Positions 1 through 64,000 of a stretch of 64,000 nucleotides of DNA are shown here, piece after piece. The stretch is from IMG/VR virus record IMGVR_UViG_2595698945_000001, one strand, 5' to 3'. The notes under the pieces were generated by a model. The model was not told the DNA's origin. It worked only from the letters and a program-made list of their open reading frames with translations, and made no database searches. A program made the position numbers and the translations under genes. The DNA is from a virus. Lineage: Duplodnaviria; Heunggongvirae; Uroviricota; Caudoviricetes. How positions within the stretch are numbered: the first letter of the stretch is position 1; every line of letters begins with the position of its first letter.

Positions 1-1414
1 CAATTGGACTACCGCTGAATTTATCGCATGGCTAAAGGAGCGTGGTGCCTTCGAAGTACCATACTGGATGATGAAAGGTTCCTGGTCATATGCCGACAAT
101 AAAATTATCACTGATACAGGTGTCGGCAATATCTGTCTTGCTGGTTCGGTTGTCGAGGTTTTAGGTAACGAAGGTGCAATGACCATTCGAGTTACTACGC
201 CTACAACGACGACAGGTGGTGGGATTGCCTGTGCTCAGTTCACCTATATTAATCACGGTAGCGCGTATTCCCCTGCCTGGCGCAGAGATTACAACACGAC
301 TCTCAAGCCAACAGCGGCAGATGTTGGCGCATTCCCGATTTCTGGCGGTTCACTCTCTGGCGGAATCACTGCATCCGGAGAACTCCAGGTCACTTCGGCA
401 AAAACAGATGGAGGCCAATTCAGAGCTGTACATGGGAACTACGGTTTCTTTATCCGCAACGACGGTGCAAATACCTATTTTCTTCTTACCGATTCTGGCA
501 ATGCATATGGTGGTTGGAATGGTTTACGCCCTTTAACTATCAACAATGTCACTGGCCGTGCTTCTATATCAAACGGAATTGATATCGGTGGTGGGGCAAC
601 CATCAACGGAAGTGTGGGGTTGGGGGTTGCAAACGGGTTAGGCGGTAATTCAATCGTTCTTGGCGATAATGATACCGGCTTTAAACAGAACGGAGATGGA
701 ATTCTGGATGTTTACGCCAACAGTGCTCATGTTTTTAGGTTCATTAATAGCACGCTGCAAAGTCTTAAGCCGTTGAGTGTAACGGGTGACATCACGTCAA
801 GTGCGTGGGTTTACGCCAACCGTTTTTCCATCAACAGCAGTTCTGGCGCGTGGATCGATATGCGTAACCAGAACGTCATCTTCGGGAGGAACGCTGTAAG
901 TACAAGCTCTGCACAAGCGTTGTTGAGACAAGACCATGCGGATCGCAAATTCTTCTTGGGTGGCTTGGGAAACAGTCAGTTTGGTTTTTACATGATCAAC
1001 AATTCACGTACCGCAAACGGCACGGATGCGAACGCATACCTCCAGAATGATGGTACTTGGGTTTGTGGCGGTAATGGCAGCTTTAATGACGTTTATATCC
1101 GCTCTGACCGTCGTAGCAAACGTAATATTCGCAAGATTGAACGGGCGCTCGACAAGCTGGAGCGGGTCGAAGGTGTTCTGTACGAGATTCAGGTCTGTGA
1201 CCGTTATGAGCAGTCTGGTGGCCTCATCGCTCAGGACGTCCAGAATGTTCAGCCTGAACTAGTAACGGTTGACCATAACGATCAGTCCGGAGAGCCTCGT
1301 CTGCGTCTGAACTACAACGGCGTTATCGGTATGTTGGTCGAGGCTGTGAAGGAGTTACGTGAAGAAGTGCGCGAACTCCGTGGAGAAATATCTGTTTTAA
1401 AGGGAGGTAATTGA
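1..1414 (+). CDS. Tail fibre protein, 5'-truncated at the window edge, with C-terminal peptidase-S74 intramolecular-chaperone domain
   Basis: The reading frame is open from position 2, so the ATG at 68 is probably internal. Gly/Ser/Thr/Asn-rich beta-fibre sequence. The C-terminus (SDRRSKRNIRKIERAL...GVLYEI...LNYNGVIGMLVEAVKEL) matches the auto-cleaving chaperone of T5 L-shaped tail fibre and K1F endosialidase. Confidence 0.6.
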   Translation, partial: NWTTAEFIAWLKERGAFEVPYWMMKGSWSYADNKIITDTGVGNICLAGSVVEVLGNEGAMTIRVTTPTTTTGGGIACAQFTYINHGSAYSPAWRRDYNTTLKPTAADVGAFPISGGSLSGGITASGELQVTSAKTDGGQFRAVHGNYGFFIRNDGANTYFLLTDSGNAYGGWNGLRPLTINNVTGRASISNGIDIGGGATINGSVGLGVANGLGGNSIVLGDNDTGFKQNGDGILDVYANSAHVFRFINSTLQSLKPLSVTGDITSSAWVYANRFSINSSSGAWIDMRNQNVIFGRNAVSTSSAQALLRQDHADRKFFLGGLGNSQFGFYMINNSRTANGTDANAYLQNDGTWVCGGNGSFNDVYIRSDRRSKRNIRKIERALDKLERVEGVLYEIQVCDRYEQSGGLIAQDVQNVQPELVTVDHNDQSGEPRLRLNYNGVIGMLVEAVKELREEVRELRGEISVLKGGN

Positions 1415-1950
1415 TGGCTATTGGCTCCGGATGGGTCGGGTCGTCAGCCGTCGCAACAACTGGTCAGCGGTGGATGTCCGCCGCTGGCTCGGCTGTTAAG
1501 GTCGGCACACCGTTCTGGATGAGTGGCTTGGTTGGTAAATCTACTGCTGACTTTACCATCACAACTGGACGCAGTACTTATGATGCCCGCGTGCAGGTAA
1601 CAAACATGCAGTGGGTCGTTGTGTCCACTAACTACACCGGTTTTGCAACCGCTACAGGCAGTATCCAGAACGTACTCAGTAACGTTCTAACCGTGCGCCC
1701 TACTGGTTCTCTAAGCGGTAGCTTGTTTGGTTGTGAAATCCGACATTTTTATCAACCAAGCGGTTATCAAAATCTCTATTTGGGATTGGTTAATGGGCCT
1801 GCACAAAACTTTAGTCTATCTCTTAATGGTACTGTGCTGTCGTTTGTCAATTATATGTACCTAAATGGGGTGCGGTCTTATTACGCATTGACTGCTCAAA
1901 ACTGGTTTTTCAATCAGGTGGGGGCGACGTTTACCGTCTCCAGAGTCTGA
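1411..1950 (+). CDS. Hypothetical protein, tail fibre-associated (possible distal fibre or assembly protein)
   Basis: ATGA start/stop overlap with the fibre gene. Ser/Thr/Gly/Asn-rich beta-type composition. Confidence 0.4.
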   Translation: MMAIGSGWVGSSAVATTGQRWMSAAGSAVKVGTPFWMSGLVGKSTADFTITTGRSTYDARVQVTNMQWVVVSTNYTGFATATGSIQNVLSNVLTVRPTGSLSGSLFGCEIRHFYQPSGYQNLYLGLVNGPAQNFSLSLNGTVLSFVNYMYLNGVRSYYALTAQNWFFNQVGATFTVSRV

Positions 1951-1993
1951 ATTTAAGATGTGCGTTAGTACCTCTTTTCATGGAGGGTAAATA

Positions 1994-2248
1994 ATGAGTT
2001 ATGGGGCAAGAGTCTGGTCGCCTAGCCGTCAGGAAATGGTCGACGCATTAGCGCCAATTTATTATCTGGATTATTTTCTACCGACAGGTAGTGGTAGCAA
2101 AAGTTATGCAATTGAGTCTGGTATGTCAATTGATTACTACATAATGGAAACAATCAATGGATATATTGGAAGTGTTTCAGTATCGGGCAACTCGATTAAC
2201 TGGTCTGATGCTCGCGGTACAATTTATATATTGGTGTTTCAGAAATAA
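1994..2248 (+). CDS. Hypothetical protein
   Basis: Strong RBS GGAGGG upstream of the ATG. Co-oriented in the fibre module. Confidence 0.4.
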   Translation: MSYGARVWSPSRQEMVDALAPIYYLDYFLPTGSGSKSYAIESGMSIDYYIMETINGYIGSVSVSGNSINWSDARGTIYILVFQK

Positions 2249-2856
2249 TGTACGGAAGCAAAATTGTTCGTTCTGATGGGAAGGTCTGGATGTCTCCAAG
2301 TCTTACCCCGATGGTGTTCCAAAGTAAGCATGTGGTGTCGTTGCGAGGCGGAAGTGAGTTCAATACTGGCCTGTCTCCAGATCGGTCACCTATTGTTTTC
2401 GTTGCTTATTCAAAGGCTGTTTCGCTGCTCGCAAGCCGATTAGTTCGCAATAACCAGGTTATTTACAGCTTCGGTGGGGTAGGCAGCGACTCCAGTGTAA
2501 CGGTGTATGTGTTCGCAACTGGCATTTCAAAAAAAGAGAAGTGGGGGATGAGTTTCTTTAATTCATCGGGGGTGGAGATCTATAACACGGCAAATATTCC
2601 ATTGTCATTTACGTTTCTTGATAATAAGAGCTGGAACAGCGGAGATAAACACAACTTTGATTATCCAGTAGCTATTGTGCCTACATATGCTAACGCATTC
2701 GCCATACCGATGCCGGGTGGTGCGAAGACCCTAGTATACGGTTACACATGTTATGGGAACACCGTTAGTTCGATTCTCGTTAATGAAATTAACGGTGGGG
2801 CTACATTAGCTATCAATAACCGAGTTCCAGTTTTGAACAGAAACCTCTACGGATAA
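2248..2856 (+). CDS. Hypothetical protein (tail fibre module)
   Basis: ATGT overlap with the previous gene. 202 aa in the same operon. Confidence 0.45.
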   Translation: MYGSKIVRSDGKVWMSPSLTPMVFQSKHVVSLRGGSEFNTGLSPDRSPIVFVAYSKAVSLLASRLVRNNQVIYSFGGVGSDSSVTVYVFATGISKKEKWGMSFFNSSGVEIYNTANIPLSFTFLDNKSWNSGDKHNFDYPVAIVPTYANAFAIPMPGGAKTLVYGYTCYGNTVSSILVNEINGGATLAINNRVPVLNRNLYG

Positions 2857-2867
2857 CGGAGAATAGA

Positions 2868-3101
2868 ATGAAAAAGATGATATTAATTTTAGGTATGGCT
2901 TTAACTTTGACTGCCTGTCAGAAACTACCAGAGCCGGTTTGCTATGGGCGAGCAATGGTAGGCGGCGTTGACACTGGTGTGCCAATCTATGCGATTAAGA
3001 AAGAAGGGCATTACACATTATATCGTGCAGGTAGTGTCTTTAACTGGCGTTGGGTCGGCTCTGGTGCTTTCACCTCACTAAGCTCATGCCCAAAAATTTA
3101 A
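2868..3101 (+). CDS. Small lipoprotein
   Basis: Signal peptide plus lipobox LTLTAC. RBS GGAG upstream. Confidence 0.5.
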   Translation: MKKMILILGMALTLTACQKLPEPVCYGRAMVGGVDTGVPIYAIKKEGHYTLYRAGSVFNWRWVGSGAFTSLSSCPKI

Positions 3102-3107
3102 AACTCA

Positions 3108-3135
3108 TTTTGTAGGTAAGCGCTTACCTACAAAA
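3108..3135. terminator. Bidirectional hairpin terminator
   Basis: Perfect palindrome ttttgtaggtaagc/gcttacctacaaaa. Confidence 0.6.
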
Positions 3136-3193
3136 TACAATTAAATTGTGATATAAAACTGCCATCCCGATTTGACTTTTCATGGAGGAAATC

Positions 3194-3517
3194 ATGTCGA
3201 ACGAGATGGCAGGCGTAACGCCTGAGCAGGTTGAACGCATTGCCGCAATCGTTGCGCGTGAAGTCGTTGGCAAATTAGGTAAGGAGTTGCGTGAAGAAAT
3301 TGGACAGGAGGTCAATGACCAGCTCAAAACCTACTTTGGCGATATGACGCCTGCACAACACAGCATTCAGCACTCCAACCTGGACAAACTTCTTAACCGG
3401 CTCGACACCATCTCCAGCGGGTTCTTTGGCGGCATTATCTCAAAGATTACGTCGTTCCTGATTACCGCGCTGCTGCTGGGGTTAGCCGCCTACGGCGTAA
3501 AGAATGGACTGCAATAA
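3194..3517 (+). CDS. Putative holin (first gene of lysis cassette)
   Basis: RBS GGAGG sits 5 nt before the ATG at 3194. Single C-terminal TM segment (ITSFLITALLLGLAAYGV). Lies upstream of the endolysin-like gene and spanins. Confidence 0.4.
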   Translation: MSNEMAGVTPEQVERIAAIVAREVVGKLGKELREEIGQEVNDQLKTYFGDMTPAQHSIQHSNLDKLLNRLDTISSGFFGGIISKITSFLITALLLGLAAYGVKNGLQ

Positions 3518-3529
3518 AGGAGATCAAGG

Positions 3530-4222
3530 ATGAAAACTCCAAGAGGTATTCGTAACAACAACCCAGGCAATCTCGATAAGGGGTCGCCGTGGCAGGGGCT
3601 TATTAGCAACCCTTCCGAACCACGTTTCTGCACGTTCAAAGATCCCGTATGGGGGATTCGAGCGCTGGCGGTAACGCTCATCACTTACCACGACAAGCGC
3701 CGGGCGAAGGACGGCTCAAGCATCGATACCATTCGCGAGGTCATCGAGCGCTGGGCGCCGCCAAACGAAAACAACACCAGCGCCTACGTGAACGAGGTAT
3801 CTAAAGCCGTTGGTGTCACCCCGGACATGATCATCGATCTACACGACTACGACACTCTGCGTCCGTTGGTAGAGGCGATCATTCGGCACGAGAACGGCCG
3901 TGGCCCACTGAAAACGCCAAACACCTGGTATGCGGCAGAAGTTATTGAGGAAGGTCTGCGTCGCGCTGGCGTCGTTAAGCCGATCAAGACGGTTAAAGCG
4001 GTTCCTGTGACCAAAGAAACGGCTGGCGCAACTGTCACGGCAGGTATTGGGCTGGCGCAGCTGGCCGACGTAATGCCCCAAGTGTCTGTGGCGATGGATA
4101 AGGCACAAGGTCATATCACCAGCGGTGATACGGTTCGTATCATTTTTGGCGTAGCCACCATTATTGTGGCCGGCTTTATTGCCTGGTCTCAGGTACGCAA
4201 ACACCAGAAAGGGATGGTTTAA
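3530..4222 (+). CDS. Putative endolysin / cell-wall hydrolase with C-terminal TM anchor
   Basis: RBS AAGGAG. Placed between the holin candidate and the spanins. Conserved N-terminal motif GIRNNNPGNL. Hydrophobic C-terminal helix (IIFGVATIIVAGFIAW). The family was not positively identified. Confidence 0.4.
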   Translation: MKTPRGIRNNNPGNLDKGSPWQGLISNPSEPRFCTFKDPVWGIRALAVTLITYHDKRRAKDGSSIDTIREVIERWAPPNENNTSAYVNEVSKAVGVTPDMIIDLHDYDTLRPLVEAIIRHENGRGPLKTPNTWYAAEVIEEGLRRAGVVKPIKTVKAVPVTKETAGATVTAGIGLAQLADVMPQVSVAMDKAQGHITSGDTVRIIFGVATIIVAGFIAWSQVRKHQKGMV

Positions 4223-4223
4223 A

Positions 4224-4475
4224 ATGTTCGGCAGCCTGGTTTCGAAGTTGAAAATTGCTCTGATTACCCTGGCTGCCGTTCTTTTCGTGCTTGTCGGTGC
4301 TTATGCGATGGGTGGTCGTGCGGCTCGGCAAGCGATCGAAGAGAAGGCAAGGCAGGAAGACAGGAAAAGGCTTCAAAGTACAGTGGACGTCAAAAATGAG
4401 ACATTTAATGAAGTGCGGCGGAAAGGCGCTTCTGCTGTTCATCGTGAGCTGCATGGTAAGTGGGTGCGTGATTAA
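4224..4475 (+). CDS. i-spanin (Rz-like)
   Basis: N-terminal TM (IALITLAAVLFVLV) followed by a charged coiled-coil periplasmic domain. Contains the embedded o-spanin gene in the +1 frame. Confidence 0.55.
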   Translation: MFGSLVSKLKIALITLAAVLFVLVGAYAMGGRAARQAIEEKARQEDRKRLQSTVDVKNETFNEVRRKGASAVHRELHGKWVRD

Positions 4476-4638
4476 GACACAGACTTCCGGCGTGCTCTTC
4501 TGCGATGCAGCCAACCCTATCTATGTGAGTAATGAGGATTTAATGACCGAAGAGACAGAGCGGCAGATCTTGACTCACAATATGGTGGGCGAGCGTTTGT
4601 GCCAATGGAGCGGCAAAAAAGCAGACGAAAGCGCGTAA
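4396..4638 (+). CDS. o-spanin (Rz1-like lipoprotein), overlapping i-spanin
   Basis: MRHLMKCGGKALLLFIVSCMVSGC: signal peptide with lipobox. The start lies inside the i-spanin gene in another frame, i.e. the lambda Rz/Rz1 architecture. Confidence 0.55.
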   Translation: MRHLMKCGGKALLLFIVSCMVSGCVIKTQTSGVLFCDAANPIYVSNEDLMTEETERQILTHNMVGERLCQWSGKKADESA

Positions 4639-4823
4639 GCGCCCGTGGTTAGCGGGGTTTTGGGGAGTGGTCAGGTTGCAATTAGTTTGTGACTGATGTA
4701 GATTTAATCAACGAGTGTCAAGACATTCATACATTATTTCAAAGAAGCGCTGCATTCTCGTAGCCTCTAAACCCCGATGGGGTCGCCGCACGACATCAAC
4801 GTCTTAACGGCTAAGGTGGAAAC

Positions 4824-5246
4824 ATGCTCAACTATCATGACAAAACACGTACTATGCAAACGATCCGCACGAACACTGCGGTAGTCGATAGCTTCCCTAT
4901 GCGTTTTCACAACAGTGAAGACTCAGTGGAAGTGCGCCGCATGTTATGTCGCGAAACAGCTGACCGCCAGCACTTCATTGTCACATTCAAAAGTGATGTT
5001 ACTCGCGCAGAGAACATCTCCAACAGCACCTCAACTGTAACTCCGTTGGCAGAGGTCGTTGTGCGCAATAACAAATTGCGCTTTGTCCTCAAGCCGCAAG
5101 AACAGTACCCCGAAATCGTTGATGTTAAAGAATCCATTGTTCCAAAAATTGAGAAAGCCGTTGTACAATTCATGAAGAATAAGTTCAACGACCTCAAGGA
5201 AAGCGTTTTACCAGAACGCAAAAAAGAACAATGGCACCTTCTTTAA
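4824..5246 (+). CDS. Hypothetical protein
   Basis: ORF with RBS GGTGGA. No recognisable motifs. Confidence 0.4.
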   Translation: MLNYHDKTRTMQTIRTNTAVVDSFPMRFHNSEDSVEVRRMLCRETADRQHFIVTFKSDVTRAENISNSTSTVTPLAEVVVRNNKLRFVLKPQEQYPEIVDVKESIVPKIEKAVVQFMKNKFNDLKESVLPERKKEQWHLL

Positions 5247-5980
5247 TTGATGAACGCTACAACAAGCAGTTGAACAAAATGCCGCTCTCTATGGGCGGCT
5301 ATACTATTTTAGAGACCTTTCATTTCGCGACACCAGAAGGCGATGTTGTTCGTCTGGTGGAGATGCGTGCCGATAAAGGCGAGTTCGACAACTTTCTCGT
5401 TGTGTATCTTTTGCCCTCCTATAACTCAGATTATCAATTTGACGAAATCACGCGGGTTATGGATGACGAGGGGATGAGTGCGTTTGAGGCTGCCGAACAC
5501 ATCATCAAAATTGAGATCGTGGATGCGACTCTTAGCCCAGAAGAGCTGAAGGTTGTGGGTCGATTTGCCTATAACGATTTTCCGTTTATTGGCGTCGATG
5601 GGAATGAATACCTCGGTAAGCAAATCAAAGGCGCTTATCTCGAACCGCCTTTTGACTCAGCCCGCATAGGCTCTACAGCATATCGCTTCATACTGGACAA
5701 ATACCGCCACCTCGTTTGCGACAATTTGCAAACCATTTTGGGTGCGTCCATGTGGTCAGGTACTATGCGGAGATATGGCGAGGTTATGATCTACGATACC
5801 GTGAAAAAATGTTGTCTTGACCAGCTCGGCGACAAGGCAAAGGGTTCTACCACCGGCTTCCTGCCGTGGGATATTGGCAGTTTGCCTTTAAGTCGCGTAA
5901 CAGACGAGTGGGGAGACCGCGAGCTGCGACTTGATAAAGGCTCTTGTACGCACATCGTCAACATCATCTCTCTCCCATAA
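5231..5980 (+). CDS. Hypothetical protein
   Basis: 249-aa ORF, followed by a terminator. Confidence 0.45.
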   Translation: MAPSLIDERYNKQLNKMPLSMGGYTILETFHFATPEGDVVRLVEMRADKGEFDNFLVVYLLPSYNSDYQFDEITRVMDDEGMSAFEAAEHIIKIEIVDATLSPEELKVVGRFAYNDFPFIGVDGNEYLGKQIKGAYLEPPFDSARIGSTAYRFILDKYRHLVCDNLQTILGASMWSGTMRRYGEVMIYDTVKKCCLDQLGDKAKGSTTGFLPWDIGSLPLSRVTDEWGDRELRLDKGSCTHIVNIISLP

Positions 5981-6002
5981 ACCCGCTACGGCGGGTTTTT
6001 TG
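5980..6002 (+). terminator. Rho-independent terminator
   Basis: aacccgctacggcgggtttttt. Confidence 0.7.
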
Positions 6003-6134
6003 ATCCCACGCTCCACATTCACCAAGTACCTATCATTTAACCTTTACACCGCAGCCGTAGGCATTTAGGCTATATCACATATAAGAAAACAAGTTGTTTC
6101 ATACGACAATAATTCACGCAAAGGGAACTCACCA

Positions 6135-6800
6135 ATGACCAAGATCATTGTGGTTGGCGGCACAAAAGGCGGCCCAGGCAAATCTACCGTTGCCCAGCAA
6201 ATTGCGGTATGCCTCAAAGTTAAAAAGAAAAAGAAGGTTCATGTAACCGATATTGATATTCAGCGCACAACTACGAGCTGGTGTGAAGATCGTCGCCAGA
6301 ATGACGATCTTGAGCTGATTCCCTTCGCATATGTCCAGGACGACATCGTCAAACATCTTAAATCGCTTCAGGGGCGCACCGATTATGTAGTGGTGGATGC
6401 TGGTGGCTTTGACTCCGAAATTCAGCGTCTGGCGATGCTAATGGCTGACGTGATTATCATCCCGCTGCGCCCTAAACGTCGTGATTTGAAATCCCTGCGC
6501 GATATCGACCCGATTATCGACAACGTTCGCAACGTGAACGAGACTGTGAAGATCCGCGCGGTAGTGAACCAGTGTCCGTCACTGCCTTCCCAGGTGTCAC
6601 GTATTCTGGCGGCGAAAGAAATTGTAGAGACATTCGGCATCGAGGCTGCGCCGGTTAACTTGTACAACCGTAACGTTTATGACGACGCGGAAGAGGCTGG
6701 TCGTTCTATCTTTGAAATGACTGGCGCCGAACGCGATAAGAAGGCAGAAGCCGAGTTCGAAGAGTTTGTAGATTACATCATGAGTCTGGAGGAAGAATAA
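6135..6800 (+). CDS. parA: ParA partition ATPase (type Ib, small ParA)
   Basis: Deviant Walker A GGTKGGPGKST. 221 aa. Followed by a small RHH protein. Confidence 0.8.
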   Translation: MTKIIVVGGTKGGPGKSTVAQQIAVCLKVKKKKKVHVTDIDIQRTTTSWCEDRRQNDDLELIPFAYVQDDIVKHLKSLQGRTDYVVVDAGGFDSEIQRLAMLMADVIIIPLRPKRRDLKSLRDIDPIIDNVRNVNETVKIRAVVNQCPSLPSQVSRILAAKEIVETFGIEAAPVNLYNRNVYDDAEEAGRSIFEMTGAERDKKAEAEFEEFVDYIMSLEEE

Positions 6801-7159
6801 TGTCCATGAGAATGGGAGACCTTGCAAAGCGCAAAGAACCGGAAGAGCCGGTAAAAAGCAGCACCCCAATGCGCCAGCCAGTCAGACCGCAGGGGCGTCC
6901 GACTCGTGGGAAAGAGAAGATTAAGAGCCGCACAATGTCGCTGGAAGACGAGTACTTCGATCTGCTGGAGATGATGAAGTTCATCCCTCGTTTCGAGAAG
7001 TTCACCCGTTCTGACGTGATTCGTGCAGCCATTTTCCATCTGGCAGAGAAGTCGCCGCAGGAAATCGAGGACATCGTGAAACTGAACGAGGCGATCACCG
7101 CTGCCGACGTCACGATGCGCACCGATGAAATCAAACGCGAGTTGATGAAGAAAGGTTGA
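6800..7159 (+). CDS. ParG-like ribbon-helix-helix centromere-binding protein
   Basis: Overlapping start. Basic N-terminal tail plus the RHH-like segment KSRTMSLEDEYFDLLE. Partner of the small ParA. Confidence 0.55.
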   Translation: MSMRMGDLAKRKEPEEPVKSSTPMRQPVRPQGRPTRGKEKIKSRTMSLEDEYFDLLEMMKFIPRFEKFTRSDVIRAAIFHLAEKSPQEIEDIVKLNEAITAADVTMRTDEIKRELMKKG

Positions 7160-7160
7160 T

Positions 7161-7805
7161 ATGGCTAAATTTTTGTCTAGGCATTTAGGTTGGTATATTG
7201 GCTTAGCGTTGGCCATATTAGCCGCAATTGTGTTTGGCAAAGTTATCGGCTTGCTAGGAATTTCAAACCAAGGGGTTATTTCTGTTGCTGGTTCAATGAT
7301 AGGGATGATATGTAGTGGATTATACCGCAACACTTTAAAATATATTAAATCCGAAGAATACAGATTAAAAATACAAGAGTATAAAGAGAAACGTGACGAA
7401 AGTGTCAAGAAAGAGCGAGAGGCATTAAAGAGGAAGACAATCGTCGAACTTTATCTCTTGAATGAAAAGAAAACCTTCATCAAGGTTAAGCTTCTCTCTG
7501 TGATGATGATATTTTTTGGCGCAGCGCTGAGCTACTTCTTCGTCTATAGCTCTATCGTTACCATCACTGGAATTGTAGCCTTTGTTTTACTGGAGCTAAA
7601 AGAGAGAGTTTTGGCTTATCGTATAGCTAAAGGCTTTTTCGGTAATAATAGTACTGAAGCTATCCAGTTACTTAAATTTATTGAGACCAATATCGACAAC
7701 ATCGATACTGGTAGCAGTGGTGGCAAACGTAAGATATTGAATGACCCTGTTTTAGAAGAAATCCCAAATGAGAATTTGGGAAAGGGGGCTTTGGATGCCA
7801 GATAA
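7161..7805 (+). CDS. Membrane protein (4 predicted TM), low-GC cargo
   Basis: Hydrophobic helices at both ends with a Lys/Glu-rich coiled segment between. AT-rich codon usage unlike the flanking genes. Confidence 0.45.
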   Translation: MAKFLSRHLGWYIGLALAILAAIVFGKVIGLLGISNQGVISVAGSMIGMICSGLYRNTLKYIKSEEYRLKIQEYKEKRDESVKKEREALKRKTIVELYLLNEKKTFIKVKLLSVMMIFFGAALSYFFVYSSIVTITGIVAFVLLELKERVLAYRIAKGFFGNNSTEAIQLLKFIETNIDNIDTGSSGGKRKILNDPVLEEIPNENLGKGALDAR

Positions 7806-8205
7806 AGATCTGACAAGCAGATATCTCAACAGGGCAATGGATATTTTGCTATTAGGCTATCCACTTAGAACTGTTTTTGGGTCACTTATCGGTGCTCTAC
7901 TGTGGGTGGTGCTTCATATTTTTACACCATTCTTGCTTACCAAAGGCTTTGTTGTTGACTGGATATATAACGCTGGTTGTTTTGTTGTTGGCGTTTTGAT
8001 CATGAATACCAAAACAATCATTGATGTGTTCAATGGTGATGCAATCAGCGAGAAGTTTGGCAGTTCTTTGAGGCATATTGATAAGCGTCTAGATTTGTCG
8101 AATGAACAAAAACGATATTTAATTAACAAGTTATTGAGTGATCATATAGCGAACCTTACTGACAACCAAGTCAAGGAAGTTGAACAGAGAGTTACGGATA
8201 AGTAA
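7795..8205 (+). CDS. Membrane protein, low-GC cargo
   Basis: ATG at 7795 after a G-rich RBS. 2-3 TM helices. Overlaps the upstream gene end. Confidence 0.4.
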   Translation: MPDKDLTSRYLNRAMDILLLGYPLRTVFGSLIGALLWVVLHIFTPFLLTKGFVVDWIYNAGCFVVGVLIMNTKTIIDVFNGDAISEKFGSSLRHIDKRLDLSNEQKRYLINKLLSDHIANLTDNQVKEVEQRVTDK

Positions 8206-8314
8206 ATTTAACCAATGCTATTAGAACAGGTTGTTAATATTTTTAATGGCCTGTTTGTTGGTTAAGATAATTACGTGTGCCATTCTGTGTTGCAATATAA
8301 AATAGTGGATAAAA

Positions 8315-9073
8315 ATGCTATACAAATACGTAGGGCATGAAGACCCAAACGAATTAATCAAAATTCTCAAATTCTTCATCGAAGATGGAACCATCCGAGC
8401 CACCAGACCACACGACTTCAATGACCCTGCCGAATTCAAAGCAAAATTTAGTTTCGACGCCACGATACCGGAGAAGCGTGTCCGATATCATGAGATGTGG
8501 CCTGGCAAAAGCGACGATGACGGTGAGAACTGGTTAAGAGGGCGAACCAAAAACGCCGAAGAGTTTGACGCCTATATGCTGCGCGGAAATCTGCTTTTGA
8601 ATACCGGTGTGATATGCCTCACCAGAACTGACACTAATTACCTGATGTGGTCGCATTACGCCAGCTCCCACTCTGGATTTTGCATAGGGTTTGATGACGC
8701 TATTGTGGAAGCGCTGGATGACCAACACACAGCGTTAAACGGTGATGTGGAGTACGTGAAATCGCCGCCTGAAGTGAACTTCTATACCGCTGATGTGTAC
8801 GACATTGTCAGAGCCATCTTTCTGCACAAGGGTGAGAGCTGGAAGTACGAAGAAGAGTTCCGGATTATCTCTGAGCTGCCAGGGCTTAAGAAGTTCGACA
8901 CCTCGCTCATCAAAGAGATTTCTATCGGATGCAAACCCTATCCAGAGCTGGAAAGTTTTGCCCGTGAACTGCTGGACAGCAATCTGGCCGTGTACAAAAT
9001 GCTTTGCCCGACTGACTCGTACCAACTGAAGCGTGTGGAGCTGGACAAGAACCTTTCTTTTCAAGGTTACTAG
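8315..9073 (+). CDS. DUF2971-family protein
   Basis: Signature MWSHYASSHSGFCIGF typical of DUF2971. Low-GC. Confidence 0.5.
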   Translation: MLYKYVGHEDPNELIKILKFFIEDGTIRATRPHDFNDPAEFKAKFSFDATIPEKRVRYHEMWPGKSDDDGENWLRGRTKNAEEFDAYMLRGNLLLNTGVICLTRTDTNYLMWSHYASSHSGFCIGFDDAIVEALDDQHTALNGDVEYVKSPPEVNFYTADVYDIVRAIFLHKGESWKYEEEFRIISELPGLKKFDTSLIKEISIGCKPYPELESFARELLDSNLAVYKMLCPTDSYQLKRVELDKNLSFQGY

Positions 9074-9092
9074 TTCTGGCAGCTTCAATTCA

Positions 9093-9159
9093 GAACCTGC
9101 TTCTGTATATATAAATACTAAGTTACTTATTATTATTTATACGGAAGCAGGTCTTTTTC
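9093..9159 (+). repeat. Hairpin element R1 (stem acctgcttc/gaagcaggt with a 40-nt AT-rich loop carrying a Motif A variant, then a T-run)
   Basis: A near-identical element recurs at 53937-54006. Confidence 0.6.
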
Positions 9160-9268
9160 TATGCCAACTTCCGAGACACATTCCCTTCCGTTTCCACTTC
9201 CAAAAAACATCTCCAGTCGCTATGATTCGCCCATTATGTAAGTAAGTGACTACCTATCGGCGGAGCAC

Positions 9269-9994
9269 ATGAGCCAGATCTTCTTTAACACTATTAACAA
9301 CGACCAGTACGACTTCATGACCGAGTGGGACACCACAGTCATGGACAAGTGGGTGGCCGAGAATATTGGGCTGTCACGCTGCAAGGATGAGGCTGAGTTG
9401 TTCGAGACAAAGTGGTTTGATTACCGCGACATGCACCCGCTTATGGCCACATGCCTTTTCACTGAGGCATACAAACGCCAGTACTCATACATCATGCTGT
9501 CGCATGGCCGCGAACACTATGAAACGGCCCCATTCACAACCGGTTTGAAACGTGTGCCGTATCAGGAGCTGTCAACGGCGAACAAAACGTCTCTCTGGAA
9601 AGCACGCCAGTTTGCCGACCAGTACTGCTGCTCTTATGACTACTTCATTTCTACCGTTCTTTCCGCAGCTGCACGCCGTCTGTGGGGCAAATTACCGCGC
9701 CCCCAGCATCTCTGGCAGCCCGAGCTGATCGAGATATTCGAAGAGAAGTTAGCCAAACGCGCTGTAACCCGTCTGGATGACTCTCTGGTGAGTTTTAAGC
9801 ATCTGGGAGACATGCAGCACGACCCGATTCAAGAACGCTATTTTGAGTGGGTTCTGGAGCGTCTGCGTGGCATTACCCGAGACAAGCGCGTCCGCATCAT
9901 CTTCTCCGCTGTCTGGTTGATGGAAATCGTGCCTGAGCGTGTGATTTACGCGCACTTCCCGGAAGAACTGGAAGAAGCACGGCGATTCTGTTGA
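9269..9994 (+). CDS. Hypothetical protein (upstream of the helicase; possible helicase loader)
   Basis: 241-aa ORF. No motif recognised. Confidence 0.45.
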   Translation: MSQIFFNTINNDQYDFMTEWDTTVMDKWVAENIGLSRCKDEAELFETKWFDYRDMHPLMATCLFTEAYKRQYSYIMLSHGREHYETAPFTTGLKRVPYQELSTANKTSLWKARQFADQYCCSYDYFISTVLSAAARRLWGKLPRPQHLWQPELIEIFEEKLAKRAVTRLDDSLVSFKHLGDMQHDPIQERYFEWVLERLRGITRDKRVRIIFSAVWLMEIVPERVIYAHFPEELEEARRFC

Positions 9995-10054
9995 TCCCCT
10001 ATCTGGCTTTTTTAGTATTAGAAAACAAATTATTTAAGCACCAAAGGAAAGCAC

Positions 10055-11395
10055 ATGACCGAACTTTGCCACACAGGACGAGGGTTGTCTGAAGAGTTCG
10101 ACGACGACTTCCAGAATCGACTCGCAGCCTACTTCTGTCGTGACCATGAATTTCTGACTCGCGCCGGTGATCTGGTTGCGCCAAACCAGTTCTCCAATGC
10201 GGCCAACGCCATTCTGGTGAACATGGTGTCGGGCTACTACAGAATGTATAAGAGCGCACCATCATCGTCGGCCATACTCGACATGCTCAAACGCGCCAAA
10301 CGCGATAAGACGATCCGCGAAGAGCTGTTCCCCGACGTCGTTGAGGCGTTTAAGCGGATTCTCGCTGAGAAACTGTCAGACACGGCGTACATGGTCGACC
10401 AGGTCGCGACGTTTGCCAAAAGCGTAGCGTTCGACGACGCGCTGATTAAAGCGGCTGAGATGAAAGAGAAGGGCGATTTCCAGGGCGCGATGGCAATCAT
10501 GGCCAAAGTCCAGCAAATCGGCTCTAACGAAGCGACCGGCATTTACGATTACTTCTCTGAATCAGCAGAGCGTTACAAGGCGCGTGAGTACGAAGCGTCC
10601 GACGATTACGTGCCAAACAGCATCACAACGGGTCTACCGCTGCTCGACAAGCTGCTTTACCAGAAAGGCTGGGCAAAGCGTGAGATGGTGCTGTTCATGG
10701 GCTTCGCGAAGTCTGGTAAATCGACGGCGATGGGTGAGTTCTCCATCAACGCTACGCTTGCCGGTTACAACGTCCTGTATCTGTCGCTGGAAGTTCACAC
10801 CTCCATTCTGTCAGATCGCTTTGACGCCCGTTTGTCTGAGACCGAAATGTCCAAGCTGGTGGAGCGCCGCGACGACGTCCATCGCAAACTGGCAGAGCTG
10901 GGCGCGACGAAAGGCGTGGGGAGCTTGTGGATTGTTGAGCGACCGTCCGGAAGCATGTCGCCTGCAGATCTGGATCGTATGTTGGGCTGCATGAAAGCCA
11001 ATGGCATGATCCCCGACATGGTCGTGGTCGACTACGCCGACCTGATGCGTGCCAGCTACGACCTCCGCGACGACCGCGCCAACATTCGCAGCATCTACAC
11101 TGACCTGCGTGCGCTGTACGACAAACACAACGTTGCCGGCATCACTGCATCGCAGACTAACAGGGAAGGTGGTGCTTCTGAGGTGGCCACAATGATGCAC
11201 GCAGCGGACAATATCGAGAAGGTGCGTATCGCTGACCTCGTTATCACTATCAACAAAACGGAAGAGGAAGAAGCGAAAGGCGAAGCGCGTCTTTACTTCG
11301 CTGGTTCACGTAACCAGAAAGGCGGCGTAAGCATCCGCGTTAAGCAGAACCTCGAACAAATGCGATTCATCGAACGCATTATGGACGTCCTATAA
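10055..11395 (+). CDS. DnaB-family replicative DNA helicase
   Basis: RecA-fold C-terminal domain with Walker A GFAKSGKST, Walker B VVVDYADLM and an SQTNREG (DnaB SQLNR-like) motif. Confidence 0.7.
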   Translation: MTELCHTGRGLSEEFDDDFQNRLAAYFCRDHEFLTRAGDLVAPNQFSNAANAILVNMVSGYYRMYKSAPSSSAILDMLKRAKRDKTIREELFPDVVEAFKRILAEKLSDTAYMVDQVATFAKSVAFDDALIKAAEMKEKGDFQGAMAIMAKVQQIGSNEATGIYDYFSESAERYKAREYEASDDYVPNSITTGLPLLDKLLYQKGWAKREMVLFMGFAKSGKSTAMGEFSINATLAGYNVLYLSLEVHTSILSDRFDARLSETEMSKLVERRDDVHRKLAELGATKGVGSLWIVERPSGSMSPADLDRMLGCMKANGMIPDMVVVDYADLMRASYDLRDDRANIRSIYTDLRALYDKHNVAGITASQTNREGGASEVATMMHAADNIEKVRIADLVITINKTEEEEAKGEARLYFAGSRNQKGGVSIRVKQNLEQMRFIERIMDVL

Positions 11396-11542
11396 AAAGA
11401 AGGCGTGGAAAGAACCTCCACGCCTGTTTCCATCAGAGAAAAACTTCCTTTTGCCAACCACAAAAGAAAAACACATGAGCCTTTATGGTATTCAAATACT
11501 GAGGCTTATCAAGATATTGCCTGCAAAAAGTAGGGTTAAGCA

Positions 11543-12658
11543 ATGAGTGACCTCAAAGAACTTTTGACTGAGCTGGATTTTGAACAATGGCTCGATATGG
11601 AGGGGATCATCTACCGTCGTGGTGGTGTCAGCACTCGTGGACGTGAGGTGAACATCAAGGAGTGCCCGGTATGCGGCAGCTCAAACTGGAAGGTATATTT
11701 CAACCTGACCAATGGCGTCGGCAAATGCTTTGCTGGTGATCATCCCGAAGAGATTCAGTTCAATAAGCTGGTCTTCCTCAAGCACTACAGCGGCAAATCC
11801 CGTCGCGATTTTGAAGAGTACGTCCAGAACGCGCTGATCTCACAAGGTTGGGCGCCGAAGAAGGAAGAGATCGTGCTGGCCAGCAAGGTTGAACTCGAAG
11901 GGCCAGTAGCTCTCCCGCGCCATTACGAACTCCCCATTGACGGTCGTCTTCCTGATTATCTGGTGGAGCGCCAGATTTCACCTGAGCTGGCCAAATACTT
12001 TGATCTGCGTTACTGCGTTGAAGGCAAGCACGCATACGTCGATCCGTACACAGACCAGGTCAAAGGACAAGTGTTCGACATGCGCATCCTGATACCAGTT
12101 TACGATCTTGATGGCGTGATGAAGACCTTCCAGGGGCGTGACATTACCGGCAATGCTGAACGCCGTTATCTCTTCCCGATGCAGTTGCCGGCGTCGGGTA
12201 AGTTTCTCTACAACGGCCACAACGCAGTCGGGAAACAAACAGTCGTTGTGTGTGAAGGGGCATTTGACGTAATGGGCGTGAAGCGAGCCGTTTTCGACGA
12301 AGAGACGCTGCGGGATTACGTAGAGCCGATTGGCACGTTCGGGATGCACTTGTCCGGAAATATGAATGAGGACGCTGAAGATCAGTTGGGTGCGTTCCTG
12401 ACGCTCAAGGCGCGTGGATTACGTAACATCATCATGATGTGGGATAGCGAGAAGCAAGCGATCCGCAACACCATGTCGGCGGCCAAACGTCTCGCCAGCA
12501 TCGGACTAAATGTCAAAGTGGCCTGTCTGGGCGAGGAAGGTCTCGACCCTGGCGACGCGACGCCAGAGCAGATCCTCAAAGCCTACTATCGTGCAAAGCC
12601 CTACACCAAACAGCTTGAGCTGCAAAGTAAGGTGCTGGGTATCAAGGCTCTGGTGTAA
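11543..12658 (+). CDS. DNA primase (zinc-ribbon plus TOPRIM)
   Basis: CPVCGSS...CFAGDH zinc-binding motif. TOPRIM VVVCEGAFDVMG. Confidence 0.7.
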   Translation: MSDLKELLTELDFEQWLDMEGIIYRRGGVSTRGREVNIKECPVCGSSNWKVYFNLTNGVGKCFAGDHPEEIQFNKLVFLKHYSGKSRRDFEEYVQNALISQGWAPKKEEIVLASKVELEGPVALPRHYELPIDGRLPDYLVERQISPELAKYFDLRYCVEGKHAYVDPYTDQVKGQVFDMRILIPVYDLDGVMKTFQGRDITGNAERRYLFPMQLPASGKFLYNGHNAVGKQTVVVCEGAFDVMGVKRAVFDEETLRDYVEPIGTFGMHLSGNMNEDAEDQLGAFLTLKARGLRNIIMMWDSEKQAIRNTMSAAKRLASIGLNVKVACLGEEGLDPGDATPEQILKAYYRAKPYTKQLELQSKVLGIKALV

Positions 12659-12659
12659 A

Positions 12660-13697
12660 TTAATTCGAAGCGGTCAGACGACGGAGAACATGGGAGCAGA
12701 TGTCGTCAATCGCTTGGATAAACTCTACCGAGTTAAACGAGCCATCATCGTTCGGTATTAAGCTTTTAGGGTCGAAATTTTTCCAACCATCACTTTCGCT
12801 ATAGGTAAAGCTCTTTGAGTCGATATGCGAAAATACCTCGATAGTGCTATATGGTTCGCCATCCATCCCTTCACCCGTACGAGCACTAATGTAGAATGGC
12901 GCAATAATGTCTGACATAGCTCCCTCGTTTTTCACGATTCGAACTCTGAGACCACCAGCTTCTAATTTTTGCCGAATGGAAGTTCGGCAAAATTCATCAA
13001 AAAATTCATTACCTTCGATGATAATAACATCATAGCGTTGTTTGGAATCAATGCCCAAAACACTAGGTAAAAAATCATTACTATGGAAGAGATGCCCTAA
13101 AAGGGACTTTAACTCTTCAGTAAAGTTGAATATCCGATTCTTTTCTGGATGAGTGTTGATAACCTCATAAATGAGACCTGAAGCGATGAGTTTGTTGAGC
13201 GATCGTAGATTTAGTCCATTTTTTTGGGAGGTGAGATCTACTTGCGCAGCTGCCGCTGATTTAAAGCCTCTGATGTGTGAGTTTGTCGTAATGTAGAGCT
13301 TGCGAGCATACTCAATATCGAAGCAGGTTAGCTCGCTCAATGTATGGATGAAAAACATTTTTTCATCGTCGCAAAGACTGCTTCGAGCCAGACTGACCGT
13401 TAGGCGGATATAGTATTCAGTTTTTTTATCTTCATCATCAAGCACCAGCTTTTTGACCAACGCTGAGAAATGTTCTCTGGATATATCAACCTCATCTTCG
13501 CAGATTTCACCTATTCCCATTATGTAGTGATTGAATCGGTCACGGCACATTTCAGCGTTTATCTCTGAAAACAGCTTAAACATTTGCTCTGCCGCCTGTA
13601 TGTGAGGCCCTGCAATTGGCACCATTTTGGCAAACTCCAAAAAAGCATCTTTCAATCCCTTTCGGTGTTGCGTCACACCTTTAGATAACGTTGTCAT
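12660..13697 (-). CDS. Hypothetical protein, low-GC, antisense insertion in the replication module
   Basis: 345-aa ORF on the opposite strand. AT-rich. The C-terminal segment YDVIIIEGNEFF...GGLRVRIVKNEG has a TIR-like pattern (speculative). Confidence 0.45.
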   Translation of the reverse strand: MTTLSKGVTQHRKGLKDAFLEFAKMVPIAGPHIQAAEQMFKLFSEINAEMCRDRFNHYIMGIGEICEDEVDISREHFSALVKKLVLDDEDKKTEYYIRLTVSLARSSLCDDEKMFFIHTLSELTCFDIEYARKLYITTNSHIRGFKSAAAAQVDLTSQKNGLNLRSLNKLIASGLIYEVINTHPEKNRIFNFTEELKSLLGHLFHSNDFLPSVLGIDSKQRYDVIIIEGNEFFDEFCRTSIRQKLEAGGLRVRIVKNEGAMSDIIAPFYISARTGEGMDGEPYSTIEVFSHIDSKSFTYSESDGWKNFDPKSLIPNDDGSFNSVEFIQAIDDICSHVLRRLTASN

Positions 13698-13878
13698 AGT
13701 CGTAAGCCTAGTAGGACTTCATGATTTAATTATTTGAAATCATATAAAAATGCCCCGAAGGCGACAACGGCCAGGTCAGTGTACTTATCCATTAAATGAA
13801 ACCATGCCGCCAATGATAAGTAGATACATACTTATTTTTCTGTAAGAATATGCGCGAAGAAGGAATTGAGGAACCTTT

Positions 13879-14673
13879 ATGAAAGCAGATATTCAGAAGT
13901 CCGTTACCGAAATCATCGACAAATCAGGCGTAGAAATTGATACAGAAGAGCGCCAGAACATTATCGATGAGGCGATCCAAACTGCGCTGGAACACATCGC
14001 CACGTCTGTGAGTACCGCACCTCTTGGGGAAGGCTCGAAATACATGCGGGTCTGGGTTCGTTTTGGAGAGTCCCCAGAGCTGCCTGGTGTTAAGCAGAAA
14101 CGCGCGGCACTCGTCACGTTCACTCGCGAGATGAAAGATGCAACGATAGAAATACGCGCTGGTGCATGGTACGACGGCCGCGTTGTCTACACCAATCAGG
14201 CGGTGTGTGATGAAGGTGAACGGTTTGAGGATATTGTCGACGCGACTCTTCGCGCAATCAAAGGTAGAGCCGGTGTAGATGATGATCCGTCTATCGCGGC
14301 GTTCCTGAGCATTGTCGAACTACCTGAAGTTATTGAACGCGTTACCGATCTGACAACCCCACCTGGTTTGCTGGAGTTGGTGGTCAGTGGCGATACCAAA
14401 AAAGCCGTTGAACGCATTCGAGAGGTGGAATACGGCATCATCTGCGATATGTGCCGCAGCGACTTAGACCTGGTGCGCATCATTGTCGATGCGGGTCAGG
14501 CATGTGATGGTGTGCTCGCCAGTTTTGCAGGGCAGGTGGCACGTCTGGCCAACGAGCTGCCGATGATTAAACAGGAGGCAAAATCCTACGCCGTCCACCA
14601 TGCCAACGATTTACTGGAGCCATACCGGTTCGAAGCCGCTCAGGACAAAATGACTGGCTGGGCGACCTGGTAA
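13879..14673 (+). CDS. Hypothetical protein
   Basis: RBS GAGGAA. Acidic 264-aa protein. Confidence 0.45.
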   Translation: MKADIQKSVTEIIDKSGVEIDTEERQNIIDEAIQTALEHIATSVSTAPLGEGSKYMRVWVRFGESPELPGVKQKRAALVTFTREMKDATIEIRAGAWYDGRVVYTNQAVCDEGERFEDIVDATLRAIKGRAGVDDDPSIAAFLSIVELPEVIERVTDLTTPPGLLELVVSGDTKKAVERIREVEYGIICDMCRSDLDLVRIIVDAGQACDGVLASFAGQVARLANELPMIKQEAKSYAVHHANDLLEPYRFEAAQDKMTGWATW

Positions 14674-14690
14674 GCCTCGATAAACCATTT

Positions 14691-14715
14691 AGCCCCCTAG
14701 TGGGGCTTTTTTAAA
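14691..14715 (+). terminator. Rho-independent terminator
   Basis: agccccctagtggggctttttt. Confidence 0.7.
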
Positions 14716-14754
14716 CTGCGATCAATAAGTAAGTACACGACTACGGTTAGAAGC

Positions 14755-15231
14755 ATGTCCACAAGAACAGATTTGTCGAAAATCCCGTCTATCTCTGGAA
14801 ACAACGGTTATTCGCTGCGCTGTCCGGAAGTGAAGATCAACGGCCATGAGGCCCATTGCAGCTATACAGTCTGCCAGCACACCATCCTCGCCTACAAAGA
14901 GAAGCGTCTCCCGGCTACATCGTTCCAGTCCTGCGCTGCGGCCATTGCTGCTGGAAAATGCCAGGCGCTGAAGATGATGGTCGAAGAGATCCGCAAAGGC
15001 GAACAGCTCTACTTCATCGATATGGCTGCGCTTATCAAAGAAGTGGAAGAGCAAAACGACCACGCCAGAACGCTTACCCGTAAGCGCAACACCATGACGA
15101 TTAACAGTCTGGTTAAACGCACGATGAAAACAGAACCAGCCAAACCCGAAACCACGCCCACCGATTCACTGGCGCCCGTCACTGATGTGTACGCGGCACT
15201 CATTGAAGAAGCAACCAAAGAAAACACATGA
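14755..15231 (+). CDS. Hypothetical Cys-containing protein
   Basis: 158-aa ORF downstream of a Motif A half-site. Confidence 0.35.
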   Translation: MSTRTDLSKIPSISGNNGYSLRCPEVKINGHEAHCSYTVCQHTILAYKEKRLPATSFQSCAAAIAAGKCQALKMMVEEIRKGEQLYFIDMAALIKEVEEQNDHARTLTRKRNTMTINSLVKRTMKTEPAKPETTPTDSLAPVTDVYAALIEEATKENT

Positions 15232-15265
15232 AAACTCCCGAGCGACCGATGGAGGTTAAACACTA

Positions 15266-16588
15266 ATGGAAAAACTGATCGCCCTAAAGCACAAGCTGGA
15301 TGACATAAAAACGATGGGAACCAACGCCAAGAAAGAGGCACTGGCCAACCTTGATGAATTTGAGCAGAGCATGGTCTCGCTAATGCTCAACCCATTCATT
15401 CGATTCGGTGTGAAGAAGTACAAAGTGGCCGAGCCACTCGATACTTCCGTACCCAGCGACCAGAAGGTAGTCGAGCTGCTGGAGAAGCTGGCGGCGCGCG
15501 AACTGACCGGGAACGCGGCTATTACTGCTGTCGAATCACTCGTTGCCTCAATGTGCGCTGACGGGCAGGATGTGTTTCGTCGCTTCCTGCTGAAAGATCC
15601 GAAAGCCGGCGTCGGTATCAGCCTGTGCAACAAGGTGTTCGAAAACCCAATTCCGAAGTTTGAGGTACAGCTGGCGTCTCCGTACAAGGAGAAAGGCGAC
15701 AAATACCCATTTAAACCAAATCCAAAGGCCAAGTGGCCAATGATCGGCAGCCTCAAACTCGATGGTCTCCGGGTTATCTGCGAAGTCATCGTTGACGAGG
15801 AAGAGGTGAACTTCCTGACGCGTACCGGCAATCCGATTACGTCACTCGATCACCTTAAACCAGCCATGCTTGAGCGAGGCAGACTCTCCGGTTTCAAGCA
15901 TATTTTTTTCGATGGTGAGGGTACTGCAGGTACGTTCAACCAGTCCGTGTCGGCACTTCGCAAGAAGAACGTGAAAGCCATTGGTGCCGTTTACCACATC
16001 TTCGATTTCTTCTTACCGGAGTGGCGTGCTCAGGCAAAAAGCAAAGAGTACCTGAAGACCGGCATGAAGCTGAAAGAGCGCCTGGCTATGCTGGTGGCGT
16101 TGTTCCGCAACACTTGCGGGGAAGATTACGCGCAAGATGTCCACCTGCATCCGTTCTACATCATCCATAGCCATGAAGACTTTATCGAACGCTTCATGAA
16201 GCGCCTGGACGAGAACGAAGAGGGGGAGATGGGCAAAGATCCGGATTCTGTTTACGAGTTCAAACGCACCCGCAGCTGGTGGAAGCTGAAAGACGAGGAT
16301 TCCGAAGACGGTGAAATCATCGACTTCGAGCCAGGCGACCCGGACTCTGGCTTTGCGCATACGCTGGGCAAGATAGTGATTCGTCTGGAGAACGGCGTCA
16401 TCGTTCGTGCCAGCGGTATCAAGCATAAGTACCTGGACGAGATCTGGAACAATCAGGAGAAGTATCGTGGACGCATCGTTGAGGTTCACTGCCATGAGAA
16501 AACGCCAGACGGTAGCTTACGCCACCCACGTCTGAAGTGGCCGAAATGTCTGCGAGACACCGAAGACCGTATTGGAGATAAAGACTGA
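15266..16588 (+). CDS. ATP-dependent DNA ligase
   Basis: Adenylation motif I around SLKLDGLR (KxDG). Size and motif order as in T4/T7-type ligases. Confidence 0.8.
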   Translation: MEKLIALKHKLDDIKTMGTNAKKEALANLDEFEQSMVSLMLNPFIRFGVKKYKVAEPLDTSVPSDQKVVELLEKLAARELTGNAAITAVESLVASMCADGQDVFRRFLLKDPKAGVGISLCNKVFENPIPKFEVQLASPYKEKGDKYPFKPNPKAKWPMIGSLKLDGLRVICEVIVDEEEVNFLTRTGNPITSLDHLKPAMLERGRLSGFKHIFFDGEGTAGTFNQSVSALRKKNVKAIGAVYHIFDFFLPEWRAQAKSKEYLKTGMKLKERLAMLVALFRNTCGEDYAQDVHLHPFYIIHSHEDFIERFMKRLDENEEGEMGKDPDSVYEFKRTRSWWKLKDEDSEDGEIIDFEPGDPDSGFAHTLGKIVIRLENGVIVRASGIKHKYLDEIWNNQEKYRGRIVEVHCHEKTPDGSLRHPRLKWPKCLRDTEDRIGDKD

Positions 16589-16764
16589 TGCTCGGCTGGA
16601 TGATTGTATTTTTGGTCGTCGGCATTGTTATTGGCAGTCTGATTACGTCCAGCTGCATCAACGATTACGTAAAAGCCGGTGTCATGCAGAGACGTGGCCG
16701 CATTTACCGCATTGTAGATATCACGTACACACTGAAGGAGATTAAGGATGATCATGTTAAGTAA
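16588..16764 (+). CDS. Small membrane protein (58 aa)
   Basis: ATGA overlap with the ligase stop. Single TM helix MIVFLVVGIVIGSLI. Confidence 0.3.
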   Translation: MLGWMIVFLVVGIVIGSLITSSCINDYVKAGVMQRRGRIYRIVDITYTLKEIKDDHVK

Positions 16765-16960
16765 ACGGGAGAAAGAAACTCTGCGTGAAATCAGCCAGTG
16801 GAAGGAGTTCTATGCCAACTGGAAGCCAAAGACCCGCGCCAAACTGGAACGTATGAATCTTGTCGCTAACGTTTCGCCAAAGGGATGTGTGGAGAACTAT
16901 CAACTCACTGAAAAAGGACACTCACTGTTGCAGCAATTGACTGAGGCGGGGGCGTTCTGA
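16748..16960 (+). CDS. Hypothetical small protein
   Basis: RBS AAGGAG 7 nt upstream. Confidence 0.4.
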   Translation: MIMLSKREKETLREISQWKEFYANWKPKTRAKLERMNLVANVSPKGCVENYQLTEKGHSLLQQLTEAGAF

Positions 16961-17111
16961 TGATTCCATACATCCTATTATCTTTTGCTGGGGGCGTGGC
17001 CCTCGGCTTCAGTATCTGTCGCGATCTGGTCAGGCAGGAACTGAAAACCAAAACGCTTCGCATCGGTAAGCGGCTGTATCGGGTTGTTCACGAGACGGGA
17101 GTGCGGAAATG
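16961..17111 (+). CDS. Small membrane protein (49 aa)
   Basis: Stop/start overlap chain. One TM. Confidence 0.3.
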
Positions 17112-17414
17112 AGCAATTTGACCTCTTTCGACTGGTGGCTGGCAACCTACCTTGTAGCGGCCGGCTTCGGATATGCCTTTTACATTGGTCAGTTAATCGT
17201 AAAGCTACTGCTGATCAGATTTGCCAGCCATAAACGCATAGATGACGGTCTGTGGCGCCTGGGTTCTCTGCTGGAGACTCACTACGGCGAACTGAAGGAG
17301 AACGAAACTATCACTATTCAAGCGAAGCGTTTTACGGCCATCATCACGAGAACGCCGGAACAGAAGGTGAGCTTGATCAAAAAGATAGCAACTGAACGAG
17401 TTATAGAAAAATAA
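17109..17414 (+). CDS. Small membrane protein
   Basis: ATGA overlap. N-terminal TM. Confidence 0.4.
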   Translation: MSNLTSFDWWLATYLVAAGFGYAFYIGQLIVKLLLIRFASHKRIDDGLWRLGSLLETHYGELKENETITIQAKRFTAIITRTPEQKVSLIKKIATERVIEK

Positions 17415-18162
17415 GTATTTACTTACTTATCCATTATATATAAGATTCATTTGTTTTCGTTGAGACGCGACTGTTTGAACGTTAAATATAACTGCAAACG
17501 AAGATACGTACCTGGCAGTAGCCTAAGAAGCCAAACACCAGCGAGGTCAGTTTCCAGCCTCGTCACCGAAATGGGACACACTGAGCAAGTGTGATTGCAG
17601 AACGCAGGATAGGGCATGTTGCACCACCCATGCCCTATTCGATGAAGTAACAGGATGGGCGGTTGGTTTCCTCATTCCATTCCATCATCCCGGTTTCAGC
17701 CAGCTGACCGTCCATCCTGTTACGTCATTTCCATTACTTATGTCGTTTAATCTTGGGTTAAAAGCGGCGACGTAACCCGGCTGGCTTGGTTAGCCAGCGC
17801 ACAACGTTGAGGTCACTGTTTTTCTTTTAATCATACAGGTGATTCCACAGAGCTGTAGTGACTGATCAATATGTTGGGTCGAACATAAATCGGTTCAGTG
17901 GCCTCAACGTTGTGAAAGCAGGATTCTTTAACCCTCTGGTGAAATCATTGTTGCCTATGTAGCCCCTGGTTTCACAACATGGATGATTCCGTACATCCAA
18001 TAAGATCGAAGAGTCTGGCGGCCATCAACCGCCGAGAAGGATTCCAGATCTTCGCTCTATGTGAGCGAGCCACAAGCCTCGTCTGGCACTAACGTAAAGT
18101 GCAAGTTGCGGGAAAGTTCTTGGTTGCCTGGTTGTCCATGAACAAGTACCGCCGCGAAAAAT

Positions 18163-18237
18163 GATGGTGTAGCTCAGTGGTAGAGCGGTTGACTGTTAAT
18201 CAACTGGTCGGTGGTTCGAGTCCACCCACCATCGCCA
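18163..18237 (+). tRNA. tRNA-Asn (anticodon GTT), CCA encoded
   Basis: Cloverleaf built by hand: acceptor GATGGTG/CACCATC, D-arm gctc-agtggta-gagc, anticodon arm gttga-ctGTTaa-tcaac, T-arm ggtgg-ttcgagt-ccacc, discriminator G, then CCA. Confidence 0.8.
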
Positions 18238-18310
18238 ACATAGCGCTGAACGGTTTGGAGTTCGCCACCACCGTCCGCACAGTTTAATACCACCGCTCGC
18301 CCCCTCTAGT

Positions 18311-18345
18311 GCCTGTACGAACAGATTAGATACCTGTTCGTACAG
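18311..18345. promoter_or_regulatory. 12-bp perfect inverted repeat ctgtacgaacag-N9-ctgttcgtacag upstream of cobT-like gene
   Basis: Seen in sequence. Candidate operator. Confidence 0.4.
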
Positions 18346-18398
18346 TGATAAATTACGCACATCAGAAAACAAATTGTTTAAATAACAAGGAAATTCTC

Positions 18399-20744
18399 AT
18401 GTCCAAAGCCATGACCAGATCTGTGCTGAAAGAGGTACAGGACTTCCGCGACTGCGTAAAACGTGTTGTAGCGATGCTTTCAGGCAAGCAGATACCTGTT
18501 GCAGAGCGAGGCAATGAAGCATATGTCCGCTACAACCGGCGCGGCGAACCAGTGCTGGTAAACATCCCATCTATACCGGACGACGCATCACCAACCCTCA
18601 TGAACGCAGTACGTGGTTTTCTCGACCATGAGGTAGCCCATATCCTCTTTACTGATCCGACAGTCGCAATGAAGATGCGCGAGAGAGGAAAGGCTCCGTC
18701 TACCGGGCTTTGGAACGCGCTGGAAGACGTTTTTATTGAACGCAGAATGGGACAGGTATTCAACGGAACCCGTCGCAATTTGCTGGCCACACAGAACCTG
18801 GTGATCGACAAATACTTCAGAGGCAAAGTGTCAGAAGCGGTTTCAATCTGCCACGGCGACCAGCGCGAACTATTCCTGAAATTCTTCCTTTGCCCGGTCG
18901 TCCGCGCCTGGGATGGCCAAAGCCCTTTCATCGACTTTATGGAAGAACACTGGCACCTCATCGAGAAGCCGGTTGCCTTGCTCAAGGAGCACTGCATAGA
19001 CGTGGCCGTTCGCAATATGTCCAACACTGAGGACTGCGTGAAGGTCGCTGCTGCTATCGCGCAAATCATGCAGGATATGAAAGACAAGCCAGAGGGTAAA
19101 TTACCAGAGCTTAAATCATCTGCAAAAAAGCCGTCGAAGAGCAAAGACGAGTCTGAGGAAACACCAGAGTCAGGCGACGATCCGTCTCATGGTGAGTCTG
19201 CGCCAAAGCGTACCAAAGGCGAAGACGACGACAAGGAAGAGCAAGAAGATGATGTCTCAGAAGAGGAGGAGTCTGGGGATTCTGATTTGCCTGAATCAGT
19301 AGATAAGGACTTACCTATACACGATAAAGAGATTAGTGATATAGAAAGTAAATATACAGAAACAGGCGAAGATGAGTCGGTAGAGGCACCAGAATCCGAT
19401 GATGCCGGCATGGACTCAGGTGATTCTGATGACACTGGCGCTCCAACGCCTGGCGATGGCATTCGCGAAGATGCCGATGACTCCGATGGTTATGGCTCTG
19501 GCGCCGCTGGTGATGGGGATGGCGCTGACGGGGAAGACCCCGATGCTGGTCGTGGGGAGTCCGAAGAAGGCGAAAAAGAGGATGACACCGCCGATAACGT
19601 AGAAGGCGAAGGCAAAGAAAATGAGGATGGCGCTGAAGTGCCAGAAGACAGTGAGTCAGGCTTTGTTCCTGCGCCGGATGAAATGACTTTGGAGGACGCA
19701 CTCAAGGCGCTCGACGAGATGGAAGACGGAACCGGTGAAATGACCGAAGACGCACTGTCGGCCACCATCAGTAAGGAGCTTATGAGCACCTCGCTTTCTG
19801 AGTATCGCCCATACGATCGTTCATACGACTTTATCGGGCTAATTGATGAGGCTGAAGAGCATGTTAAGCGCACCAGAAAGACATTTGGCGCAATCCCAAT
19901 GCACTCACCGGTCGATCGCTACCGCATGGTTCCGGAAGGCAGAAAACTCTTTGAACTGAAAATCGAAAAACATCTGTCAGCAGGCGTTTCTTCGACTCTG
20001 GCCAAAGACCTGGAGCGAGCTATCGCCAGCCGCAACCGAGTTCAGTTTATCCCTGGTCAGAGACGTGGGCGGATACATGGCGCGAACCTGTATCGTCTGG
20101 CAATGAACGACGACCGTGTGTTCCGCAAGAAAGAAGACCACAGAGCGGTGAACGCGTGCGTCCAGCAGGTGATCGACTTATCCGGCTCAATGGGTGGCAG
20201 GAAGATTCAACTGGCACTCGCCAGCGCCTACACCATTGCGGATGCCCTAGATCGTATCAATGTGCCTAACATCATCACCGGCTTTACCACATTTGGTAGC
20301 CCTGATTATGAAATCATGTCGAAGCGCGGATTTACACGTTTCGAGGCGCTCATGCTGCCCATTATCAAAAACTGGAATGAGAAAGCTAACTCTCCAGAGA
20401 TCCGCGCCCGCATGGGCTGCGTGTGTGAGACGTTCCCCCTGCTCAATAACGTCGATGGTGAGAGCGTCGCGCAGCTGGCGACTCTGTTTGCAGGGCGAAT
20501 GGAGGACAAGAAGATCATGCTGGTTATGAGCGACGGGGCGCCATGTGCTGCAGGCGATGGGTTCCATCAGCATTTACGAACCGTCACCAAAGAAATTGAG
20601 ACGTTGAGTGACATCGATCTGATGGCTATCGGGATTCTGACCGACGAGCCACGACGTTTCTACAAAAATTACGCGCTGGTAAACAGCGTAGAAGAGTTAG
20701 GGCCGTCAGTTGTCACTGAGCTATCTCGTATCATTCTTGGGTAA
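18399..20744 (+). CDS. CobT-like protein: N-terminal CobT-type domain, ~200-aa poly-acidic linker, C-terminal vWA (MIDAS) domain
   Basis: ATG at 18399 after RBS AAGGAA. D/E-rich low-complexity region. vWA MIDAS motif VIDLSGSMGG. Confidence 0.65.
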   Translation: MSKAMTRSVLKEVQDFRDCVKRVVAMLSGKQIPVAERGNEAYVRYNRRGEPVLVNIPSIPDDASPTLMNAVRGFLDHEVAHILFTDPTVAMKMRERGKAPSTGLWNALEDVFIERRMGQVFNGTRRNLLATQNLVIDKYFRGKVSEAVSICHGDQRELFLKFFLCPVVRAWDGQSPFIDFMEEHWHLIEKPVALLKEHCIDVAVRNMSNTEDCVKVAAAIAQIMQDMKDKPEGKLPELKSSAKKPSKSKDESEETPESGDDPSHGESAPKRTKGEDDDKEEQEDDVSEEEESGDSDLPESVDKDLPIHDKEISDIESKYTETGEDESVEAPESDDAGMDSGDSDDTGAPTPGDGIREDADDSDGYGSGAAGDGDGADGEDPDAGRGESEEGEKEDDTADNVEGEGKENEDGAEVPEDSESGFVPAPDEMTLEDALKALDEMEDGTGEMTEDALSATISKELMSTSLSEYRPYDRSYDFIGLIDEAEEHVKRTRKTFGAIPMHSPVDRYRMVPEGRKLFELKIEKHLSAGVSSTLAKDLERAIASRNRVQFIPGQRRGRIHGANLYRLAMNDDRVFRKKEDHRAVNACVQQVIDLSGSMGGRKIQLALASAYTIADALDRINVPNIITGFTTFGSPDYEIMSKRGFTRFEALMLPIIKNWNEKANSPEIRARMGCVCETFPLLNNVDGESVAQLATLFAGRMEDKKIMLVMSDGAPCAAGDGFHQHLRTVTKEIETLSDIDLMAIGILTDEPRRFYKNYALVNSVEELGPSVVTELSRIILG

Positions 20745-20841
20745 TGGCTTTACCCGTAAAAATAAGTAATCACTTACTATACAGCCTAATATATTTATAT
20801 AAGATATACCCCACGAACGACAAACAGTAAGGAAAAAACAC

Positions 20842-22077
20842 ATGACCGCTACTGCACTACAGCAAGAAGAACATTTGCCGGAAGCCATCGTCTGCAAGTG
20901 GTGTGGCAAATCCTTTCATTACCTGAAATCCCATATCTCTATGGGCCGTTGCGAGAATATTCCTGAGTCTGCGAAGGGTCTGGACGTGGACGAAGTGGTG
21001 AAGATGTACACCTCTGCGTTTCCAGATGAACCAACGATCTCTCGCACGGCACTGGCCAAACTCAATGAGAAGCGTGCCGAAAAGCATTCAGGCGAAGGAA
21101 AAGTAGCGGAGATTAGCGCACATCCGGGCTACGCAGGAACGGTCGAATACAAGACCGAACTGGTGGCCGCGCACGAGCTGCTTGGCGTAACGATCAAAGA
21201 GCTGGGAACGCCACGCGGAAAGCCACTACAGGTGACAGTCAACGTCAACACGCCATATCCGGAGTTCGTACCGGAAGCGAAGAAGAACTATGTGTATGGC
21301 GACTTCGACCTGATTAAAGACATCTTCATGATGCTGGAAATCGGAATACCAGGCTATCTCTGGGGTCATGCAGGAACCGGTAAATCTTCTCTTCCTACGC
21401 AGCTATGCGCCCTGCTGAATCGACCACTGATCCGCGCCCAGCATACGGCGTCTATGGAAGAAGCACACGTTACAGGCCAGATCCTCGCTCGCGATGGCTC
21501 CACTTACTTCGAGCCTGGTTTGCTTGCGCTGGCGATGAAAAATGGCTGGGTGTACCTCGCTGATGAATATGACTTCGCGTTCCCACAGATTCTGGGTGTG
21601 TACCAGCCAGTTCTTGAAGGAGAGCCGCTGATCATCAAAGAGGCAACTCCGGACTGGCGCCGTATCACTCCGCATAAACGCTTTGCCTTCATTGGCACTG
21701 GCAACACTAACGGCTCTGGCGACGAAACGGGTCTCTATCAAGGTACGAACATCCAGAACGCGGCGAACTTCTCGCGCTTCGGCATTGTTTCGAACGTGAA
21801 GTACATGAGCACTAAGGCTGAAGTCAACATGCTGGTTGAGGCTGGCGTCATCCGCGAATACGCCGAGAAGATGGTGAAGTTCGCGAACCTTGTCCGTGAA
21901 GGTTATGAACAGCATCTGATCAGCCAGCCAATCGGCCCTCGCGAGCTGCTGCTGTCCGCAAAAATCGGAATGATGCGCGGTGATTTCTCTGCCGGCATCG
22001 AAAAGTCGTTTATCAATAAACTTCCATCCACGTCTGCACAGGCGGCGCGTGAAGTGGTTCAGAAGATCTTCGGTTAA
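20842..22077 (+). CDS. CobS-like / MoxR-family AAA+ ATPase
   Basis: Walker A GHAGTGKSS. AAA+ core. N-terminal CxxC...H...C element. Adjacent to its vWA partner. Confidence 0.65.
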   Translation: MTATALQQEEHLPEAIVCKWCGKSFHYLKSHISMGRCENIPESAKGLDVDEVVKMYTSAFPDEPTISRTALAKLNEKRAEKHSGEGKVAEISAHPGYAGTVEYKTELVAAHELLGVTIKELGTPRGKPLQVTVNVNTPYPEFVPEAKKNYVYGDFDLIKDIFMMLEIGIPGYLWGHAGTGKSSLPTQLCALLNRPLIRAQHTASMEEAHVTGQILARDGSTYFEPGLLALAMKNGWVYLADEYDFAFPQILGVYQPVLEGEPLIIKEATPDWRRITPHKRFAFIGTGNTNGSGDETGLYQGTNIQNAANFSRFGIVSNVKYMSTKAEVNMLVEAGVIREYAEKMVKFANLVREGYEQHLISQPIGPRELLLSAKIGMMRGDFSAGIEKSFINKLPSTSAQAAREVVQKIFG

Positions 22078-22257
22078 TCGTGCGTAAAGGATGTTTCGGC
22101 TCTCTTATCGCAGCGTCTGAAACTGGCCGGGCTTGTCTGGCGTGTCCGGATAGGCCCGAGTGCCACCAGTCAGCCAAAGAGGTTGCGATTTCGATGTATG
22201 GGAAGTTCGTTGGCTTCCCCAATGACAAAATCAAGAAAACCAGAAAGGTAAAAACAC

Positions 22258-25200
22258 ATGAAGGCTCTGATGGTCAGAACTGACTTCTCCCTGGGAGAGT
22301 CGGCTCTAAAAGCAGAAAACGCGGTGAAAATCGCGAGAGACGCTGGCTACACCGCTGTCATTTCCGCTGACAGCATGAACATTGCCAGTGTGATCCCCCT
22401 GCAGCGTGCCGCTGGCGACGACATGGCGGTTATTTGTGGTGTTAAGCTGAATGTGGTCGACGATCCGACATACGAGCACCGCGCCCGCCTGGCGAAAGAG
22501 TCAGGAGGATGTATGGAATCATTGGTGCGTGATCGCAGCTACTGCTTCACGGCACTGATAAAGAATGAGCAAGGTTATCGCGACGTGTGCGAACTGATGA
22601 CCTTAGCCAACAAGCGCGAGCAATTCTACTTTGTCCCGCGTCTGGCACTTGACCAGCTGGCGGCCGCATATGCCAAAGGCAACATCATCCTGCTGACGTC
22701 CGACATTGGCAGTGTATTCCAGCGCCGGGACTTCGCAAAGATTATCGGGACGCTGGTGACAGCTGGAGGACGCGATAACTTCTACAGCGTGGTTTATCCG
22801 CACCCTACCCCATTCTACGACCAGATTAACGTCCGGGCGATGAAAGTGGCGAGCGCACTGAAAATAGAGCCAGTGGCGTTCTATCCCGCTTATTATGAAG
22901 CGGTCGACGACGCTGACATTAAAGACATTGCGCACATGGTTACGAACAACATCAAAATCGACCAGCCGCATCGTCTGCGTATTCCCCACCAGCGAGATAA
23001 CGCCGTTAATGGTCGCCGCCATCTCCTTGAAGCGCTGAAAGCCTTCTCCGTTCGAATGGATGTGCCGGTAACAGCTGCAATGGCCTCAACAACGCAGGAC
23101 ACCATTATTGAAGCCTGCACATGGCGCTGGCATGAATTGCCACCAGCACTGCCCAAGATGGCAGATGACGAGCCTGCAACGCTGATGAAGCTGGCTGTCG
23201 CGGGGCTACGCAAGCGTCTTACTACCAAAGAATTTGGCTACACACCACCGGCTTCTGAGCACCGTGTGTATGTTGATCGCCTGAAGTACGAAATGGACAC
23301 GCTGACCCGCCTGGGCTTCTGTGGCTACTTCCTGATGGTGCGCGACCTGATGAATCACAGCCGTGAAACTGGCATTCCTGTCGGGCCAGGTCGTGGTTCC
23401 TCTGCCGGTTCTCTGGTGGCGTGGTGCATCGGCATAACCAACGTCGATCCTATCCGTCACGGTCTTCTGTTTGAGCGTTTCATCAACCCTGAACGTCTCG
23501 ACTTACCGGATGCGGATCTGGACTTCAGCCAGGCACGTCGTCATGAGGTGATCGAGTATCTGAATGAACGCTATGGCGAAGATTACGTTGCCGGTATTCC
23601 GAACTTCACCTATCTTGGCGCTGCCTCTGCGCTGCGTGACACCGCGCGTATTTACGGTGTCGATGCTGCGGATATGGCGGTATCCAAAGAGTTCAAGAAT
23701 CTTGAGGACGATAGCCTGTCTCTGGAAGAGCTGCGCGAGCAACTGGCCAGCCTGGACAAATACGCCACGAAATACCCGGAAGCGTTCAAAGCGGCGTGTA
23801 AGCTGCAAAGCTTGATGCGTGGTTTTGGTCGTCACGCTGCTGGGATGATCGTCGCTGGCGTTCCACTGGTAGAGCGCACGCCCGTCGAGCTGCGTGGCAA
23901 CGCTCGCTGTATTGCGTTCGATAAACGTTACTGCGAGGCGATGGGGCTGATTAAGCTGGACGTTCTCGGTCTGGCAACGCTCGATCTGCTGGATAGCGCG
24001 AAACGCTACATCAAAGAGAGTACCGGGGAAGACATCAATCTCGATGCTATTCCACTGGACGATCGTAAGGTTCTGGATGGGTTCGCTGCAGGGTACACGC
24101 AGGGCGTATTCCAGCTGGAGTCCGGCCCCATGCGCAAGCTGCTTAAAGATCTGGGCGGTGGCATTGAGCCAATGAGCTTCAAAACCGTTGTCGCCACGAC
24201 CGCACTCTTCCGACCTGGCCCGATCCAATCCGGCATGTTGGACGACTATGTCTCCGTGGCCAAAGGCTTCATGGCTCCACAGTCGCTGCACCCGGTACTG
24301 GACGAACTTACCGCGGAAACAAACGGCGTGATTCTGTATCAGGAACAGACGATGAACGCGACACGATTGCTGGCTGGCTTCACGATGGCCGAAGCTGATG
24401 GTGTGCGTAAAGCGATCGGTAAAAAGGATATGGAAAAGATGAAGAGCATGGGTGAGAAGTTCGTCGTTCAGGCTCAAGCTGGTTGGATCGACGTTGAGAT
24501 GGAAGACGGCACCACGCAGCGTATTCACCGCGCGGAACACTTCAAATGTGAGGACGGCGCACTGCGGACGGTAGAAGAAGCGCTGGAGGCTGGTGTGAAA
24601 TTACCTATGGCTGCTGTACGCGTTACAGGGTCACAACCGGGATTGTCTGAGACGAAAGCGAAGGAGATCTGGGATGCCTTCGAGAAGAACGGTGCGTACC
24701 AATTCAACAAATCACACAGTGTTGCTTATTCTTTAATCAGCTATCAGTCTATGTGGTTAAAGACACATTACCCTGCTGAGTTCTTCGCTGCTGCGCTCAC
24801 CATTCTGGGCGAGGATAAGCACCAGGGGCTGGTTAAGGATGCGCTGACCTATGGCATTCGCGTATTGCCACCAGACGTTAACGTGTCATCTAACCGAATT
24901 GAGATCCGCACGCTGGAAGACGGCAGCCAGGTTCTGTATTCGCCATTCTCTGCTGTGAAAGGCTGCTCTGAGAATGGTTGCCAGGCCATCATGAGAGCGC
25001 GTGAGAAAGTTGGCGGTAAATTCAAGTCACTTGAGCAATTTGAGGAAGCGGTCGAGAAGCGTGCGTGTAACAGCCGGGTACGCGAGTCACTGCAAAAAGT
25101 AGGTGCGTTCGCATCGATAGAGTCAGGCAGTCTGCCAGCGACAGATCCGGAACGTCTGCGCGACCAGGCAGAGTTGATGGGCAATCTGGTGATCGACGCT

Positions 25201-25776
25201 GTAAAAGCCTCTCGACCGTTCGAGATGAACCCTAAGCGCTCTGCCGAGGTGAATGTACTGATGACTCGCATGGCGGCCGAAATGGGTCTGGGAGACGACC
25301 TGATTCGCCCAAGCATTGGCATTAAGCCGAAAATCATGGTCATTCTGGACAACGCGAACGGCAATGATGGGCGTACCGGCTACTTCATGGAGAACGGCTA
25401 CGACGACTTTAAGGCGAAGTTGCTTACTGCAGGCGATCTGCGCATGGGCGATCTCTACGTCACAGGCGTGTGCAAAAAGGTGAAGGACAAAGAGAAGGAC
25501 TACACCAAAGACGAGATCGGCCAGTTCACCGACTTTATGCGTGAAGAGATCAATCTGGTGCGTCCGACCTATGTGCTGACGTGTGGCAGCCGGGCGACGT
25601 CACTCTTCAACAACAAAAGCAAACCATCCGACCTGGTTGGACGCAAAGAGTATCTGCCAGAGCTGGATGTGACCGTTTTCTACGGATTTAACCCGAACAT
25701 TTTGTACTTTCGCCCAGAGGAAGGCGAAAAGCTGGAAGCAATTCTGGCAGAGGTAGCGGAGACTATTAGCAAATGA
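22258..25776 (+). CDS. dnaE: DNA polymerase III alpha subunit (DnaE-type), degenerate PHP domain
   Basis: 1172 aa. Pol III alpha palm/fingers motifs (GPGRGSSAGSLVAWCIGIT, LFERFINPER, KLDVLGL). OB-fold C-terminus. Confidence 0.85.
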   Translation: MKALMVRTDFSLGESALKAENAVKIARDAGYTAVISADSMNIASVIPLQRAAGDDMAVICGVKLNVVDDPTYEHRARLAKESGGCMESLVRDRSYCFTALIKNEQGYRDVCELMTLANKREQFYFVPRLALDQLAAAYAKGNIILLTSDIGSVFQRRDFAKIIGTLVTAGGRDNFYSVVYPHPTPFYDQINVRAMKVASALKIEPVAFYPAYYEAVDDADIKDIAHMVTNNIKIDQPHRLRIPHQRDNAVNGRRHLLEALKAFSVRMDVPVTAAMASTTQDTIIEACTWRWHELPPALPKMADDEPATLMKLAVAGLRKRLTTKEFGYTPPASEHRVYVDRLKYEMDTLTRLGFCGYFLMVRDLMNHSRETGIPVGPGRGSSAGSLVAWCIGITNVDPIRHGLLFERFINPERLDLPDADLDFSQARRHEVIEYLNERYGEDYVAGIPNFTYLGAASALRDTARIYGVDAADMAVSKEFKNLEDDSLSLEELREQLASLDKYATKYPEAFKAACKLQSLMRGFGRHAAGMIVAGVPLVERTPVELRGNARCIAFDKRYCEAMGLIKLDVLGLATLDLLDSAKRYIKESTGEDINLDAIPLDDRKVLDGFAAGYTQGVFQLESGPMRKLLKDLGGGIEPMSFKTVVATTALFRPGPIQSGMLDDYVSVAKGFMAPQSLHPVLDELTAETNGVILYQEQTMNATRLLAGFTMAEADGVRKAIGKKDMEKMKSMGEKFVVQAQAGWIDVEMEDGTTQRIHRAEHFKCEDGALRTVEEALEAGVKLPMAAVRVTGSQPGLSETKAKEIWDAFEKNGAYQFNKSHSVAYSLISYQSMWLKTHYPAEFFAAALTILGEDKHQGLVKDALTYGIRVLPPDVNVSSNRIEIRTLEDGSQVLYSPFSAVKGCSENGCQAIMRAREKVGGKFKSLEQFEEAVEKRACNSRVRESLQKVGAFASIESGSLPATDPERLRDQAELMGNLVIDAVKASRPFEMNPKRSAEVNVLMTRMAAEMGLGDDLIRPSIGIKPKIMVILDNANGNDGRTGYFMENGYDDFKAKLLTAGDLRMGDLYVTGVCKKVKDKEKDYTKDEIGQFTDFMREEINLVRPTYVLTCGSRATSLFNNKSKPSDLVGRKEYLPELDVTVFYGFNPNILYFRPEEGEKLEAILAEVAETISK

Positions 25777-26216
25777 ATAAAGAGAACACCATGAACGAGG
25801 CACAGAAGATTGCACAAGCGCTGGCGGCTATCCCGGCGGATTTTCAGGATAAAGCAGTTGCGGCCACCATGCGGTCGCAGTTCTGGGAAATCATCGACTG
25901 TCCGGTCACGTTAGATCTGGCGCTGGCGTTCGCCGGGCTGGATGGTGCCGACAAAGTCAGTCGTTTGCGTAAATGTGCCAGAGCGCTGGCGCTTAAAACG
26001 CAAGATCCGAAGGCGTGCCAGTATCTACTGGAGATCTACGAATCGGATAATCCAGAGGAACAGCTGGAGGCGTTCAAAGTGTTCCGCAATCGGCTGGTGC
26101 TGAAGGTGGCCAAAGAGTTTATGGAAGTGAACAAGATTGGCGATGTGAGGCAGTACAGGCTGAAACGCCAGACCAGAGTCACGCTATCCAACATTTTTGG
26201 TAAGAAAGTCGCATAA
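25773..26216 (+). CDS. Hypothetical protein
   Basis: ATGA overlap with the dnaE stop. Confidence 0.4.
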   Translation: MNKENTMNEAQKIAQALAAIPADFQDKAVAATMRSQFWEIIDCPVTLDLALAFAGLDGADKVSRLRKCARALALKTQDPKACQYLLEIYESDNPEEQLEAFKVFRNRLVLKVAKEFMEVNKIGDVRQYRLKRQTRVTLSNIFGKKVA

Positions 26217-26220
26217 AGCA

Positions 26221-26247
26221 AAAACCCGCCGATTGGCGGGTTTTTTA
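26221..26247. terminator. Bidirectional rho-independent terminator between convergent genes
   Basis: aaaaacccgccgattggcgggtttttt. Confidence 0.7.
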
Positions 26248-26823
26248 TGCGCAAATTTCTTCGCGATTATGCGGGCGAAGCAGTGAGTGGGTAATTGACT
26301 CCACCTCCTGAATGTCGCCAAACGATCTGATACGCAGGGCAAGATTCCACTTATTCAATGTGTGCGCGTTACGCACCAGTTCTTCCCGTGCTTTTGCGTC
26401 TTTGCTGTCGAGACGACCGCAGTCGTTCAACCATTTAGCGACTTCCGACCAATCCCAGAGTGGAGACTGACCGCTGATGCGCTGTACAGGGCAAGGGAAA
26501 TCGCCTTTGCCACGTAAGCCGTCTTTAAGCAGAGTGATAGCCTGGCGGGTTAAGCCGGAGAGTTGAGCGATATCACTCAAACCTACCAGTGCTGAATCTA
26601 CCGATTCCACCACTGCGCCAATACCTGCTGTTTCAATATTATCGATTGCCGATTTGATTGCCTGATCTAAAGATTCAGCTTCTCTGTCAAATTCTACATA
26701 CACTGAGCTGCCGTAGTAGCAGATGAGCGCGTCATCGCAACCGTTGGTGTACAAAGCGTCTGCGAGACCTTCGGTCTCCATCTGAACGCCTGATAATGTC
26801 AGTGTGAAGTTATAGAGTTCCAT
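26245..26823 (-). CDS. HicB-like antitoxin (N-terminal domain plus HTH)
   Basis: Lies downstream of the HicA-like gene on the same strand. HTH LSDIAQLSGLTRQAITLLK. Confidence 0.45.
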   Translation of the reverse strand: MELYNFTLTLSGVQMETEGLADALYTNGCDDALICYYGSSVYVEFDREAESLDQAIKSAIDNIETAGIGAVVESVDSALVGLSDIAQLSGLTRQAITLLKDGLRGKGDFPCPVQRISGQSPLWDWSEVAKWLNDCGRLDSKDAKAREELVRNAHTLNKWNLALRIRSFGDIQEVESITHSLLRPHNREEICA

Positions 26824-26875
26824 TTGGATCTCCTCGTCAAAAAGGCGGTTGCCCGCCTTGGCTAAAACTCCCGAA

Positions 26876-27112
26876 TCAGTCCTTTGTTGACTTCGGGTTA
26901 CAGCGGTCGACCATTCTGCGGATCTGCTTTGCGTGCGTCTCCGGGTCTTTTGGTGTGCTGTTTACGCTCATGGCGTGAGTACGTCCATGTTCGGCAATTC
27001 CGCATTTGATGGTACAGAAGGGGTGCCCTGTCGCTTCTTCAACGATCCAGCCTTTTTCTTCTGCGTAACGGAGTGCGTCACGTACTTCTTTATTAGGGTG
27101 CTTCTTACTCAT
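26876..27112 (-). CDS. HicA-like mRNA-interferase toxin
   Basis: 78 aa. Alignable by eye to E. coli HicA (..GW...G..H..........HG.......P.D.....I). Toxin-first gene order. Confidence 0.5.
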   Translation of the reverse strand: MSKKHPNKEVRDALRYAEEKGWIVEEATGHPFCTIKCGIAEHGRTHAMSVNSTPKDPETHAKQIRRMVDRCNPKSTKD

Positions 27113-27119
27113 TAGCCTC

Positions 27120-27200
27120 CTAGTGCGCTAATAATAGACAACGTGTTAACTTGAGTCAACACTCTTTGACGATGCCGAGTGTTGAGGGGTTAACACCCCC
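27120..27200 (-). promoter_or_regulatory. Putative hicAB promoter/operator with gttaacac-type palindromes
   Basis: gtgttaacttgagtcaacac and gagtgttgaggggttaacaccc palindromes immediately upstream of the toxin start. Confidence 0.4.
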
Positions 27201-27367
27201 ATACATGCGCATCTACGGCTACGCAGTACTGGCGTAAGGTTATCAGAATTATCCCTATTTACATCGACATACCTGCGTCAACCCTCAACTTCTTCAGCTC
27301 GCAAGCTCCACCACCTGATTCCTGCATGATAAAATTGATACACATAAATAAGCAGGTAATTAACGCT

Positions 27368-27799
27368 ATGAGCACCGATATCTACGAAAAAATCATGTCC
27401 GATCTGGAGTTCGACCGCGACAATCTGGAGGAAGTCTGGCGTCAGCAACCGCGCCTGTTGATGGAGTACGGCTCTAAGCTGGCGCGGGCAGAACGCGAAG
27501 TCGCAGATGCAAAACTCTCCCTCGATGCGATTGAGGCGAAAATCTACGACAATGAGCGTAAGAACCTGAGTATGAACGGCATTAAGTTCAATGAATCCGT
27601 ACTGGAGGCGAAGGTTAGAACCAACCCGCAATACCTCGCGAAGCGCCAGAAACTCGACGATGCCCGGCACATTGCAGATCTGTACAAGCACGCTGTAGCC
27701 GCCTTCTCCCACCGCCGCGACATGATTGTCCAGGCGTCCAAAATGGCTATCGTGGAGATTGAACGTTTGGGCGCCGAACGTTTCCACTCTCCCCGTTAA
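27368..27799 (+). CDS. Hypothetical coiled-coil protein (possible UvsY-like recombination mediator)
   Basis: Position next to the SSB and RecA-like genes. Leucine-heptad pattern. Start uncertain (ATG at 27326 or 27368). Confidence 0.3.
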   Translation: MSTDIYEKIMSDLEFDRDNLEEVWRQQPRLLMEYGSKLARAEREVADAKLSLDAIEAKIYDNERKNLSMNGIKFNESVLEAKVRTNPQYLAKRQKLDDARHIADLYKHAVAAFSHRRDMIVQASKMAIVEIERLGAERFHSPR

Positions 27800-27807
27800 T
27801 TTATGCT

Positions 27808-27834
27808 AGATCGTAAGTAAGTACTGATCTATCA
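27808..27834. promoter_or_regulatory. Motif A palindrome copy
   Basis: gatcgtaagtaagtactgatctatcat. Confidence 0.5.
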
Positions 27835-27918
27835 TTCTTCTCACTCGAAAGAGCCACGAATAAACGAACGCCCAACGCGCATAGCGCCAATGGCCACAAT
27901 CACAACAAGGAGAAATAC

Positions 27919-28944
27919 ATGTCTAAGTCATTACTTGATCTGCTTAACAAGACCCGTGGCGATATTGCTTCTAAACGTGGCAATAACGTTGATTTGACCC
28001 GTCTGAAAGACGGCAATAACTATCTGCGCATTTTTCCGAACAAGGACGACCCGAATGGTGTGTTCTTCCAGACTTTCGGTATGCACTACGTTAAGCATCA
28101 GAATGAGGAAGGCAAAGATGTAACCACCGCCTACATCTGCGAACAGCACACCCACGGCCACGCTTGCCAGCTGTGTGAGATGGTTATGGAAGGTCGTGCT
28201 CGCTTTAAGGGCAACAAAGCGATGGAAGAGCGCATTAACAGTATGCGTGCTACACCTCGTTATCTGGTCAACGGTGTTCTGTCTGCGCGTGAAGACTTTG
28301 CGGACGCAGAGAAATGCCAGCTGATTGAGCTGCCGTCTACGGTCTTCGACGATATCTGCAAAGTGATGTCCGAAGATATTGCGGATGATATCGGCAACCC
28401 ACTGAGCAAAGAAGAAGGCTATGCGTTCCTGATTAAGCGTACCGGTTCCGGTCGTGACACCAAGTACGACGTATCCCCGAAACGTAAAGTCTACAAAGGC
28501 GACATTCCTGAGAAGCTCTGGACTACCCAACACGATCTGATCGCATACGCGAACCAGGCTGACGAAACCCGTCTGCTGTCTACGGCTCGCACTATGGGTC
28601 GTCTGATTGGTATTGCGGCTCCGGCAGCAACAATGTCCTCTCCGGCCATTTCTTCCGCTGCAAAATCAGCCGCTGCAGAACTGCCTGGCTTTGGCTCTAT
28701 CACTGGTCATACAGAAGGGGCTGCTGTCGCTACGGCACACACTCCGGCTCCAGAGTCCACCAGCCTGGTTGATGAAGAGATCCTGCGTGCCGCTGAAGCT
28801 GAGTTCAAACCGGAAACTAAACCGGAAGAAGTTAAAGCTCCGGAAGCCGCCGCAGCTGCAAGTGCTTCAGCATCTGCTGCCGCTGCATCTGCACCAGCTG
28901 ACGAAGGTCTCGATGACCTGCTGGCTGAGCTGGACGCTCTGTAA
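27919..28944 (+). CDS. Single-stranded DNA-binding protein, T4 gp32-like
   Basis: Zinc motif CEQHTHGHACQLCE (H/C x3). Acidic C-terminal tail DEGLDDLLAELDAL. Confidence 0.55.
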   Translation: MSKSLLDLLNKTRGDIASKRGNNVDLTRLKDGNNYLRIFPNKDDPNGVFFQTFGMHYVKHQNEEGKDVTTAYICEQHTHGHACQLCEMVMEGRARFKGNKAMEERINSMRATPRYLVNGVLSAREDFADAEKCQLIELPSTVFDDICKVMSEDIADDIGNPLSKEEGYAFLIKRTGSGRDTKYDVSPKRKVYKGDIPEKLWTTQHDLIAYANQADETRLLSTARTMGRLIGIAAPAATMSSPAISSAAKSAAAELPGFGSITGHTEGAAVATAHTPAPESTSLVDEEILRAAEAEFKPETKPEEVKAPEAAAAASASASAAAASAPADEGLDDLLAELDAL

Positions 28945-28960
28945 TCCCATAACGTGACCA

Positions 28961-28989
28961 GTAAGGCGTCTACGGACGCCTTACTTTTT
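28961..28989 (+). terminator. Rho-independent terminator (ggcgtc-N-gacgcc family)
   Basis: gtaaggcgtctacggacgccttacttttt. Confidence 0.65.
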
Positions 28990-29004
28990 GGAAGGAGTGT
29001 ACCG

Positions 29005-29949
29005 GTGAATTATCTCTTTGTGGACGGTAACAGCCTGGGCTATTACCACCAGCAATCCGACAAATTACACAACGGCGAAATGGAAGTTCAGGCGGCTTTT
29101 GGCTTCGTGAAGAACGTTCGTCGTTACGCCTCAATTCTCCATGCCCGGCCAATGATCTTGTGGGATGGATTCAGCGACAAACGTCGCGACTTCTACCCGG
29201 AGTACAAAGCGAATCGCGATGACGACCCGGATATGAAGAAGATGAAAGAAGGTTTTGCCATCCAGAAGCCGTACATCTTGAAAATGATGACCGCGCTGGG
29301 CGTTAACCAACTCATTGCAAAGGACGCAGAAGCGGACGACCTAGCTGGAATGCTGGTCTCTCGCCTGGCTCCGCAGCCAACCGTTGATCATATCTACCTG
29401 CTAACAGGTGATGGCGACTGGCTCCAGCTGGTTCGCGATAATGTGAGTTGGGTAAGCCTGCGTGAAGATGCCAAGCACAAGCAGGTGAACTTCGAACAGT
29501 TCGCAGAGCTGACAGGTCTGCCAACACCACGCGCGTTTCTGGAAGCGAAAGCGTTACAGGGTGATAACTCGGACAACATCAAAGGCGTCGGTGGCATTGG
29601 TGACGGTGGCGCGAAAGAGTTACTTCATGAATGGGGAAGCGTGGCCGCAATGGTACGCGGCATTAACGACGGCTCCATTGTCATCAACAAAGGTCGCTAT
29701 AAGACGGCATTCAACAAGCTGGCAAAGAACGCCTTCAACGAGAAGACGGGCTGCCGGATGCTCGAAGCCTTTAAGCGCAACATGATGCTGATGAACCTTA
29801 TCGACACAAAATTCCCACCCAGCGAAATTGAGTCGATTAAAGGCGCACGCGACATGAATGCTTTCGAACAGATGTGTTACGAGCTGAACTTCCGGTCGTT
29901 TCTGGAAGATCTGGAAGTGTTTGTTCTGCCGTTTGAGAGGTACTGCTGA
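29005..29949 (+). CDS. 5'-3' exonuclease / flap endonuclease (FEN, T4 RNase H / T5 D15-like)
   Basis: GTG start after RBS GGAAGGAG. Motifs YLFVDGNSLGYY, KDAEADDLAG, LLTGDGDWLQLV, plus an H3TH region. Confidence 0.7.
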   Translation: MNYLFVDGNSLGYYHQQSDKLHNGEMEVQAAFGFVKNVRRYASILHARPMILWDGFSDKRRDFYPEYKANRDDDPDMKKMKEGFAIQKPYILKMMTALGVNQLIAKDAEADDLAGMLVSRLAPQPTVDHIYLLTGDGDWLQLVRDNVSWVSLREDAKHKQVNFEQFAELTGLPTPRAFLEAKALQGDNSDNIKGVGGIGDGGAKELLHEWGSVAAMVRGINDGSIVINKGRYKTAFNKLAKNAFNEKTGCRMLEAFKRNMMLMNLIDTKFPPSEIESIKGARDMNAFEQMCYELNFRSFLEDLEVFVLPFERYC

Positions 29950-30215
29950 TGCTGAAATCCATCATTAATGGCGGGGCAACTACGCCAACCATGCTGGCTA
30001 AAGAGATTGTCTTCTGCCACGGCGAGCACGCTGTGGTGGCGCTGCCGAACATTCTGGGCGCTGCTGGCATTTCTGCTACTGAGCGCGAGTTCGCGCTGGT
30101 CAGCGAGCAGGTCGTGAAGATCATCGCTCGCGTCGCCAAACACCTGAACCACGACGCAATCAAGTTTGACGAAGCCGCTGCTTCGAAGCGAATCAACGAA
30201 TCAAAAGGAGCCTAA
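29949..30215 (+). CDS. Hypothetical protein
   Basis: Stop/start overlap. 88 aa. Confidence 0.4.
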   Translation: MLKSIINGGATTPTMLAKEIVFCHGEHAVVALPNILGAAGISATEREFALVSEQVVKIIARVAKHLNHDAIKFDEAAASKRINESKGA

Positions 30216-30217
30216 TC

Positions 30218-31294
30218 ATGGCAAAAGGCAAATCCGCACTGGCACTGGCACTGAAAAAGAAAATCGGCAGCAATGACGAGATCCAGAAGGTCTCCCACTG
30301 GATTGACTCCGGTTTCCCTCCACTGAACAAAGCCATTTCCGGACGTTACGACGGTGGTTTTCCGTGTGGGCGTATCGTTGAAGTCTTCGGGCCGCCAAGC
30401 GCCGGTAAAACCTTTTTGGCAACGGCTGCGATGGTGTCAGCACAAAAGCAGGATGGTCTGGCCGTGTTCCTCGACCACGAAAACAGCTTCGACGTTGGTC
30501 TTGCGGTGGCGAACGGTCTGAACGCCGACGAAGACGATGGTCAGTGGGTCTACAAACAGCCGGATACCTTCGAAGACTCCGTTGAGCTGATCGGCACAAT
30601 CCTCAAACTGGTGCGCGACGAAGAGCTTATCCCGGAAACAGCCCCTATCTGCATCGTAGCCGACTCTCTGGCGTCGATGGTTCCGAACTCGAAGGCTGAG
30701 AAGTTCGACAAGATGGCAGAAGGCACTGCGAAGGACAAAGATCAGCTGAACATGAACGACAACACGGCGCTGGCGCGCGCGACGAGTGCGAACTTCCCTA
30801 CTCTGGCGCTTTGGGCGCGTAAGTACAACGCGTGCATCATCTTCTTGAACCAGGTGCGTACCAAAATTGGCGTGATGTTTGGCGATCCGACTACGTCTCC
30901 GGGTGGCGACTCTCCGAAGTTCTACGCGTCGGTGCGCATCCGTCTGGGTGCATCCGTCATGAAGGATGGTAAAGAGAAGATCGGACAGGACGTTGGCGCC
31001 GAGTGCATTAAAAACAAAGTCGCACCTCCGTTTGGCAAATGCTCATGGAAATTCTACTTCGACCCGACTCGCGGGCTGGACGTCATCGAATCGCTGGTTG
31101 AGTACATGCTGGAGGAAGGATACCTGCCCAAGAACGCCAGCGGGCGTGTGGAAATTGGCGATAAGAAATACACCAAATCGCAGATCGTCGAGATGTACCG
31201 CAAGAAGCCACTCCCGGAAATCATCGCAGCACTCCAGGCGATAGACGAACGGCGAGCGAAAGAGTCGTCCCCGGCAGAGACAGAAGAAGCATAA
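30218..31294 (+). CDS. RecA-family recombinase (UvsX/RecA-like)
   Basis: Walker A GPPSAGKT. Architecture GRIVEVFGPPSAGKTFLA...FLDHEN parallels RecA. Confidence 0.7.
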   Translation: MAKGKSALALALKKKIGSNDEIQKVSHWIDSGFPPLNKAISGRYDGGFPCGRIVEVFGPPSAGKTFLATAAMVSAQKQDGLAVFLDHENSFDVGLAVANGLNADEDDGQWVYKQPDTFEDSVELIGTILKLVRDEELIPETAPICIVADSLASMVPNSKAEKFDKMAEGTAKDKDQLNMNDNTALARATSANFPTLALWARKYNACIIFLNQVRTKIGVMFGDPTTSPGGDSPKFYASVRIRLGASVMKDGKEKIGQDVGAECIKNKVAPPFGKCSWKFYFDPTRGLDVIESLVEYMLEEGYLPKNASGRVEIGDKKYTKSQIVEMYRKKPLPEIIAALQAIDERRAKESSPAETEEA

Positions 31295-31298
31295 TCAC

Positions 31299-31324
31299 AA
31301 GGCGTCCATTGGACGCCTTTTTAC
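31299..31324 (+). terminator. Rho-independent terminator (ggcgtcc-N4-ggacgcc family)
   Basis: aaggcgtccattggacgccttttt. Confidence 0.7.
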
Positions 31325-31332
31325 ACTTGAAA

Positions 31333-31358
31333 ATATATAAGTACTTACTTATCATTTC
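31333..31358. promoter_or_regulatory. Motif A palindrome copy
   Basis: atatataagtacttacttatcatttc. Confidence 0.5.
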
Positions 31359-31384
31359 TACACCAAAACGACAAAAGGAAACAC

Positions 31385-31585
31385 ATGATTAAGGGTTATC
31401 TCATGGCTGTTTCAGCAGTGGTATCAGTCTGCTTTATTTACGGTTTACTGGTTCCATCGCTTATATCAGCTAAAAGCGATCTGGCCTTCTTTATCGGACT
31501 TGCCATCGCTTTAATCTTCCCGGTTGCCTTATTAAAAGCTGGCCGCAGATATATCAACTCACTCAATAAAACTAAGGAGAAGTAA
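31385..31585 (+). CDS. Small membrane protein (2 TM)
   Basis: 66 aa. RBS AAGGAA. Confidence 0.4.
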   Translation: MIKGYLMAVSAVVSVCFIYGLLVPSLISAKSDLAFFIGLAIALIFPVALLKAGRRYINSLNKTKEK

Positions 31586-31588
31586 GTA

Positions 31589-32419
31589 ATGAAGAAAGGT
31601 TTACTGGCGGTGGCTTTGGCTGCTATTTGCACAATGGGTCTGACCGGCTGCGATCGCGTGGAACCGGGATACGTTGGCATTAAGGTAAACAAATTGGGTG
31701 AAGACAAAGGTATCGGTGAAGTTGTCGGCGTTGGCCGTCAGTGGACTGGTCTGAATACCGAGCTGTACACCTTCCCCACTTTCAAACAGATGAAAACCTA
31801 CGATGAGCCGTTCACATTCCAGATGAGCGACGGGACAGCCATCGGCTACAAAATTGGTGTGGCATATCTGGTTAATCGCGACAAAGTAACTACCGTATTC
31901 CAGACCTATCGCAAAGGTGTTGATGACATTACCGACACTGATCTGCGCCAGAAGATTGCGGATTCACTGAACCGTCTGGCCAGCCGCATGACTACCGACG
32001 CGTTCATTGACGGTGGCAAGGCGTCTCTGCTCGACAATGCACTGAAAGACATTCAGGCAGAAATGTCACCAGTAGGTATTGAGGTTATTAGCCTGTCATG
32101 GGTGGGCAAACCAGACTACCCGGACACGGTCATCGAATCTATCAATGCCAAAGTGACCGCGAACCAGAAAACGCTCCAGCGACAGCAGGAAGTTGAGCAG
32201 CGCAAGGCAGAAGCGAACATGCTGCGTGAACAAGCCGAAGGTGAAGCCGACGCTATCCGCAAACGTGCTCAAGCAGAAGCTGATGCCATTAAGTTGCGCG
32301 GTGAAGCATTACGTCAGAACCCGAACGTCATGGAGCTGGAAGCCATCAACAAATGGAATGGTCAGTTGCCTCAGTACATGACTGAAGGGGCCAATACTCC
32401 GTTTATCGCGTTGAAGTAA
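31589..32419 (+). CDS. SPFH/band-7 (HflC/prohibitin-like) lipoprotein
   Basis: Lipobox LTGC. SPFH core. C-terminal Ala/Glu-rich coiled coil QRQQEVEQRKAEANMLREQAEGEADAIRKRAQAEADAIKLRGEA. Confidence 0.6.
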   Translation: MKKGLLAVALAAICTMGLTGCDRVEPGYVGIKVNKLGEDKGIGEVVGVGRQWTGLNTELYTFPTFKQMKTYDEPFTFQMSDGTAIGYKIGVAYLVNRDKVTTVFQTYRKGVDDITDTDLRQKIADSLNRLASRMTTDAFIDGGKASLLDNALKDIQAEMSPVGIEVISLSWVGKPDYPDTVIESINAKVTANQKTLQRQQEVEQRKAEANMLREQAEGEADAIRKRAQAEADAIKLRGEALRQNPNVMELEAINKWNGQLPQYMTEGANTPFIALK

Positions 32420-32436
32420 CAGCCTTTTCAAAGATA

Positions 32437-32462
32437 CGGCGTCCACTTGGACGCCTTTTTTA
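32437..32462 (+). terminator. Rho-independent terminator (ggcgtcc-N4-ggacgcc family)
   Basis: cggcgtccacttggacgcctttttt. Confidence 0.7.
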
Positions 32463-32582
32463 TTTCCGTATTATCACCAACAAGAAAACAAATTGGTTAC
32501 TAATACGGAATTACCATCCGTAAAAGTACAAAGTGACAACGCCACATAGTTGTTCGGCAACGGAATGAGAAGGAGATCGGGA

Positions 32583-32954
32583 ATGAAAAATTACAGCGAG
32601 ATGACGGACTTTGAGATTAACTGCCTGGTCGCGGAAGCCACCGGCCATCGACCGCTTATCTCACAATATGGCTGGAAAGGCTCACAGGAAGGCGATTACA
32701 CAGCAGTGGTCGCCATCGGCCCGAACGGAGCCGGAACCTTCGACTGGTGTAACGATCCGGAAGATGCGTGGGACATTATTTACCGACACAGAATCGGCGT
32801 AATCCCTGCCAGACAGCCTGGCGAGTGGAGAGCGGCCCACAGAAAGGTGGATAGCTCAACGCCACAGCATCTGATCCAGAGCCCTAACCCTTTCAGAGCT
32901 GCAATGACCGTGTTCCTTTTAATGCAGGAGAAAAAGCGTGAAGAAACTGTATGA
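32583..32954 (+). CDS. Hypothetical protein
   Basis: ATG at 32583 after RBS AGAAGGAG. Confidence 0.4.
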   Translation: MKNYSEMTDFEINCLVAEATGHRPLISQYGWKGSQEGDYTAVVAIGPNGAGTFDWCNDPEDAWDIIYRHRIGVIPARQPGEWRAAHRKVDSSTPQHLIQSPNPFRAAMTVFLLMQEKKREETV

Positions 32955-33348
32955 CGCGGCCAACGCTGCGCTGGATGTAGTGGATACCGAAATTGCCCAA
33001 GGCTTCCCGGAGCCAGAGTGGGCGACGCAACTGCGTGAGGCGATTGCGGAGATGAACGCACCGGAACCTTCAGAAGATGAAGCCGACTGGCAGCGTTTCA
33101 TCAGAATGTACGCGGAAGAGATTGGCCCGACGCCAACCGCTGAACAGGCCATGTTGCTCAAGTACTTCAAGGAAGCTGGAGAGAATCTGCCGGTTGATGA
33201 CACACCGCACTGGTTTCATGCCGCCTGGCGTAAGTTCGACGAGATCTACACCCGCGGTCTGGGAAACAAAGATATGGTCGTCTGGCATCTGATGCACATT
33301 GATAAGGCTGTCGACCGCACGCTGGAGAAGTTCTTTCCCCCAGCCTGA
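32938..33348 (+). CDS. Hypothetical protein
   Basis: GTG start overlapping the upstream stop. Confidence 0.4.
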   Translation: MKKLYDAANAALDVVDTEIAQGFPEPEWATQLREAIAEMNAPEPSEDEADWQRFIRMYAEEIGPTPTAEQAMLLKYFKEAGENLPVDDTPHWFHAAWRKFDEIYTRGLGNKDMVVWHLMHIDKAVDRTLEKFFPPA

Positions 33349-33416
33349 ACACAATGATTGTGCGCCGCATGGCGCACATTAATATAAATAAGCACTTACC
33401 AATAAGGAGAAAACAC

Positions 33417-33692
33417 ATGAAGATTTTGGTTCGCATTTCAGCCAGCACCGACTATGACGTTTACCCGTTGTTCATGGTCAAGTGCGACGGTCTAAGCGAT
33501 GAAGAAATTCAAGCGGCAATTGAGCGCAATCTCGTTGAGTACACAGGCATGGATGCAGATTCAGTGCATGTCGATGATGACGGTGTTTGTTGGCACAACG
33601 GTAGTTGCTGGTACGTCGACGACACGATGCCTGTAAGCGATGAAGACGCGGCTCATCTTGAGCGTATCTTAGGCATCAGCACTTTTGAGTGA
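33417..33692 (+). CDS. Hypothetical acidic protein
   Basis: ATG at 33417 after RBS AAGGAG. A Motif A-like sequence lies upstream. Confidence 0.4.
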   Translation: MKILVRISASTDYDVYPLFMVKCDGLSDEEIQAAIERNLVEYTGMDADSVHVDDDGVCWHNGSCWYVDDTMPVSDEDAAHLERILGISTFE

Positions 33693-33708
33693 CATTTACA
33701 GCAAAAAA

Positions 33709-33735
33709 TATATAAGTTAGTATCTACCTATCATG
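33709..33735. promoter_or_regulatory. Motif A palindrome copy abutting the start codon
   Basis: atataagttagtatctacctatcATG. Confidence 0.45.
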
Positions 33736-33912
33736 AAAACTGTATTAGACACTTTATTACTTATTGTCTCGATAGCTTTTGTGCTCGATTGCATCTTCAC
33801 CGGAGCAATCCGTAAAGCGCTAGCGCCTGTTAATGGCGCGATGGTTAATGCGCTGGCCGTAGTGCTGGTATTCGACTCAGCATTCGGCGTTATCAAAGGA
33901 GTCGCGGCATGA
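33733..33912 (+). CDS. Small membrane protein (59 aa, 2 TM)
   Basis: Not in the ORF track because it is under 60 aa. ATGA overlap with the next gene. Preferred over the antisense ORF 33717-33968. Confidence 0.35.
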   Translation: MKTVLDTLLLIVSIAFVLDCIFTGAIRKALAPVNGAMVNALAVVLVFDSAFGVIKGVAA

Positions 33913-34244
33913 AGAAAATAGCCCTGGCTCTGGCGCTGCTCTCCCTCCCTGTCTACGCGGACACGCACGTCTATGAGTGTGAGATGTCAGTGGCCGAAGT
34001 GAAAAACGACGTGATCCGCAATGTTGTCAAAGCCAGCTACGGCGCGATGGTTGTGGACAGCGGCGAACAGTTTTATGTTGTGCGCGATGATCGCGTCCTG
34101 TCTTCCCCCTATCTCACCAAACGTAACGGCAAACTGTCTGGCGTGGGTGAAGATAAGTTCGTTTACAACAAATCAGGTGATGTCTACGGCGTTCACGCGA
34201 AGAACGCCAGCTACCTTTTCGATGACTGCAAGGAGGTTGGTTGA
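33909..34244 (+). CDS. Secreted protein (signal peptide)
   Basis: MKKIALALALLSLPVYA signal peptide. Confidence 0.45.
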   Translation: MKKIALALALLSLPVYADTHVYECEMSVAEVKNDVIRNVVKASYGAMVVDSGEQFYVVRDDRVLSSPYLTKRNGKLSGVGEDKFVYNKSGDVYGVHAKNASYLFDDCKEVG

Positions 34245-34456
34245 TGGCGGTTACACTGGCAGGTCTGGAAATCGAAAAAACAAGCGGCTACTGGCGTGCC
34301 AAAGGGTTTAAACAGACCGGCGTGCTGGAGCGTCTGGAACGTGAGGACGGTGTCATTGTCCACCAGCGTCGCGAATGGCGCATGTACGATCCGGAAACAG
34401 GTAAGCTCACGACGAAGGCCGGGACACTCTGGGGTCTGCTGAAGAAAATCCACTGA
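34241..34456 (+). CDS. Hypothetical protein
   Basis: ATGG overlap. 71 aa. Confidence 0.4.
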   Translation: MMAVTLAGLEIEKTSGYWRAKGFKQTGVLERLEREDGVIVHQRREWRMYDPETGKLTTKAGTLWGLLKKIH

Positions 34457-34464
34457 GAACACTA

Positions 34465-35065
34465 ACCACTGCGGTGAGTAGCCAGCTCACCGCGTGCGTA
34501 TCCGACTCATAACCACTGTGGTGAGTAGAACACCATTCAGGTATGCAATCCAACCACTGTAGTGAGTAAAACGACTGCCGTGATATCCGGTATCCACTGT
34601 AGTGAGCAAAGTAGCGATTATCGACGTCGCCATCCACTGTAGGGAGTAAACAGGCGTTCATTCGCAGCAAACAACCACTATAGCGAGTGATGGAATGCGC
34701 TCTCCAGCGGGTATCCACTATGGAGAGTAAACCTTCACTGTTTTCAGCGGATATCTACTCACTACAGTGGTTAGTAAACCCAGCCAACCGATTCTGCTCT
34801 CCACAGTGGATAGCCAATAACGAAGGGAACAACGATAACCACTATAGAGAGTGGGTTTAACAAGATACCCAGTGACCACTAACCTCGCAGCCCTTGATTC
34901 ATCTAGGTTTGTAACCACTAACATTTATTTCGTTGTTTGCGTGCCACTGCCTACAGTGGTTACTCTTCGGTTGCTGTTACTCACTACAGTGGATAGCGGA
35001 TTCCAGATAAACAAAAGGCTCACTACAGTGGATAGTGAGCCTTTCTACTCTCTACAGTGGTTGGG
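34465..35065. repeat. Iteron array (about 14 copies of CCACTGTAGTGAGTA / TACTCACTACAGTGG-type repeats) distal to repA
   Basis: Repeats read directly from the sequence: ccactgcggtgagta, ccactgtggtgagta, ccactgtagtgagta, ccactatagcgagtg, tactcactacagtgg, ctcactacagtggatag and others, in both orientations. Confidence 0.8.
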
Positions 35066-36130
35066 CTATTTACGAGTTTTAGCTTTGCGCAGCTCTTCGA
35101 GAATCGCCAGTTCTTCCTTGCTTAACATGACCATCTCACCGTCTTTTTCTTCAGGAACAACATCGATGATGTCCTCCTGATCATCACCAGGCAAGCTATC
35201 TTCCTGCTCTTCTGGTTCTTCCGGCGCAGCTTTAACTGGTGGCAATGCCGGGCGTAACTTCGGCCGCCTATAGTGGATGATGAAGTAGACCGAGCTGCCG
35301 CGCTTCACTTCGGTGTAATCGAGATAGCCGATCTCCCGCAGCTGCTCCATCGCCTTCCTGACTGTCGCGTTCTGGGTAATGGTGCGGCTGGTTAAGTTAA
35401 GTCTGGCGCGTAATCGAGCCAACGAGATTGGTGCCGGGTCAGGTGGCAAACTTTCGATGAAGGTGTAGAGCGCCTGCGCGGATTCTTTTCTGGAGAGTTC
35501 GTTGATTGCCCGGAGTTGCAGAAGAACCTTTTTGTCGAACTGATAGAGTTCGAAAATCTTAGGATCAGCCTGCAGCGAGACCGTGTCGTTCTTAGTGCTG
35601 TACTTTGCTGTCTGCACAAGGTGCGTCACGTAATACTCATCAGAGCCTTTACTGCGGAATGAGATAGTGTTTGTGGCGATACGAGTTAGAGAACTGTCCA
35701 GGCGCTTACGTAACTTCGCGGACGATCTGGCCGTTGGTATGCCACAGAGCCTGACGAACTCGACGAACGGTAACGTGACAGTATCGCCAACAACCTTGTG
35801 TTTGGCGAACGCGTGGATGATGCCTACCCACGTTTTGAAGTCGTTATCCATATCCAGACGAACGCCGGAGATCCTTATGTCTTCGTACCCTTCGGCTTTG
35901 GCCAGAGACAGCTGTTTGAGTTCAGCAGAGGCGTCCATAGAGACCATTTGCCCCTTTCTGCCCCTGGCGGTCGATTTCAGCGTCGGAACGAAGAGACCAA
36001 GACGCATCAGAGCAACAGGCTGAACTGTGTTGTTGGTGTTAGGAACTAACGTAACAACTTCGCCGGTCTTTTTGTCTGTTTCTGAGAATGCTTCAACGAT
36101 CGCTATGTTTTTATTGCCGTTTTCGCTCAT
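35066..36130 (-). CDS. repA: Replication initiator RepA, RepFIB family
   Basis: Strong resemblance to P307/F RepFIB RepA recalled from memory ([84 protein letters not shown]). Iterons on both flanks. Confidence 0.85.
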
Positions 36131-36840
36131 TCCAAGTGTCTCTTTTTATTCGACCGCTTTGGTGGCCTTTGCTGATTACAGTGGATAGTAGCACTCATCA
36201 CAGCGGTTATCCTACCGCCTATAGTGGTTTTTCTACTCTCTACAGTGGTTGGCTTGCTCTTCATAGTGGCTGATCTTCTCTCTATAGTGGATATCGATCA
36301 CCTCTAAGGCTATGCGGCACAAGGGTTTGCGGGGTGCGGGGATCTTTTTGGGTCTTTGTGGGTCTCTTTGGTTCTCTTTGGGATCTGAATTACTGGATCG
36401 GGCCTGTGTATAAAAATCAGGTAATTGCAAAACCAGCCATCACTCCCCTTCTGGGGATAATGTGTGGTCGAAACAAACACGCCTGAACGCAAATCTTCCA
36501 GTATGTCTATGAATATCAGCTACCTGCCGTAGAAAAACAGGCACTGAGTTATCCAGTTAAGACAATGTCTCCTACTCACTACAGTGGATACCGACCACTC
36601 TCCAGAGAGGTTGTTTTGCTCTTCATAGCGGTTATTATGCTCTCTACAGAGGTTACTTTCCTCCCCATAGTGGATAGTAACCCCCTCTCAGGCCAGTAAC
36701 CGCAACGGCTGGAGACGATCGGGGATCTCTTTTGATCTTCTGTAGGATCTCTCTGGGGATCTAATTATTGGATCGGGCCTGTGAATAATGGGTATAAGTA
36801 AAACAGGCATTTGCAAACATCGGTGCGCCTTGTCAGTTAT
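36131..36840. repeat. oriV/promoter region of repA: iterons (36173-36300, 36573-36690) plus a tandemly duplicated GATC-rich block (36335-36420 and 36716-36800)
   Basis: tactctctacagtggttgg, cttcatagtggctga, ctctatagtggatat; duplicated ggggatct...tggatcgggcctgtg(t/a)ataa units, each carrying several GATC sites. Confidence 0.7.
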
Positions 36841-36874
36841 CGTTGCCCCGGACAAAACTATTTGAATAAGAACT

Positions 36875-37519
36875 ATGGATCTCAAACGCACGCGCTGGGT
36901 TCGCCGTCTTGAAGATGGCTCCTACACCATTGAATCGAACACTAGCCTGAACAAACAGAAGTTGCTCTGCGACCTGTGCGGCATTGCGTCGAAGTGCCCG
37001 ATTAACGAAACCCGGCTCAAACTCCACGACGCCGGTGCGCACTTCCACCTGAACAGCTGCATACGTTACGTGCCACTGCTGGCATTTCGTAAACCGATCA
37101 TCGGATTGGACGCTCCCTACTTCAACACACTCCGCTCTGGTGTAACATGGCGGGACCGGGTCGAGCCTGGCAAACTCGTTTGTCTGGTTGAGGCTGATAC
37201 TGGAAATATCATCCGATTCGGGAGAGTCGATAAGGTCTACTCCGGCCCGGTGGATGAGATGCTGCGAAAACACAGCCGGTTTAACCATCTCTGCATGGGC
37301 GGAGAGAAGATCGAGAAGGTTGACGAAGTGATCCGCAAATCCTACGGACACTTCCTGAACGACGACAGCCTTCTCACAGCCATCTACATTCGCCATGTCG
37401 ATCGGGAGTTCGATACGGAGTATCACAGTGCTGAAGAGTTGAATCTTGTCGACCCTCGCCCAAAAGCTGGGGTAATCGACATCAGCGTTGCGCGTCAGAA
37501 GCCCTCTGAGACGTTTTAA
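36875..37519 (+). CDS. Hypothetical protein
   Basis: 214 aa. Confidence 0.45.
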   Translation: MDLKRTRWVRRLEDGSYTIESNTSLNKQKLLCDLCGIASKCPINETRLKLHDAGAHFHLNSCIRYVPLLAFRKPIIGLDAPYFNTLRSGVTWRDRVEPGKLVCLVEADTGNIIRFGRVDKVYSGPVDEMLRKHSRFNHLCMGGEKIEKVDEVIRKSYGHFLNDDSLLTAIYIRHVDREFDTEYHSAEELNLVDPRPKAGVIDISVARQKPSETF

Positions 37520-37594
37520 ACGTAAACTCATGGTTTTACCGGGACATAAAATATGGTGTCTTAGAAAGACACTGAGAGCTTTAGGGATTAATAC

Positions 37595-38089
37595 ATGAGT
37601 GAATTTTATTCAAGGGCAGCGACTGCGGCAGACATGCCATTTATCATGGGTGAGTTCGAAGACGGCGCACGCAAGGGTCACTTCTACGAAGAGATCCTCA
37701 CATCAAAGGGGGGTAAAACCTTTGAGAAGCAGACCAGGCAGGCAATCAAGACGAACGAGCAGGGTCAATACTCCGGGCATTATATCTACATCCTGCTGCG
37801 CCGTTCTGATGACAAAAAAGCAGGGCTAATCTGGTTCTGTGCCGCACTCGATCCAACCGGTGCGCCACGACTTGAACTCCGTGCCGTCAGTATCGTCAAA
37901 GAACTACGCGGGAAAGGCTATGGGTCAATGCTGGTGTCAGACATGATCGATTCAAACCCGAGCCAGCCGATGATGGCGAAGTGCTACGTCAAATCCTCGC
38001 AAATGGCCGACATGCTAAAACGCAGAGGTTTTCACCTTTTCGACACGTCCCCCAAGGGCACGCAGATGCTGTTTCGCGATCCAAAGTAA
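37595..38089 (+). CDS. GNAT-family N-acetyltransferase
   Basis: Acetyl-CoA motif LRGKGYGSMLV (Q/RxxGxG/A). Confidence 0.5.
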   Translation: MSEFYSRAATAADMPFIMGEFEDGARKGHFYEEILTSKGGKTFEKQTRQAIKTNEQGQYSGHYIYILLRRSDDKKAGLIWFCAALDPTGAPRLELRAVSIVKELRGKGYGSMLVSDMIDSNPSQPMMAKCYVKSSQMADMLKRRGFHLFDTSPKGTQMLFRDPK

Positions 38090-38120
38090 AAAGCACCCCA
38101 TATGAGGTGCTTCTGAAGAA

Positions 38121-38624
38121 TTAATCGCAAGTTGTTTTGCCAGTGCCGTCTGGGTATACGATGGATTCGCACGACTTGCCGTCCAAGAAACTGTAGCTGC
38201 GAATAGTGCCGTCCGGATCGCGTTCTGTGTAGGACTCTAGCTTATTCGGATCAGCGTTCTTACGGCGCACTTCTTTCAGCTCATATTGGGCCTTGTACAT
38301 CTCCTTGTAGGCTTCTTCTATGCGCTTCATCTTGATCTCCTTTGCCTCTTTGCTACCGAGATAAGCGGCCATTTCAAGATCACAGTTGAAACGGATTTTT
38401 GGGAATGAAGGCGCGTATCTACCCATGACTTTGGTTAAATCATTGTCGTTGGAGACATAATAGGCATGGCTTCCACACAATTTGTCGGCTCTGTCCTGGG
38501 CAATAGCTACGCTTGAAGTGGAGTAAATATCAACGTACCCGCCAGCTGACTTTTCATCTTGAGGCGGTTTTGGCACGCACCCGATCAGAGCAATGGCCAT
38601 CGTCCCAATAATTACGCGTTTCAC
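38121..38624 (-). CDS. Lipoprotein
   Basis: Signal peptide plus lipobox LIGC. Confidence 0.5.
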   Translation of the reverse strand: MKRVIIGTMAIALIGCVPKPPQDEKSAGGYVDIYSTSSVAIAQDRADKLCGSHAYYVSNDNDLTKVMGRYAPSFPKIRFNCDLEMAAYLGSKEAKEIKMKRIEEAYKEMYKAQYELKEVRRKNADPNKLESYTERDPDGTIRSYSFLDGKSCESIVYPDGTGKTTCD

Positions 38625-38714
38625 CGTCCGTTCTCCTTTTTCGTTTGGTTGTCATCATTGAGTGACTGCGATTATAGAGTGGCTTGTAACATTTAGAAAT
38701 CTTTACCGCTTCAT

Positions 38715-38742
38715 AAAATAGGTATTCACTTACTTATATATT
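38715..38742. promoter_or_regulatory. Motif A palindrome copy
   Basis: aaaataggtattcacttacttatatatt. Confidence 0.45.
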
Positions 38743-38852
38743 TTGTCATAATCATGTGCCTGTAGATTTTCTTATTTGCCGTGTTGTCTGGGTTGTTCGC
38801 CTCTTAAACACGCTTAACATCTGTATCAAAATAACCACAAAGGAAAAGACAC

Positions 38853-39938
38853 ATGACATTGCCATACGGGGTGATATCAGATCCCCATTATCATCGTTGG
38901 GATGCTTTTGCGACAACAAACGCTGACGGGCTGAACTCTCGACTGGAGATCCAACTGGACGCCACGAAAAAAGCTGCCAAAGCCATGAAAGCTGCGGGCT
39001 GCAAGCACATGCTGGTGGCTGGTGATACTTTCCATGTTCGTGGTGCTATCTCGCCTTCCGTCCTGCATTTCGTGACAGAAACTTACGAGTGGATCATCAA
39101 AGAGTTGGGCCTCGAAGTGGTTATGCTGGCTGGCAACCACGACCTCGAAACCAACGATTCCGTATACAGCGCCAATGCAGCGGCCTCTCTGCGCTCAATC
39201 GGTGTGGAAATCGTCTGCGGCAAACGTCCTCACTCCATCAAAATGGGCGACGTTACCGTCCACCTGATTAGCTGGCGCAATAACCACGCAGAGCTTATCA
39301 GCGACCTCAAAACACTGCGTTCCGGGCTGGATGGCGACAACCATGATGTCGTTGTGCATACCTCGATCAACAAAGCGATCCCCACCATGCCTGATGTCGG
39401 CATCGACGCACAGGAACTGAAAGATATCGGCTTCCGTTTGTTGCTGTCTGGACACTACCACAACCACAAAGAAGTGCTGCCTGGAGTGGTTAGCATCGGG
39501 GCGCTGACGCACCAGAATTGGGGGGATGTTGGTTCGCTGGCTGGCTTCATGATCGTCAACCCTGACGGCACATTCACCCACCACGAAACTTCTGCGCCAA
39601 AGTTCGTGAACCTTGAGGACGATGTGGAAGACGACCAAATCCGCGGTAACTACGTGCGCTTTCGTGCCGTTGTTGAGAGCGATGAAGAAGGCATCAAACT
39701 CCAGAACGTCCTGAAGACAATGGGCGCGAAGGGGGTCGTCTGCAACTTCATCCGCAAGGCATCGATGATGGAAGGCACTGCCAGTACTGCGGAGACCAGC
39801 AAAATAGACAGCCTGGGTGAGTCCGTCGCGGCGTACTGCAAGATCGTTCACGACACTGACGGCGGCTTCGACCTGAGCAAGCTGGACATGCTGTGTCAGG
39901 AGATCCTGACCGAAGCGGAGAGTGCGGAGTCAGTGTGA
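38853..39938 (+). CDS. sbcD: SbcD/Mre11-family nuclease
   Basis: Calcineurin-like phosphoesterase motifs DPHYH, GDTFH, LAGNHD, GHYH. Confidence 0.75.
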   Translation: MTLPYGVISDPHYHRWDAFATTNADGLNSRLEIQLDATKKAAKAMKAAGCKHMLVAGDTFHVRGAISPSVLHFVTETYEWIIKELGLEVVMLAGNHDLETNDSVYSANAAASLRSIGVEIVCGKRPHSIKMGDVTVHLISWRNNHAELISDLKTLRSGLDGDNHDVVVHTSINKAIPTMPDVGIDAQELKDIGFRLLLSGHYHNHKEVLPGVVSIGALTHQNWGDVGSLAGFMIVNPDGTFTHHETSAPKFVNLEDDVEDDQIRGNYVRFRAVVESDEEGIKLQNVLKTMGAKGVVCNFIRKASMMEGTASTAETSKIDSLGESVAAYCKIVHDTDGGFDLSKLDMLCQEILTEAESAESV

Positions 39939-40171
39939 GAACGAGCCATTCTGGGAGCTTTCGGGACTTCATCTCCACGATGAAAAGACTTGAACGAGGC
40001 CAGACGGTGATGTTCCACAAGCCCTACCCACCCAACGGAAACCCTGTGGCGTTTTACCTGGGGAGACTGAGCAAACAAGGCGTACTGAAACGCAGGTCTT
40101 TCCCGGCCCACACAGAGTTTCAACTGCGAAAAGGCCAGCATTTGAATCAAAAAGTTAGAGGCAAAGTATGA
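39893..40171 (+). CDS. Small basic ORF between sbcD and sbcC (start uncertain)
   Basis: ATGA overlap with the sbcC start. Overlaps the sbcD 3' end. Confidence 0.25.
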   Translation: MSGDPDRSGECGVSVRTSHSGSFRDFISTMKRLERGQTVMFHKPYPPNGNPVAFYLGRLSKQGVLKRRSFPAHTEFQLRKGQHLNQKVRGKV

Positions 40172-42084
40172 AATTTCTAAAGCTCCAGGTTGAGAACTTC
40201 ATGGCGTTAGCCAGCGCCGAAGTTGAGTTAGACCAACGCGGTCTGGTGCTCATTCAGGGTGTTAATAGTGGAGATTCTTCTGCTGCCAGCAATGGCGCGG
40301 GCAAATCGACTTTGATGAACAGCCTGATGTGGTGTCTGTATGGCGAAACTGCGCATGGCGTCAAAGGTGACGACGTGCTGTCTACAGGTCACGAGAAAAA
40401 CTGTCGTGTGATGGTGACTGTTGAGGATGAAGGAAAGCGTTACGCCATCATTCGCCACCGCAAACACAAAGAGTTCAAGAACCGGCTGATCGTCCGTGGC
40501 GAAGACGGTGATATGACCAAAGGCAAAGACACACTGACGCAGGAGTTCGTTGAACGCCTGATTGGTGCATCCAAAGAGGTGTTCATGGCGTCCATCTACG
40601 CCAGTCAGGAAGCAATGCCAGATCTGCCTGGTATGTCTGACAAGAACCTCAAAACCATCGTTGAAGAAGCCGCTGGCGTCGACCGGTTAACGCGAGCCTA
40701 TGCCATTGCTCGCGAGCGTGCTAATGCAGCTGCCGCACGCATGGATGTTACAAAATCCAAAATGGACGCCTGTCTCACGCTTATCGAGACCGCGCAGTCA
40801 GAGATTGAGGCGGCCAAAGCGTCCTCTGATAGTTGGGAACGCGATCGCGGCGAACGTCTGGACAAGGCCCGTGTCGATTTGGCTGGCGCGGAGGTAACGC
40901 TGTCTGAAGTCGTGATGGAAATTCGCTCGCTGCCGGAACAGATCCGGGATACGGAAAACGCGATTGCTGGCGAACGCAGCAAGCTGGCCTCCAAAGAAGA
41001 GCATGACGCCAAACTGCTGAAGGTGCGCGGTGCGATTGCGGAGATCCGCTCAAGCATCCGCACTTCAGAAGCGGCACAGAACGAGTCGATGAAACGTGCT
41101 CGCTCGTTTAAAACCAAAGCAGAAGAGGTCAGCACAAAGGTCGGAGCACCTTGTGTTACGTGCGGAAAGCCCTACTGCGAAGAAGATTTGTCCACCGTGA
41201 AGGAGAGTTTCATTGAACAAGCGCGCAATGAGATCGGCCAGGCGCAGGCATCAGCAGCGGCAGTGGCTCAACACAAAGCTCGTCTTGAGAAAGCGCTCGG
41301 CATCGAGTCTGCACTGGTCTCAGCCACACCCGACGTCTCAGAAATCATCGCCAGAACCGAACGCCTGACCAATGAGCTAAGTGCGCTGCGTCATCGCGAA
41401 CGTGAAGTTGTGGCCGTCGAAGCGATGGTGGCGCGGGCGCGTACCGACATGAATCGCATTATGGCAGAGGTAAACCCATTTCTGGCCGTTATTAAGCGTC
41501 ATGAAGACAACCTGGCTGCCAATAAATCTAATCATGCAGTACTTAAAAATGAGTTAAAGAGTATTCAGGAACAGGCTATGTTGCTGGAGAAAGCTCGCCA
41601 GGTTTACTCCCCAGCTGGTGTGCGTTCACACATCCTGACCTCTGTTACGCCTTTCCTGAACATCAGAACTGCGGAGTATCTCAACACGCTGTCGGACGGC
41701 AACATTGTTGCCGAATGGTCGACAATGGAGACAACGAAAAAAGGCGAGTATCGCGACAAATTCAATATCAGCGTGACCAAAACAGGTTCCAGCAAATCCT
41801 TCCAGACGTTGTCTGGTGGCGAGAAGCGTAAGGTGCGCATTGCGTGCTCTCTTGCCTTGCAGGATCTGGTTGCCAGTCGTGCCAGTAAGAATATTGAGTT
41901 GTTTATCGGCGATGAAATTGACGACGCGCTCGACACTGCCGGTCTGGAGCGTCTCATGGGGATTCTGGAAGCCAAAGCGCGTGAACGCGGCACAGTGATG
42001 ATCATCTCCCACAAAGAGATGAAATCGTGGTTCCGGGAAACCATCACAGTCGAAGTCAAAGAGGGTCGCAGCTATGTCGTTTAA
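40168..42084 (+). CDS. sbcC: SbcC/Rad50-family ATPase
   Basis: Walker A NGAGKST. Coiled coil with zinc hook CVTCGKPYC. ABC signature LSGGEKR. Walker B/D-loop LFIGDEIDDALD. Confidence 0.75.
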   Translation: MKFLKLQVENFMALASAEVELDQRGLVLIQGVNSGDSSAASNGAGKSTLMNSLMWCLYGETAHGVKGDDVLSTGHEKNCRVMVTVEDEGKRYAIIRHRKHKEFKNRLIVRGEDGDMTKGKDTLTQEFVERLIGASKEVFMASIYASQEAMPDLPGMSDKNLKTIVEEAAGVDRLTRAYAIARERANAAAARMDVTKSKMDACLTLIETAQSEIEAAKASSDSWERDRGERLDKARVDLAGAEVTLSEVVMEIRSLPEQIRDTENAIAGERSKLASKEEHDAKLLKVRGAIAEIRSSIRTSEAAQNESMKRARSFKTKAEEVSTKVGAPCVTCGKPYCEEDLSTVKESFIEQARNEIGQAQASAAAVAQHKARLEKALGIESALVSATPDVSEIIARTERLTNELSALRHREREVVAVEAMVARARTDMNRIMAEVNPFLAVIKRHEDNLAANKSNHAVLKNELKSIQEQAMLLEKARQVYSPAGVRSHILTSVTPFLNIRTAEYLNTLSDGNIVAEWSTMETTKKGEYRDKFNISVTKTGSSKSFQTLSGGEKRKVRIACSLALQDLVASRASKNIELFIGDEIDDALDTAGLERLMGILEAKARERGTVMIISHKEMKSWFRETITVEVKEGRSYVV

Positions 42085-42820
42085 CTTGAGCCGCACGCAG
42101 TTTTTGCAAATGTTTGCCGTGATGCAGTCTATAAAGCTGATAAACCACCATACGGCAAAAGCAGCTGCACCTGCACTTTTGTGGAAAAACGAAAATATCA
42201 ATGACGACCAGTTCGCGGTATTAACCAGTCTGTTGTCATCGACTCCGTTGATGCCGAGTTTGTCTATGCTGCCGTCAGGAAGCACTGCGCCGATCCTTAT
42301 TAATCCATTTACGGAAGGTGGATATCTCCCACATTCTGGGCCGGGGTTCGTTGTGATTCCTGAAACCGGAACGCTGAACATCCAAGAAAATGCACTCTTC
42401 AATGCAATGGAGACGCACATCAGCACCGCATTCACTAATCTGATTCGACACGCTAACGCACGCGCGGATCATGTTGCAATGCCGGGTGCTGCCTTCGCCA
42501 GCTTCTCTGTTGACTATGACCGGCACGCGCCAATTTCAAAGCGGGCGAAACTCTGCTTTTACGAGGAGGGATGTGAAGTCGCGATTATTGAAGTTCTTCT
42601 CCCCCATGTATTCAGCGCGAATGAAACGGCTGCACACCATCTGATCGACATCATGCGGCATTTCATCGGCCAGAGCATGATCGATGCGGACATTGCTGCA
42701 GGCGTTCTAACCAACGATAGCATTCACGTTGTTAGCGACATTCCGAAGCCGCCAACTCGCGAGCCGGAAAAGACACTTGGACAGAAACTAATGGAATGCC
42801 CAACCTGGGCTACGTGGTAA
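42074..42820 (+). CDS. Hypothetical protein
   Basis: 248 aa. Overlaps the sbcC stop. Confidence 0.45.
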   Translation: MSFNLSRTQFLQMFAVMQSIKLINHHTAKAAAPALLWKNENINDDQFAVLTSLLSSTPLMPSLSMLPSGSTAPILINPFTEGGYLPHSGPGFVVIPETGTLNIQENALFNAMETHISTAFTNLIRHANARADHVAMPGAAFASFSVDYDRHAPISKRAKLCFYEEGCEVAIIEVLLPHVFSANETAAHHLIDIMRHFIGQSMIDADIAAGVLTNDSIHVVSDIPKPPTREPEKTLGQKLMECPTWATW

Positions 42821-42831
42821 GGAGACCAAAA

Positions 42832-43401
42832 ATGAGTAAAACCATTCGTGTGGTCGGCGTCGACCCTTCAATGAGCAACTTTGGCCTGGCGATTGGCACG
42901 CTGGATCTGGAAACGGATAAGCTGGACATTCATGGCCTGACATTGGTGGAAACCAAAGCTGGCGGCAACAAGAAGACGGTTCGCGTAAACAGCGACGATC
43001 TGCGCCGCGCTAATGAAATCTGGCGTACCGCCAAGCCCATAATCGAGCAGGCTCATATGGTGTTTTGCGAATTGCCGGTTGGTAGCCAGTCCAGTCGCGC
43101 ACAAACCTCATACGGCATCTGCATTGGCGTACTGGCGTGCGTGGATAAGCCACTGATACAGGTCACGCCAAACGAGATTAAGCACTATGTCGGGAATAAG
43201 CTGACCACGTCGAAGGAAGAGATCATTCAGTGGGCTACGCAGAAGCAGCCAAACGCCCCGTGGTTGCGCCGTAAGCAATCTGGTAAGGAAGTGCTGGTGA
43301 ATAAAAACGAGCACCTTGCGGACGCTGTCGCGTCGATTTACACCGGTATGCAAACAGATCAATTCCGTCAGGTTCGCGATGTGCTTGCAGGAATTTTATA
43401 A
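42832..43401 (+). CDS. Putative RuvC-like Holliday-junction resolvase
   Basis: ATG after RBS AAGGAG. N-terminal IRVVGVDPSMSNFGLAIG resembles the RuvC/YqgF catalytic strand. Low confidence. Confidence 0.4.
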   Translation: MSKTIRVVGVDPSMSNFGLAIGTLDLETDKLDIHGLTLVETKAGGNKKTVRVNSDDLRRANEIWRTAKPIIEQAHMVFCELPVGSQSSRAQTSYGICIGVLACVDKPLIQVTPNEIKHYVGNKLTTSKEEIIQWATQKQPNAPWLRRKQSGKEVLVNKNEHLADAVASIYTGMQTDQFRQVRDVLAGIL

Positions 43402-43410
43402 GTTGGTAAT

Positions 43411-43436
43411 TGATAGGTAAGTACTTATCTATTAAC
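43411..43436. promoter_or_regulatory. Motif A palindrome copy
   Basis: tgataggtaagtacttatctattaac. Confidence 0.5.
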
Positions 43437-43437
43437 A

Positions 43438-43468
43438 TGAGGCCACTATATTTAGTGGCCTTTTTTAT
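43438..43468 (+). terminator. Rho-independent terminator (ggccacta-N-tagtggcc family)
   Basis: gaggccactatatttagtggcctttttt. Confidence 0.7.
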
Positions 43469-43478
43469 TGGGTGATAC

Positions 43479-45794
43479 ATGATAAGCATCGTAAAACGTA
43501 ACGGTTCCACTGAGCCGTTGTCAGAGGAAAAATACAACCGCGTTGTGATGTGGGGAGTCGAAAACATTCGCAACGTTAGCGCGTCTGCTGTCGCTATGGG
43601 CGCTGCTGCCAGCATTTTCGACGGAATGACCACCTGCCAGCTGCATGAGGCGCTGGTGAAGTCCGCTGCCGATCTGATCTCTCCGGAAACCCCGAACTAC
43701 TCGCAGGTTGCCGCGCGACTGAGCCTGTTCAAGATCCGCAAGGACGCCTTCGGCCAGTATGACTACCCGAATTTCTACAATCACATCGTCAGCAACGTCA
43801 GTCGTGGCGTTTACGATGAAGACCTTCTCAAGTACTACTCTCAGGAAGAAATTGCCGAGCTGGGCGTGTACATCAAGCCTAAGCGCGACGAATACTTCGG
43901 CTATGCCGCCACCGTGCAGCTGGCGAGCAAGTATCTCGTTCAAAACCGTGTAACTGGCGCTATCTACGAAGGGCCACAGCAACTCTACATGCTGGTCGGC
44001 ATGTGCCTGTTCCAGAATTGGGAAGATGGCTGCGCCGGTAAGACGCGTCTGGAGATGGTTAAGGGCTTCTACGATGTGACCAGTACATTCAAGTTGTCTC
44101 TGCCAACGCCAATTATGGCCGGCGTGCGCACCCCTACTCGCCAGTTCTCCAGCTGCGTGCTGATTGAAGCTGCTGATAGTCTGAAAGGGATTAGCGCTGC
44201 GTCTTCCGCAATCATCGACTACGTGTCACGTCGCGCGGGCATTGGTATTGGCTTTGGGCGTCTGCGTGCGCTGGGCAGTGAGATCCGCAATGGCGAGGCC
44301 ACCCACACTGGCGTTTTTCCATTCCTGAAACACTTCCAGACGGCGGTGAAATCCTGCTCTCAGGGCGGTGTTCGCGGCGGCGCTGCTACAGCGTTCTATC
44401 CGATCTGGCACTTGGAAGTTGAAAGTCTGCTGGTGCTGAAAAACAACCGTGGCATTGAAGAGAACCGCGTTCGTCATCTCGACTATGGCGTGATGATCAA
44501 CCGTCTGATGTATCGCCGCCTGGTGCGCAACGAAAACATTACGCTGTTCAGCCCACACGATGTGCCGGGCCTGTACGACGCGTTCTTTGTTGATCAGGAC
44601 AAGTTCGAAGAGCTGTACCTGAAGTACGAAGCCGACGAGAGCATCCGTAAGAAATCTATCCCGGCCGTCGACCTGTTCTCTACGCTGATGCAGGAGCGTG
44701 CCTCCACTGGTCGTGTTTATATTGCCAACGTCGACCACATGAACGATCACGGCGCATTCGTTCCGGAAATTGCACCGGTACACCAGTCCAATCTCTGTAT
44801 GGAGATCACGCTACCGACCAAGCCACTGGCGTTCACTGACGATCCGAACGGGGAAATCGCGCTTTGCACCCTGTCTGCGTTCAACCTGGGCGCGATCCGC
44901 ACGCTGGACTCACTGAAAGACGTGGCGTTTTACGCTGTGGCGGCACTGGACTCTCTGCTCGACTATCAGGACTACCCTATGGCTGCTGCAGAAATCCCGG
45001 CTAAAGCTCGTCGTAGTCTGGGTATTGGCGTGACCAACTTTGCTTACTATCTGGCGAAGAACGGCTTTAACTACTCTGACGCTGCGGGCAACCAGCTGGT
45101 GCATGAGACCTTCGAAGCCATTCAGTACTACCTGCTCGATGCGAGCTGCCGACTGGCCGAAGCGAAAGGTGCATGTGACTGGTTCTCCCACACCAAATAC
45201 GCACAGGGCCAGCTGCCAGTCGACCACTATCGCAAAACGCTGGATACCAACCCGGAGACATCTTTCGAGCTGAAAATGCCGTGGGAAGAGCTGCGTGGCC
45301 GTATCCGTGAGCATGGTCTGCGTAACTCAACTCTGACCGCTCAAATGCCGTGTGAGACGTCCAGCCAGATCACCAACTCCACCAATGGTATTGAGCCGCC
45401 CCGCGGCCCGGTATCCGTGAAGTCTTCCAAAGACGGCATCGTGAAGATGGTCGTTCCAGACTTCGCTCAACTGAAAGACCAGTACGAGTACCTGTGGGAT
45501 ATGCCGGATAACCGCGGCTATCTGACTAAGGTGGCCATCATTCAGAAGTTCTTCGATCAGGCCATCTCTGCGAACACCAACTACGACCCGACTCGCTTCC
45601 CTGGCGACAAGGTTCCAATGATGAAGCTGCTGGAAGATCTGCTGTTTGCGTATCAGCAAGGTGTGAAGACGCTTTATTACCACAACACGCGTGATGGCGC
45701 TGGTAAGCGTGATGACGACGATCAGGTGTCAGAACCTTCCGCTGCGGAGGTTGTTGAGCCAGAAGATGAGTGCGATGGCGCGTGCAAAATCTGA
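43479..45794 (+). CDS. nrdA: Ribonucleoside-diphosphate reductase alpha (class Ia NrdA) with N-terminal ATP-cone
   Basis: 771 aa. ATP-cone start. C-terminal ...CDGACKI cysteine pair as in E. coli NrdA. Confidence 0.85.
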   Translation: MISIVKRNGSTEPLSEEKYNRVVMWGVENIRNVSASAVAMGAAASIFDGMTTCQLHEALVKSAADLISPETPNYSQVAARLSLFKIRKDAFGQYDYPNFYNHIVSNVSRGVYDEDLLKYYSQEEIAELGVYIKPKRDEYFGYAATVQLASKYLVQNRVTGAIYEGPQQLYMLVGMCLFQNWEDGCAGKTRLEMVKGFYDVTSTFKLSLPTPIMAGVRTPTRQFSSCVLIEAADSLKGISAASSAIIDYVSRRAGIGIGFGRLRALGSEIRNGEATHTGVFPFLKHFQTAVKSCSQGGVRGGAATAFYPIWHLEVESLLVLKNNRGIEENRVRHLDYGVMINRLMYRRLVRNENITLFSPHDVPGLYDAFFVDQDKFEELYLKYEADESIRKKSIPAVDLFSTLMQERASTGRVYIANVDHMNDHGAFVPEIAPVHQSNLCMEITLPTKPLAFTDDPNGEIALCTLSAFNLGAIRTLDSLKDVAFYAVAALDSLLDYQDYPMAAAEIPAKARRSLGIGVTNFAYYLAKNGFNYSDAAGNQLVHETFEAIQYYLLDASCRLAEAKGACDWFSHTKYAQGQLPVDHYRKTLDTNPETSFELKMPWEELRGRIREHGLRNSTLTAQMPCETSSQITNSTNGIEPPRGPVSVKSSKDGIVKMVVPDFAQLKDQYEYLWDMPDNRGYLTKVAIIQKFFDQAISANTNYDPTRFPGDKVPMMKLLEDLLFAYQQGVKTLYYHNTRDGAGKRDDDDQVSEPSAAEVVEPEDECDGACKI

Positions 45795-45901
45795 TGAGCG
45801 TGGGGAGAAATCCCCACCTTTTCATTGAGTTGAGCACCTTGTTTAAACCAATAAGATAACAATTTGTTTAAAGCCATTCGATAACATTCAGAGGGAAACA
45901 C

Positions 45902-47044
45902 ATGACTTATTCTACTTTCCGTTTGGGCGCTAACGACGCAACGAAGGAACCTATGTTCCTCGGCCAGTCTGTCAACGTAGCACGCTACGATCAGCAAAAG
46001 TACCGTGACTTCGAAAAGCTGATTGAAAAACAACTTTCGTTCTTCTGGCGCCCTGAAGAAGTCGACATTACCACTGACCGCATCGACTTCAATACCAAGC
46101 TGCAAGAGCACGAGCGCCATATTTTCCTGAGCAACCTGCGTTACCAGACGCTGTTGGATTCCGTTCAGGGTCGCAGTCCTAACGCAACACTGCTGCCGCT
46201 GATCTCCATTCCTGAGCTGGAGACATGGGTCGAGACCTGGTCGTTCTCCGAGACGATTCACAGCCGCAGCTATACGCACATTATCCGCGGTATGGTGGAT
46301 GACCCTAGCATCGTTTTCGACGGCATCGTCACGGACGAAGAGATCATCAGCCGGGCTGTAAGCATCTCAAGCGAATATGACAGACTGTACGAAATGACCT
46401 GCGCTCGCCAGCATCTTGGCGAAGACGAATTTGAACGGCTGTATGTCAGCGAGTTTGATGGCAAGCCCTACCCTCTCCAGCGCCAGCTGTTCCGAACACT
46501 GGTGTCGGTGAATGCACTGGAGGCGATTCGCTTCTACGTGAGCTTTGCGTGTACGTTCGCCTTTGGTGAGCGGAAGCTGCTGGAGGGCAACACGAAGATC
46601 ATGCGCTTTATCGCGCGCGACGAGGCTCTACATTGCGAAGGGACTGAACGCATGATCCGCTTTATGCGTACCGGTCGTGAAGGTCTGATGTGGAAGATGA
46701 TTGCCGCAGAAGAAGAGAGCTTCATCTATCAGACCATGATGGACGTGGCCGGGCAGGAAATGCGCTGGGCTGACTATCTGTTTAAAGACGGCTCAATGAT
46801 TGGCTTGAATGCCGACATCCTCAAAAGCTATGTGAAATACCGCACCAACCTGGCAATGCGTCGTCTGGGGCTGCGACCGCTGTTCCCGGAAATTAAAGAC
46901 GATCCACTGGTATGGATGAACAAATGGCTGCTGTCAGACACCCTGCAGATCGCTCCGCAGGAAGCTGAACAAAGCAACTACCTCGTCGGCCAGATTGATT
47001 CCGCTGTCGATCGCTCCGGACTGAGCCAGTTCGCAGACCTTTAA
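45902..47044 (+). CDS. nrdB: Ribonucleoside-diphosphate reductase beta (NrdB)
   Basis: 380 aa. Di-iron ligand pattern (E..H repeats, EALHCEG). Immediately downstream of nrdA. Confidence 0.85.
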
Positions 47045-47126
47045 GCCGAGTTTAACCACTTTGTAGCCTGGCGCTGCTGGGTCACAATTGACGCATCAAA
47101 TGAAGTCCAAAGGAAAGAAAGAAGAC

Positions 47127-47996
47127 ATGAAATTTACGAAACTGACCGATCATCTGAAACTTGCCGCAGACAAACTCGTGGGATTTAAACCTGAGCCTTA
47201 CGAGTTGAATCCTGGTTTTGGCAAGGCAACGGAAAGCATCTACCTGATGGTTGACCAGTTCCACACACTGTTTCAGCACCCACGCCGTGCCATTCCAGAT
47301 CCGGCATTACTGCGTCTGCGTGCCAAGCTGATCCACGAAGAAGCAGTTACCGAGGGCATCCCGGCAGCCAAAAATGGGGATATGACGGCACTGCTGGACG
47401 CGATGGCTGACTTCCTTTACGTGGGCGTCGGCACAATGGTGGCCATCAAAGGCGGCATCTCGACGGGCATGAGTTACTACACCCAAGAGCAGAGTGTTGA
47501 TCGCTTCATCCACACCATCATGGTTCCGGGCAACACGGTCTTTGACGATATGGCCATCCCGTTTGAAGAAGCAAAAGAAGCTGCATTAATGCTGAATGCA
47601 CTGGCTGACAAACTCGAAGCGAAGCCGATAAGCGATTCCGAATTGGTGCAGGAGCTGCGCCGCGTGATGAACAAAATCTACGTTGCCTGCATGATGACCT
47701 ACCGCCTGGCTGATTTTCTCGGTATCGATATTGTTGAGCTGGTGGCAGAAATCCATCGTTCCAACATGACCAAGCTGTGGCCGGCTGACGCAGAAGAGCG
47801 TCGTGTGGCGGTAGAGAATTGCAAATACGACAAGGAAGACCTGGGCTTCCGCCATGCTGAAGGGACTGACATGATGATTGGCTTCAGAATTACTGATGGC
47901 AAGATCCTCAAATCCCCAACCTACAGCGATGTGGATCTGACTCGCTTTGTTGAGAAGGCGAAATCCTCATCTCTTTACGAGATGGTAAAAAAATAA
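47127..47996 (+). CDS. Hypothetical protein (nucleotide-metabolism module; possible NTP pyrophosphohydrolase-like)
   Basis: ATG at 47127 after RBS AAGGAAAG. No firm motif. Confidence 0.4.
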   Translation: MKFTKLTDHLKLAADKLVGFKPEPYELNPGFGKATESIYLMVDQFHTLFQHPRRAIPDPALLRLRAKLIHEEAVTEGIPAAKNGDMTALLDAMADFLYVGVGTMVAIKGGISTGMSYYTQEQSVDRFIHTIMVPGNTVFDDMAIPFEEAKEAALMLNALADKLEAKPISDSELVQELRRVMNKIYVACMMTYRLADFLGIDIVELVAEIHRSNMTKLWPADAEERRVAVENCKYDKEDLGFRHAEGTDMMIGFRITDGKILKSPTYSDVDLTRFVEKAKSSSLYEMVKK

Positions 47997-48025
47997 TTGT
48001 AAGTATTCACTTATCATTATATATT
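47995..48025. promoter_or_regulatory. Motif A palindrome copy
   Basis: aattgtaagtattcacttatcattatatatt. Confidence 0.45.
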
Positions 48026-48144
48026 GCCTGGGCGTGTTTTATTGTCCAAGTTCTTAATTGCTCATTGCAATGGTGGCCTAAGAGCCACCATTTTTTTTAC
48101 TCCCCTCCTAGCCTTACACACTTCTGACAGATAAACTTGTATAA

Positions 48145-48176
48145 AATAATATGTATGTACTTACTTATCTTGTGTG
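48145..48176. promoter_or_regulatory. Motif A palindrome copy abutting the thyA start
   Basis: aataatatgtatgtacttacttatcttgtGTG. Confidence 0.5.
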
Positions 48177-49289
48177 AGGTTGATTTTGTCTATCCTACTG
48201 AATCGAGACTTTACGAACGGTCAGTTTGCCAGTGGTTCGTATGCCAAAGTGGTTGAAACGGTGCTCAACACTGGCGTTCACGCGGGTGATCGCACCGGAA
48301 CCGGCACAAAAAGTGTTTCATATGTCCCTTCCTACTACATGCTGACGGGCGGCTCTGTTCCACTTATCTCCGGAAAAGCCGTCAATCTGAAGCCGTTACT
48401 GGTTGAGCTGGAGTGGTATCTCAAAGGAACGGGCAACATCCAGTTCCTGAAAGACAATGGCGTCAAAATCTGGGATGCCTGGGCCGATGAAAATGGCGAT
48501 TTAGGCCCGGTCTATGGCAAGCAATGGCGTCGGTGGGAAGACACTCGCATCGTGAGCCATAGCGAGTATCTGCGCAAAATCGACACGTTCCGTGAGCGCG
48601 GGTACAAGGTCGAGGGGTATCTGGGCGTAAGTGAAGATCGCGTTGTGTTGTCCCGTGAAATCGACCAGCTACAGCGTATCGTTGACACGCTTCGCACCAA
48701 CCCTACAGATCGTCGCATCCTGCTGAATGCTTGGAATGTTGGCGAACTGGAAGATATGAAGCTGCCGCCATGCCATTTCGTGTTTTCACTGTGGAGTCGC
48801 GAGCTGGACTTTGAGACCCGACTGACTATGGCCACCGACATTGGCATACAGCACAACCGCCACGGCCACGAGTCCATTTACACCCAGATGCTGTGTCTTC
48901 TGGAAAGAGATGGCGGCATTACTGAGAACACGCTGGACGAGTTGGGCATCCCGAAACGCATTCTGAACTCATGCCTGGTTCAACGCAGTGTCGATACCTT
49001 TGTTGGTATGCCGTTCAACATCGCCGGTTACGGCATTCTCACCCACTTCCTCGCGAAGATCACCGGCCACATGGCTGGCGCATTCGTACATTTTGGCTTT
49101 GACGTTCATCTCTACGACAACCACATGGAAGGCGTTGAGGAACTGATGAAGCGCGAGCCGCCCAAAGAGTCCGACCCGGTTGTCATCTTCCCGCATGAAT
49201 GGGCCGAACTGGACGACTTCAAATGGGAAGGTGTGCAGGTGTGCGGCTACAGCCCTCTTCCGTGGATCAAGGTTCCAGTGGCGGTGTGA
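48174..49289 (+). CDS. thyA: Thymidylate synthase ThyA with two large insertions
   Basis: DRTGTGT, GDLGPVYGKQWRRW, LPPCH, FVGMPFNIAGY. About 30-aa and 50-aa inserts relative to E. coli ThyA. GTG/TTG start. Confidence 0.8.
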   Translation: MRLILSILLNRDFTNGQFASGSYAKVVETVLNTGVHAGDRTGTGTKSVSYVPSYYMLTGGSVPLISGKAVNLKPLLVELEWYLKGTGNIQFLKDNGVKIWDAWADENGDLGPVYGKQWRRWEDTRIVSHSEYLRKIDTFRERGYKVEGYLGVSEDRVVLSREIDQLQRIVDTLRTNPTDRRILLNAWNVGELEDMKLPPCHFVFSLWSRELDFETRLTMATDIGIQHNRHGHESIYTQMLCLLERDGGITENTLDELGIPKRILNSCLVQRSVDTFVGMPFNIAGYGILTHFLAKITGHMAGAFVHFGFDVHLYDNHMEGVEELMKREPPKESDPVVIFPHEWAELDDFKWEGVQVCGYSPLPWIKVPVAV

Positions 49290-49290
49290 T

Positions 49291-49704
49291 ATGGCCAGAG
49301 GGATGTATGTGTTGTGTGAAATTGAAGGTGTGCTGGCGAGAGCCAGCCATCGTAAAGCAGTGCCTGATGCGGATGCAGGCGCTCTCATTGCCGGTGATGA
49401 ACTCATCTTTCCCACCAGCCGCATGTTGCGTGGTTTTGCTCGATCCGGTGCTGAAGTGGTGCTTATCAGTAGTCGTCAGGAAGCGCTCGAAGGCCCAACC
49501 AAACGCTGGCTGAAGGACTTCGGCATTGATTATGACTGGCTCCACCTGGTTCCGCGCGGTGTCAGTTTTGAAACCCATATCAAGCGCACGCTGGCAGAGC
49601 ACAAAGGCGACTTACTTATCGCCGCACTGGTTCATGATCCGCGTCTGCGTTCTGCGCTGGCAGATTCTCACCAGCCACCAACCATCTATGAGGTAAGCCA
49701 ATGA
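49291..49704 (+). CDS. Hypothetical protein (possible HAD-like nucleotidase fold)
   Basis: ATG 2 nt after the thyA stop. Overlaps the DHFR start. Confidence 0.35.
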   Translation: MARGMYVLCEIEGVLARASHRKAVPDADAGALIAGDELIFPTSRMLRGFARSGAEVVLISSRQEALEGPTKRWLKDFGIDYDWLHLVPRGVSFETHIKRTLAEHKGDLLIAALVHDPRLRSALADSHQPPTIYEVSQ

Positions 49705-50177
49705 AGATGATTGCAGCTGTCGGCCGCAACTATGAAATCGGCATTGGCAACGAACTTCCCTGGCGTTGCCCGACCGATCTGAAACTGTTCAAACAACTCA
49801 CCAAAAACGCCACTGTCGTGATGGGACGTAAGACGATGGAAAGTCTTAAACGCCCGCTACCAGAGCGCCATAACCTCGTTTTGACGCGCTCTCGTGGCTA
49901 TATCCCCAATGGTTTCTACCCCGCTGGCATCGATGACGTTTTGAGACTACCAGATCCGGTCTGGGTGATTGGTGGCGGGCAGATTTACTCGCTCTTTATG
50001 CCACACGTTGAAGAGATCTGGCTGTCGCATATTGGCGTGGATGTGCCGGGCGCGGATGCGTTCTTCCCGGCGCCAATGATGCGTTCTTTAGGGTTCGTAC
50101 CAGTCGAAACGGCTTATACCCAACGTGCAAATGAGGATGAGCCTGGCTTTTTGCAGATCGTATACAGAAGGTCGTAA
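49701..50177 (+). CDS. folA: Dihydrofolate reductase
   Basis: MIAAVGRNYEIGIGNELPW...VVMGRKTMESL...NLVLTRS aligns with E. coli FolA. Confidence 0.8.
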   Translation: MKMIAAVGRNYEIGIGNELPWRCPTDLKLFKQLTKNATVVMGRKTMESLKRPLPERHNLVLTRSRGYIPNGFYPAGIDDVLRLPDPVWVIGGGQIYSLFMPHVEEIWLSHIGVDVPGADAFFPAPMMRSLGFVPVETAYTQRANEDEPGFLQIVYRRS

Positions 50178-50821
50178 TGGATTACCGGATTGGAATCACT
50201 GGCGCACAGGGCAGTGGGAAAACAACCCTGGCAAGGTACATCGATGCGCATTATGGCATTCCGTATGTGGATGCCGGTGTTGGCAAGCTGATGAGCAGTC
50301 TGGGGGTGAAGGTTGGCGAGCGTTTGCCTCTTTACGAACGTCTTCAGGTTCAGATGGAGATTGCCAGACACATCGAGATGATCACCCGCGGCGTTGAAGG
50401 TTTTGTTATCGACCGCACGCCAGCCGATGTCATGGCTTATACGCTAGACCTGGTCGGTCAGACCAACGAAGACCGCTGCATCGAGCTGGCTCTCGACATT
50501 GAGCAGTTTTGCCACAAAGCGGCCATTTCCAACTTCAATGCTATCGCGGGTCTTCGCCCGGGCGTTGAGCTTTCCAGCAAAGATCTCGCGCGTCCCCAGC
50601 GAGGATCGCTTGACCGTCTCTATGTTGCTCGCATCGATGCACTTATGTGCGGTGAGCTGACGAAAATCAACACGCTTCCCCAAACCGGCGATCTGCAGGT
50701 GTTCGTTATCTCTGAAAAGTGCCGCACGGTTGAAGCGCGAGCCAGATCGGTATTGCGAGTGCTGGACAGAGCCGCTGAAAACATCGAGCGCCGTATAACA
50801 GGACGAGTGACCTTCCACTGA
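50177..50821 (+). CDS. P-loop nucleotide/(d)NMP kinase
   Basis: Walker A GITGAQGSGKTTLA at the N-terminus. Sits in the thyA-folA operon. Confidence 0.5.
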   Translation: MDYRIGITGAQGSGKTTLARYIDAHYGIPYVDAGVGKLMSSLGVKVGERLPLYERLQVQMEIARHIEMITRGVEGFVIDRTPADVMAYTLDLVGQTNEDRCIELALDIEQFCHKAAISNFNAIAGLRPGVELSSKDLARPQRGSLDRLYVARIDALMCGELTKINTLPQTGDLQVFVISEKCRTVEARARSVLRVLDRAAENIERRITGRVTFH

Positions 50822-50884
50822 ATGTTGCTCCCCTGTTGGGCAGTGTGACAATAAGACACGCGAAATGAATCGAGGAAAAACAGA

Positions 50885-51304
50885 ATGATAGACGAACTTC
50901 CCCTCTCGGATGAATTAGATCGTAAAGTGATTGAAGCACTGATCCGCATTGCTGACGAACAATCCCGCTCTTTGATGAGTGAACGTGAAGCACGTCAGGC
51001 TATCCGCGCAGTGTTTGAGTCCGTTCAAGGGCTTGTTGGGGAAGAGGTTGGCGAAGCCATCAATGTGGCGATGTCGCAGTTCAATGGCGGCACCAAGCGC
51101 CCTCTGTTTCCTATGCACCTCAAACTCTCAGGCGGTACGGTTCTGTTCGTATCCGTTTGCCTGGAGACCAATCAAATCCAGATCCTCAACACATCAACGG
51201 GCGAATGGCGCGAGCCGGTCGTCTGCGAAAGTGGCGAGGACGCACTGAAAAAGGCTGCTCAGTTTGTGCGTGGCGCACTGCTGAAAGGCGCGAAGAAGCT
51301 GTAA
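50885..51304 (+). CDS. Hypothetical protein
   Basis: 139 aa. Confidence 0.4.
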   Translation: MIDELPLSDELDRKVIEALIRIADEQSRSLMSEREARQAIRAVFESVQGLVGEEVGEAINVAMSQFNGGTKRPLFPMHLKLSGGTVLFVSVCLETNQIQILNTSTGEWREPVVCESGEDALKKAAQFVRGALLKGAKKL

Positions 51305-51313
51305 GGAGTACCA

Positions 51314-51871
51314 ATGACCACGATTGTCGGTGGCGTAGATATTGAGTCCACAGGGCTGGACTTCACATCCGGCCACAAAATTATCGAAATCGCGATAACC
51401 CGGTATGAACTGGAAACCCAGAAGCACATCGACAGCCTTGAGATGCGCTTCAACCCGCGTCGCAGTATCGATCCGAAAGCGCAGGCGGTGCATGGCATTT
51501 CACTGGAAGAGCTGGCGACGGAACCGCTACTGGCTGACCACGCAGGCAAGATTGCTGCGTACATGGGCGCATGTAGCGCGTTAGTCGCCCATAACGGAGA
51601 GGCTTTTGACCTTCCGTTCATTCGCCACGAGTTCGGTAGCTATGGGGTGAAATTGCCAGATATCCCTCTTGTTGACTCAATGCTAGATGGCTTGTGGGCT
51701 ACCGAGGATGGGAAGCGTCCACGCCTGGAAGAGCTGGCGTTCTCACTTGGGTTCACTTACGACCGTGAGAAGGCCCACAGTGCTCTCTACGATACTGACC
51801 TGATGATGCAGTGTTTCTTCAAAGCCCGAGAGAAATACGGCTTCTTCAAACTACCATTTGAGCGTTCTTGA
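51314..51871 (+). CDS. DnaQ-like 3'-5' proofreading exonuclease (DEDDh)
   Basis: Exo I VDIESTGL. Exo II HNGEAFDLPF. Exo III HSALYDTD. Confidence 0.7.
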   Translation: MTTIVGGVDIESTGLDFTSGHKIIEIAITRYELETQKHIDSLEMRFNPRRSIDPKAQAVHGISLEELATEPLLADHAGKIAAYMGACSALVAHNGEAFDLPFIRHEFGSYGVKLPDIPLVDSMLDGLWATEDGKRPRLEELAFSLGFTYDREKAHSALYDTDLMMQCFFKAREKYGFFKLPFERS

Positions 51872-51923
51872 TTGTTGGCCTCACCCTAAACTAGGGTGAG
51901 GCAAAGAAGTGAATTATGAGTTG

Positions 51924-52025
51924 TTAAAAAAAGCGAATGAGTAGATAGGCGTATTCCACAACAGCAACAGCAATGACACCCGTGATAAGTTTCTTGCCTA
52001 CAGATTCAAGTTTCTCACTATTCAT
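51924..52025 (-). CDS. 33-aa hydrophobic peptide with strong RBS (candidate small toxin or membrane peptide)
   Basis: Minus-strand RBS GGAAAGGAAA 6 nt before the ATG. MNSEKLESVGKKLITGVIAVAVVEYAYLLIRFF. Adjacent hairpin at 51877-51902. Confidence 0.25.
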   Translation of the reverse strand: MNSEKLESVGKKLITGVIAVAVVEYAYLLIRFF

Positions 52026-52292
52026 AACCGTTTCCTTTCCATACTGAACAACGCGCTTTAGCGCCGTATATAAATAACGATTTCTACGCGCTCATAAATT
52101 GATTTAAGTCACCTCTGTGTATCAAAAATCCTCATGTTATTAGTTAGTTAATTAGCAACCTCTCATCTTGGATTTGCTGCCGTATCTCAAGCTTAACTGC
52201 CTGTATTTATAACTTTCACGCCTGATAGGTTTTGCCAGAATACGCTCAACCAAAACGCGGAAACGCACCAACAAAAACATAAGGAGTTAAAA

Positions 52293-53135
52293 ATGAATGC
52301 AGATGCAAACACTGTAAAAAACGATGACCTGGATGAACTGACTGCAATGCTGCAATCTCTCGACGAACCAGTTCAGAAAGCTGTGAAAATGAGCGGTGTC
52401 GACGAGATCGACGATCTTCTCTCTGGTCTGGACGATGCAATCGCAAAACCAGTCGAGGCAGTGGCGGATGAGGTCCTGAATGCCAGCTCTACCGGCGATC
52501 TGAGTAGCGTTCTGGAAGAGCTGGAGATTGAGCACGAATCGGTGAAGGTCGAGGAACCAGAGCGTGACCTTATTGCGGAGATAGTGAGCGAGCCAGCGCC
52601 TGAGCTTGACGCTAGAAATACTGAGACTACCGGTGCAGATCCAACTCCTTTACCTTCAGTGGAGTCAGAGCCTAAACCTGAAGAAGAGCAGCCAAAACGC
52701 CAGAAGGCAAAATCAGAGCGTGCGCCGGCCAAACCTCGCTTCACGCTGGAAGGTAAGGACGAATCGTTCTATGCGACAGCCGGTCTGGAAAGTGAGAGTT
52801 TTACTGCCGCATTCGAAGGGGCGCCAGTCAAAGCGAAAGACAAGATCTTAAACCTTTTGAACTGGTTTAGTGGTGGGCCGGAAATCAGCGTCTACACGGT
52901 GATCGCAATGCGCCATATCCTTGACGCGAACACGGCAACCAGTAATAGCATTAAACTGGCGCTAATGAGCAACCCGGAGAAACCATACCCGCTCAACACG
53001 GCTTCGACTCAGGCTGGCCAGATGATGGCTGTCTTTCCAGCCACTGGCATCGCCACCAGGGAAGGTGGAAATCTAACCCTTAATAAAGAGTCGCCGATCG
53101 TCAAAAAATTCATAGCGGAGTATTCCATTGGATGA
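52293..53135 (+). CDS. Hypothetical protein with highly acidic N-terminal half
   Basis: RBS AAGGAG. D/E-rich first ~110 aa. Pro/Glu/Lys linker. Confidence 0.45.
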   Translation: MNADANTVKNDDLDELTAMLQSLDEPVQKAVKMSGVDEIDDLLSGLDDAIAKPVEAVADEVLNASSTGDLSSVLEELEIEHESVKVEEPERDLIAEIVSEPAPELDARNTETTGADPTPLPSVESEPKPEEEQPKRQKAKSERAPAKPRFTLEGKDESFYATAGLESESFTAAFEGAPVKAKDKILNLLNWFSGGPEISVYTVIAMRHILDANTATSNSIKLALMSNPEKPYPLNTASTQAGQMMAVFPATGIATREGGNLTLNKESPIVKKFIAEYSIG

Positions 53136-53286
53136 TGTTCCCCTACCCGATCTAAAGCCCCCTGAGAGCTTTAGGACGCTGGGTAAGCTCATTGCATACC
53201 CAGCATCGATAAAACGCGCCAGAGAGCTTCCCGTTTGCGAATCTGGCGCTTTCTTCTTTGTTTGCTATCCGTTGGATTAAATGAAA

Positions 53287-53313
53287 AAATAGGTAAGTGT
53301 TTACCTATCATGG
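53287..53313. promoter_or_regulatory. Motif A palindrome copy
   Basis: aaataggtaagtgtttacctatcatgg. Confidence 0.5.
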
Positions 53314-53320
53314 CAAGGTA

Positions 53321-53914
53321 ATGATCGCAGCCGAAAAAATCAAAAAGCGAGAGCGTGATGCCTCTCTTCGCGACCTTTGGCGCACACCGCAGTGGTTGTT
53401 TGTCGCCATCCAACGTTACATAGGCGTAAAGTTCGATGTGGACGTCGCCTGCAACAAAGATAATGCCCTCCTGCCGAACTTTATCGGTGTTGAGCGTGAT
53501 GCGCTCAAGTGCAGCTGGGGAGAACCTGGCACTGTGGCGTTCCTTAACCCGCCCTACTCCAAAATCACCCCCTGGATAGACGCAGCCATTCGCGAGCAGG
53601 CGCGTGGAGTGACGACGGTCATGCTGATACCACAATCACTCGATACGCAGTGGTACGAGCGTGCGGCTGAATGCGCCAACGAAACCGTCATCTTGTCTGG
53701 CGGCCGCGTGGCGTTCGTTGAGCCGGATGTTGAACTTGGGCTGGTGGAGGTGAACATCAACCCTGGTGGCAGCATGTTGCTTATCTTCCGTGGCTACTGT
53801 CAGGAAGCTGGGCACACCATCAGCAAGATACCGCTGGCGGTAATGAAAAAGCTGGGTGGTTATGATCCTGCCAATGTTGTCAGGAAGAAGAGACCACGTA
53901 AAAAGGCAGCGTAA
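53321..53914 (+). CDS. DNA N6-adenine methyltransferase (phage Dam-type)
   Basis: ATG at 53321 after RBS AAGG. WRTPQWLF and FLNPPYS (NPPY catalytic motif). Confidence 0.75.
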   Translation: MIAAEKIKKRERDASLRDLWRTPQWLFVAIQRYIGVKFDVDVACNKDNALLPNFIGVERDALKCSWGEPGTVAFLNPPYSKITPWIDAAIREQARGVTTVMLIPQSLDTQWYERAAECANETVILSGGRVAFVEPDVELGLVEVNINPGGSMLLIFRGYCQEAGHTISKIPLAVMKKLGGYDPANVVRKKRPRKKAA

Positions 53915-53936
53915 ACACCAGTCTGGGAGTTAGTTT

Positions 53937-54006
53937 GAGAACCTGCTTCCGTATATATAAATAACTAAGTACTAATTATTAATATATACAGACGCAGGCT
54001 TTTTAA
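53937..54006 (+). repeat. Hairpin element R2 (second copy of the 9093-9159 element)
   Basis: gagaacctgcttccgtatatataaataactaagtactaattattaatatatacagacgcaggcttttt. Confidence 0.6.
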
Positions 54007-54116
54007 GACGTGATTTCCAAACAACTCCCAGACCGTTTTACACCTCCAGAACCCACTGGAGTCCCGCTCCAGACGCTCTAGAATCGATTTTATGAACCAC
54101 AGTAAGGAAAACTATC

Positions 54117-54347
54117 ATGGTATACCCGACGAACGTCGTAGCGCTCGTTGAGAGCGATTTTCTGGCCAAAGTGCGCGACATGATGAAAGATCGCGATAAG
54201 GCTTTCAGTCTCTACGAATGGTCGCTCAAATGTCTTCATTCAGGCGAGCACAAAGAGCTGGTGGAGCAGCTGTTAGGGGAACTCATCAATGAGGTGTTTG
54301 CCCTGAACGTCCAGCTTCACGGTCGAGAAAATAATCAATCGAAATAA
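54117..54347 (+). CDS. Hypothetical protein
   Basis: RBS AAGGAA. 76 aa. Confidence 0.4.
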   Translation: MVYPTNVVALVESDFLAKVRDMMKDRDKAFSLYEWSLKCLHSGEHKELVEQLLGELINEVFALNVQLHGRENNQSK

Positions 54348-54372
54348 TCGGTAAGTACTTACCATTTAAAAC
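54345..54372. promoter_or_regulatory. Motif A palindrome copy
   Basis: aataatcggtaagtacttaccatttaaa. Confidence 0.5.
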
Positions 54373-54940
54373 ACAGATCGCCAGTGATAAAATCTACCCG
54401 CTTTCCGGATTGATTCCGGCAGCTCGATCTGATGGGTGGGGGATAGCGTCACTGGCGTCAGGTTTAAAAAAGCTCACTACCAGCGTAGAACCGGCACCGT
54501 TTAGGGGTTGGGGAAGGGGGAACCAAAGTGGGTAGAGAGAAGGGTCACTTTATGATTGTCGAGTCTGGAGTGTTTCGAGAGGTTGAATCCAGTACTCCCC
54601 TTCATAAAGTGTGGGAAGATCTCGGTTCTGGGGTGCTGTCATCCATAACTTCCCAAGCCTAAGCTGGCAGTAGACTTAGGTCATACCTTTTCAGGTTATG
54701 AAACGACCAGGTTGGTGAGGGAATTTTGTACTCACCTCCCTGGGAGAGTATTACCTGAAAAGACAACCTCTCACTTCGTTCGAGGTGAACTTCACTCACT
54801 TCGTTCGTTCAGTTCAGGTTTTAATAAAACCTGTTCTGGGAAGTAAGTTTTTCTTTTATAAAATTTTTAATATTTACACGCACGCGTGCGCACACGCGCG
54901 AGGGAAAAAAATCGTCGCGGCGCGCGATTCTGGAGCCAAA

Positions 54941-55549
54941 ATGACGACCAAGACCCCAGTCCGGCAACATACTGGCTGCCGCACGAAGTCCAAAGCCAGA
55001 TACCAAACCCACCAGCAATCCCGTACCAACTTCAAAACCCCCGTAGTCGAGTTCAATCCCCAGCTCAAAACCGTAAAAGTATTCAGTGATGGCTCTTGCC
55101 TCAAAAATCCGGGCGGGCCGGGCGGTTACGGCATCGTTCTCCAGTATCGAGGCGAAGAGCGCGAGCTTTCTGAGGGCTTCCACAGCACGACCAACAATCG
55201 GATGGAGATGATGGGCGCCCTGATTGCGCTGGAGCGTCTGAAGTACCCCTGCAACGTGATCCTGCATTCCGACAGCCAGTATCTAAAAAACGGCATGACG
55301 CTCTGGATGAAAGGCTGGAAGCGTAACGGATGGATCACGTCTGAGAAGAAGCCAGTCAAAAACGTCGATCTCTGGAAACGTCTTGATGCGGCCGCCAGCC
55401 GTCACAATGTCCGCTGGAAGTGGGTTAAAGGTCATGCCGGTCATCGCGAGAACGAAATGTGTGACCGTCTGGCGAAGATCGCCGCCTACTCCGCAGCTGA
55501 TATGCCTCACAAGCGTGACATTGGATTTTTGTCACAAAATGATAAGTAA
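54941..55549 (+). CDS. rnhA: Ribonuclease HI with ~45-aa basic N-terminal extension
   Basis: ATG after [44 protein letters not shown] align with E. coli RNase HI. Confidence 0.8.
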
Positions 55550-55568
55550 GTATTTACCTATCATTTTA
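55538..55568. promoter_or_regulatory. Motif A palindrome copy
   Basis: aaatgataagtaagtatttacctatcatttt. Confidence 0.5.
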
Positions 55569-55947
55569 AATCAGTTATCTTACCGTTCGTCAGGATGACG
55601 AAGTACCGGTTAGGTACTGTTCCAGGATGGAACGCCAAAAGGCGGCTGGCTTGGCCAGCCGCAACTCTTTCTGACACTGAATGGAATCCAAATGGCATGT
55701 CAAACGCCTTTCACTTCTTTCAATAAACGTCCCCGTTCAATTCGCCTGGTTCTGGCCGAGCTGTTTAGCGGCCGTGTTTCTGCACGCCTTGCGGAACTGG
55801 AAGAACGAGTGTTTGAGCTGGAGAAGCGCATTGATGCGCAAGCTACCGCCATAGCAAATCTGGGTGCGACAGTAGGCATGGGGAAGGTGCGTGATTCCGT
55901 CGCCTCTCGTGTGTTGCGTGAATCCCAGGCACACAAGGACAGTTCTC

Positions 55948-56199
55948 ATGGAAAATTTTCAACGAAATCGACTGAAGCCAATGGCCTACGGAGTAATTTT
56001 AGCAACCCTGGCAGCGGTAGCCGTGCCAGCCGGTCAGAGTCTGTTGATACCGGACACAACTACTTCCACCACAACCTTGCAGACGACACCCCTGCCAGAA
56101 CGACCTCCTGTCTCTCTGGATGGGATGCTGCTGGACACGATTCCAGCTCGACCTGCAACTCCGGATCTTCCTTCTGCTGTGACTGAGGCTGTTGCATGA
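55948..56199 (+). CDS. Possible secreted Thr/Pro-rich protein (coding uncertain)
   Basis: Signal-peptide-like AYGVILATLAAVAVPAGQ. ATGA overlap with the next ORF. An alternative overlapping frame exists (55692-56186). Confidence 0.25.
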   Translation: MENFQRNRLKPMAYGVILATLAAVAVPAGQSLLIPDTTTSTTTLQTTPLPERPPVSLDGMLLDTIPARPATPDLPSAVTEAVA

Positions 56200-56384
56200 A
56201 ATGGAGCTTCCAGAAAGTCACCGCGATGATTGTTGGTCTCGCCATTTTTCTGCTTGGTGGCTGGATCATGAATCTGGTGAAACTCGTGAACGGTGGCGAT
56301 CTTCAGTTTGATGCCGGAATGACACTTGCGCGTGTCGTGGGCATTTTCGTTGTTCCGGTGGGCAGCATTCTCGGGTTCTTTTGA
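56196..56384 (+). CDS. Small membrane protein (2 TM)
   Basis: 62 aa. Hydrophobic helices. Confidence 0.3.
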   Translation: MKWSFQKVTAMIVGLAIFLLGGWIMNLVKLVNGGDLQFDAGMTLARVVGIFVVPVGSILGFF

Positions 56385-56407
56385 TGCCGAATCCATTTTC
56401 GGCACTG

Positions 56408-56425
56408 TTAAAACAAATTGTTTAG
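56408..56425. promoter_or_regulatory. Motif B palindrome copy upstream of rha
   Basis: ttaaaacaaattgtttag. Confidence 0.5.
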
Positions 56426-56492
56426 CCAATTAACCAATGAGAGTTAACAACAAGGGCCACTGACGGCCCTTTTTACACTGAATGGAGAATGT

Positions 56493-57308
56493 ATGTTTGA
56501 GGCAACCGCACACGCTCCCACCACTACAGGCTTACACGCCAAACCATCGATGACCAGTCAGGAGATCGCCGAAATGGTCGGCAGTCGCCATGACAGCGTA
56601 AAACGCACCATTGAAAGACTCGCTAAATCCGGCGTTATTACTTTTCCACCAATGGTGGAAAAGCCCACAGCCGGGCGTCCGGCTACGTTTTACTTGTTCG
56701 AAGCCGAACAGGGTAAACGCGACAGCATCGTTGTCGTGGCACAGCTTTCTCCTGAATTTACCGCACGCCTTGTTGATCGGTGGAGAGAGCTTGAGTCCAT
56801 GTTTGCCGACCGCGGAACGCCTGCTATTCCACGTACCTATAAAGAGGCTCTGGTTCATTTGTTACACCAGGTCGAGGAAAACGAGCGTCTGGAGAAAGAG
56901 AACGAAGCGTTAGGCGTTGCACTATCTAACGCAAAACCAAAAGCCATTCTCATGGACACCATTTGCGGCACTGCTGATGAGCTTTATGGGCTGAATGAAG
57001 CTGGTCGCATTCTCGGAACGTCCGGGGCTGTTCTGGGTGCGCTGATGGACTCGCTGGGTGATGTGTACGTTAAGCGCAAATACACCACTGTTAACCGCCA
57101 GTTCCTCAAGATCTTCATTGACCGCGGATATGGCAAAAACGTTGTCATCGGAAACGGACGCAACCAGGCCAAGTTCACCTTTAAAGGACTTTGCTTTGCT
57201 GCCGTGAAGCTAATTGCTGCCGGGAAAATTACCGCCAGCGCCATTGAGTATGAGCCGTGTCGTGAGCATGTCGAACGTGAAATGAAGGAATCCAAATGTC
57301 TTCATTAA
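56493..57308 (+). CDS. Rha-family phage regulatory protein (Rha N-terminal domain plus C-terminal antirepressor-type domain)
   Basis: MTSQEIAEMVGSRHDSVKRTIERL matches the Rha signature (..S.eIAe..gkrHdnVlRdI..l). RBS GGAG. Confidence 0.6.
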   Translation: MFEATAHAPTTTGLHAKPSMTSQEIAEMVGSRHDSVKRTIERLAKSGVITFPPMVEKPTAGRPATFYLFEAEQGKRDSIVVVAQLSPEFTARLVDRWRELESMFADRGTPAIPRTYKEALVHLLHQVEENERLEKENEALGVALSNAKPKAILMDTICGTADELYGLNEAGRILGTSGAVLGALMDSLGDVYVKRKYTTVNRQFLKIFIDRGYGKNVVIGNGRNQAKFTFKGLCFAAVKLIAAGKITASAIEYEPCREHVEREMKESKCLH

Positions 57309-57416
57309 CCGTCAGTGTGGGCGTCCGCCTTTACGTAGCGTTTGCCCACCTTTTCAGTCACGCCACAATAACGCCATCGAGAAAACTACTTGTTTAAAAA
57401 CATAAGGAAAAAACAC

Positions 57417-57989
57417 ATGTGCGAAAAATGCAAAAAAACTAATGCCAAAGTTGAAAGCGTGATTAAAAAAGTTGGTGCGGCCGAACTGGTTGAGATCATG
57501 GGTCTTGTGGTTGGTCACGAAGACGACGCCTCCCCTATCGACCGCCTTTTCAGCGTTCTCAAGTTCTCAAGCATGATTGATGATCCGATTGAAATTGTGA
57601 TGCTGGCGCGTCATTTCGGCGAAGCGTATCTGGAAGAGAAAGAACGCGCCGACAAACTTCAGGCAACGCTGGAAATGGTAAGCAAGCCGAAGTGCTCACC
57701 GGATTCAGTCAAGGCAGATGAAACCAACGCCAGCAAAGATCGTGAAATCGCCGGGCTGAAGTCTTCTCTGGCGATGTTGCTGGCCGCCTTCAAACTGATG
57801 TCTTCCCAGGCTGGGTTCAAAATGCCTGAGCTGAACAGCGACGATCCGATGGCCGTTCGTCAGCTGCTGGGGGCAATGGCCGACCAGCTTGACGACACCA
57901 AGAGCCGTCTTGAAGACATGATGCGCGAGCTGACCCATCGCCACGACCTGAACAAACAGCCGCACAAAACGCAGCACGTACACCACTAA
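57417..57989 (+). CDS. Hypothetical protein with N-terminal CxxC
   Basis: ATG after RBS AAGGAAA. Confidence 0.4.
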   Translation: MCEKCKKTNAKVESVIKKVGAAELVEIMGLVVGHEDDASPIDRLFSVLKFSSMIDDPIEIVMLARHFGEAYLEEKERADKLQATLEMVSKPKCSPDSVKADETNASKDREIAGLKSSLAMLLAAFKLMSSQAGFKMPELNSDDPMAVRQLLGAMADQLDDTKSRLEDMMRELTHRHDLNKQPHKTQHVHH

Positions 57990-58006
57990 TTTCTCACCTG
58001 CCGACA

Positions 58007-58030
58007 GGGGGCGAAAGCCCCCTTTTTTAC
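58007..58030 (+). terminator. Rho-independent terminator
   Basis: gggggcgaaagcccccttttttac. Confidence 0.7.
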
Positions 58031-58103
58031 GACTTAAATCAGCTGCAACGCCTGTGAATGCTGCTTTTACGCCTTTTCAACTTTGGGAAAATAACACCAA
58101 CAA

Positions 58104-58120
58104 GAAAACAATTTGTTTAA
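58104..58120. promoter_or_regulatory. Motif B palindrome copy
   Basis: caccaacaagaaaacaatttgtttaa. The same extended context occurs at 32471-32499. Confidence 0.5.
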
Positions 58121-58130
58121 TGGTGCAATC

Positions 58131-59816
58131 ATGAATACAGCCCTTTCCATCATTGACGTTATCACCCCAAACACTGATATCGACTATCGGCAGGAAATGA
58201 ACGTCATCCACGAAATTGTGGCCGAGTGCGAGAAAGAGATCGCCTTCATGCATCAGGTTCACGACTTCGTCTATGGCGACGAACGCCACAACATGATTAA
58301 CCGCCTGCTGCGACTCAACCACCGGCCAGATGACGAGCGCACACGCTTTAACAGAGCCTGGCTGGACAAAGTCGACCTGGAATGGGTGAAACAGAATATC
58401 TGGGCCGAGTACTGGAAGAAGGTCACGGATATGACAAACGTTCTGCTGATCATGCCAGCTTCCCGCCGCGACGAGTGGCGCGAGCAGTTCATCGAGGGCA
58501 AGCAGGAAACCATCAGGACTGACAGAACCGGCTACCAGATGAAAGTTAAGGAGTTCGTTGGCGTGCCGGAGTTCAAAGCAGAAACGGTCATCCCCACGAT
58601 GCTCAATCTGCTGAATGACAGGCACAAATATCTCTCTGAGCGCGTGTATGGCTTGTTTAAGGCGCTGAGTCCTGCCCACAAGACCAACAAGACGAACGGC
58701 TTTAGCGAGCGTCTGATCATCGCCAACTGCATTTCCGCGTTCTGGCGGGATAGCGTGAGCGTGAACTACCGGAAAGAGGACTACATCGACGACCTGCGCG
58801 TCATGCTTCATTTCTTCGCGCACAAAGAGTTCATCACCATCAACCGCACAACTGAGATGCTATCAGCTGCGTACCGGGCAAACGACTGCCAGACTGGTGA
58901 CTGGATGAATGTCGACGGAAACCTGATGCGCGTGAAGATGTTCAAGAACGGCAACGTTCACTTTGAAATACATCCTGACGTGGCCTGGAAGCTGAATGAG
59001 GTGCTGGCTTACAGTATGCCTGCAGCAATCCCAGCGCCATGCCGTACTGCACCCAAAACACGGGCACCAAAAGAATTCGGGTTAATCCAGAAGACGATCT
59101 CCGAGCCGGTTCGTACCGCGCTGCGCGACGGGCGATTCAGCAAAGACAAAGGCGTCTGGTACTTCTCTGATTCCAACCTCCAGAAGTCGCAGGTGGAAGA
59201 GCTTGAGCGCACACTGAACTTCATTGGCGGCGTGCAGGAGAAAAAGCACTGGCAGTTCCCGTATGAGATCGGCCATACGCTCAATACGATTGTGGCCACC
59301 GGTTTAATACCGGATACGAAATCACACCAGTTCTACCCTACCCCACGTTTGATAGCGGAGTACGTTGCCAGAGCCATAGAGCTGAAGCCAGGTGAGAAGC
59401 TGTTGGAGCCTGAAGCCGGGCGCGGAGATCTGCTGGCCTGCATCGACGCCAATCCGGAAGACGTTACCTGCATAGAAGTCGCACCTCTCTTCGCTGATAT
59501 CCTGCTTGGCAAGGGGTACACAAATACGGTCTGCTGCGACTTCATGAAGTGGTCTGAGGACAACGCAGGTTATCAGTTCGACAAAATCGTCATGAACCCG
59601 CCCTACTCTCTTGGCCGTCACAGAGAGCATACGCTGGCCGCACTGGAGCATCTTAAAGTCGGCGGGCGACTGGTGGCTGTACTGCCGGGTGATGCGCCAG
59701 TTCTGAACTGGATGACGCTGGATAATTTCGTTTATGCCAAAGGGAAGTCGTTTACTGACGAGTTTGAAGATACCGGAATCACTGTCAGCGTATACGTTTT
59801 CAAACGTGTAAAATGA
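58131..59816 (+). CDS. Orphan DNA methyltransferase (amino-MTase; C-terminal catalytic domain, ~400-aa N-terminal domain of unknown function)
   Basis: FYPTPR (motif X), LEPEAGRGDL (motif I), IVMNPPYS (motif IV), all in the last ~150 aa. Confidence 0.6.
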   Translation: MNTALSIIDVITPNTDIDYRQEMNVIHEIVAECEKEIAFMHQVHDFVYGDERHNMINRLLRLNHRPDDERTRFNRAWLDKVDLEWVKQNIWAEYWKKVTDMTNVLLIMPASRRDEWREQFIEGKQETIRTDRTGYQMKVKEFVGVPEFKAETVIPTMLNLLNDRHKYLSERVYGLFKALSPAHKTNKTNGFSERLIIANCISAFWRDSVSVNYRKEDYIDDLRVMLHFFAHKEFITINRTTEMLSAAYRANDCQTGDWMNVDGNLMRVKMFKNGNVHFEIHPDVAWKLNEVLAYSMPAAIPAPCRTAPKTRAPKEFGLIQKTISEPVRTALRDGRFSKDKGVWYFSDSNLQKSQVEELERTLNFIGGVQEKKHWQFPYEIGHTLNTIVATGLIPDTKSHQFYPTPRLIAEYVARAIELKPGEKLLEPEAGRGDLLACIDANPEDVTCIEVAPLFADILLGKGYTNTVCCDFMKWSEDNAGYQFDKIVMNPPYSLGRHREHTLAALEHLKVGGRLVAVLPGDAPVLNWMTLDNFVYAKGKSFTDEFEDTGITVSVYVFKRVK

Positions 59817-59842
59817 TAGGTAAATACTTACCTAATTTATGT
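59812..59842. promoter_or_regulatory. Motif A palindrome copy
   Basis: aaatgataggtaaatacttacctaatttatg. Confidence 0.5.
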
Positions 59843-59874
59843 AAGAATAGATCCACTTTATCAGAGGTAAACAC

Positions 59875-60564
59875 ATGAGCGAAAAATCGAGAATTACATT
59901 CGCCAGCGTTGATCAGGCGAAGCTGCCATTTAATTTAGTGCTACAGGGGAACGCAGGAGCGCCTGCCGGAACCATCAAAATCGACAAGGAGCTTGTGACG
60001 TTCGAAGGTAACTTTGATGAATCGGCGCAGGTTTTTATCGACCATCTGGCACGCCGTTGGAGCCAGCAGTGGAGAGACCTTGAGAAACGCGCCAATGAGT
60101 TTGACCGGTTCATGGACGCAATGGACACAGCAAAAGAGGCTCTGGCTGCCGGCACTCCGTTAGATCTGGAGTCGCTTTTCAAAGGAGAGATGGCCTCTGC
60201 GATGTTCGCCACCATGTTCGCAGGTGAGTTTGTCCGCAGCGGCGCCAGAAACTACCTGGAGCTGGGGTACAACGTTCCTGAAATGGGCGAGTTTACCGTC
60301 ACCATCCAGCGCAAAGAAGGTAAGACGCCAGGCGAACGTATCGCTGAACTTGAGGCCGTTGTGGATCAGCGTAACGGCGAGTGCGTCCGTTTGATCAACG
60401 AACGTGATGCGCTGCGCGAAGAACAGCTGAACAAAGGCTCGAACACACGCGCGGCCGCAGACATTTACTTCCAGTTAGTTGAGGAATGCCAGATCCCGCC
60501 AGGCGGCTCTTTGGTTGAGTACGTTCGCGAATTGCAGGAGAAAGCAGAGAGGTGCGCGGCATGA
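59875..60564 (+). CDS. Hypothetical protein
   Basis: RBS GAGG. 229 aa. Confidence 0.4.
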   Translation: MSEKSRITFASVDQAKLPFNLVLQGNAGAPAGTIKIDKELVTFEGNFDESAQVFIDHLARRWSQQWRDLEKRANEFDRFMDAMDTAKEALAAGTPLDLESLFKGEMASAMFATMFAGEFVRSGARNYLELGYNVPEMGEFTVTIQRKEGKTPGERIAELEAVVDQRNGECVRLINERDALREEQLNKGSNTRAAADIYFQLVEECQIPPGGSLVEYVRELQEKAERCAA

Positions 60565-60842
60565 ATGACCTGCTTGTCGAGCGAGTCTCCGCTTTTGTTA
60601 AGTCCCCGCTGGACAATCCCCTCACCCGCGGTGAGCAGATGGAGCTGGCAAGGTGGTTTCTGCATATCCATGAGCAGATGGAAGTTTTTAAACAGTTGCC
60701 GGATCTGCCCATTACAGACGGCCATGTTCAGCAAGTGATTAACAGCCACGAAAAAGGCTGGGCGATGATTGTGCCGTGCAAAATTACCTACGAGCTGGCT
60801 AAGGAAGTGCAGGCTAACAGAGCAAGGAGTAAGGAAGAGTAA
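60552..60842 (+). CDS. Hypothetical protein
   Basis: Overlapping start. Confidence 0.4.
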   Translation: MRGMNDLLVERVSAFVKSPLDNPLTRGEQMELARWFLHIHEQMEVFKQLPDLPITDGHVQQVINSHEKGWAMIVPCKITYELAKEVQANRARSKEE

Positions 60843-60844
60843 CT

Positions 60845-61216
60845 ATGAAGTTGGGTAATGCCGTTTCGCTGTTTTTTACAGCATTACTGGAAGGTTTCAA
60901 TTATCGCTTTTGTCCGGTCTGGGATAAGGCGCTGGATACGCTTATTGAGGAAGGAACGCTGCTTGAGGTGCGAAATGGGATCGCGCTGTTTGAGCGCGAC
61001 GCCCAGCTATATGAAGTGTTCGTCGGGGCTGGCTTCAACCACTTTGGGCATCTTATTAGCTTGAATACCAAAGCCATCGACGAGAGCGTTATGCGCCGTC
61101 CGTCGTTCCGTGTAATGGATAAGCTGCAACGTCATGTAAATGCCGAATTACTCCGCGTAGCCAAAGAAAAAGAACGAGAGCTACAGGCGATGATTGGATC
61201 GCTTATCGCTGAGTAA
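60845..61216 (+). CDS. Hypothetical protein
   Basis: 123 aa. Confidence 0.4.
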   Translation: MKLGNAVSLFFTALLEGFNYRFCPVWDKALDTLIEEGTLLEVRNGIALFERDAQLYEVFVGAGFNHFGHLISLNTKAIDESVMRRPSFRVMDKLQRHVNAELLRVAKEKERELQAMIGSLIAE

Positions 61217-61219
61217 ATG

Positions 61220-61254
61220 AAGGCCACTATTGTGGCCTTTAACAATTTGTTTTC
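61220..61254 (+). promoter_or_regulatory. Composite element: ggccacta-N-tgtggcc hairpin plus Motif B
   Basis: aaggccactattgtggcctttaacaatttgttttc. The same composite occurs at 63242-63277. Confidence 0.5.
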
Positions 61255-61307
61255 TACCTTTTCTTATCTGTGAAAATAACCACATCCAGAAAACAACGGA
61301 GTTAAGA

Positions 61308-61949
61308 ATGTCCCGTATTTCCAAAGCCCATATGTTTGCCGCTGGCGCTCATGGCGGCGTTGGCCAGAAAAGAAAATATACCGGTGAAGACTACATCAAC
61401 CACCCGGTTGCTGTCCGCGAGATTGTTGCCTGGCATGGTGGAACCGTGGAGATGCAGATCGCGGCGCTGCTGCATGATGTGGTCGAAGACACCCATGTCA
61501 CCATAGAGATGGTTCGTGAACACTTCGGTGAGCACGTAGCCGAAATGGTTCTGGCTCTGACCAACATTGCCAGACCAGAAGACGGCAATCGAATACAGCG
61601 CTTCATCATCAACGTCCGGGAGCTGGAGCAAAGCCTCGACATGCAGACGCGCATGATCAAGCTGGCTGACCTGCTGGACAATACCTCTTCTATCGTGAGT
61701 CGCGACCCTGAGTTTTCAGCCATCTACCTCGCAGAGAAAGAGCTGATGCTGGCCGTACTCTTTGACGGCAAGGAGATTGGTGCCGATGCCGGTGTTGTCG
61801 AGTACCTGGAGAAAAAAGGCATAGAGCATTCGTTACTGATAAACGCCCGGGCGATGGTGACGAAAGGCATTGCCAGTCTGCAACCGGTACACACCAAACG
61901 TTATGAAAAACACAAAGCGCTGATCTGGAACGCGTGGGAGGCTGCATGA
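61308..61949 (+). CDS. HD-domain small alarmone hydrolase (SpoT/RelA-like (p)ppGpp hydrolase domain, Mesh1-like)
   Basis: AHMFAAGAHGGVGQKRKYTGEDYINHPVAVREIVA...AALLHDVVEDT...FGEHVAEMVLALT matches the SpoT HD hydrolase signature. No synthetase domain. Confidence 0.6.
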   Translation: MSRISKAHMFAAGAHGGVGQKRKYTGEDYINHPVAVREIVAWHGGTVEMQIAALLHDVVEDTHVTIEMVREHFGEHVAEMVLALTNIARPEDGNRIQRFIINVRELEQSLDMQTRMIKLADLLDNTSSIVSRDPEFSAIYLAEKELMLAVLFDGKEIGADAGVVEYLEKKGIEHSLLINARAMVTKGIASLQPVHTKRYEKHKALIWNAWEAA

Positions 61950-62497
61950 AGGTCGAGAAATTAGATGTTCTTTCCTTTGTGCTGACGGATCTGGAACGTC
62001 TCGACCCGGTACGCGTAATGATTGAAAACTACGAGCCGGGTAAGGGAAGAGTCACTATAACCTGCTATGGGAAAGCGTGGACTGCCGCCTGGTTTGCGAT
62101 GGGCGGTGATGATGTTCAGACATTTATTAAGCGAGTGAGTGATGATTACTTGATTGGCTGCCTCGCCCCTCAACTGCGAAGTACGGTCGACGATGACAAC
62201 GACGCAAATCTGATTTTCGTAAAGTCCGAAATCATAAAGTTGCGCAGAGAGAGGGAAATCGACGCAGAAACGGCCAGAAATATCTGGGACGAAGCTGAAA
62301 ACGCTGATGACGTAAAAGAGAGTTGCTGCTGTTTCGGAGTAGGTAAAGAACTGCTGAGTTTGTTTGGCGATGATCCGTGGTATGCAGGCTGGCCAACGGT
62401 GCCAAATCCAGCATACCAATACCTTGAGCGTATTGTCAGAGCGGTACGTGATGGACTGAAAGTGGTTGACGATCAGTCGAGAGAAGCAGTTGGTTAA
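61946..62497 (+). CDS. Hypothetical protein
   Basis: ATG after RBS GGAGG. Overlaps the upstream stop. Confidence 0.4.
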   Translation: MKVEKLDVLSFVLTDLERLDPVRVMIENYEPGKGRVTITCYGKAWTAAWFAMGGDDVQTFIKRVSDDYLIGCLAPQLRSTVDDDNDANLIFVKSEIIKLRREREIDAETARNIWDEAENADDVKESCCCFGVGKELLSLFGDDPWYAGWPTVPNPAYQYLERIVRAVRDGLKVVDDQSREAVG

Positions 62498-62535
62498 GTG
62501 ATATAGTCAGGCGCTTTTGTATTTATGGAGTGAAT

Positions 62536-63234
62536 ATGAAAAATATCCTACTGGCATCATTGTTGGTGGCATCGCCGGTCTCATTTGCAGCCAGCTTTGA
62601 CTGCCAAAAGGCTTCGACAGAAATCGAACACAAAATCTGTGACAACGAACGCCTGTCAAAATTAGACGAACAACTTAGCGCAACCTATTCCAGCGCGCTC
62701 AAGGCTAACCCAGAAAATGCAGATACCCTAAAGGCGGTTCAACGACAGTGGGTAAATATGCGTGGAAAACTCACTGATGATAAGGCTCTGGAGCTGGCTT
62801 ATCTTATCCAAATTAATGGTCTCAATGGCTTAGGTGTTCCGGCCGCTACAGCAGCGGTCAATGAGACACCGAAGCCGGCGCAGAAACAGCCTGAAGTTCA
62901 GGAAAAGACAAGCAAGGCAGACGCAAAGCCGGCCAAGAAAGGTAATGAGCTAACTCTGGAATCATTCCGGGCTAAGTATATTGAGGTCAATGGTGAGTAC
63001 TACAGTACGACATCTCTTCCCAGAGGGAGTTCGTTTTTGTTCACCTGCGCCAGTCGCATTGCTGACGACCAGGTAAATGTCTGGAAGAAGCACGCAGCAA
63101 AAGAGGGCAAGATCGACCTTTTCTTTGAGCTTGAGAATCGCATACACACCGCGATGTTGAATGCCAATTTTCAGCAGCTGAATAGTGATTTAACTAAAAC
63201 AGGCATTTGCGATCTGATTACCGCTGTGCCATAA
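62536..63234 (+). CDS. Periplasmic DUF1311 (LprI/YecT-like, lysozyme-inhibitor-type) protein
   Basis: Signal peptide. FDCQKASTEIEHKICDNERLSKLDEQLSATY...VQRQWVNMR fits the DUF1311 pattern. Confidence 0.5.
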   Translation: MKNILLASLLVASPVSFAASFDCQKASTEIEHKICDNERLSKLDEQLSATYSSALKANPENADTLKAVQRQWVNMRGKLTDDKALELAYLIQINGLNGLGVPAATAAVNETPKPAQKQPEVQEKTSKADAKPAKKGNELTLESFRAKYIEVNGEYYSTTSLPRGSSFLFTCASRIADDQVNVWKKHAAKEGKIDLFFELENRIHTAMLNANFQQLNSDLTKTGICDLITAVP

Positions 63235-63241
63235 GACAGAT

Positions 63242-63277
63242 AAGGCCACTAATTGTGGCCTTAAACAATTTGTTTTA
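63242..63277 (+). promoter_or_regulatory. Composite element: hairpin plus Motif B
   Basis: aaggccactaattgtggccttaaacaatttgtttta. Confidence 0.5.
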
Positions 63278-63289
63278 TTGATGGTGAAA

Positions 63290-63493
63290 TCAATGGAACC
63301 CCAGGCGAACTAAATCCATTGGGCAGAACAGACCTTCCACACCTTCGATAGATACGCAGTCAGAGCGGCGTAATTGTTCTTCTGATTTGCCTTCTCCACA
63401 GATTTCCTTGATGACTCCCGTTGCACCATTCGTTGCCACCATCACCCGGCTGCCGGCAGTGATAACGTTACGGTTGCGATCATAGGTCTTCAT
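63290..63493 (-). CDS. Hypothetical small protein
   Basis: Strong minus-strand RBS GAAAGGAGGAAA. Confidence 0.4.
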   Translation of the reverse strand: MKTYDRNRNVITAGSRVMVATNGATGVIKEICGEGKSEEQLRRSDCVSIEGVEGLFCPMDLVRLGFH

Positions 63494-63680
63494 CGTTTCC
63501 TCCTTTCACATGGGTCAAATCAGGTCTCAAACGTTGTCGTTTTCCATGTATGTGCAATTACCAAAATCTCAAGTGCCGAAACAAATTGTTTTCACCCCCT
63601 GGTTATTCCCTTAATCCGTAAAGTTGACCGGTATAATTACAAATACCACTGTTTATATATACAGTATCGAGGGCGGAAAA

Positions 63681-63947
63681 ATGGGACTCAAAGACTCAAA
63701 CTATCAGATCGTCTACAGAGGTGAGACTCTTCAAAATTTCAAACCGGGGCAGTACGTTTTCTTTCAACGATTGAAGGAGTATGGCGGCGGATACTGGTTG
63801 GGCAGGACTCATGAAGATGGGTTCGAGTTTTTGCTGGAAGAACCAACCTCGCTGGGAAGAGGTCTTGAGTTTCTGATAACGCACTCGAGCGTGGAGGCCA
63901 GATTTATCGAGTTCGTCAACGATGCGGACGACTTTAAACTCACCTAA
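63681..63947 (+). CDS. Hypothetical protein
   Basis: ATG after RBS GAGGGCGGA. A Motif B copy lies upstream at 63578-63594. Confidence 0.35.
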   Translation: MGLKDSNYQIVYRGETLQNFKPGQYVFFQRLKEYGGGYWLGRTHEDGFEFLLEEPTSLGRGLEFLITHSSVEARFIEFVNDADDFKLT

Positions 63948-64000
63948 TCATCCCTTAAACATCTTGTTTTCTACCTTTTGTTATTTGAGATAATAACGCC

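Follow-up and report, generated by a model that had tools for sequence, protein, structure and literature searches.

RepFIB and P1 are the closest described relatives of the replicon presented here. In RepFIB, the upstream iterons BCDD'D'' are linked to the origin and a DnaA site and the downstream iterons E-K serve in control, and this canonical layout has been described together with the handcuffing model (PMC11983097). Methylation of the origin is reported to be essential for the replication of both P1 and ColV-K30 (PMC2865523). This type of replicon maintains the phage-plasmids of the SSU5 group as well as pMT1, the plague plasmid, and relatives of the SSU5 replicon carry resistance genes in clinical Enterobacterales. 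Knowledge of the working origin and of the iteron sets that control it matters for replicon typing, for curing cassettes based on incompatibility and for the building of vectors.

In the present study, we analysed a replication locus in a 64-kb window (the whole stretch of DNA under study), which was identified with 100% identity as the Salmonella phage-plasmid SSU5. Relatives of the region were found in 340 plasmid records, mostly of about 100-120 kb, of which 320 are predicted to be non-mobilizable; 44 of the matches are from Salmonella, presumably with pHCM2 among them, and PLSDB types the relatives as IncFIB. The product of repA matched the Pfam domains Rep3_N (E = 7e-11) and Rep3_C (E = 4e-4) and is 59% identical to the RepA of E. 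coli IncFIB, 54% to that of IncFIB(K), 52% to the pKPHS1-type Rep and 49%, over 267 aa, to the IncY/P1-type RepA. The initial annotation had proposed an iteron replicon of RepFIB/P1 type, and the Rep3 domains, these identities and the PLSDB typing bear it out. Searches with RepA in PDB sequences and in NCBIfam gave no match, and an Rfam search of 34200-37000 for structured RNA returned nothing at E <= 0.1. On the minus strand, scanning with the sigma-70 consensus gave no convincing promoter for repA; a weak TGTAAT -10 within iteron 1 was spotted by eye. At the other end of the gene, one of the downstream iterons (35017-35034) sits inside the terminator-like hairpin. The locus lies between a cra-like gene on one side and a 214-aa gene on the other, which is the same backbone position as that of the pKPHS1-type replicon. 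Judged by its sequence, the locus is rather likely to be a plasmid-prophage maintenance replicon of the P1 oriR/RepFIB kind, replicating by the theta mode, with an anciently doubled module of which the distal copy is the main origin. The coordinates of its parts are given in Table 1.

Table 1. Parts of the SSU5 replication locus, with positions in the 64-kb window
Feature	Position	Strand	Remarks
Downstream control array (incA/EFGHIJ-like)	34463-35063	mixed	14 iterons, consensus TACTCACTACAGTGGATA; weight-matrix scan
Downstream iterons, minus (n=8)	34463, 34510, 34551, 34591, 34631, 34672, 34712, 34836	minus	
Downstream iterons, plus (n=6)	34756, 34795, 34945, 34978, 35017, 35046	plus	
Two half-iteron-like motifs GTRACCACTAAC	34872-34922	plus	in the gap between downstream iterons 10 and 11
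Terminator-like hairpin	35013-35045	minus	directly past the repA stop; 14-pair stem, then T run; consensus match only
repA	35066-36130	minus	354-aa Rep3-family initiator, WH1 and WH2 domains, acidic C-terminal tail
Unit 1 (repA-proximal) iterons	36170-36293	plus	six, 21-22 bp spacing: 36170, 36192, 36213, 36234, 36255, 36276
Unit 1 GC-rich spacer	36297-36335		64-67% conserved (poor)
Unit 1 GGGATCT-type repeat block	36336-36401	plus	~10-11-bp repeats; nhmmer E = 1.7e-17
Unit 1 DnaA box TTATACACA	36405-36413	minus	TTWTNCACA scan
Inter-unit spacer	36431-36572		~140 bp; SSU5 vs Cyrano 62-63% identity (poor)
Unit 2 (repA-distal) iterons	36573-36676	plus, as unit 1	five, 21-23 bp spacing: 36573, 36596, 36617, 36638, 36659
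Unit 2 GC-rich spacer	36680-36715		
Unit 2 GATC-repeat block	36716-36776	plus	6 GATC (36717-36771), 7-13 bp apart; nhmmer E = 6.8e-25
Unit 2 DnaA box TTATTCACA	36780-36788	minus	next to it a second, degenerate box GGGTATAAG, to 36798

A weight matrix trained on the clear copies located 25 iteron sites in 34463-36676. Nineteen of them score 24-33.5 bits and the weaker upstream ones 11.5-19 bits, against a maximum of 13.1 bits elsewhere in the 64 kb and of at most 17.7 bits in shuffled windows. These iterons are real and stand far beyond chance, and they are degenerate, with 0-6 mismatches to the consensus. The estimate of about 14 iterons on the far side of repA proved exact. The first ten of this set are spaced at about 40-41 bp, the repeat search returned the array as repeat families and inverted pairs, and the relatives have 13 or 14 iterons here. 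Iterons in both orientations had been reported on both sides of the gene; this applies to the downstream side only, as all 11 upstream iterons run in the same direction. The half-iteron-like motif was found twice against 0 expected, and one identical copy is present in a pKPHS1-type replicon (L003) whose iteron is different. The output of Tandem Repeats Finder at the locus was limited to 21-bp arrays and one 10-bp repeat. A CRISPR array was rejected, since the repeats are degenerate and the downstream set is of mixed orientation.

Upstream of repA, a module resembling the P1 oriR is present twice, as unit 1 (36170-36430) and unit 2 (36573-36812), and both have the same order of five to six iterons, GC-rich spacer, GATC repeats of ~11 bp and DnaA box. 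The presence and position of two units had been recognized correctly in the initial annotation; local alignment of one with the other gave z = 26 against shuffles, and in their iterons and GATC repeats the two are ~70% identical. The three to four iterons it had counted per unit were too few, and the term tandem is right for two copies and not for a strict head-to-tail arrangement, as the inter-unit spacer separates them. Weak DnaA-like sites, TTATCCCCA (36452) and GTTATCCAG (about 36549), lie in this spacer. Its similarity to the region past unit 2 is weak (z = 3), and we do not propose that the duplication reaches into the start of the 214-aa gene. Multiple Dam sites, which had been assigned to each unit, are present as six in unit 2 but only three in unit 1, where GATC is kept in three of six repeats (36341, 36382, 36396) and the others read GGGTCT or GGTTCT. 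Four or more GATC per 80 bp occur nowhere in the 64 kb but in the unit 2 block, which is probably the Dam/SeqA-sensitive unwinding region. When DnaA-box and IHF-site prediction was run, TTWTNCACA had four matches in the whole window, two of which are the boxes that end the units, and the IHF consensus had one match, at 36415. In phage Cyrano the unit 1 box is a perfect TTATCCACA, and at the position of the unit 2 box the relatives have two tandem DnaA boxes. The nhmmer module profile that matches both SSU5 units also matches the P1-type, FIB, FIB(K) and pKPHS1-type origins, and the corresponding blocks in pKPHS1-type, IncFIB(K) and IncY plasmids share 76-80% identity with the unit 2 GATC block.

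The duplication of the upstream module is real, because of the alignment score and because rare DnaA boxes end both units at homologous positions. It had been read, by implication, as a recent or unusual event that could shift copy number or incompatibility. In favour of a recent tandem duplication specific to SSU5 stands the mere presence of two similar units in the window, but the units are only ~70% identical, and the 750-bp region of both units is covered to 80% or more by 335 plasmid records. Moreover, both units are present in pMT1 of Y. pestis CO92, in E. coli p1107-111K and in Cyrano, with the differences between the copies conserved, and plasmids of Pantoea, Erwinia, Rahnella, Cedecea, Buttiauxella and Xenorhabdus show this layout too, although their RepA is only 62-79% identical. 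With this degree of divergence, and since every close relative and many of the distant ones have both units, the recent event is ruled out for practical purposes, and we regard it as next to impossible; as the relatives carry the doubled unit, it is ancestral. In the survey, about 40 of 83 loci, from many genera, have the double architecture. Replicons with one module (classical FIB, IncFIB(K), pKPHS1-type and P1-type) fall outside the double clade in the RepA tree. Between SSU5 and Cyrano, the functional blocks are 79-95% conserved (iterons 90% and GATC-like block 95% in unit 1; iterons 86% and GATC block 79% in unit 2) and the spacers 62-67%, so that both units appear as conserved islands between poorly conserved spacers. 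By these comparisons the duplication is ancient, under constraint and common to an entire enterobacterial plasmid clade. The RepA tree and the shared pattern of GATC loss point to a single, ancient duplication from which a large enterobacterial RepFIB-like clade arose; repeated duplication or gene conversion may be the alternative. In a tree of the blocks of ~100 bp, proximal and distal copies are not separated across lineages, the mean block identity being 0.62 among unit 1 copies, 0.63 among unit 2 copies and 0.59 between the two. In a full-text literature search no account of origin doubling in SSU5, pHCM2 or pMT1 was found, its coverage being incomplete and absence from it no proof.

We consider the distal copy (unit 2) as probably the main working origin, since in 40 of 41 double loci it exceeds the proximal copy in GATC sites (mean 5.5 vs 3.5) and since the lineages have mostly lost the proximal copy. 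The distal copy also has the higher module profile score in 40 of the 41, and it keeps 5-6 phased GATC sites and DnaA boxes in every one of them. Seven lineage representatives have kept the distal module alone, the proximal GATC/DnaA module being lost, and L054 is the only representative with a degraded distal module. As no convincing promoter was found for repA, the role of the proximal copy (unit 1) is assigned by analogy with P1, according to which it is probably mainly the repA operator. Nature would here have duplicated an origin of the kind that usually also serves its initiator as operator, and the two roles could have separated. In addition, unit 1 may be an auxiliary or secondary origin or a pairing partner in cis, since its Dam-poor block with a DnaA box is still constrained. 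The better conservation of this block than of its distal counterpart in the SSU5 clade (95% vs 79%) argues, against our assignment, that it is not a decaying relic and could be the firing origin.

The reverse assignment, in which unit 1 is working origin as well as operator and unit 2 is an accessory for extra handcuffing or titration or for control of the 214-aa gene, seems unlikely to us. It agrees with the position of the module directly adjoining rep in every single-module relative, with the better conservation of unit 1 in the SSU5 clade in both iterons and block, and with L054, whose proximal module is intact. Accessory upstream iterons do exist in the family, as IncFIB(K) has four extra iterons past its single GATC block. 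However, a control element made purely of iterons would need no phased GATC sites or DnaA boxes, which the distal copy keeps in all 41 loci, and seven representatives could lose the proximal module while keeping the distal one. Extra iterons beyond the origin are likewise known in RK2, which is cited as a parallel for an accessory unit 2. Quite unlikely, in our judgement, is the firing of both units under one RepA, by which the Dam-rich distal unit would be sequestrable by SeqA and used once per cycle and the Dam-poor proximal unit would escape sequestration. The full set of parts is kept by both units, and the same proximal repeats lose GATC across diverse lineages while their periodicity and DnaA box stay; against this, the proximal module is decayed or lost in several lineages and thus dispensable there, and ordinary non-phage plasmids share the layout, which makes a division between lytic and lysogenic replication unlikely as its purpose. 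Under the two-origin reading, the proximal unit could come into use, for example, in hosts or states of low Dam activity, or where re-initiation has to be rapid. The clade of SSU5, pMT1 and many Pantoea, Erwinia and Rahnella plasmids would then have, with two complete modules and one initiator, a methylation-sensitive and a methylation-insensitive origin in tandem, and after the duplication the copies would have diverged reproducibly, the distal one staying Dam-rich and the proximal one turning Dam-poor; this proposal, too, we hold to be quite unlikely. If both units fire, or if the pair forms a regulatory loop in cis, iteron plasmids would have a layer of control that has not been described before.

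With the distal copy as the main origin, the following course of replication can be proposed by homology. RepA monomers would bind the phased iterons, which are two helical turns apart, and, jointly with host DnaA on the adjacent box or boxes, would open the neighbouring GATC block, where the helicase could be loaded. Dam methylation of this block would be required for firing, and the hemimethylated state after firing may allow sequestration by SeqA. RepA on the iterons proximal to repA would repress its own promoter, and the 14 downstream iterons would keep the copy number low through titration of RepA and handcuffing with the origin iterons. The proposal of methylation-coupled initiation in the initial annotation is a reasonable one, as homology of the GATC/DnaA block with that of the P1-type oriR is detectable and methylation of the origin is reported to be essential in P1 and ColV-K30 (PMC2865523).

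When compared with known systems, SSU5 has the features of a P1 oriR/RepFIB replicon, which are a Rep3 initiator, phased iterons upstream, GATC/DnaA sequences on the side distal to rep and mixed iterons downstream, but not the single module of the classical type. P1 (IncY) has a homologous RepA and, like SSU5, control iterons of mixed orientation downstream and a phage-plasmid as host. In the P1-type oriR of L005, for which the module profile gave E = 2e-13, the parts follow each other as in SSU5: five iterons spaced at 21 bp, then a GC spacer, the GATC block and a pair of DnaA boxes. The GATC/DnaA blocks are homologous at the DNA level. The differences are that the P1-type replicon has one origin module and SSU5 two, that the iteron is TTTCCCTCCAGCACACATC in P1 and TACTCACTACAGTGGATA in SSU5, that incA of P1 has nine iterons and that the RepA of SSU5 is longer by an acidic C-terminal tail of ~60 aa. 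The RepA of RepFIB (F, P307, pO157) and of REPI of pColV-K30 is ~59% identical to that of SSU5. In E. coli IncFIB (p1658/97) and in Salmonella IncFIB there is one upstream array with one GATC/DnaA module, whereas SSU5 has two modules and roughly double the total of iterons (25). The origin had been called unusually elaborate; it is so in comparison with F, P307 and P1, yet by the present survey it is ordinary within its clade. In SSU5-like Klebsiella phage-plasmids, the pKPHS1-type replicon occupies the same place between the cra-like and 214-aa genes, and its GATC/DnaA block is ~78% identical to that of unit 2, but it has a single module adjoining rep and a different iteron, TACCGCTGACAGCATA. 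Its homology to SSU5 begins at the GATC block, so that rep and iterons seem to have been swapped as one cassette. Several potential origins with one plasmid initiator are known from R6K (alpha, beta and gamma) and F (oriV and oriS); these are a functional analogy only, and unlike the modules of SSU5 they are no tandem paralogues of a single complete module. The two modules are an architectural variation and no ground against homology with P1/RepFIB. The mechanism is otherwise textbook biology of these replicons, and nothing here overturns the P1/RepFIB picture.

Two origin modules lie upstream of repA in this SSU5 replicon, each reproducing a P1-type oriR in full. In each unit, an iteron array is followed by roughly 40 bp of GC-rich spacer, then a block of GGGATCT-type repeats (about 10-11 bp each) and a DnaA box; the parts, their order, homology, conservation and distribution are read directly from the sequence. 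The initial annotation had proposed that the upstream unit is present twice, and the two copies indeed align with z = 26 against shuffles at about 70% identity, separated by about 140 bp of unrelated spacer. The DnaA boxes of the two units sit at homologous positions. TTWTNCACA has just four matches in the whole window, and these boxes account for two of them. The block of unit 2, the repA-distal module, holds six GATC sites in 36717-36771 and is the sole site in the 64 kb with at least four GATC per 80 bp. The block of unit 1, the repA-proximal module, holds three, and its remaining repeats read GGGTCT or GGTTCT. Unit 1 of SSU5, pMT1 and the related phage Cyrano has six repeats, not five, because of one extra 10-bp repeat (GGGTCTCTTT, window 36343-36382), which has no counterpart in unit 2 or in other lineages.

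Features of the SSU5 replicon (window positions)
Feature	Position	Strand or orientation	Details
71-aa gene	34241-34456		replicon flank; annotated in relatives as P1 Cra-like protein
Downstream iterons	34463-35063	8 one way, 6 the other	14 iterons, the first ten about 40-41 bp apart
GTRACCACTAAC, two copies	34872-34883, 34911-34922		in a gap within the downstream array; similar to half of the SSU5 iteron
Terminator-like hairpin	35013-35045	minus	after the repA stop codon; built around the iteron at 35017-35034
repA	35066-36130	minus	354-aa product with Rep3_N and Rep3_C initiator domains
Unit 1 iterons	36170-36293	all one orientation	six, in a 21-22 bp register
Unit 1 DnaA box	36405		TTATACACA
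Unit 2 iterons	36573-36676	all one orientation	five, in a 21-22 bp register
Unit 2 DnaA box	36780		TTATTCACA
214-aa gene	36875-37519		replicon flank; ASCH domain annotated in phage Cyrano

A weight matrix trained on clear iteron copies and run over the 64 kb gave 25 sites between 34463 and 36676, 19 of them at 24-33.5 bits. The top score elsewhere was 13.1 bits and shuffled windows reached at most 17.7 bits; the iterons are real. The earlier estimate of about 14 iterons beyond repA proved exact, but its count of 3-4 per upstream unit was too low, since register alone reveals the weaker copies (11.5-19 bits). Mixed orientation, claimed for both sides of repA, was found only downstream. The number of downstream iterons differs among close relatives (window, L001 and L008-L011 compared), being 14 in SSU5 and the Buttiauxella locus L011 and 13 in pMT1 of CO92 and the Kluyvera loci; this fits the length differences of about 41-50 bp in many megablast matches, and such variation in control iterons could tune copy number. 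The element GTRACCACTAAC occurs twice against zero copies expected by chance, and an identical copy lies at 518-529 of L003, a pKPHS1-type replicon with unrelated iterons. This element may have been left behind by a cassette swap, or another protein may bind it. At the hairpin behind repA, RepA binding could hinder terminator formation, or the reverse.

The initial annotation implied a recent duplication of the proximal unit, and this is ruled out by the relatives, which carry the same doubled unit. Region 34400-36900 matches Salmonella phage SSU5 (JQ965645.1, 58762-61262) at 100% identity, and megablast returned 340 plasmid relatives from Enterobacter, Escherichia, Yersinia (63 records), Salmonella and Citrobacter, mostly of about 100-120 kb, typed as IncFIB in PLSDB and predicted to be non-mobilizable in 320 of the 340; they are the known SSU5-like phage-plasmid group. 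At least 80% of the 750-bp upstream region with both units is covered by 335 plasmid records. Both units are present in Y. pestis CO92 pMT1, with identical DnaA-box and GATC positions, and also in two elements of about 80% overall identity, E. coli p1107-111K and phage Cyrano. Between SSU5 and Cyrano, conservation is 90% in the unit 1 iterons, 95% in the unit 1 block, 86% in the unit 2 iterons and 79% in the unit 2 block, against just 62-67% in the GC spacer, in the sequence between the units and on the way to the next gene. The functional parts stand out as islands of conservation, so both copies are under purifying selection. In a RepA-alignment scan with one genome per species (80 loci, RepA identity 62-99%), loci were mapped for de novo iterons, GATC clusters, DnaA boxes and matches to a family profile derived from the SSU5 blocks together with two relatives. 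The two-array layout was found in Kluyvera, Yersinia, Buttiauxella, Erwinia, Pantoea, Rahnella, Cedecea and Xenorhabdus, and 40 of 83 surveyed loci had two profile matches upstream of rep. Single modules were found in the pKPHS1 type, IncFIB(K), E. coli IncFIB, Salmonella IncFIB, Kosakonia, large Pantoea plasmids and the P1 type. In a neighbour-joining RepA tree without support values, which placed all these single-module types except P1, they fall outside one clade holding the doubled replicons. One ancient duplication is the simplest reading.

The two copies have diverged in a consistent direction. Of the 41 double loci, 40 have more GATC sites in the distal copy than in the proximal and one has equal numbers (means 5.5 vs 3.5); the family profile also gives the distal copy the higher score in 40 of 41. 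The proximal loss is patterned: repeats 2 and 3 have turned into GGTTCT, GGGTCT, GGAACT or GGCCT in lineage after lineage, while the first, fourth and fifth retain GATC and the DnaA box is kept. Seven lineage representatives in the doubled clade (L012, L021, L024, L027/L045, L044, L048 and L060) have an intact distal block and an undetectable proximal one; the reverse, with the distal block degraded and the proximal kept, was seen in L054 only. On these grounds we consider, with moderate confidence, that the distal copy is probably the main origin and the proximal copy mainly a repA operator, like the P1 origin iterons. Our confidence is held to this level because no segment is better conserved within the SSU5 clade than the proximal block, the promoter scan gave no assignable promoter at repA, and a tree of the short blocks did not resolve orthologous copies.

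By analogy with P1 and RepFIB biology, from which every step is drawn, RepA would bind the phased iterons and, with DnaA, open the GATC repeats. Firing would need Dam methylation, and the hemimethylated origin would be sequestered by SeqA. The proximal iterons would mediate RepA autorepression, and the 14 downstream iterons would cap copy number by titration and handcuffing. Methylation-coupled initiation, suggested initially, is a sound reading by homology, since origin methylation is reported to be essential to the replication of P1 and ColV-K30 (PMC2865523). The replicon as such is already known as a P1/RepFIB family member. In a full-text literature search we found no description of the doubled module, of its wide distribution or of the consistent proximal Dam-site depletion; an earlier mention of the doubling, for example with the original pMT1 sequence, is possible. 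The mechanism is unsurprising.

The RepFIB assignment is likewise sound on homology: SSU5 RepA shares 59% identity with that of classical E. coli IncFIB, 54% with that of IncFIB(K) and 52% with the pKPHS1-type Rep. In the canonical FIB layout (PMC11983097), upstream iterons BCDD'D'' lie at the origin alongside a DnaA site, and downstream iterons E-K exert control by handcuffing. Moving away from repA, the P1-type replicon used for comparison, an IncY plasmid, shows five iterons spaced 21 bp apart (TTTCCCTCCAGCACACATC), then a GC-rich spacer, a block of GATC repeats and finally a tandem pair of DnaA boxes. Its block is matched by the family profile (E = 2e-13), as are all other family replicons collected (90/90 loci). 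Its RepA (286 aa, 49% identity) lacks the acidic C-terminal tail of about 60 aa that SSU5 RepA carries (residues ~295-354, window 35066-35250). The IncFIB(K) plasmid pKP1-19 has a single GATC/DnaA module and, beyond it, between origin and sopA, four extra iterons in both orientations (L004 3196-3446), a different route to more upstream iterons. The 71-aa and 214-aa genes, the latter product without a Pfam match in this analysis, are kept beside the replicon in both SSU5-type and pKPHS1-type elements. In the pKPHS1-type Klebsiella phage-plasmids, rep (52% amino acid identity) and the iteron sequence differ from SSU5, whereas homology begins exactly at the unit 2 GATC block and continues, at about 78% identity, into the 214-aa gene (window 36716-36874 vs L003 2177-2340). 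The GATC block is independent of which initiator is used, and so may be the junction where phage-plasmid backbones swap rep-plus-iteron cassettes.

What the first reader, a model, noticed from the sequence alone, without database searches (positions are those of the whole stretch)
61308..61949. Phage-plasmid-encoded stand-alone (p)ppGpp hydrolase (SAH) in a late accessory cluster
The HD-domain protein has the SpoT/RelA hydrolase signature but no synthetase domain. A phage-borne alarmone hydrolase could collapse the host stringent response during induction. Alternatively, it could degrade alarmone-type or cyclic-nucleotide-type defence signals. It sits in a cluster of small unknown genes (59875-62497) preceded by the orphan MTase.
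Basis: partly seen in the sequence, partly recalled or inferred. Interest (0 to 1): 0.65.

Follow-up and report, generated by a model that had tools for sequence, protein, structure and literature searches.

The report
Known phage SSU5 alarmone hydrolase (PaSpo)
The gene is real and correctly identified, but it is the already published small alarmone hydrolase of Salmonella phage-plasmid SSU5, which has been shown in E. coli to neutralise toxic RelA/SpoT-type enzymes, so the finding is not new.

Summary
The ORF at 61308-61949 (+) is real. It encodes a 213-aa single-domain RelA/SpoT-type HD hydrolase (Pfam HD_4, E 7.6e-19). All Mn-binding and catalytic residues are conserved, and a confident model (pLDDT 97.5) matches only MESH1, SAH and Rel hydrolase structures.

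The window is 100% identical to Salmonella phage SSU5, the archetypal phage-plasmid. The gene is SSU5_099 and is the only such gene in that genome. So it is the published "PaSpo SAH of phage SSU5". Jimmy et al. 2020 showed it neutralises all five tested toxic small alarmone synthetases (toxSAS) in E. coli. It has since been used as a detoxifying co-expression reagent in FaRel2, PhRel2 and CapRel-SJ46 work.

The gene lies in the non-structural part of the genome, far from the virion and lysis genes. Nothing supports cyclic-nucleotide (CBASS/Thoeris) substrates.

New here but minor: the gene is accessory in SSU5-like plasmids, present in roughly a quarter of them, and has been lost by at least two independent deletions.

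Still untested: in vitro substrates of this protein and its role in SSU5's own infection or lysogeny.

Verdict: already known, low interest.

The parts
61308..61949 (+). CDS of the small alarmone hydrolase (213 aa), equal to SSU5_099 / AFL47026.1 / YP_006906731.1, published as PaSpo SAH of phage SSU5. Catalytic codons: R22 61371-61373; H32 61401-61403; H56-D57 61473-61478; E60-D61 61485-61490; D121 61668-61670; N125 61680-61682.
   Evidence: ORF and translation. HD_4 hit. 100% identity to SSU5 and its annotation. Residue alignment to MESH1, Rel and SpoT. Invariant columns in 48 homologues. Fold match.
61298..61301 (+). GGAG ribosome-binding site, 6 nt before the ATG
   Evidence: Read directly from the sequence.
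61218..61241 (+). Terminator-like stem-loop (AAGGCCAC-TATT-GTGGCCTT) between SSU5_098 and the SAH gene. A near-identical copy lies at 63241-63263.
   Evidence: Consensus scan and blastn self-similarity. Function not shown.
61946..62497 (+). SSU5_100, 183-aa protein of unknown function. Its ATG overlaps the SAH stop codon (ATGA), so the two are probably co-transcribed and translationally coupled.
   Evidence: Sequence and annotation. No Pfam or PDB match. phrog_3451, unknown function. Homologues occur without any SAH on other plasmids.
59875..61216 (+). Three upstream small genes: SSU5_096 (59875-60564), SSU5_097 'Eaa' (60561-60842) and SSU5_098 (60845-61216). All of unknown function.
   Evidence: Annotation. 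No Pfam family; PHROGs of unknown function.
58131..59816 (+). SSU5_095, DNA methyltransferase with an N-terminal DUF4942 region. No restriction gene is annotated next to it.
62536..63234 (+). SSU5_101, LprI-family (lysozyme-inhibitor-like) secreted protein, the last + strand gene before the second stem-loop.
60163..60170 (+). Left copy of the 8-bp direct repeat GATCTGGA. The right copy is at 61922-61929. In an Enterobacter plasmid the 1759 bp between the copies, which include the SAH gene, are deleted exactly at this repeat.
   Evidence: blastn breakpoints and junction sequences. Annotation of the fused gene.

Best explanation
This is the small alarmone hydrolase (SAH) of Salmonella phage-plasmid SSU5, published as PaSpo-SSU5. 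It is a single-domain, Mn2+-dependent HD-family 3'-pyrophosphohydrolase of the RelA/SpoT homologue superfamily.

Shown in published work: expressed in E. coli, it abolishes the toxicity of all five tested toxic small alarmone synthetases. These comprise one that makes (pp)pApp (FaRel) and four that pyrophosphorylate the tRNA 3'-CCA end (FaRel2, PhRel, PhRel2, CapRel).

Inferred mechanism: the H32 / H56-D57 / D121 metal site and the E60-D61 pair hydrolyse the 3'-pyrophosphate ester, both on (p)ppGpp/(p)ppApp nucleotides and on pyrophosphorylated tRNA. This restores ATP pools and tRNA charging.

Inferred biological role, not tested: SSU5 and its plasmid relatives carry it as a dispensable accessory gene that pre-empts toxSAS-type abortive-infection defences. 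CapRel-type examples occur in the same enterobacterial hosts. It may also lower host (p)ppGpp.
For: Identity: window 59800-62600 is 100% identical to SSU5 84162-86962. The ORF is SSU5_099. tblastn finds only one such gene in the SSU5 genome, so it must be the 'SSU5 SAH' of the papers.

Family: HD_4 at E 7.6e-19. The best PDB sequence matches are Rel, SpoT, MESH1 and SAH hydrolases.

Residues: R22, K23, Y29, H32, H56, D57, E60, D61, D121 and N125 align with MESH1 R24, K25, Y32, H35, H61, D62, E65, D66, D122 and N126 (MESH1 numbering from my own knowledge of that protein). R22, Y29, H32, H56, E60, D61, D121 and N125 are invariant, and K23 and D57 at least 90% conserved, in 48 homologues.

Fold: AlphaFold model with pLDDT 97.5 and pTM 0.93. 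Its 50 best PDB fold matches are all RSH-family proteins.

Function: PMC7229694, Table 1 and text, reports that the SSU5 SAH (PaSpo subfamily) neutralises CapRel, PhRel2, FaRel2, PhRel and FaRel. PMC11559606 reports that leaky expression suffices to neutralise FaRel2 and ascribes this to removal of the tRNA modification. It was used to permit CapRel-SJ46 and PhRel2 overexpression. SAH enzymes ATfaRel and MESH1 restore aminoacylation of pyrophosphorylated tRNA in vitro.

Context: no synthetase domain in the neighbours. CapRel systems are known from a Salmonella phage and from Enterobacter.
Against: In the papers I could read, the direct biochemistry (hydrolysis of ppGpp/ppApp, de-pyrophosphorylation of tRNA) was done with MESH1 and C. 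marina ATfaRel, not with the SSU5 protein. For the SSU5 protein there is in vivo neutralisation only.

No experiment has tested the gene in SSU5 infection, induction or plasmid carriage. Its time of expression is unknown.

The gene is missing or truncated in many SSU5-like plasmids. So it is not needed for the basic life cycle, and any benefit must be conditional.
Confidence: 0.85

Rival explanations
1. Its main native job is to hydrolyse the host's own (p)ppGpp. That would switch off the stringent response during lytic growth or induction, so that rRNA, translation and nucleotide supply stay high for phage production.
For: The hydrolase site matches (p)ppGpp hydrolases such as Rel, SpoT and MESH1 residue for residue. 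The gene lies just downstream of a large nucleotide-supply and replication module with ribonucleotide reductase, thymidylate synthase, DHFR and a MazG-like pyrophosphohydrolase. Stand-alone SAHs are widespread in large lytic phages, where authors propose the same idea.
Against: Nobody has measured (p)ppGpp in cells expressing this protein or infected by SSU5. The only phenotypes on record are toxSAS neutralisation. This rival is compatible with the best explanation rather than exclusive of it.
Confidence: 0.3
2. It acts for the lysogen, not the phage. Expressed from the resident plasmid, it would protect the host against (p)ppApp-synthetase toxins delivered by competitors (Tas1-type type VI effectors) or against toxSAS carried by other prophages. 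It would be an immunity or lysogenic-conversion gene.
For: It neutralises the (pp)pApp producer FaRel. Bacterial SAHs are described as self-resistance partners of toxic alarmone synthetases. The element lives mostly as a plasmid in clinical Enterobacteriaceae.
Against: No data show expression in the plasmid state. The gene has been lost repeatedly in plasmid lineages.
Confidence: 0.12
3. It degrades cyclic-nucleotide or other non-pyrophosphate immune signals (CBASS, Thoeris, Pycsar).
For: Only the general precedent that phages encode enzymes destroying immune signalling nucleotides.
Against: Every sequence, profile and fold match is to RSH 3'-pyrophosphohydrolases. None is to a known cyclic-nucleotide phosphodiesterase or sponge. 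The residues that grip the 3'-pyrophosphate are all retained.
Confidence: 0.02
4. It acts mainly as an NADPH (2'-phosphate) phosphatase, as reported for human MESH1, and so remodels host redox metabolism.
For: MESH1 structures are the top fold matches, including NADPH and PAPS complexes. MESH1 is described as an NADPH phosphatase.
Against: Identity to MESH1 is only about 28%. The recorded phenotype is toxSAS neutralisation, and NADPH activity is untested for this protein.
Confidence: 0.04

Closest known systems
PaSpo SAH of Salmonella phage SSU5 (Jimmy et al. 2020, PNAS, PMC7229694; reagent plasmids VHp847 / pMG25-paSpo in later papers)
   Same: It is the same protein. The window is 100% identical to SSU5 and this is the only RSH hydrolase gene in that genome.
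   Different: Nothing. The paper's supplements, which would give the accession used, were not available to me, so the identity rests on there being a single candidate gene.
C. marina ATfaRel, the SAH antitoxin of the FaRel toxSAS module (PbcSpo subfamily), and the Salmonella phage PVP-SE1 SAH
   Same: Single-domain RSH hydrolases that neutralise all five toxSAS toxins tested. ATfaRel removes the tRNA 3'-pyrophosphate in vitro.
   Different: ATfaRel is encoded next to its toxin in a three-gene operon. The SSU5 gene has no synthetase neighbour. The authors place it in a different SAH subfamily, PaSpo rather than PbcSpo.
Human and Drosophila MESH1 (PDB 3NR1, 3NQW, 5VXA, 9CHY)
   Same: Best fold matches (TM 0.74-0.76 normalised to target, probability 1.00). 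All active-site residues align. MESH1 also neutralises toxSAS.
   Different: About 28% identity. The SSU5 protein is roughly 35 residues longer. Its clade has an 18-residue insertion (about 165-182) and a longer C-terminal helix that are absent from most homologues.
Bacterial SAHs with solved structures: P. aeruginosa SAH (6YVC, 6Z3N), C. glutamicum RelH (7QOC/7QOD), Leptospira SAH (7QOE), Bacteroides (p)ppApp hydrolase Aph1 (7SMG)
   Same: Same fold and the same stand-alone architecture.
   Different: Low identity (20-25%). These are chromosomal housekeeping or immunity genes rather than phage-borne.
Hydrolase domain of long RSH enzymes (Rel, SpoT)
   Same: Strongest sequence matches: M. tuberculosis Rel at E 4.3e-14 and SpoT at E 4e-13. 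Same catalytic motifs.
   Different: No synthetase, TGS or ACT domains. The match covers only positions 1-123 of the 687-position spoT_relA model, and the score of 86 bits is far below its 499-bit cut-off.

Membership tests
RelA/SpoT-homologue hydrolase domain (Pfam HD_4, PF13328) | Profile match above the curated threshold | tested here: met
   68.4 bits against a 27.2-bit cut-off, E 7.6e-19, residues 8-135. phrog_990 'metal-dependent phosphohydrolase' at E 2.9e-53.
RelA/SpoT-homologue hydrolase domain (Pfam HD_4, PF13328) | Metal-binding H...HD...D residues | tested here: met
   H32, H56-D57 and D121 align with MESH1 H35, H61-D62 and D122, and with the same motifs in Rel and SpoT. H32, H56 and D121 are invariant and D57 at least 90% conserved in 48 homologues.
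RelA/SpoT-homologue hydrolase domain (Pfam HD_4, PF13328) | Catalytic ED pair and substrate-binding R/K, Y and N residues | tested here: met
   E60-D61, R22-K23, Y29 and N125 are aligned and conserved.
RelA/SpoT-homologue hydrolase domain (Pfam HD_4, PF13328) | All-helical RSH hydrolase fold | tested here: met
   Model pLDDT 97.5. All 50 listed PDB fold matches are RSH-family proteins, with TM up to 0.76.
Small alarmone hydrolase (SAH) | Single hydrolase domain with no synthetase or regulatory domains | tested here: met
   213 aa with only HD_4/HD hits. Only the N-terminal fifth of the long-RSH model is matched.
Small alarmone hydrolase (SAH) | Hydrolysis of the 3'-pyrophosphate of (p)ppGpp/(p)ppApp | not testable with these tools
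   For this protein, the papers I read report only in vivo neutralisation of alarmone- and tRNA-directed toxSAS. In vitro assays were done with other SAHs.
PaSpo subfamily of SAH (Jimmy et al. 2020 classification) | Placement in the RSH phylogeny or subfamily HMM | not tested
   The assignment is taken from PMC7229694. The subfamily models are not available here. By plain phmmer the P. aeruginosa SAH is a weak match (E 2e-4).
Type IV SAH antitoxin of a toxSAS toxin-antitoxin operon (ATfaRel type) | Encoded next to a toxic small alarmone synthetase gene | tested here: not met
   None of the eight flanking proteins has a RelA_SpoT synthetase or any related Pfam domain. The papers call it a stand-alone phage-encoded SAH.
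Type IV SAH antitoxin of a toxSAS toxin-antitoxin operon (ATfaRel type) | Neutralises toxSAS toxicity without needing a cognate partner | not testable with these tools
   Reported as positive for all five toxSAS in PMC7229694, Table 1.
SSU5-group phage-plasmid | Sequence identity with SSU5/pHCM2-type elements that are both phage and plasmid | tested here: met
   100% identity to SSU5. 96-98% identity to non-mobilizable plasmids of about 105-125 kb (IncFIB in the two typed), including pHCM2 of S. Typhi CT18. Virion, lysis, Par and replication genes are in one genome. SSU5 is named as a phage-plasmid in PMC7969092.
Late (virion/lysis) gene cluster | Location in, or co-transcription with, the structural/lysis module | tested here: not met
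   Structural and lysis genes occupy SSU5 0.1-29 kb. This gene is at 85.7 kb, among methylase, RNase H, antirepressor and Eaa/Ea22-like genes. No expression data are available.

The most novel reading that the evidence does not exclude
In its native setting the SSU5 hydrolase is a true counter-defence gene. It would let SSU5-type phage-plasmids infect or be induced in enterobacteria armed with CapRel-type tRNA-pyrophosphorylating toxSAS systems, by stripping the pyrophosphate from tRNA faster than the toxin adds it. Its patchy distribution and repeated deletion would then reflect an arms race with those systems. This would be the first phage anti-toxSAS enzyme demonstrated during infection. 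The idea itself was already put forward by Jimmy et al. 2020.
Probability: 0.45. Interest if true: 0.45.

Novelty: already known. Interest (0 to 1): 0.15.

Why it matters
As a discovery it does not matter much. The protein has been catalogued, named and functionally tested since 2020, and it is in routine use as a tool to tame toxSAS toxins.

What remains open is modest but real. Nobody has shown what the gene does for SSU5 itself, whether counter-defence, stringent-response control or protection of the lysogen. Nobody has published the in vitro substrate range of this particular enzyme.

SSU5-like phage-plasmids are very common in clinical Klebsiella, E. coli, Enterobacter and Salmonella. The presence or absence of the gene could therefore help to explain which strains these elements can enter.

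Tried and rejected
- I looked for the accession of the tested SSU5 SAH in the supplements of PMC7229694, but none are held. Identity therefore rests on SSU5 having a single RSH hydrolase gene.
- I considered that the SAH might be the antitoxin of an adjacent toxSAS. I rejected this because no neighbour has a synthetase domain.
- I considered that the translationally coupled downstream gene SSU5_100 might be an obligate partner. I rejected this because its homologues occur without any SAH on conjugative plasmids of Providencia, Vibrio, Aeromonas and Pseudomonas, and fused to the N-terminus of SSU5_096 in plasmids lacking the SAH. It has no Pfam or PDB relative.
- The phrog_3451 'split' first looked like an insertion of an SAH cassette into a gene. 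The junction sequence argues for the reverse. The fused gene keeps the last 16 nt of the SAH reading frame as a linker (RVGGC), and the breakpoint falls on an 8-bp direct repeat, so it is a deletion.
- The sigma-70 promoter scan gave no convincing promoter in front of the gene and no enrichment over shuffles, so expression timing could not be inferred.
- Literature searches for a phage SAH tested as an anti-defence gene during infection found only speculation.
- I found no mention of ppGpp or an HD domain in the Klebsiella SSU5-like plasmid study, and none of ppGpp or alarmones in the phage-plasmid survey.

Full report
**1. The observation**

The + strand carries an ATG-initiated ORF at exactly 61308-61949 (213 aa), preceded by GGAG at 61298-61301.
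- It matches Pfam HD_4 (PF13328) at E 7.6e-19, 68.4 bits against a 27.2-bit threshold, and the general HD family at E 4.2e-7.
- Against NCBIfam it matches only the first 123 of the 687 positions of the spoT_relA model. That is the hydrolase domain, at a score far below the full-length cut-off.
- In PHROGs it belongs to phrog_990, 'metal-dependent phosphohydrolase' (E 2.9e-53).

**2. Catalytic residues and fold**

- phmmer against PDB sequences returns essentially only RSH-family chains at E <= 1e-3: M. tuberculosis Rel, SpoT, human and fly MESH1, several bacterial SAHs and a (p)ppApp hydrolase.
- In the printed alignments, query R22-K23, Y29, H32, H56-D57, E60-D61, D121 and N125 pair with the corresponding residues of MESH1 and with the same motifs in Rel and SpoT (positions computed). 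In UniProt numbering, from my own knowledge of MESH1, those are R24-K25, Y32, H35, H61-D62, E65-D66, D122 and N126.
- In an alignment of 48 homologues down to about 43% identity, R22, Y29, H32, H56, E60, D61, D121 and N125 are invariant. K23 and D57 are at least 90% conserved.
- An AlphaFold2 model built on that alignment is very confident (mean pLDDT 97.5, pTM 0.93).
- Its 50 best Foldseek matches in the PDB are all RSH-family proteins: MESH1, SAHs of Pseudomonas, Corynebacterium, Leptospira and Treponema, and the catalytic regions of Rel, SpoT and RelA. TM-scores reach 0.76 normalised to the target.

The HD motif residues do align with the SpoT/Rel catalytic residues, so the refutation test fails to refute.

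**3. What the sequence is**

Window 59800-62600 is 100% identical over its whole length to Salmonella phage SSU5 (JQ965645.1 / NC_018843.1, 84162-86962). Window coordinate equals SSU5 coordinate minus 24362.

The ORF is SSU5_099. GenBank annotates it 'putative guanosine polyphosphate pyrophosphohydrolase/synthetase' and RefSeq 'metal-dependent phosphohydrolase'. tblastn of the protein finds one place only in the SSU5 genome.

SSU5 is the type member of the largest group of enterobacterial phage-plasmids (PMC7969092). The same 2.8-kb stretch is 96-98% identical in non-mobilizable plasmids of about 105-125 kb in Enterobacter, Citrobacter, Salmonella and E. coli, including pHCM2 of S. Typhi CT18; the two I examined in detail are typed IncFIB. 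'Phage-plasmid-encoded' is correct.

**4. It is already published and functionally tested**

Jimmy et al. 2020 (PNAS, PMC7229694) surveyed RSH proteins and noted stand-alone SAHs in phages and prophages. [quoted passage not shown] The authors explicitly proposed that incoming phages could bypass alarmone-mediated defence by encoding hydrolases.

Kurata et al. 2021 showed that four of these toxins pyrophosphorylate the tRNA 3'-CCA end rather than make alarmones. They also showed that the SAH enzymes MESH1 and ATfaRel reverse this in vitro. The SSU5 PaSpo plasmid VHp847 was used to allow PhRel2 overexpression.

The same construct was used to overproduce CapRel-SJ46 (Zhang et al. 2022, PMC9712102) and FaRel2 (Sci Adv 2024, PMC11559606). 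In the latter, leaky expression was enough to neutralise the toxin, and the authors attribute this to removal of the tRNA modification.

Since SSU5 has a single RSH hydrolase gene, the finding is that protein. I could not confirm the accession in the supplements, which are not held.

**5. How it most likely works**

- Shown (literature): in vivo neutralisation of one (pp)pApp-producing and four tRNA-pyrophosphorylating toxSAS.
- Shown here: an intact RSH hydrolase active site and fold, a single-domain architecture, and no synthetase partner among the eight flanking genes.
- Inferred: Mn2+-dependent hydrolysis of the 3'-pyrophosphate ester on nucleotides and on tRNA, by analogy with MESH1 and ATfaRel.
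- Inferred and untested: the benefit to SSU5. I think counter-defence against toxSAS (CapRel-type) systems is the most likely benefit, because those systems occur in the same hosts: CapRel-SJ46 from a Salmonella phage and CapRel-Ebc from Enterobacter.

Lowering host (p)ppGpp during replication is a compatible second effect. The gene lies downstream of a large replication and nucleotide-supply module. Protecting the lysogen from (p)ppApp toxins is a third possibility. Degradation of cyclic-nucleotide signals has no support. A MESH1-like NADPH phosphatase role is possible only in principle.

**6. Context and the 'late' label**

In SSU5 the terminase, capsid, tail, holin, endolysin and spanin genes occupy 0.1-29 kb. 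Replication, recombination and nucleotide-metabolism genes occupy roughly 34-77 kb. The SAH lies at 85.7 kb in a run of + strand genes comprising two methyltransferases, RNase H, an antirepressor, Eaa and Ea22-like proteins, the SAH, SSU5_100 and an LprI-family protein. After it come small unknown genes (including a DUF1380 gene), then the repressor and partition region at 94-103 kb.

Nothing ties the cluster to late transcription. The gene content looks more like the early or accessory regions of lambdoid phages and plasmids. No expression data were found, so 'late' is unsupported rather than disproved.

The SAH stop overlaps the start of SSU5_100 (ATGA at 61946-61949). A terminator-like stem-loop lies just upstream at 61218-61241, and a near-identical copy follows the LprI gene at 63241-63263. 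These may delimit a three-gene unit, but the scan found no convincing promoter.

**7. Distribution (new here, minor)**

An SSU5-type large terminase (>= 80% identity) is found in about 800 plasmid records. An SAH at >= 80% identity is found in about 169. Further Klebsiella plasmids of about 110 kb carry a full-length allele at 52-58% identity.

| Genus | Records with SAH | Records with terminase |
|---|---|---|
| Salmonella | 41 | 50 |
| Citrobacter | 16 | 25 |
| Enterobacter | 45 | 93 |
| Escherichia | 46 | 208 |
| Klebsiella | 55 | 345 |
| Yersinia (pMT1 type) | not in the top ten genera listed | 62 |

These genus counts include all matches with E <= 1e-5 (any identity), so they are approximate.

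The gene is therefore accessory, present in roughly a quarter of these elements. Two independent losses were resolved.
- In E. hormaechei pFJMB80149_2, a 1759-bp deletion between 8-bp direct repeats (GATCTGGA, 60163-60170 and 61922-61929) removes the C-terminal half of SSU5_096, SSU5_097, SSU5_098 and the SAH. It fuses the SSU5_096 N-terminus in frame to SSU5_100. This fused form explains why both proteins hit one PHROG, phrog_3451.
- In pEh22_1, a 777-bp deletion (61636-62412) truncates the SAH after about residue 108, removing D121 and N125, and also removes most of SSU5_100.

Beyond phage-plasmids, related SAHs occur in 267 phage records, mostly jumbo and other large lytic phages of Pseudomonas, Erwinia, Caulobacter and others.

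**8. Comparison, novelty and verdict**

The protein is a member of the RSH hydrolase / SAH family by every feature testable here. It is not an ATfaRel-type antitoxin by genomic context, although it works like one. It is not a long RSH.

It differs from most homologues by a clade-specific 18-residue insertion (about 165-182) and a longer C-terminal helix. Their significance is unknown.

The finding is correct but already known, so interest is low. The residual open questions are the enzyme's own in vitro substrate range and its role in the life of SSU5.

Noticed in passing
window 59875-60183 and 61946-62497; locus L004 3689-4513: The N-terminal 103 aa of SSU5_096 and the whole of SSU5_100 match the two halves of one PHROG (phrog_3451). 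In Enterobacter hormaechei pFJMB80149_2 they form a single 274-aa gene. The fusion arose by a 1759-bp deletion between 8-bp direct repeats (GATCTGGA) that removed the SAH and three other gene segments.
   Followed up: yes
locus L005 4001-4357 (E. hormaechei pEh22_1); corresponds to window 61636-62412: An independent 777-bp deletion truncates the SAH to 118 aa, without D121/N125, and removes most of SSU5_100. This is a second loss of the same gene in a plasmid lineage.
   Followed up: yes
window 61218-61241 and 63241-63263: Two near-identical GC-rich stem-loops (AAGGCCAC-loop-GTGGCCTT) flank the SAH / SSU5_100 / LprI genes. The second lies between the convergent LprI and ydfZ genes. They are possibly terminators bounding a small transcription unit.
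   Followed up: partly
window 61946-62497 (SSU5_100): A cysteine-containing 183-aa protein with no Pfam or PDB relative. It has 30-48% identical homologues on conjugative plasmids of Providencia, Vibrio, Aeromonas, Pseudomonas and Yersinia that lack the SAH. It may be a plasmid/phage accessory (perhaps anti-defence) gene in its own right.
   Followed up: partly
protein P0008: A 186-aa E. coli protein named 'AAA family ATPase' (Pfam AAA_28) is 98% identical to 73% of the SAH. It looks like a chimeric or mis-annotated ORF joining SAH sequence to something else.
   Followed up: no
Klebsiella SSU5-like plasmids (e.g. H91, H92; P0017-P0064): Many Klebsiella plasmids of about 110 kb carry a full-length second SAH allele only 52-58% identical to the SSU5 one. 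This points to old divergence or allele replacement within the phage-plasmid supergroup.
   Followed up: no
window 58131-59816 (SSU5_095): A large 561-aa protein combines an N-terminal DUF4942 region with a C-terminal methyltransferase region, and no restriction gene is annotated beside it. Its C-terminal part resembles segments of giant (1,200-3,900 aa) phage proteins in PHROGs.
   Followed up: no
SSU5 71489-72358 (window 47127-47996): [quoted passage not shown] This is a second enzyme class sometimes proposed to act on (p)ppGpp.
   Followed up: no
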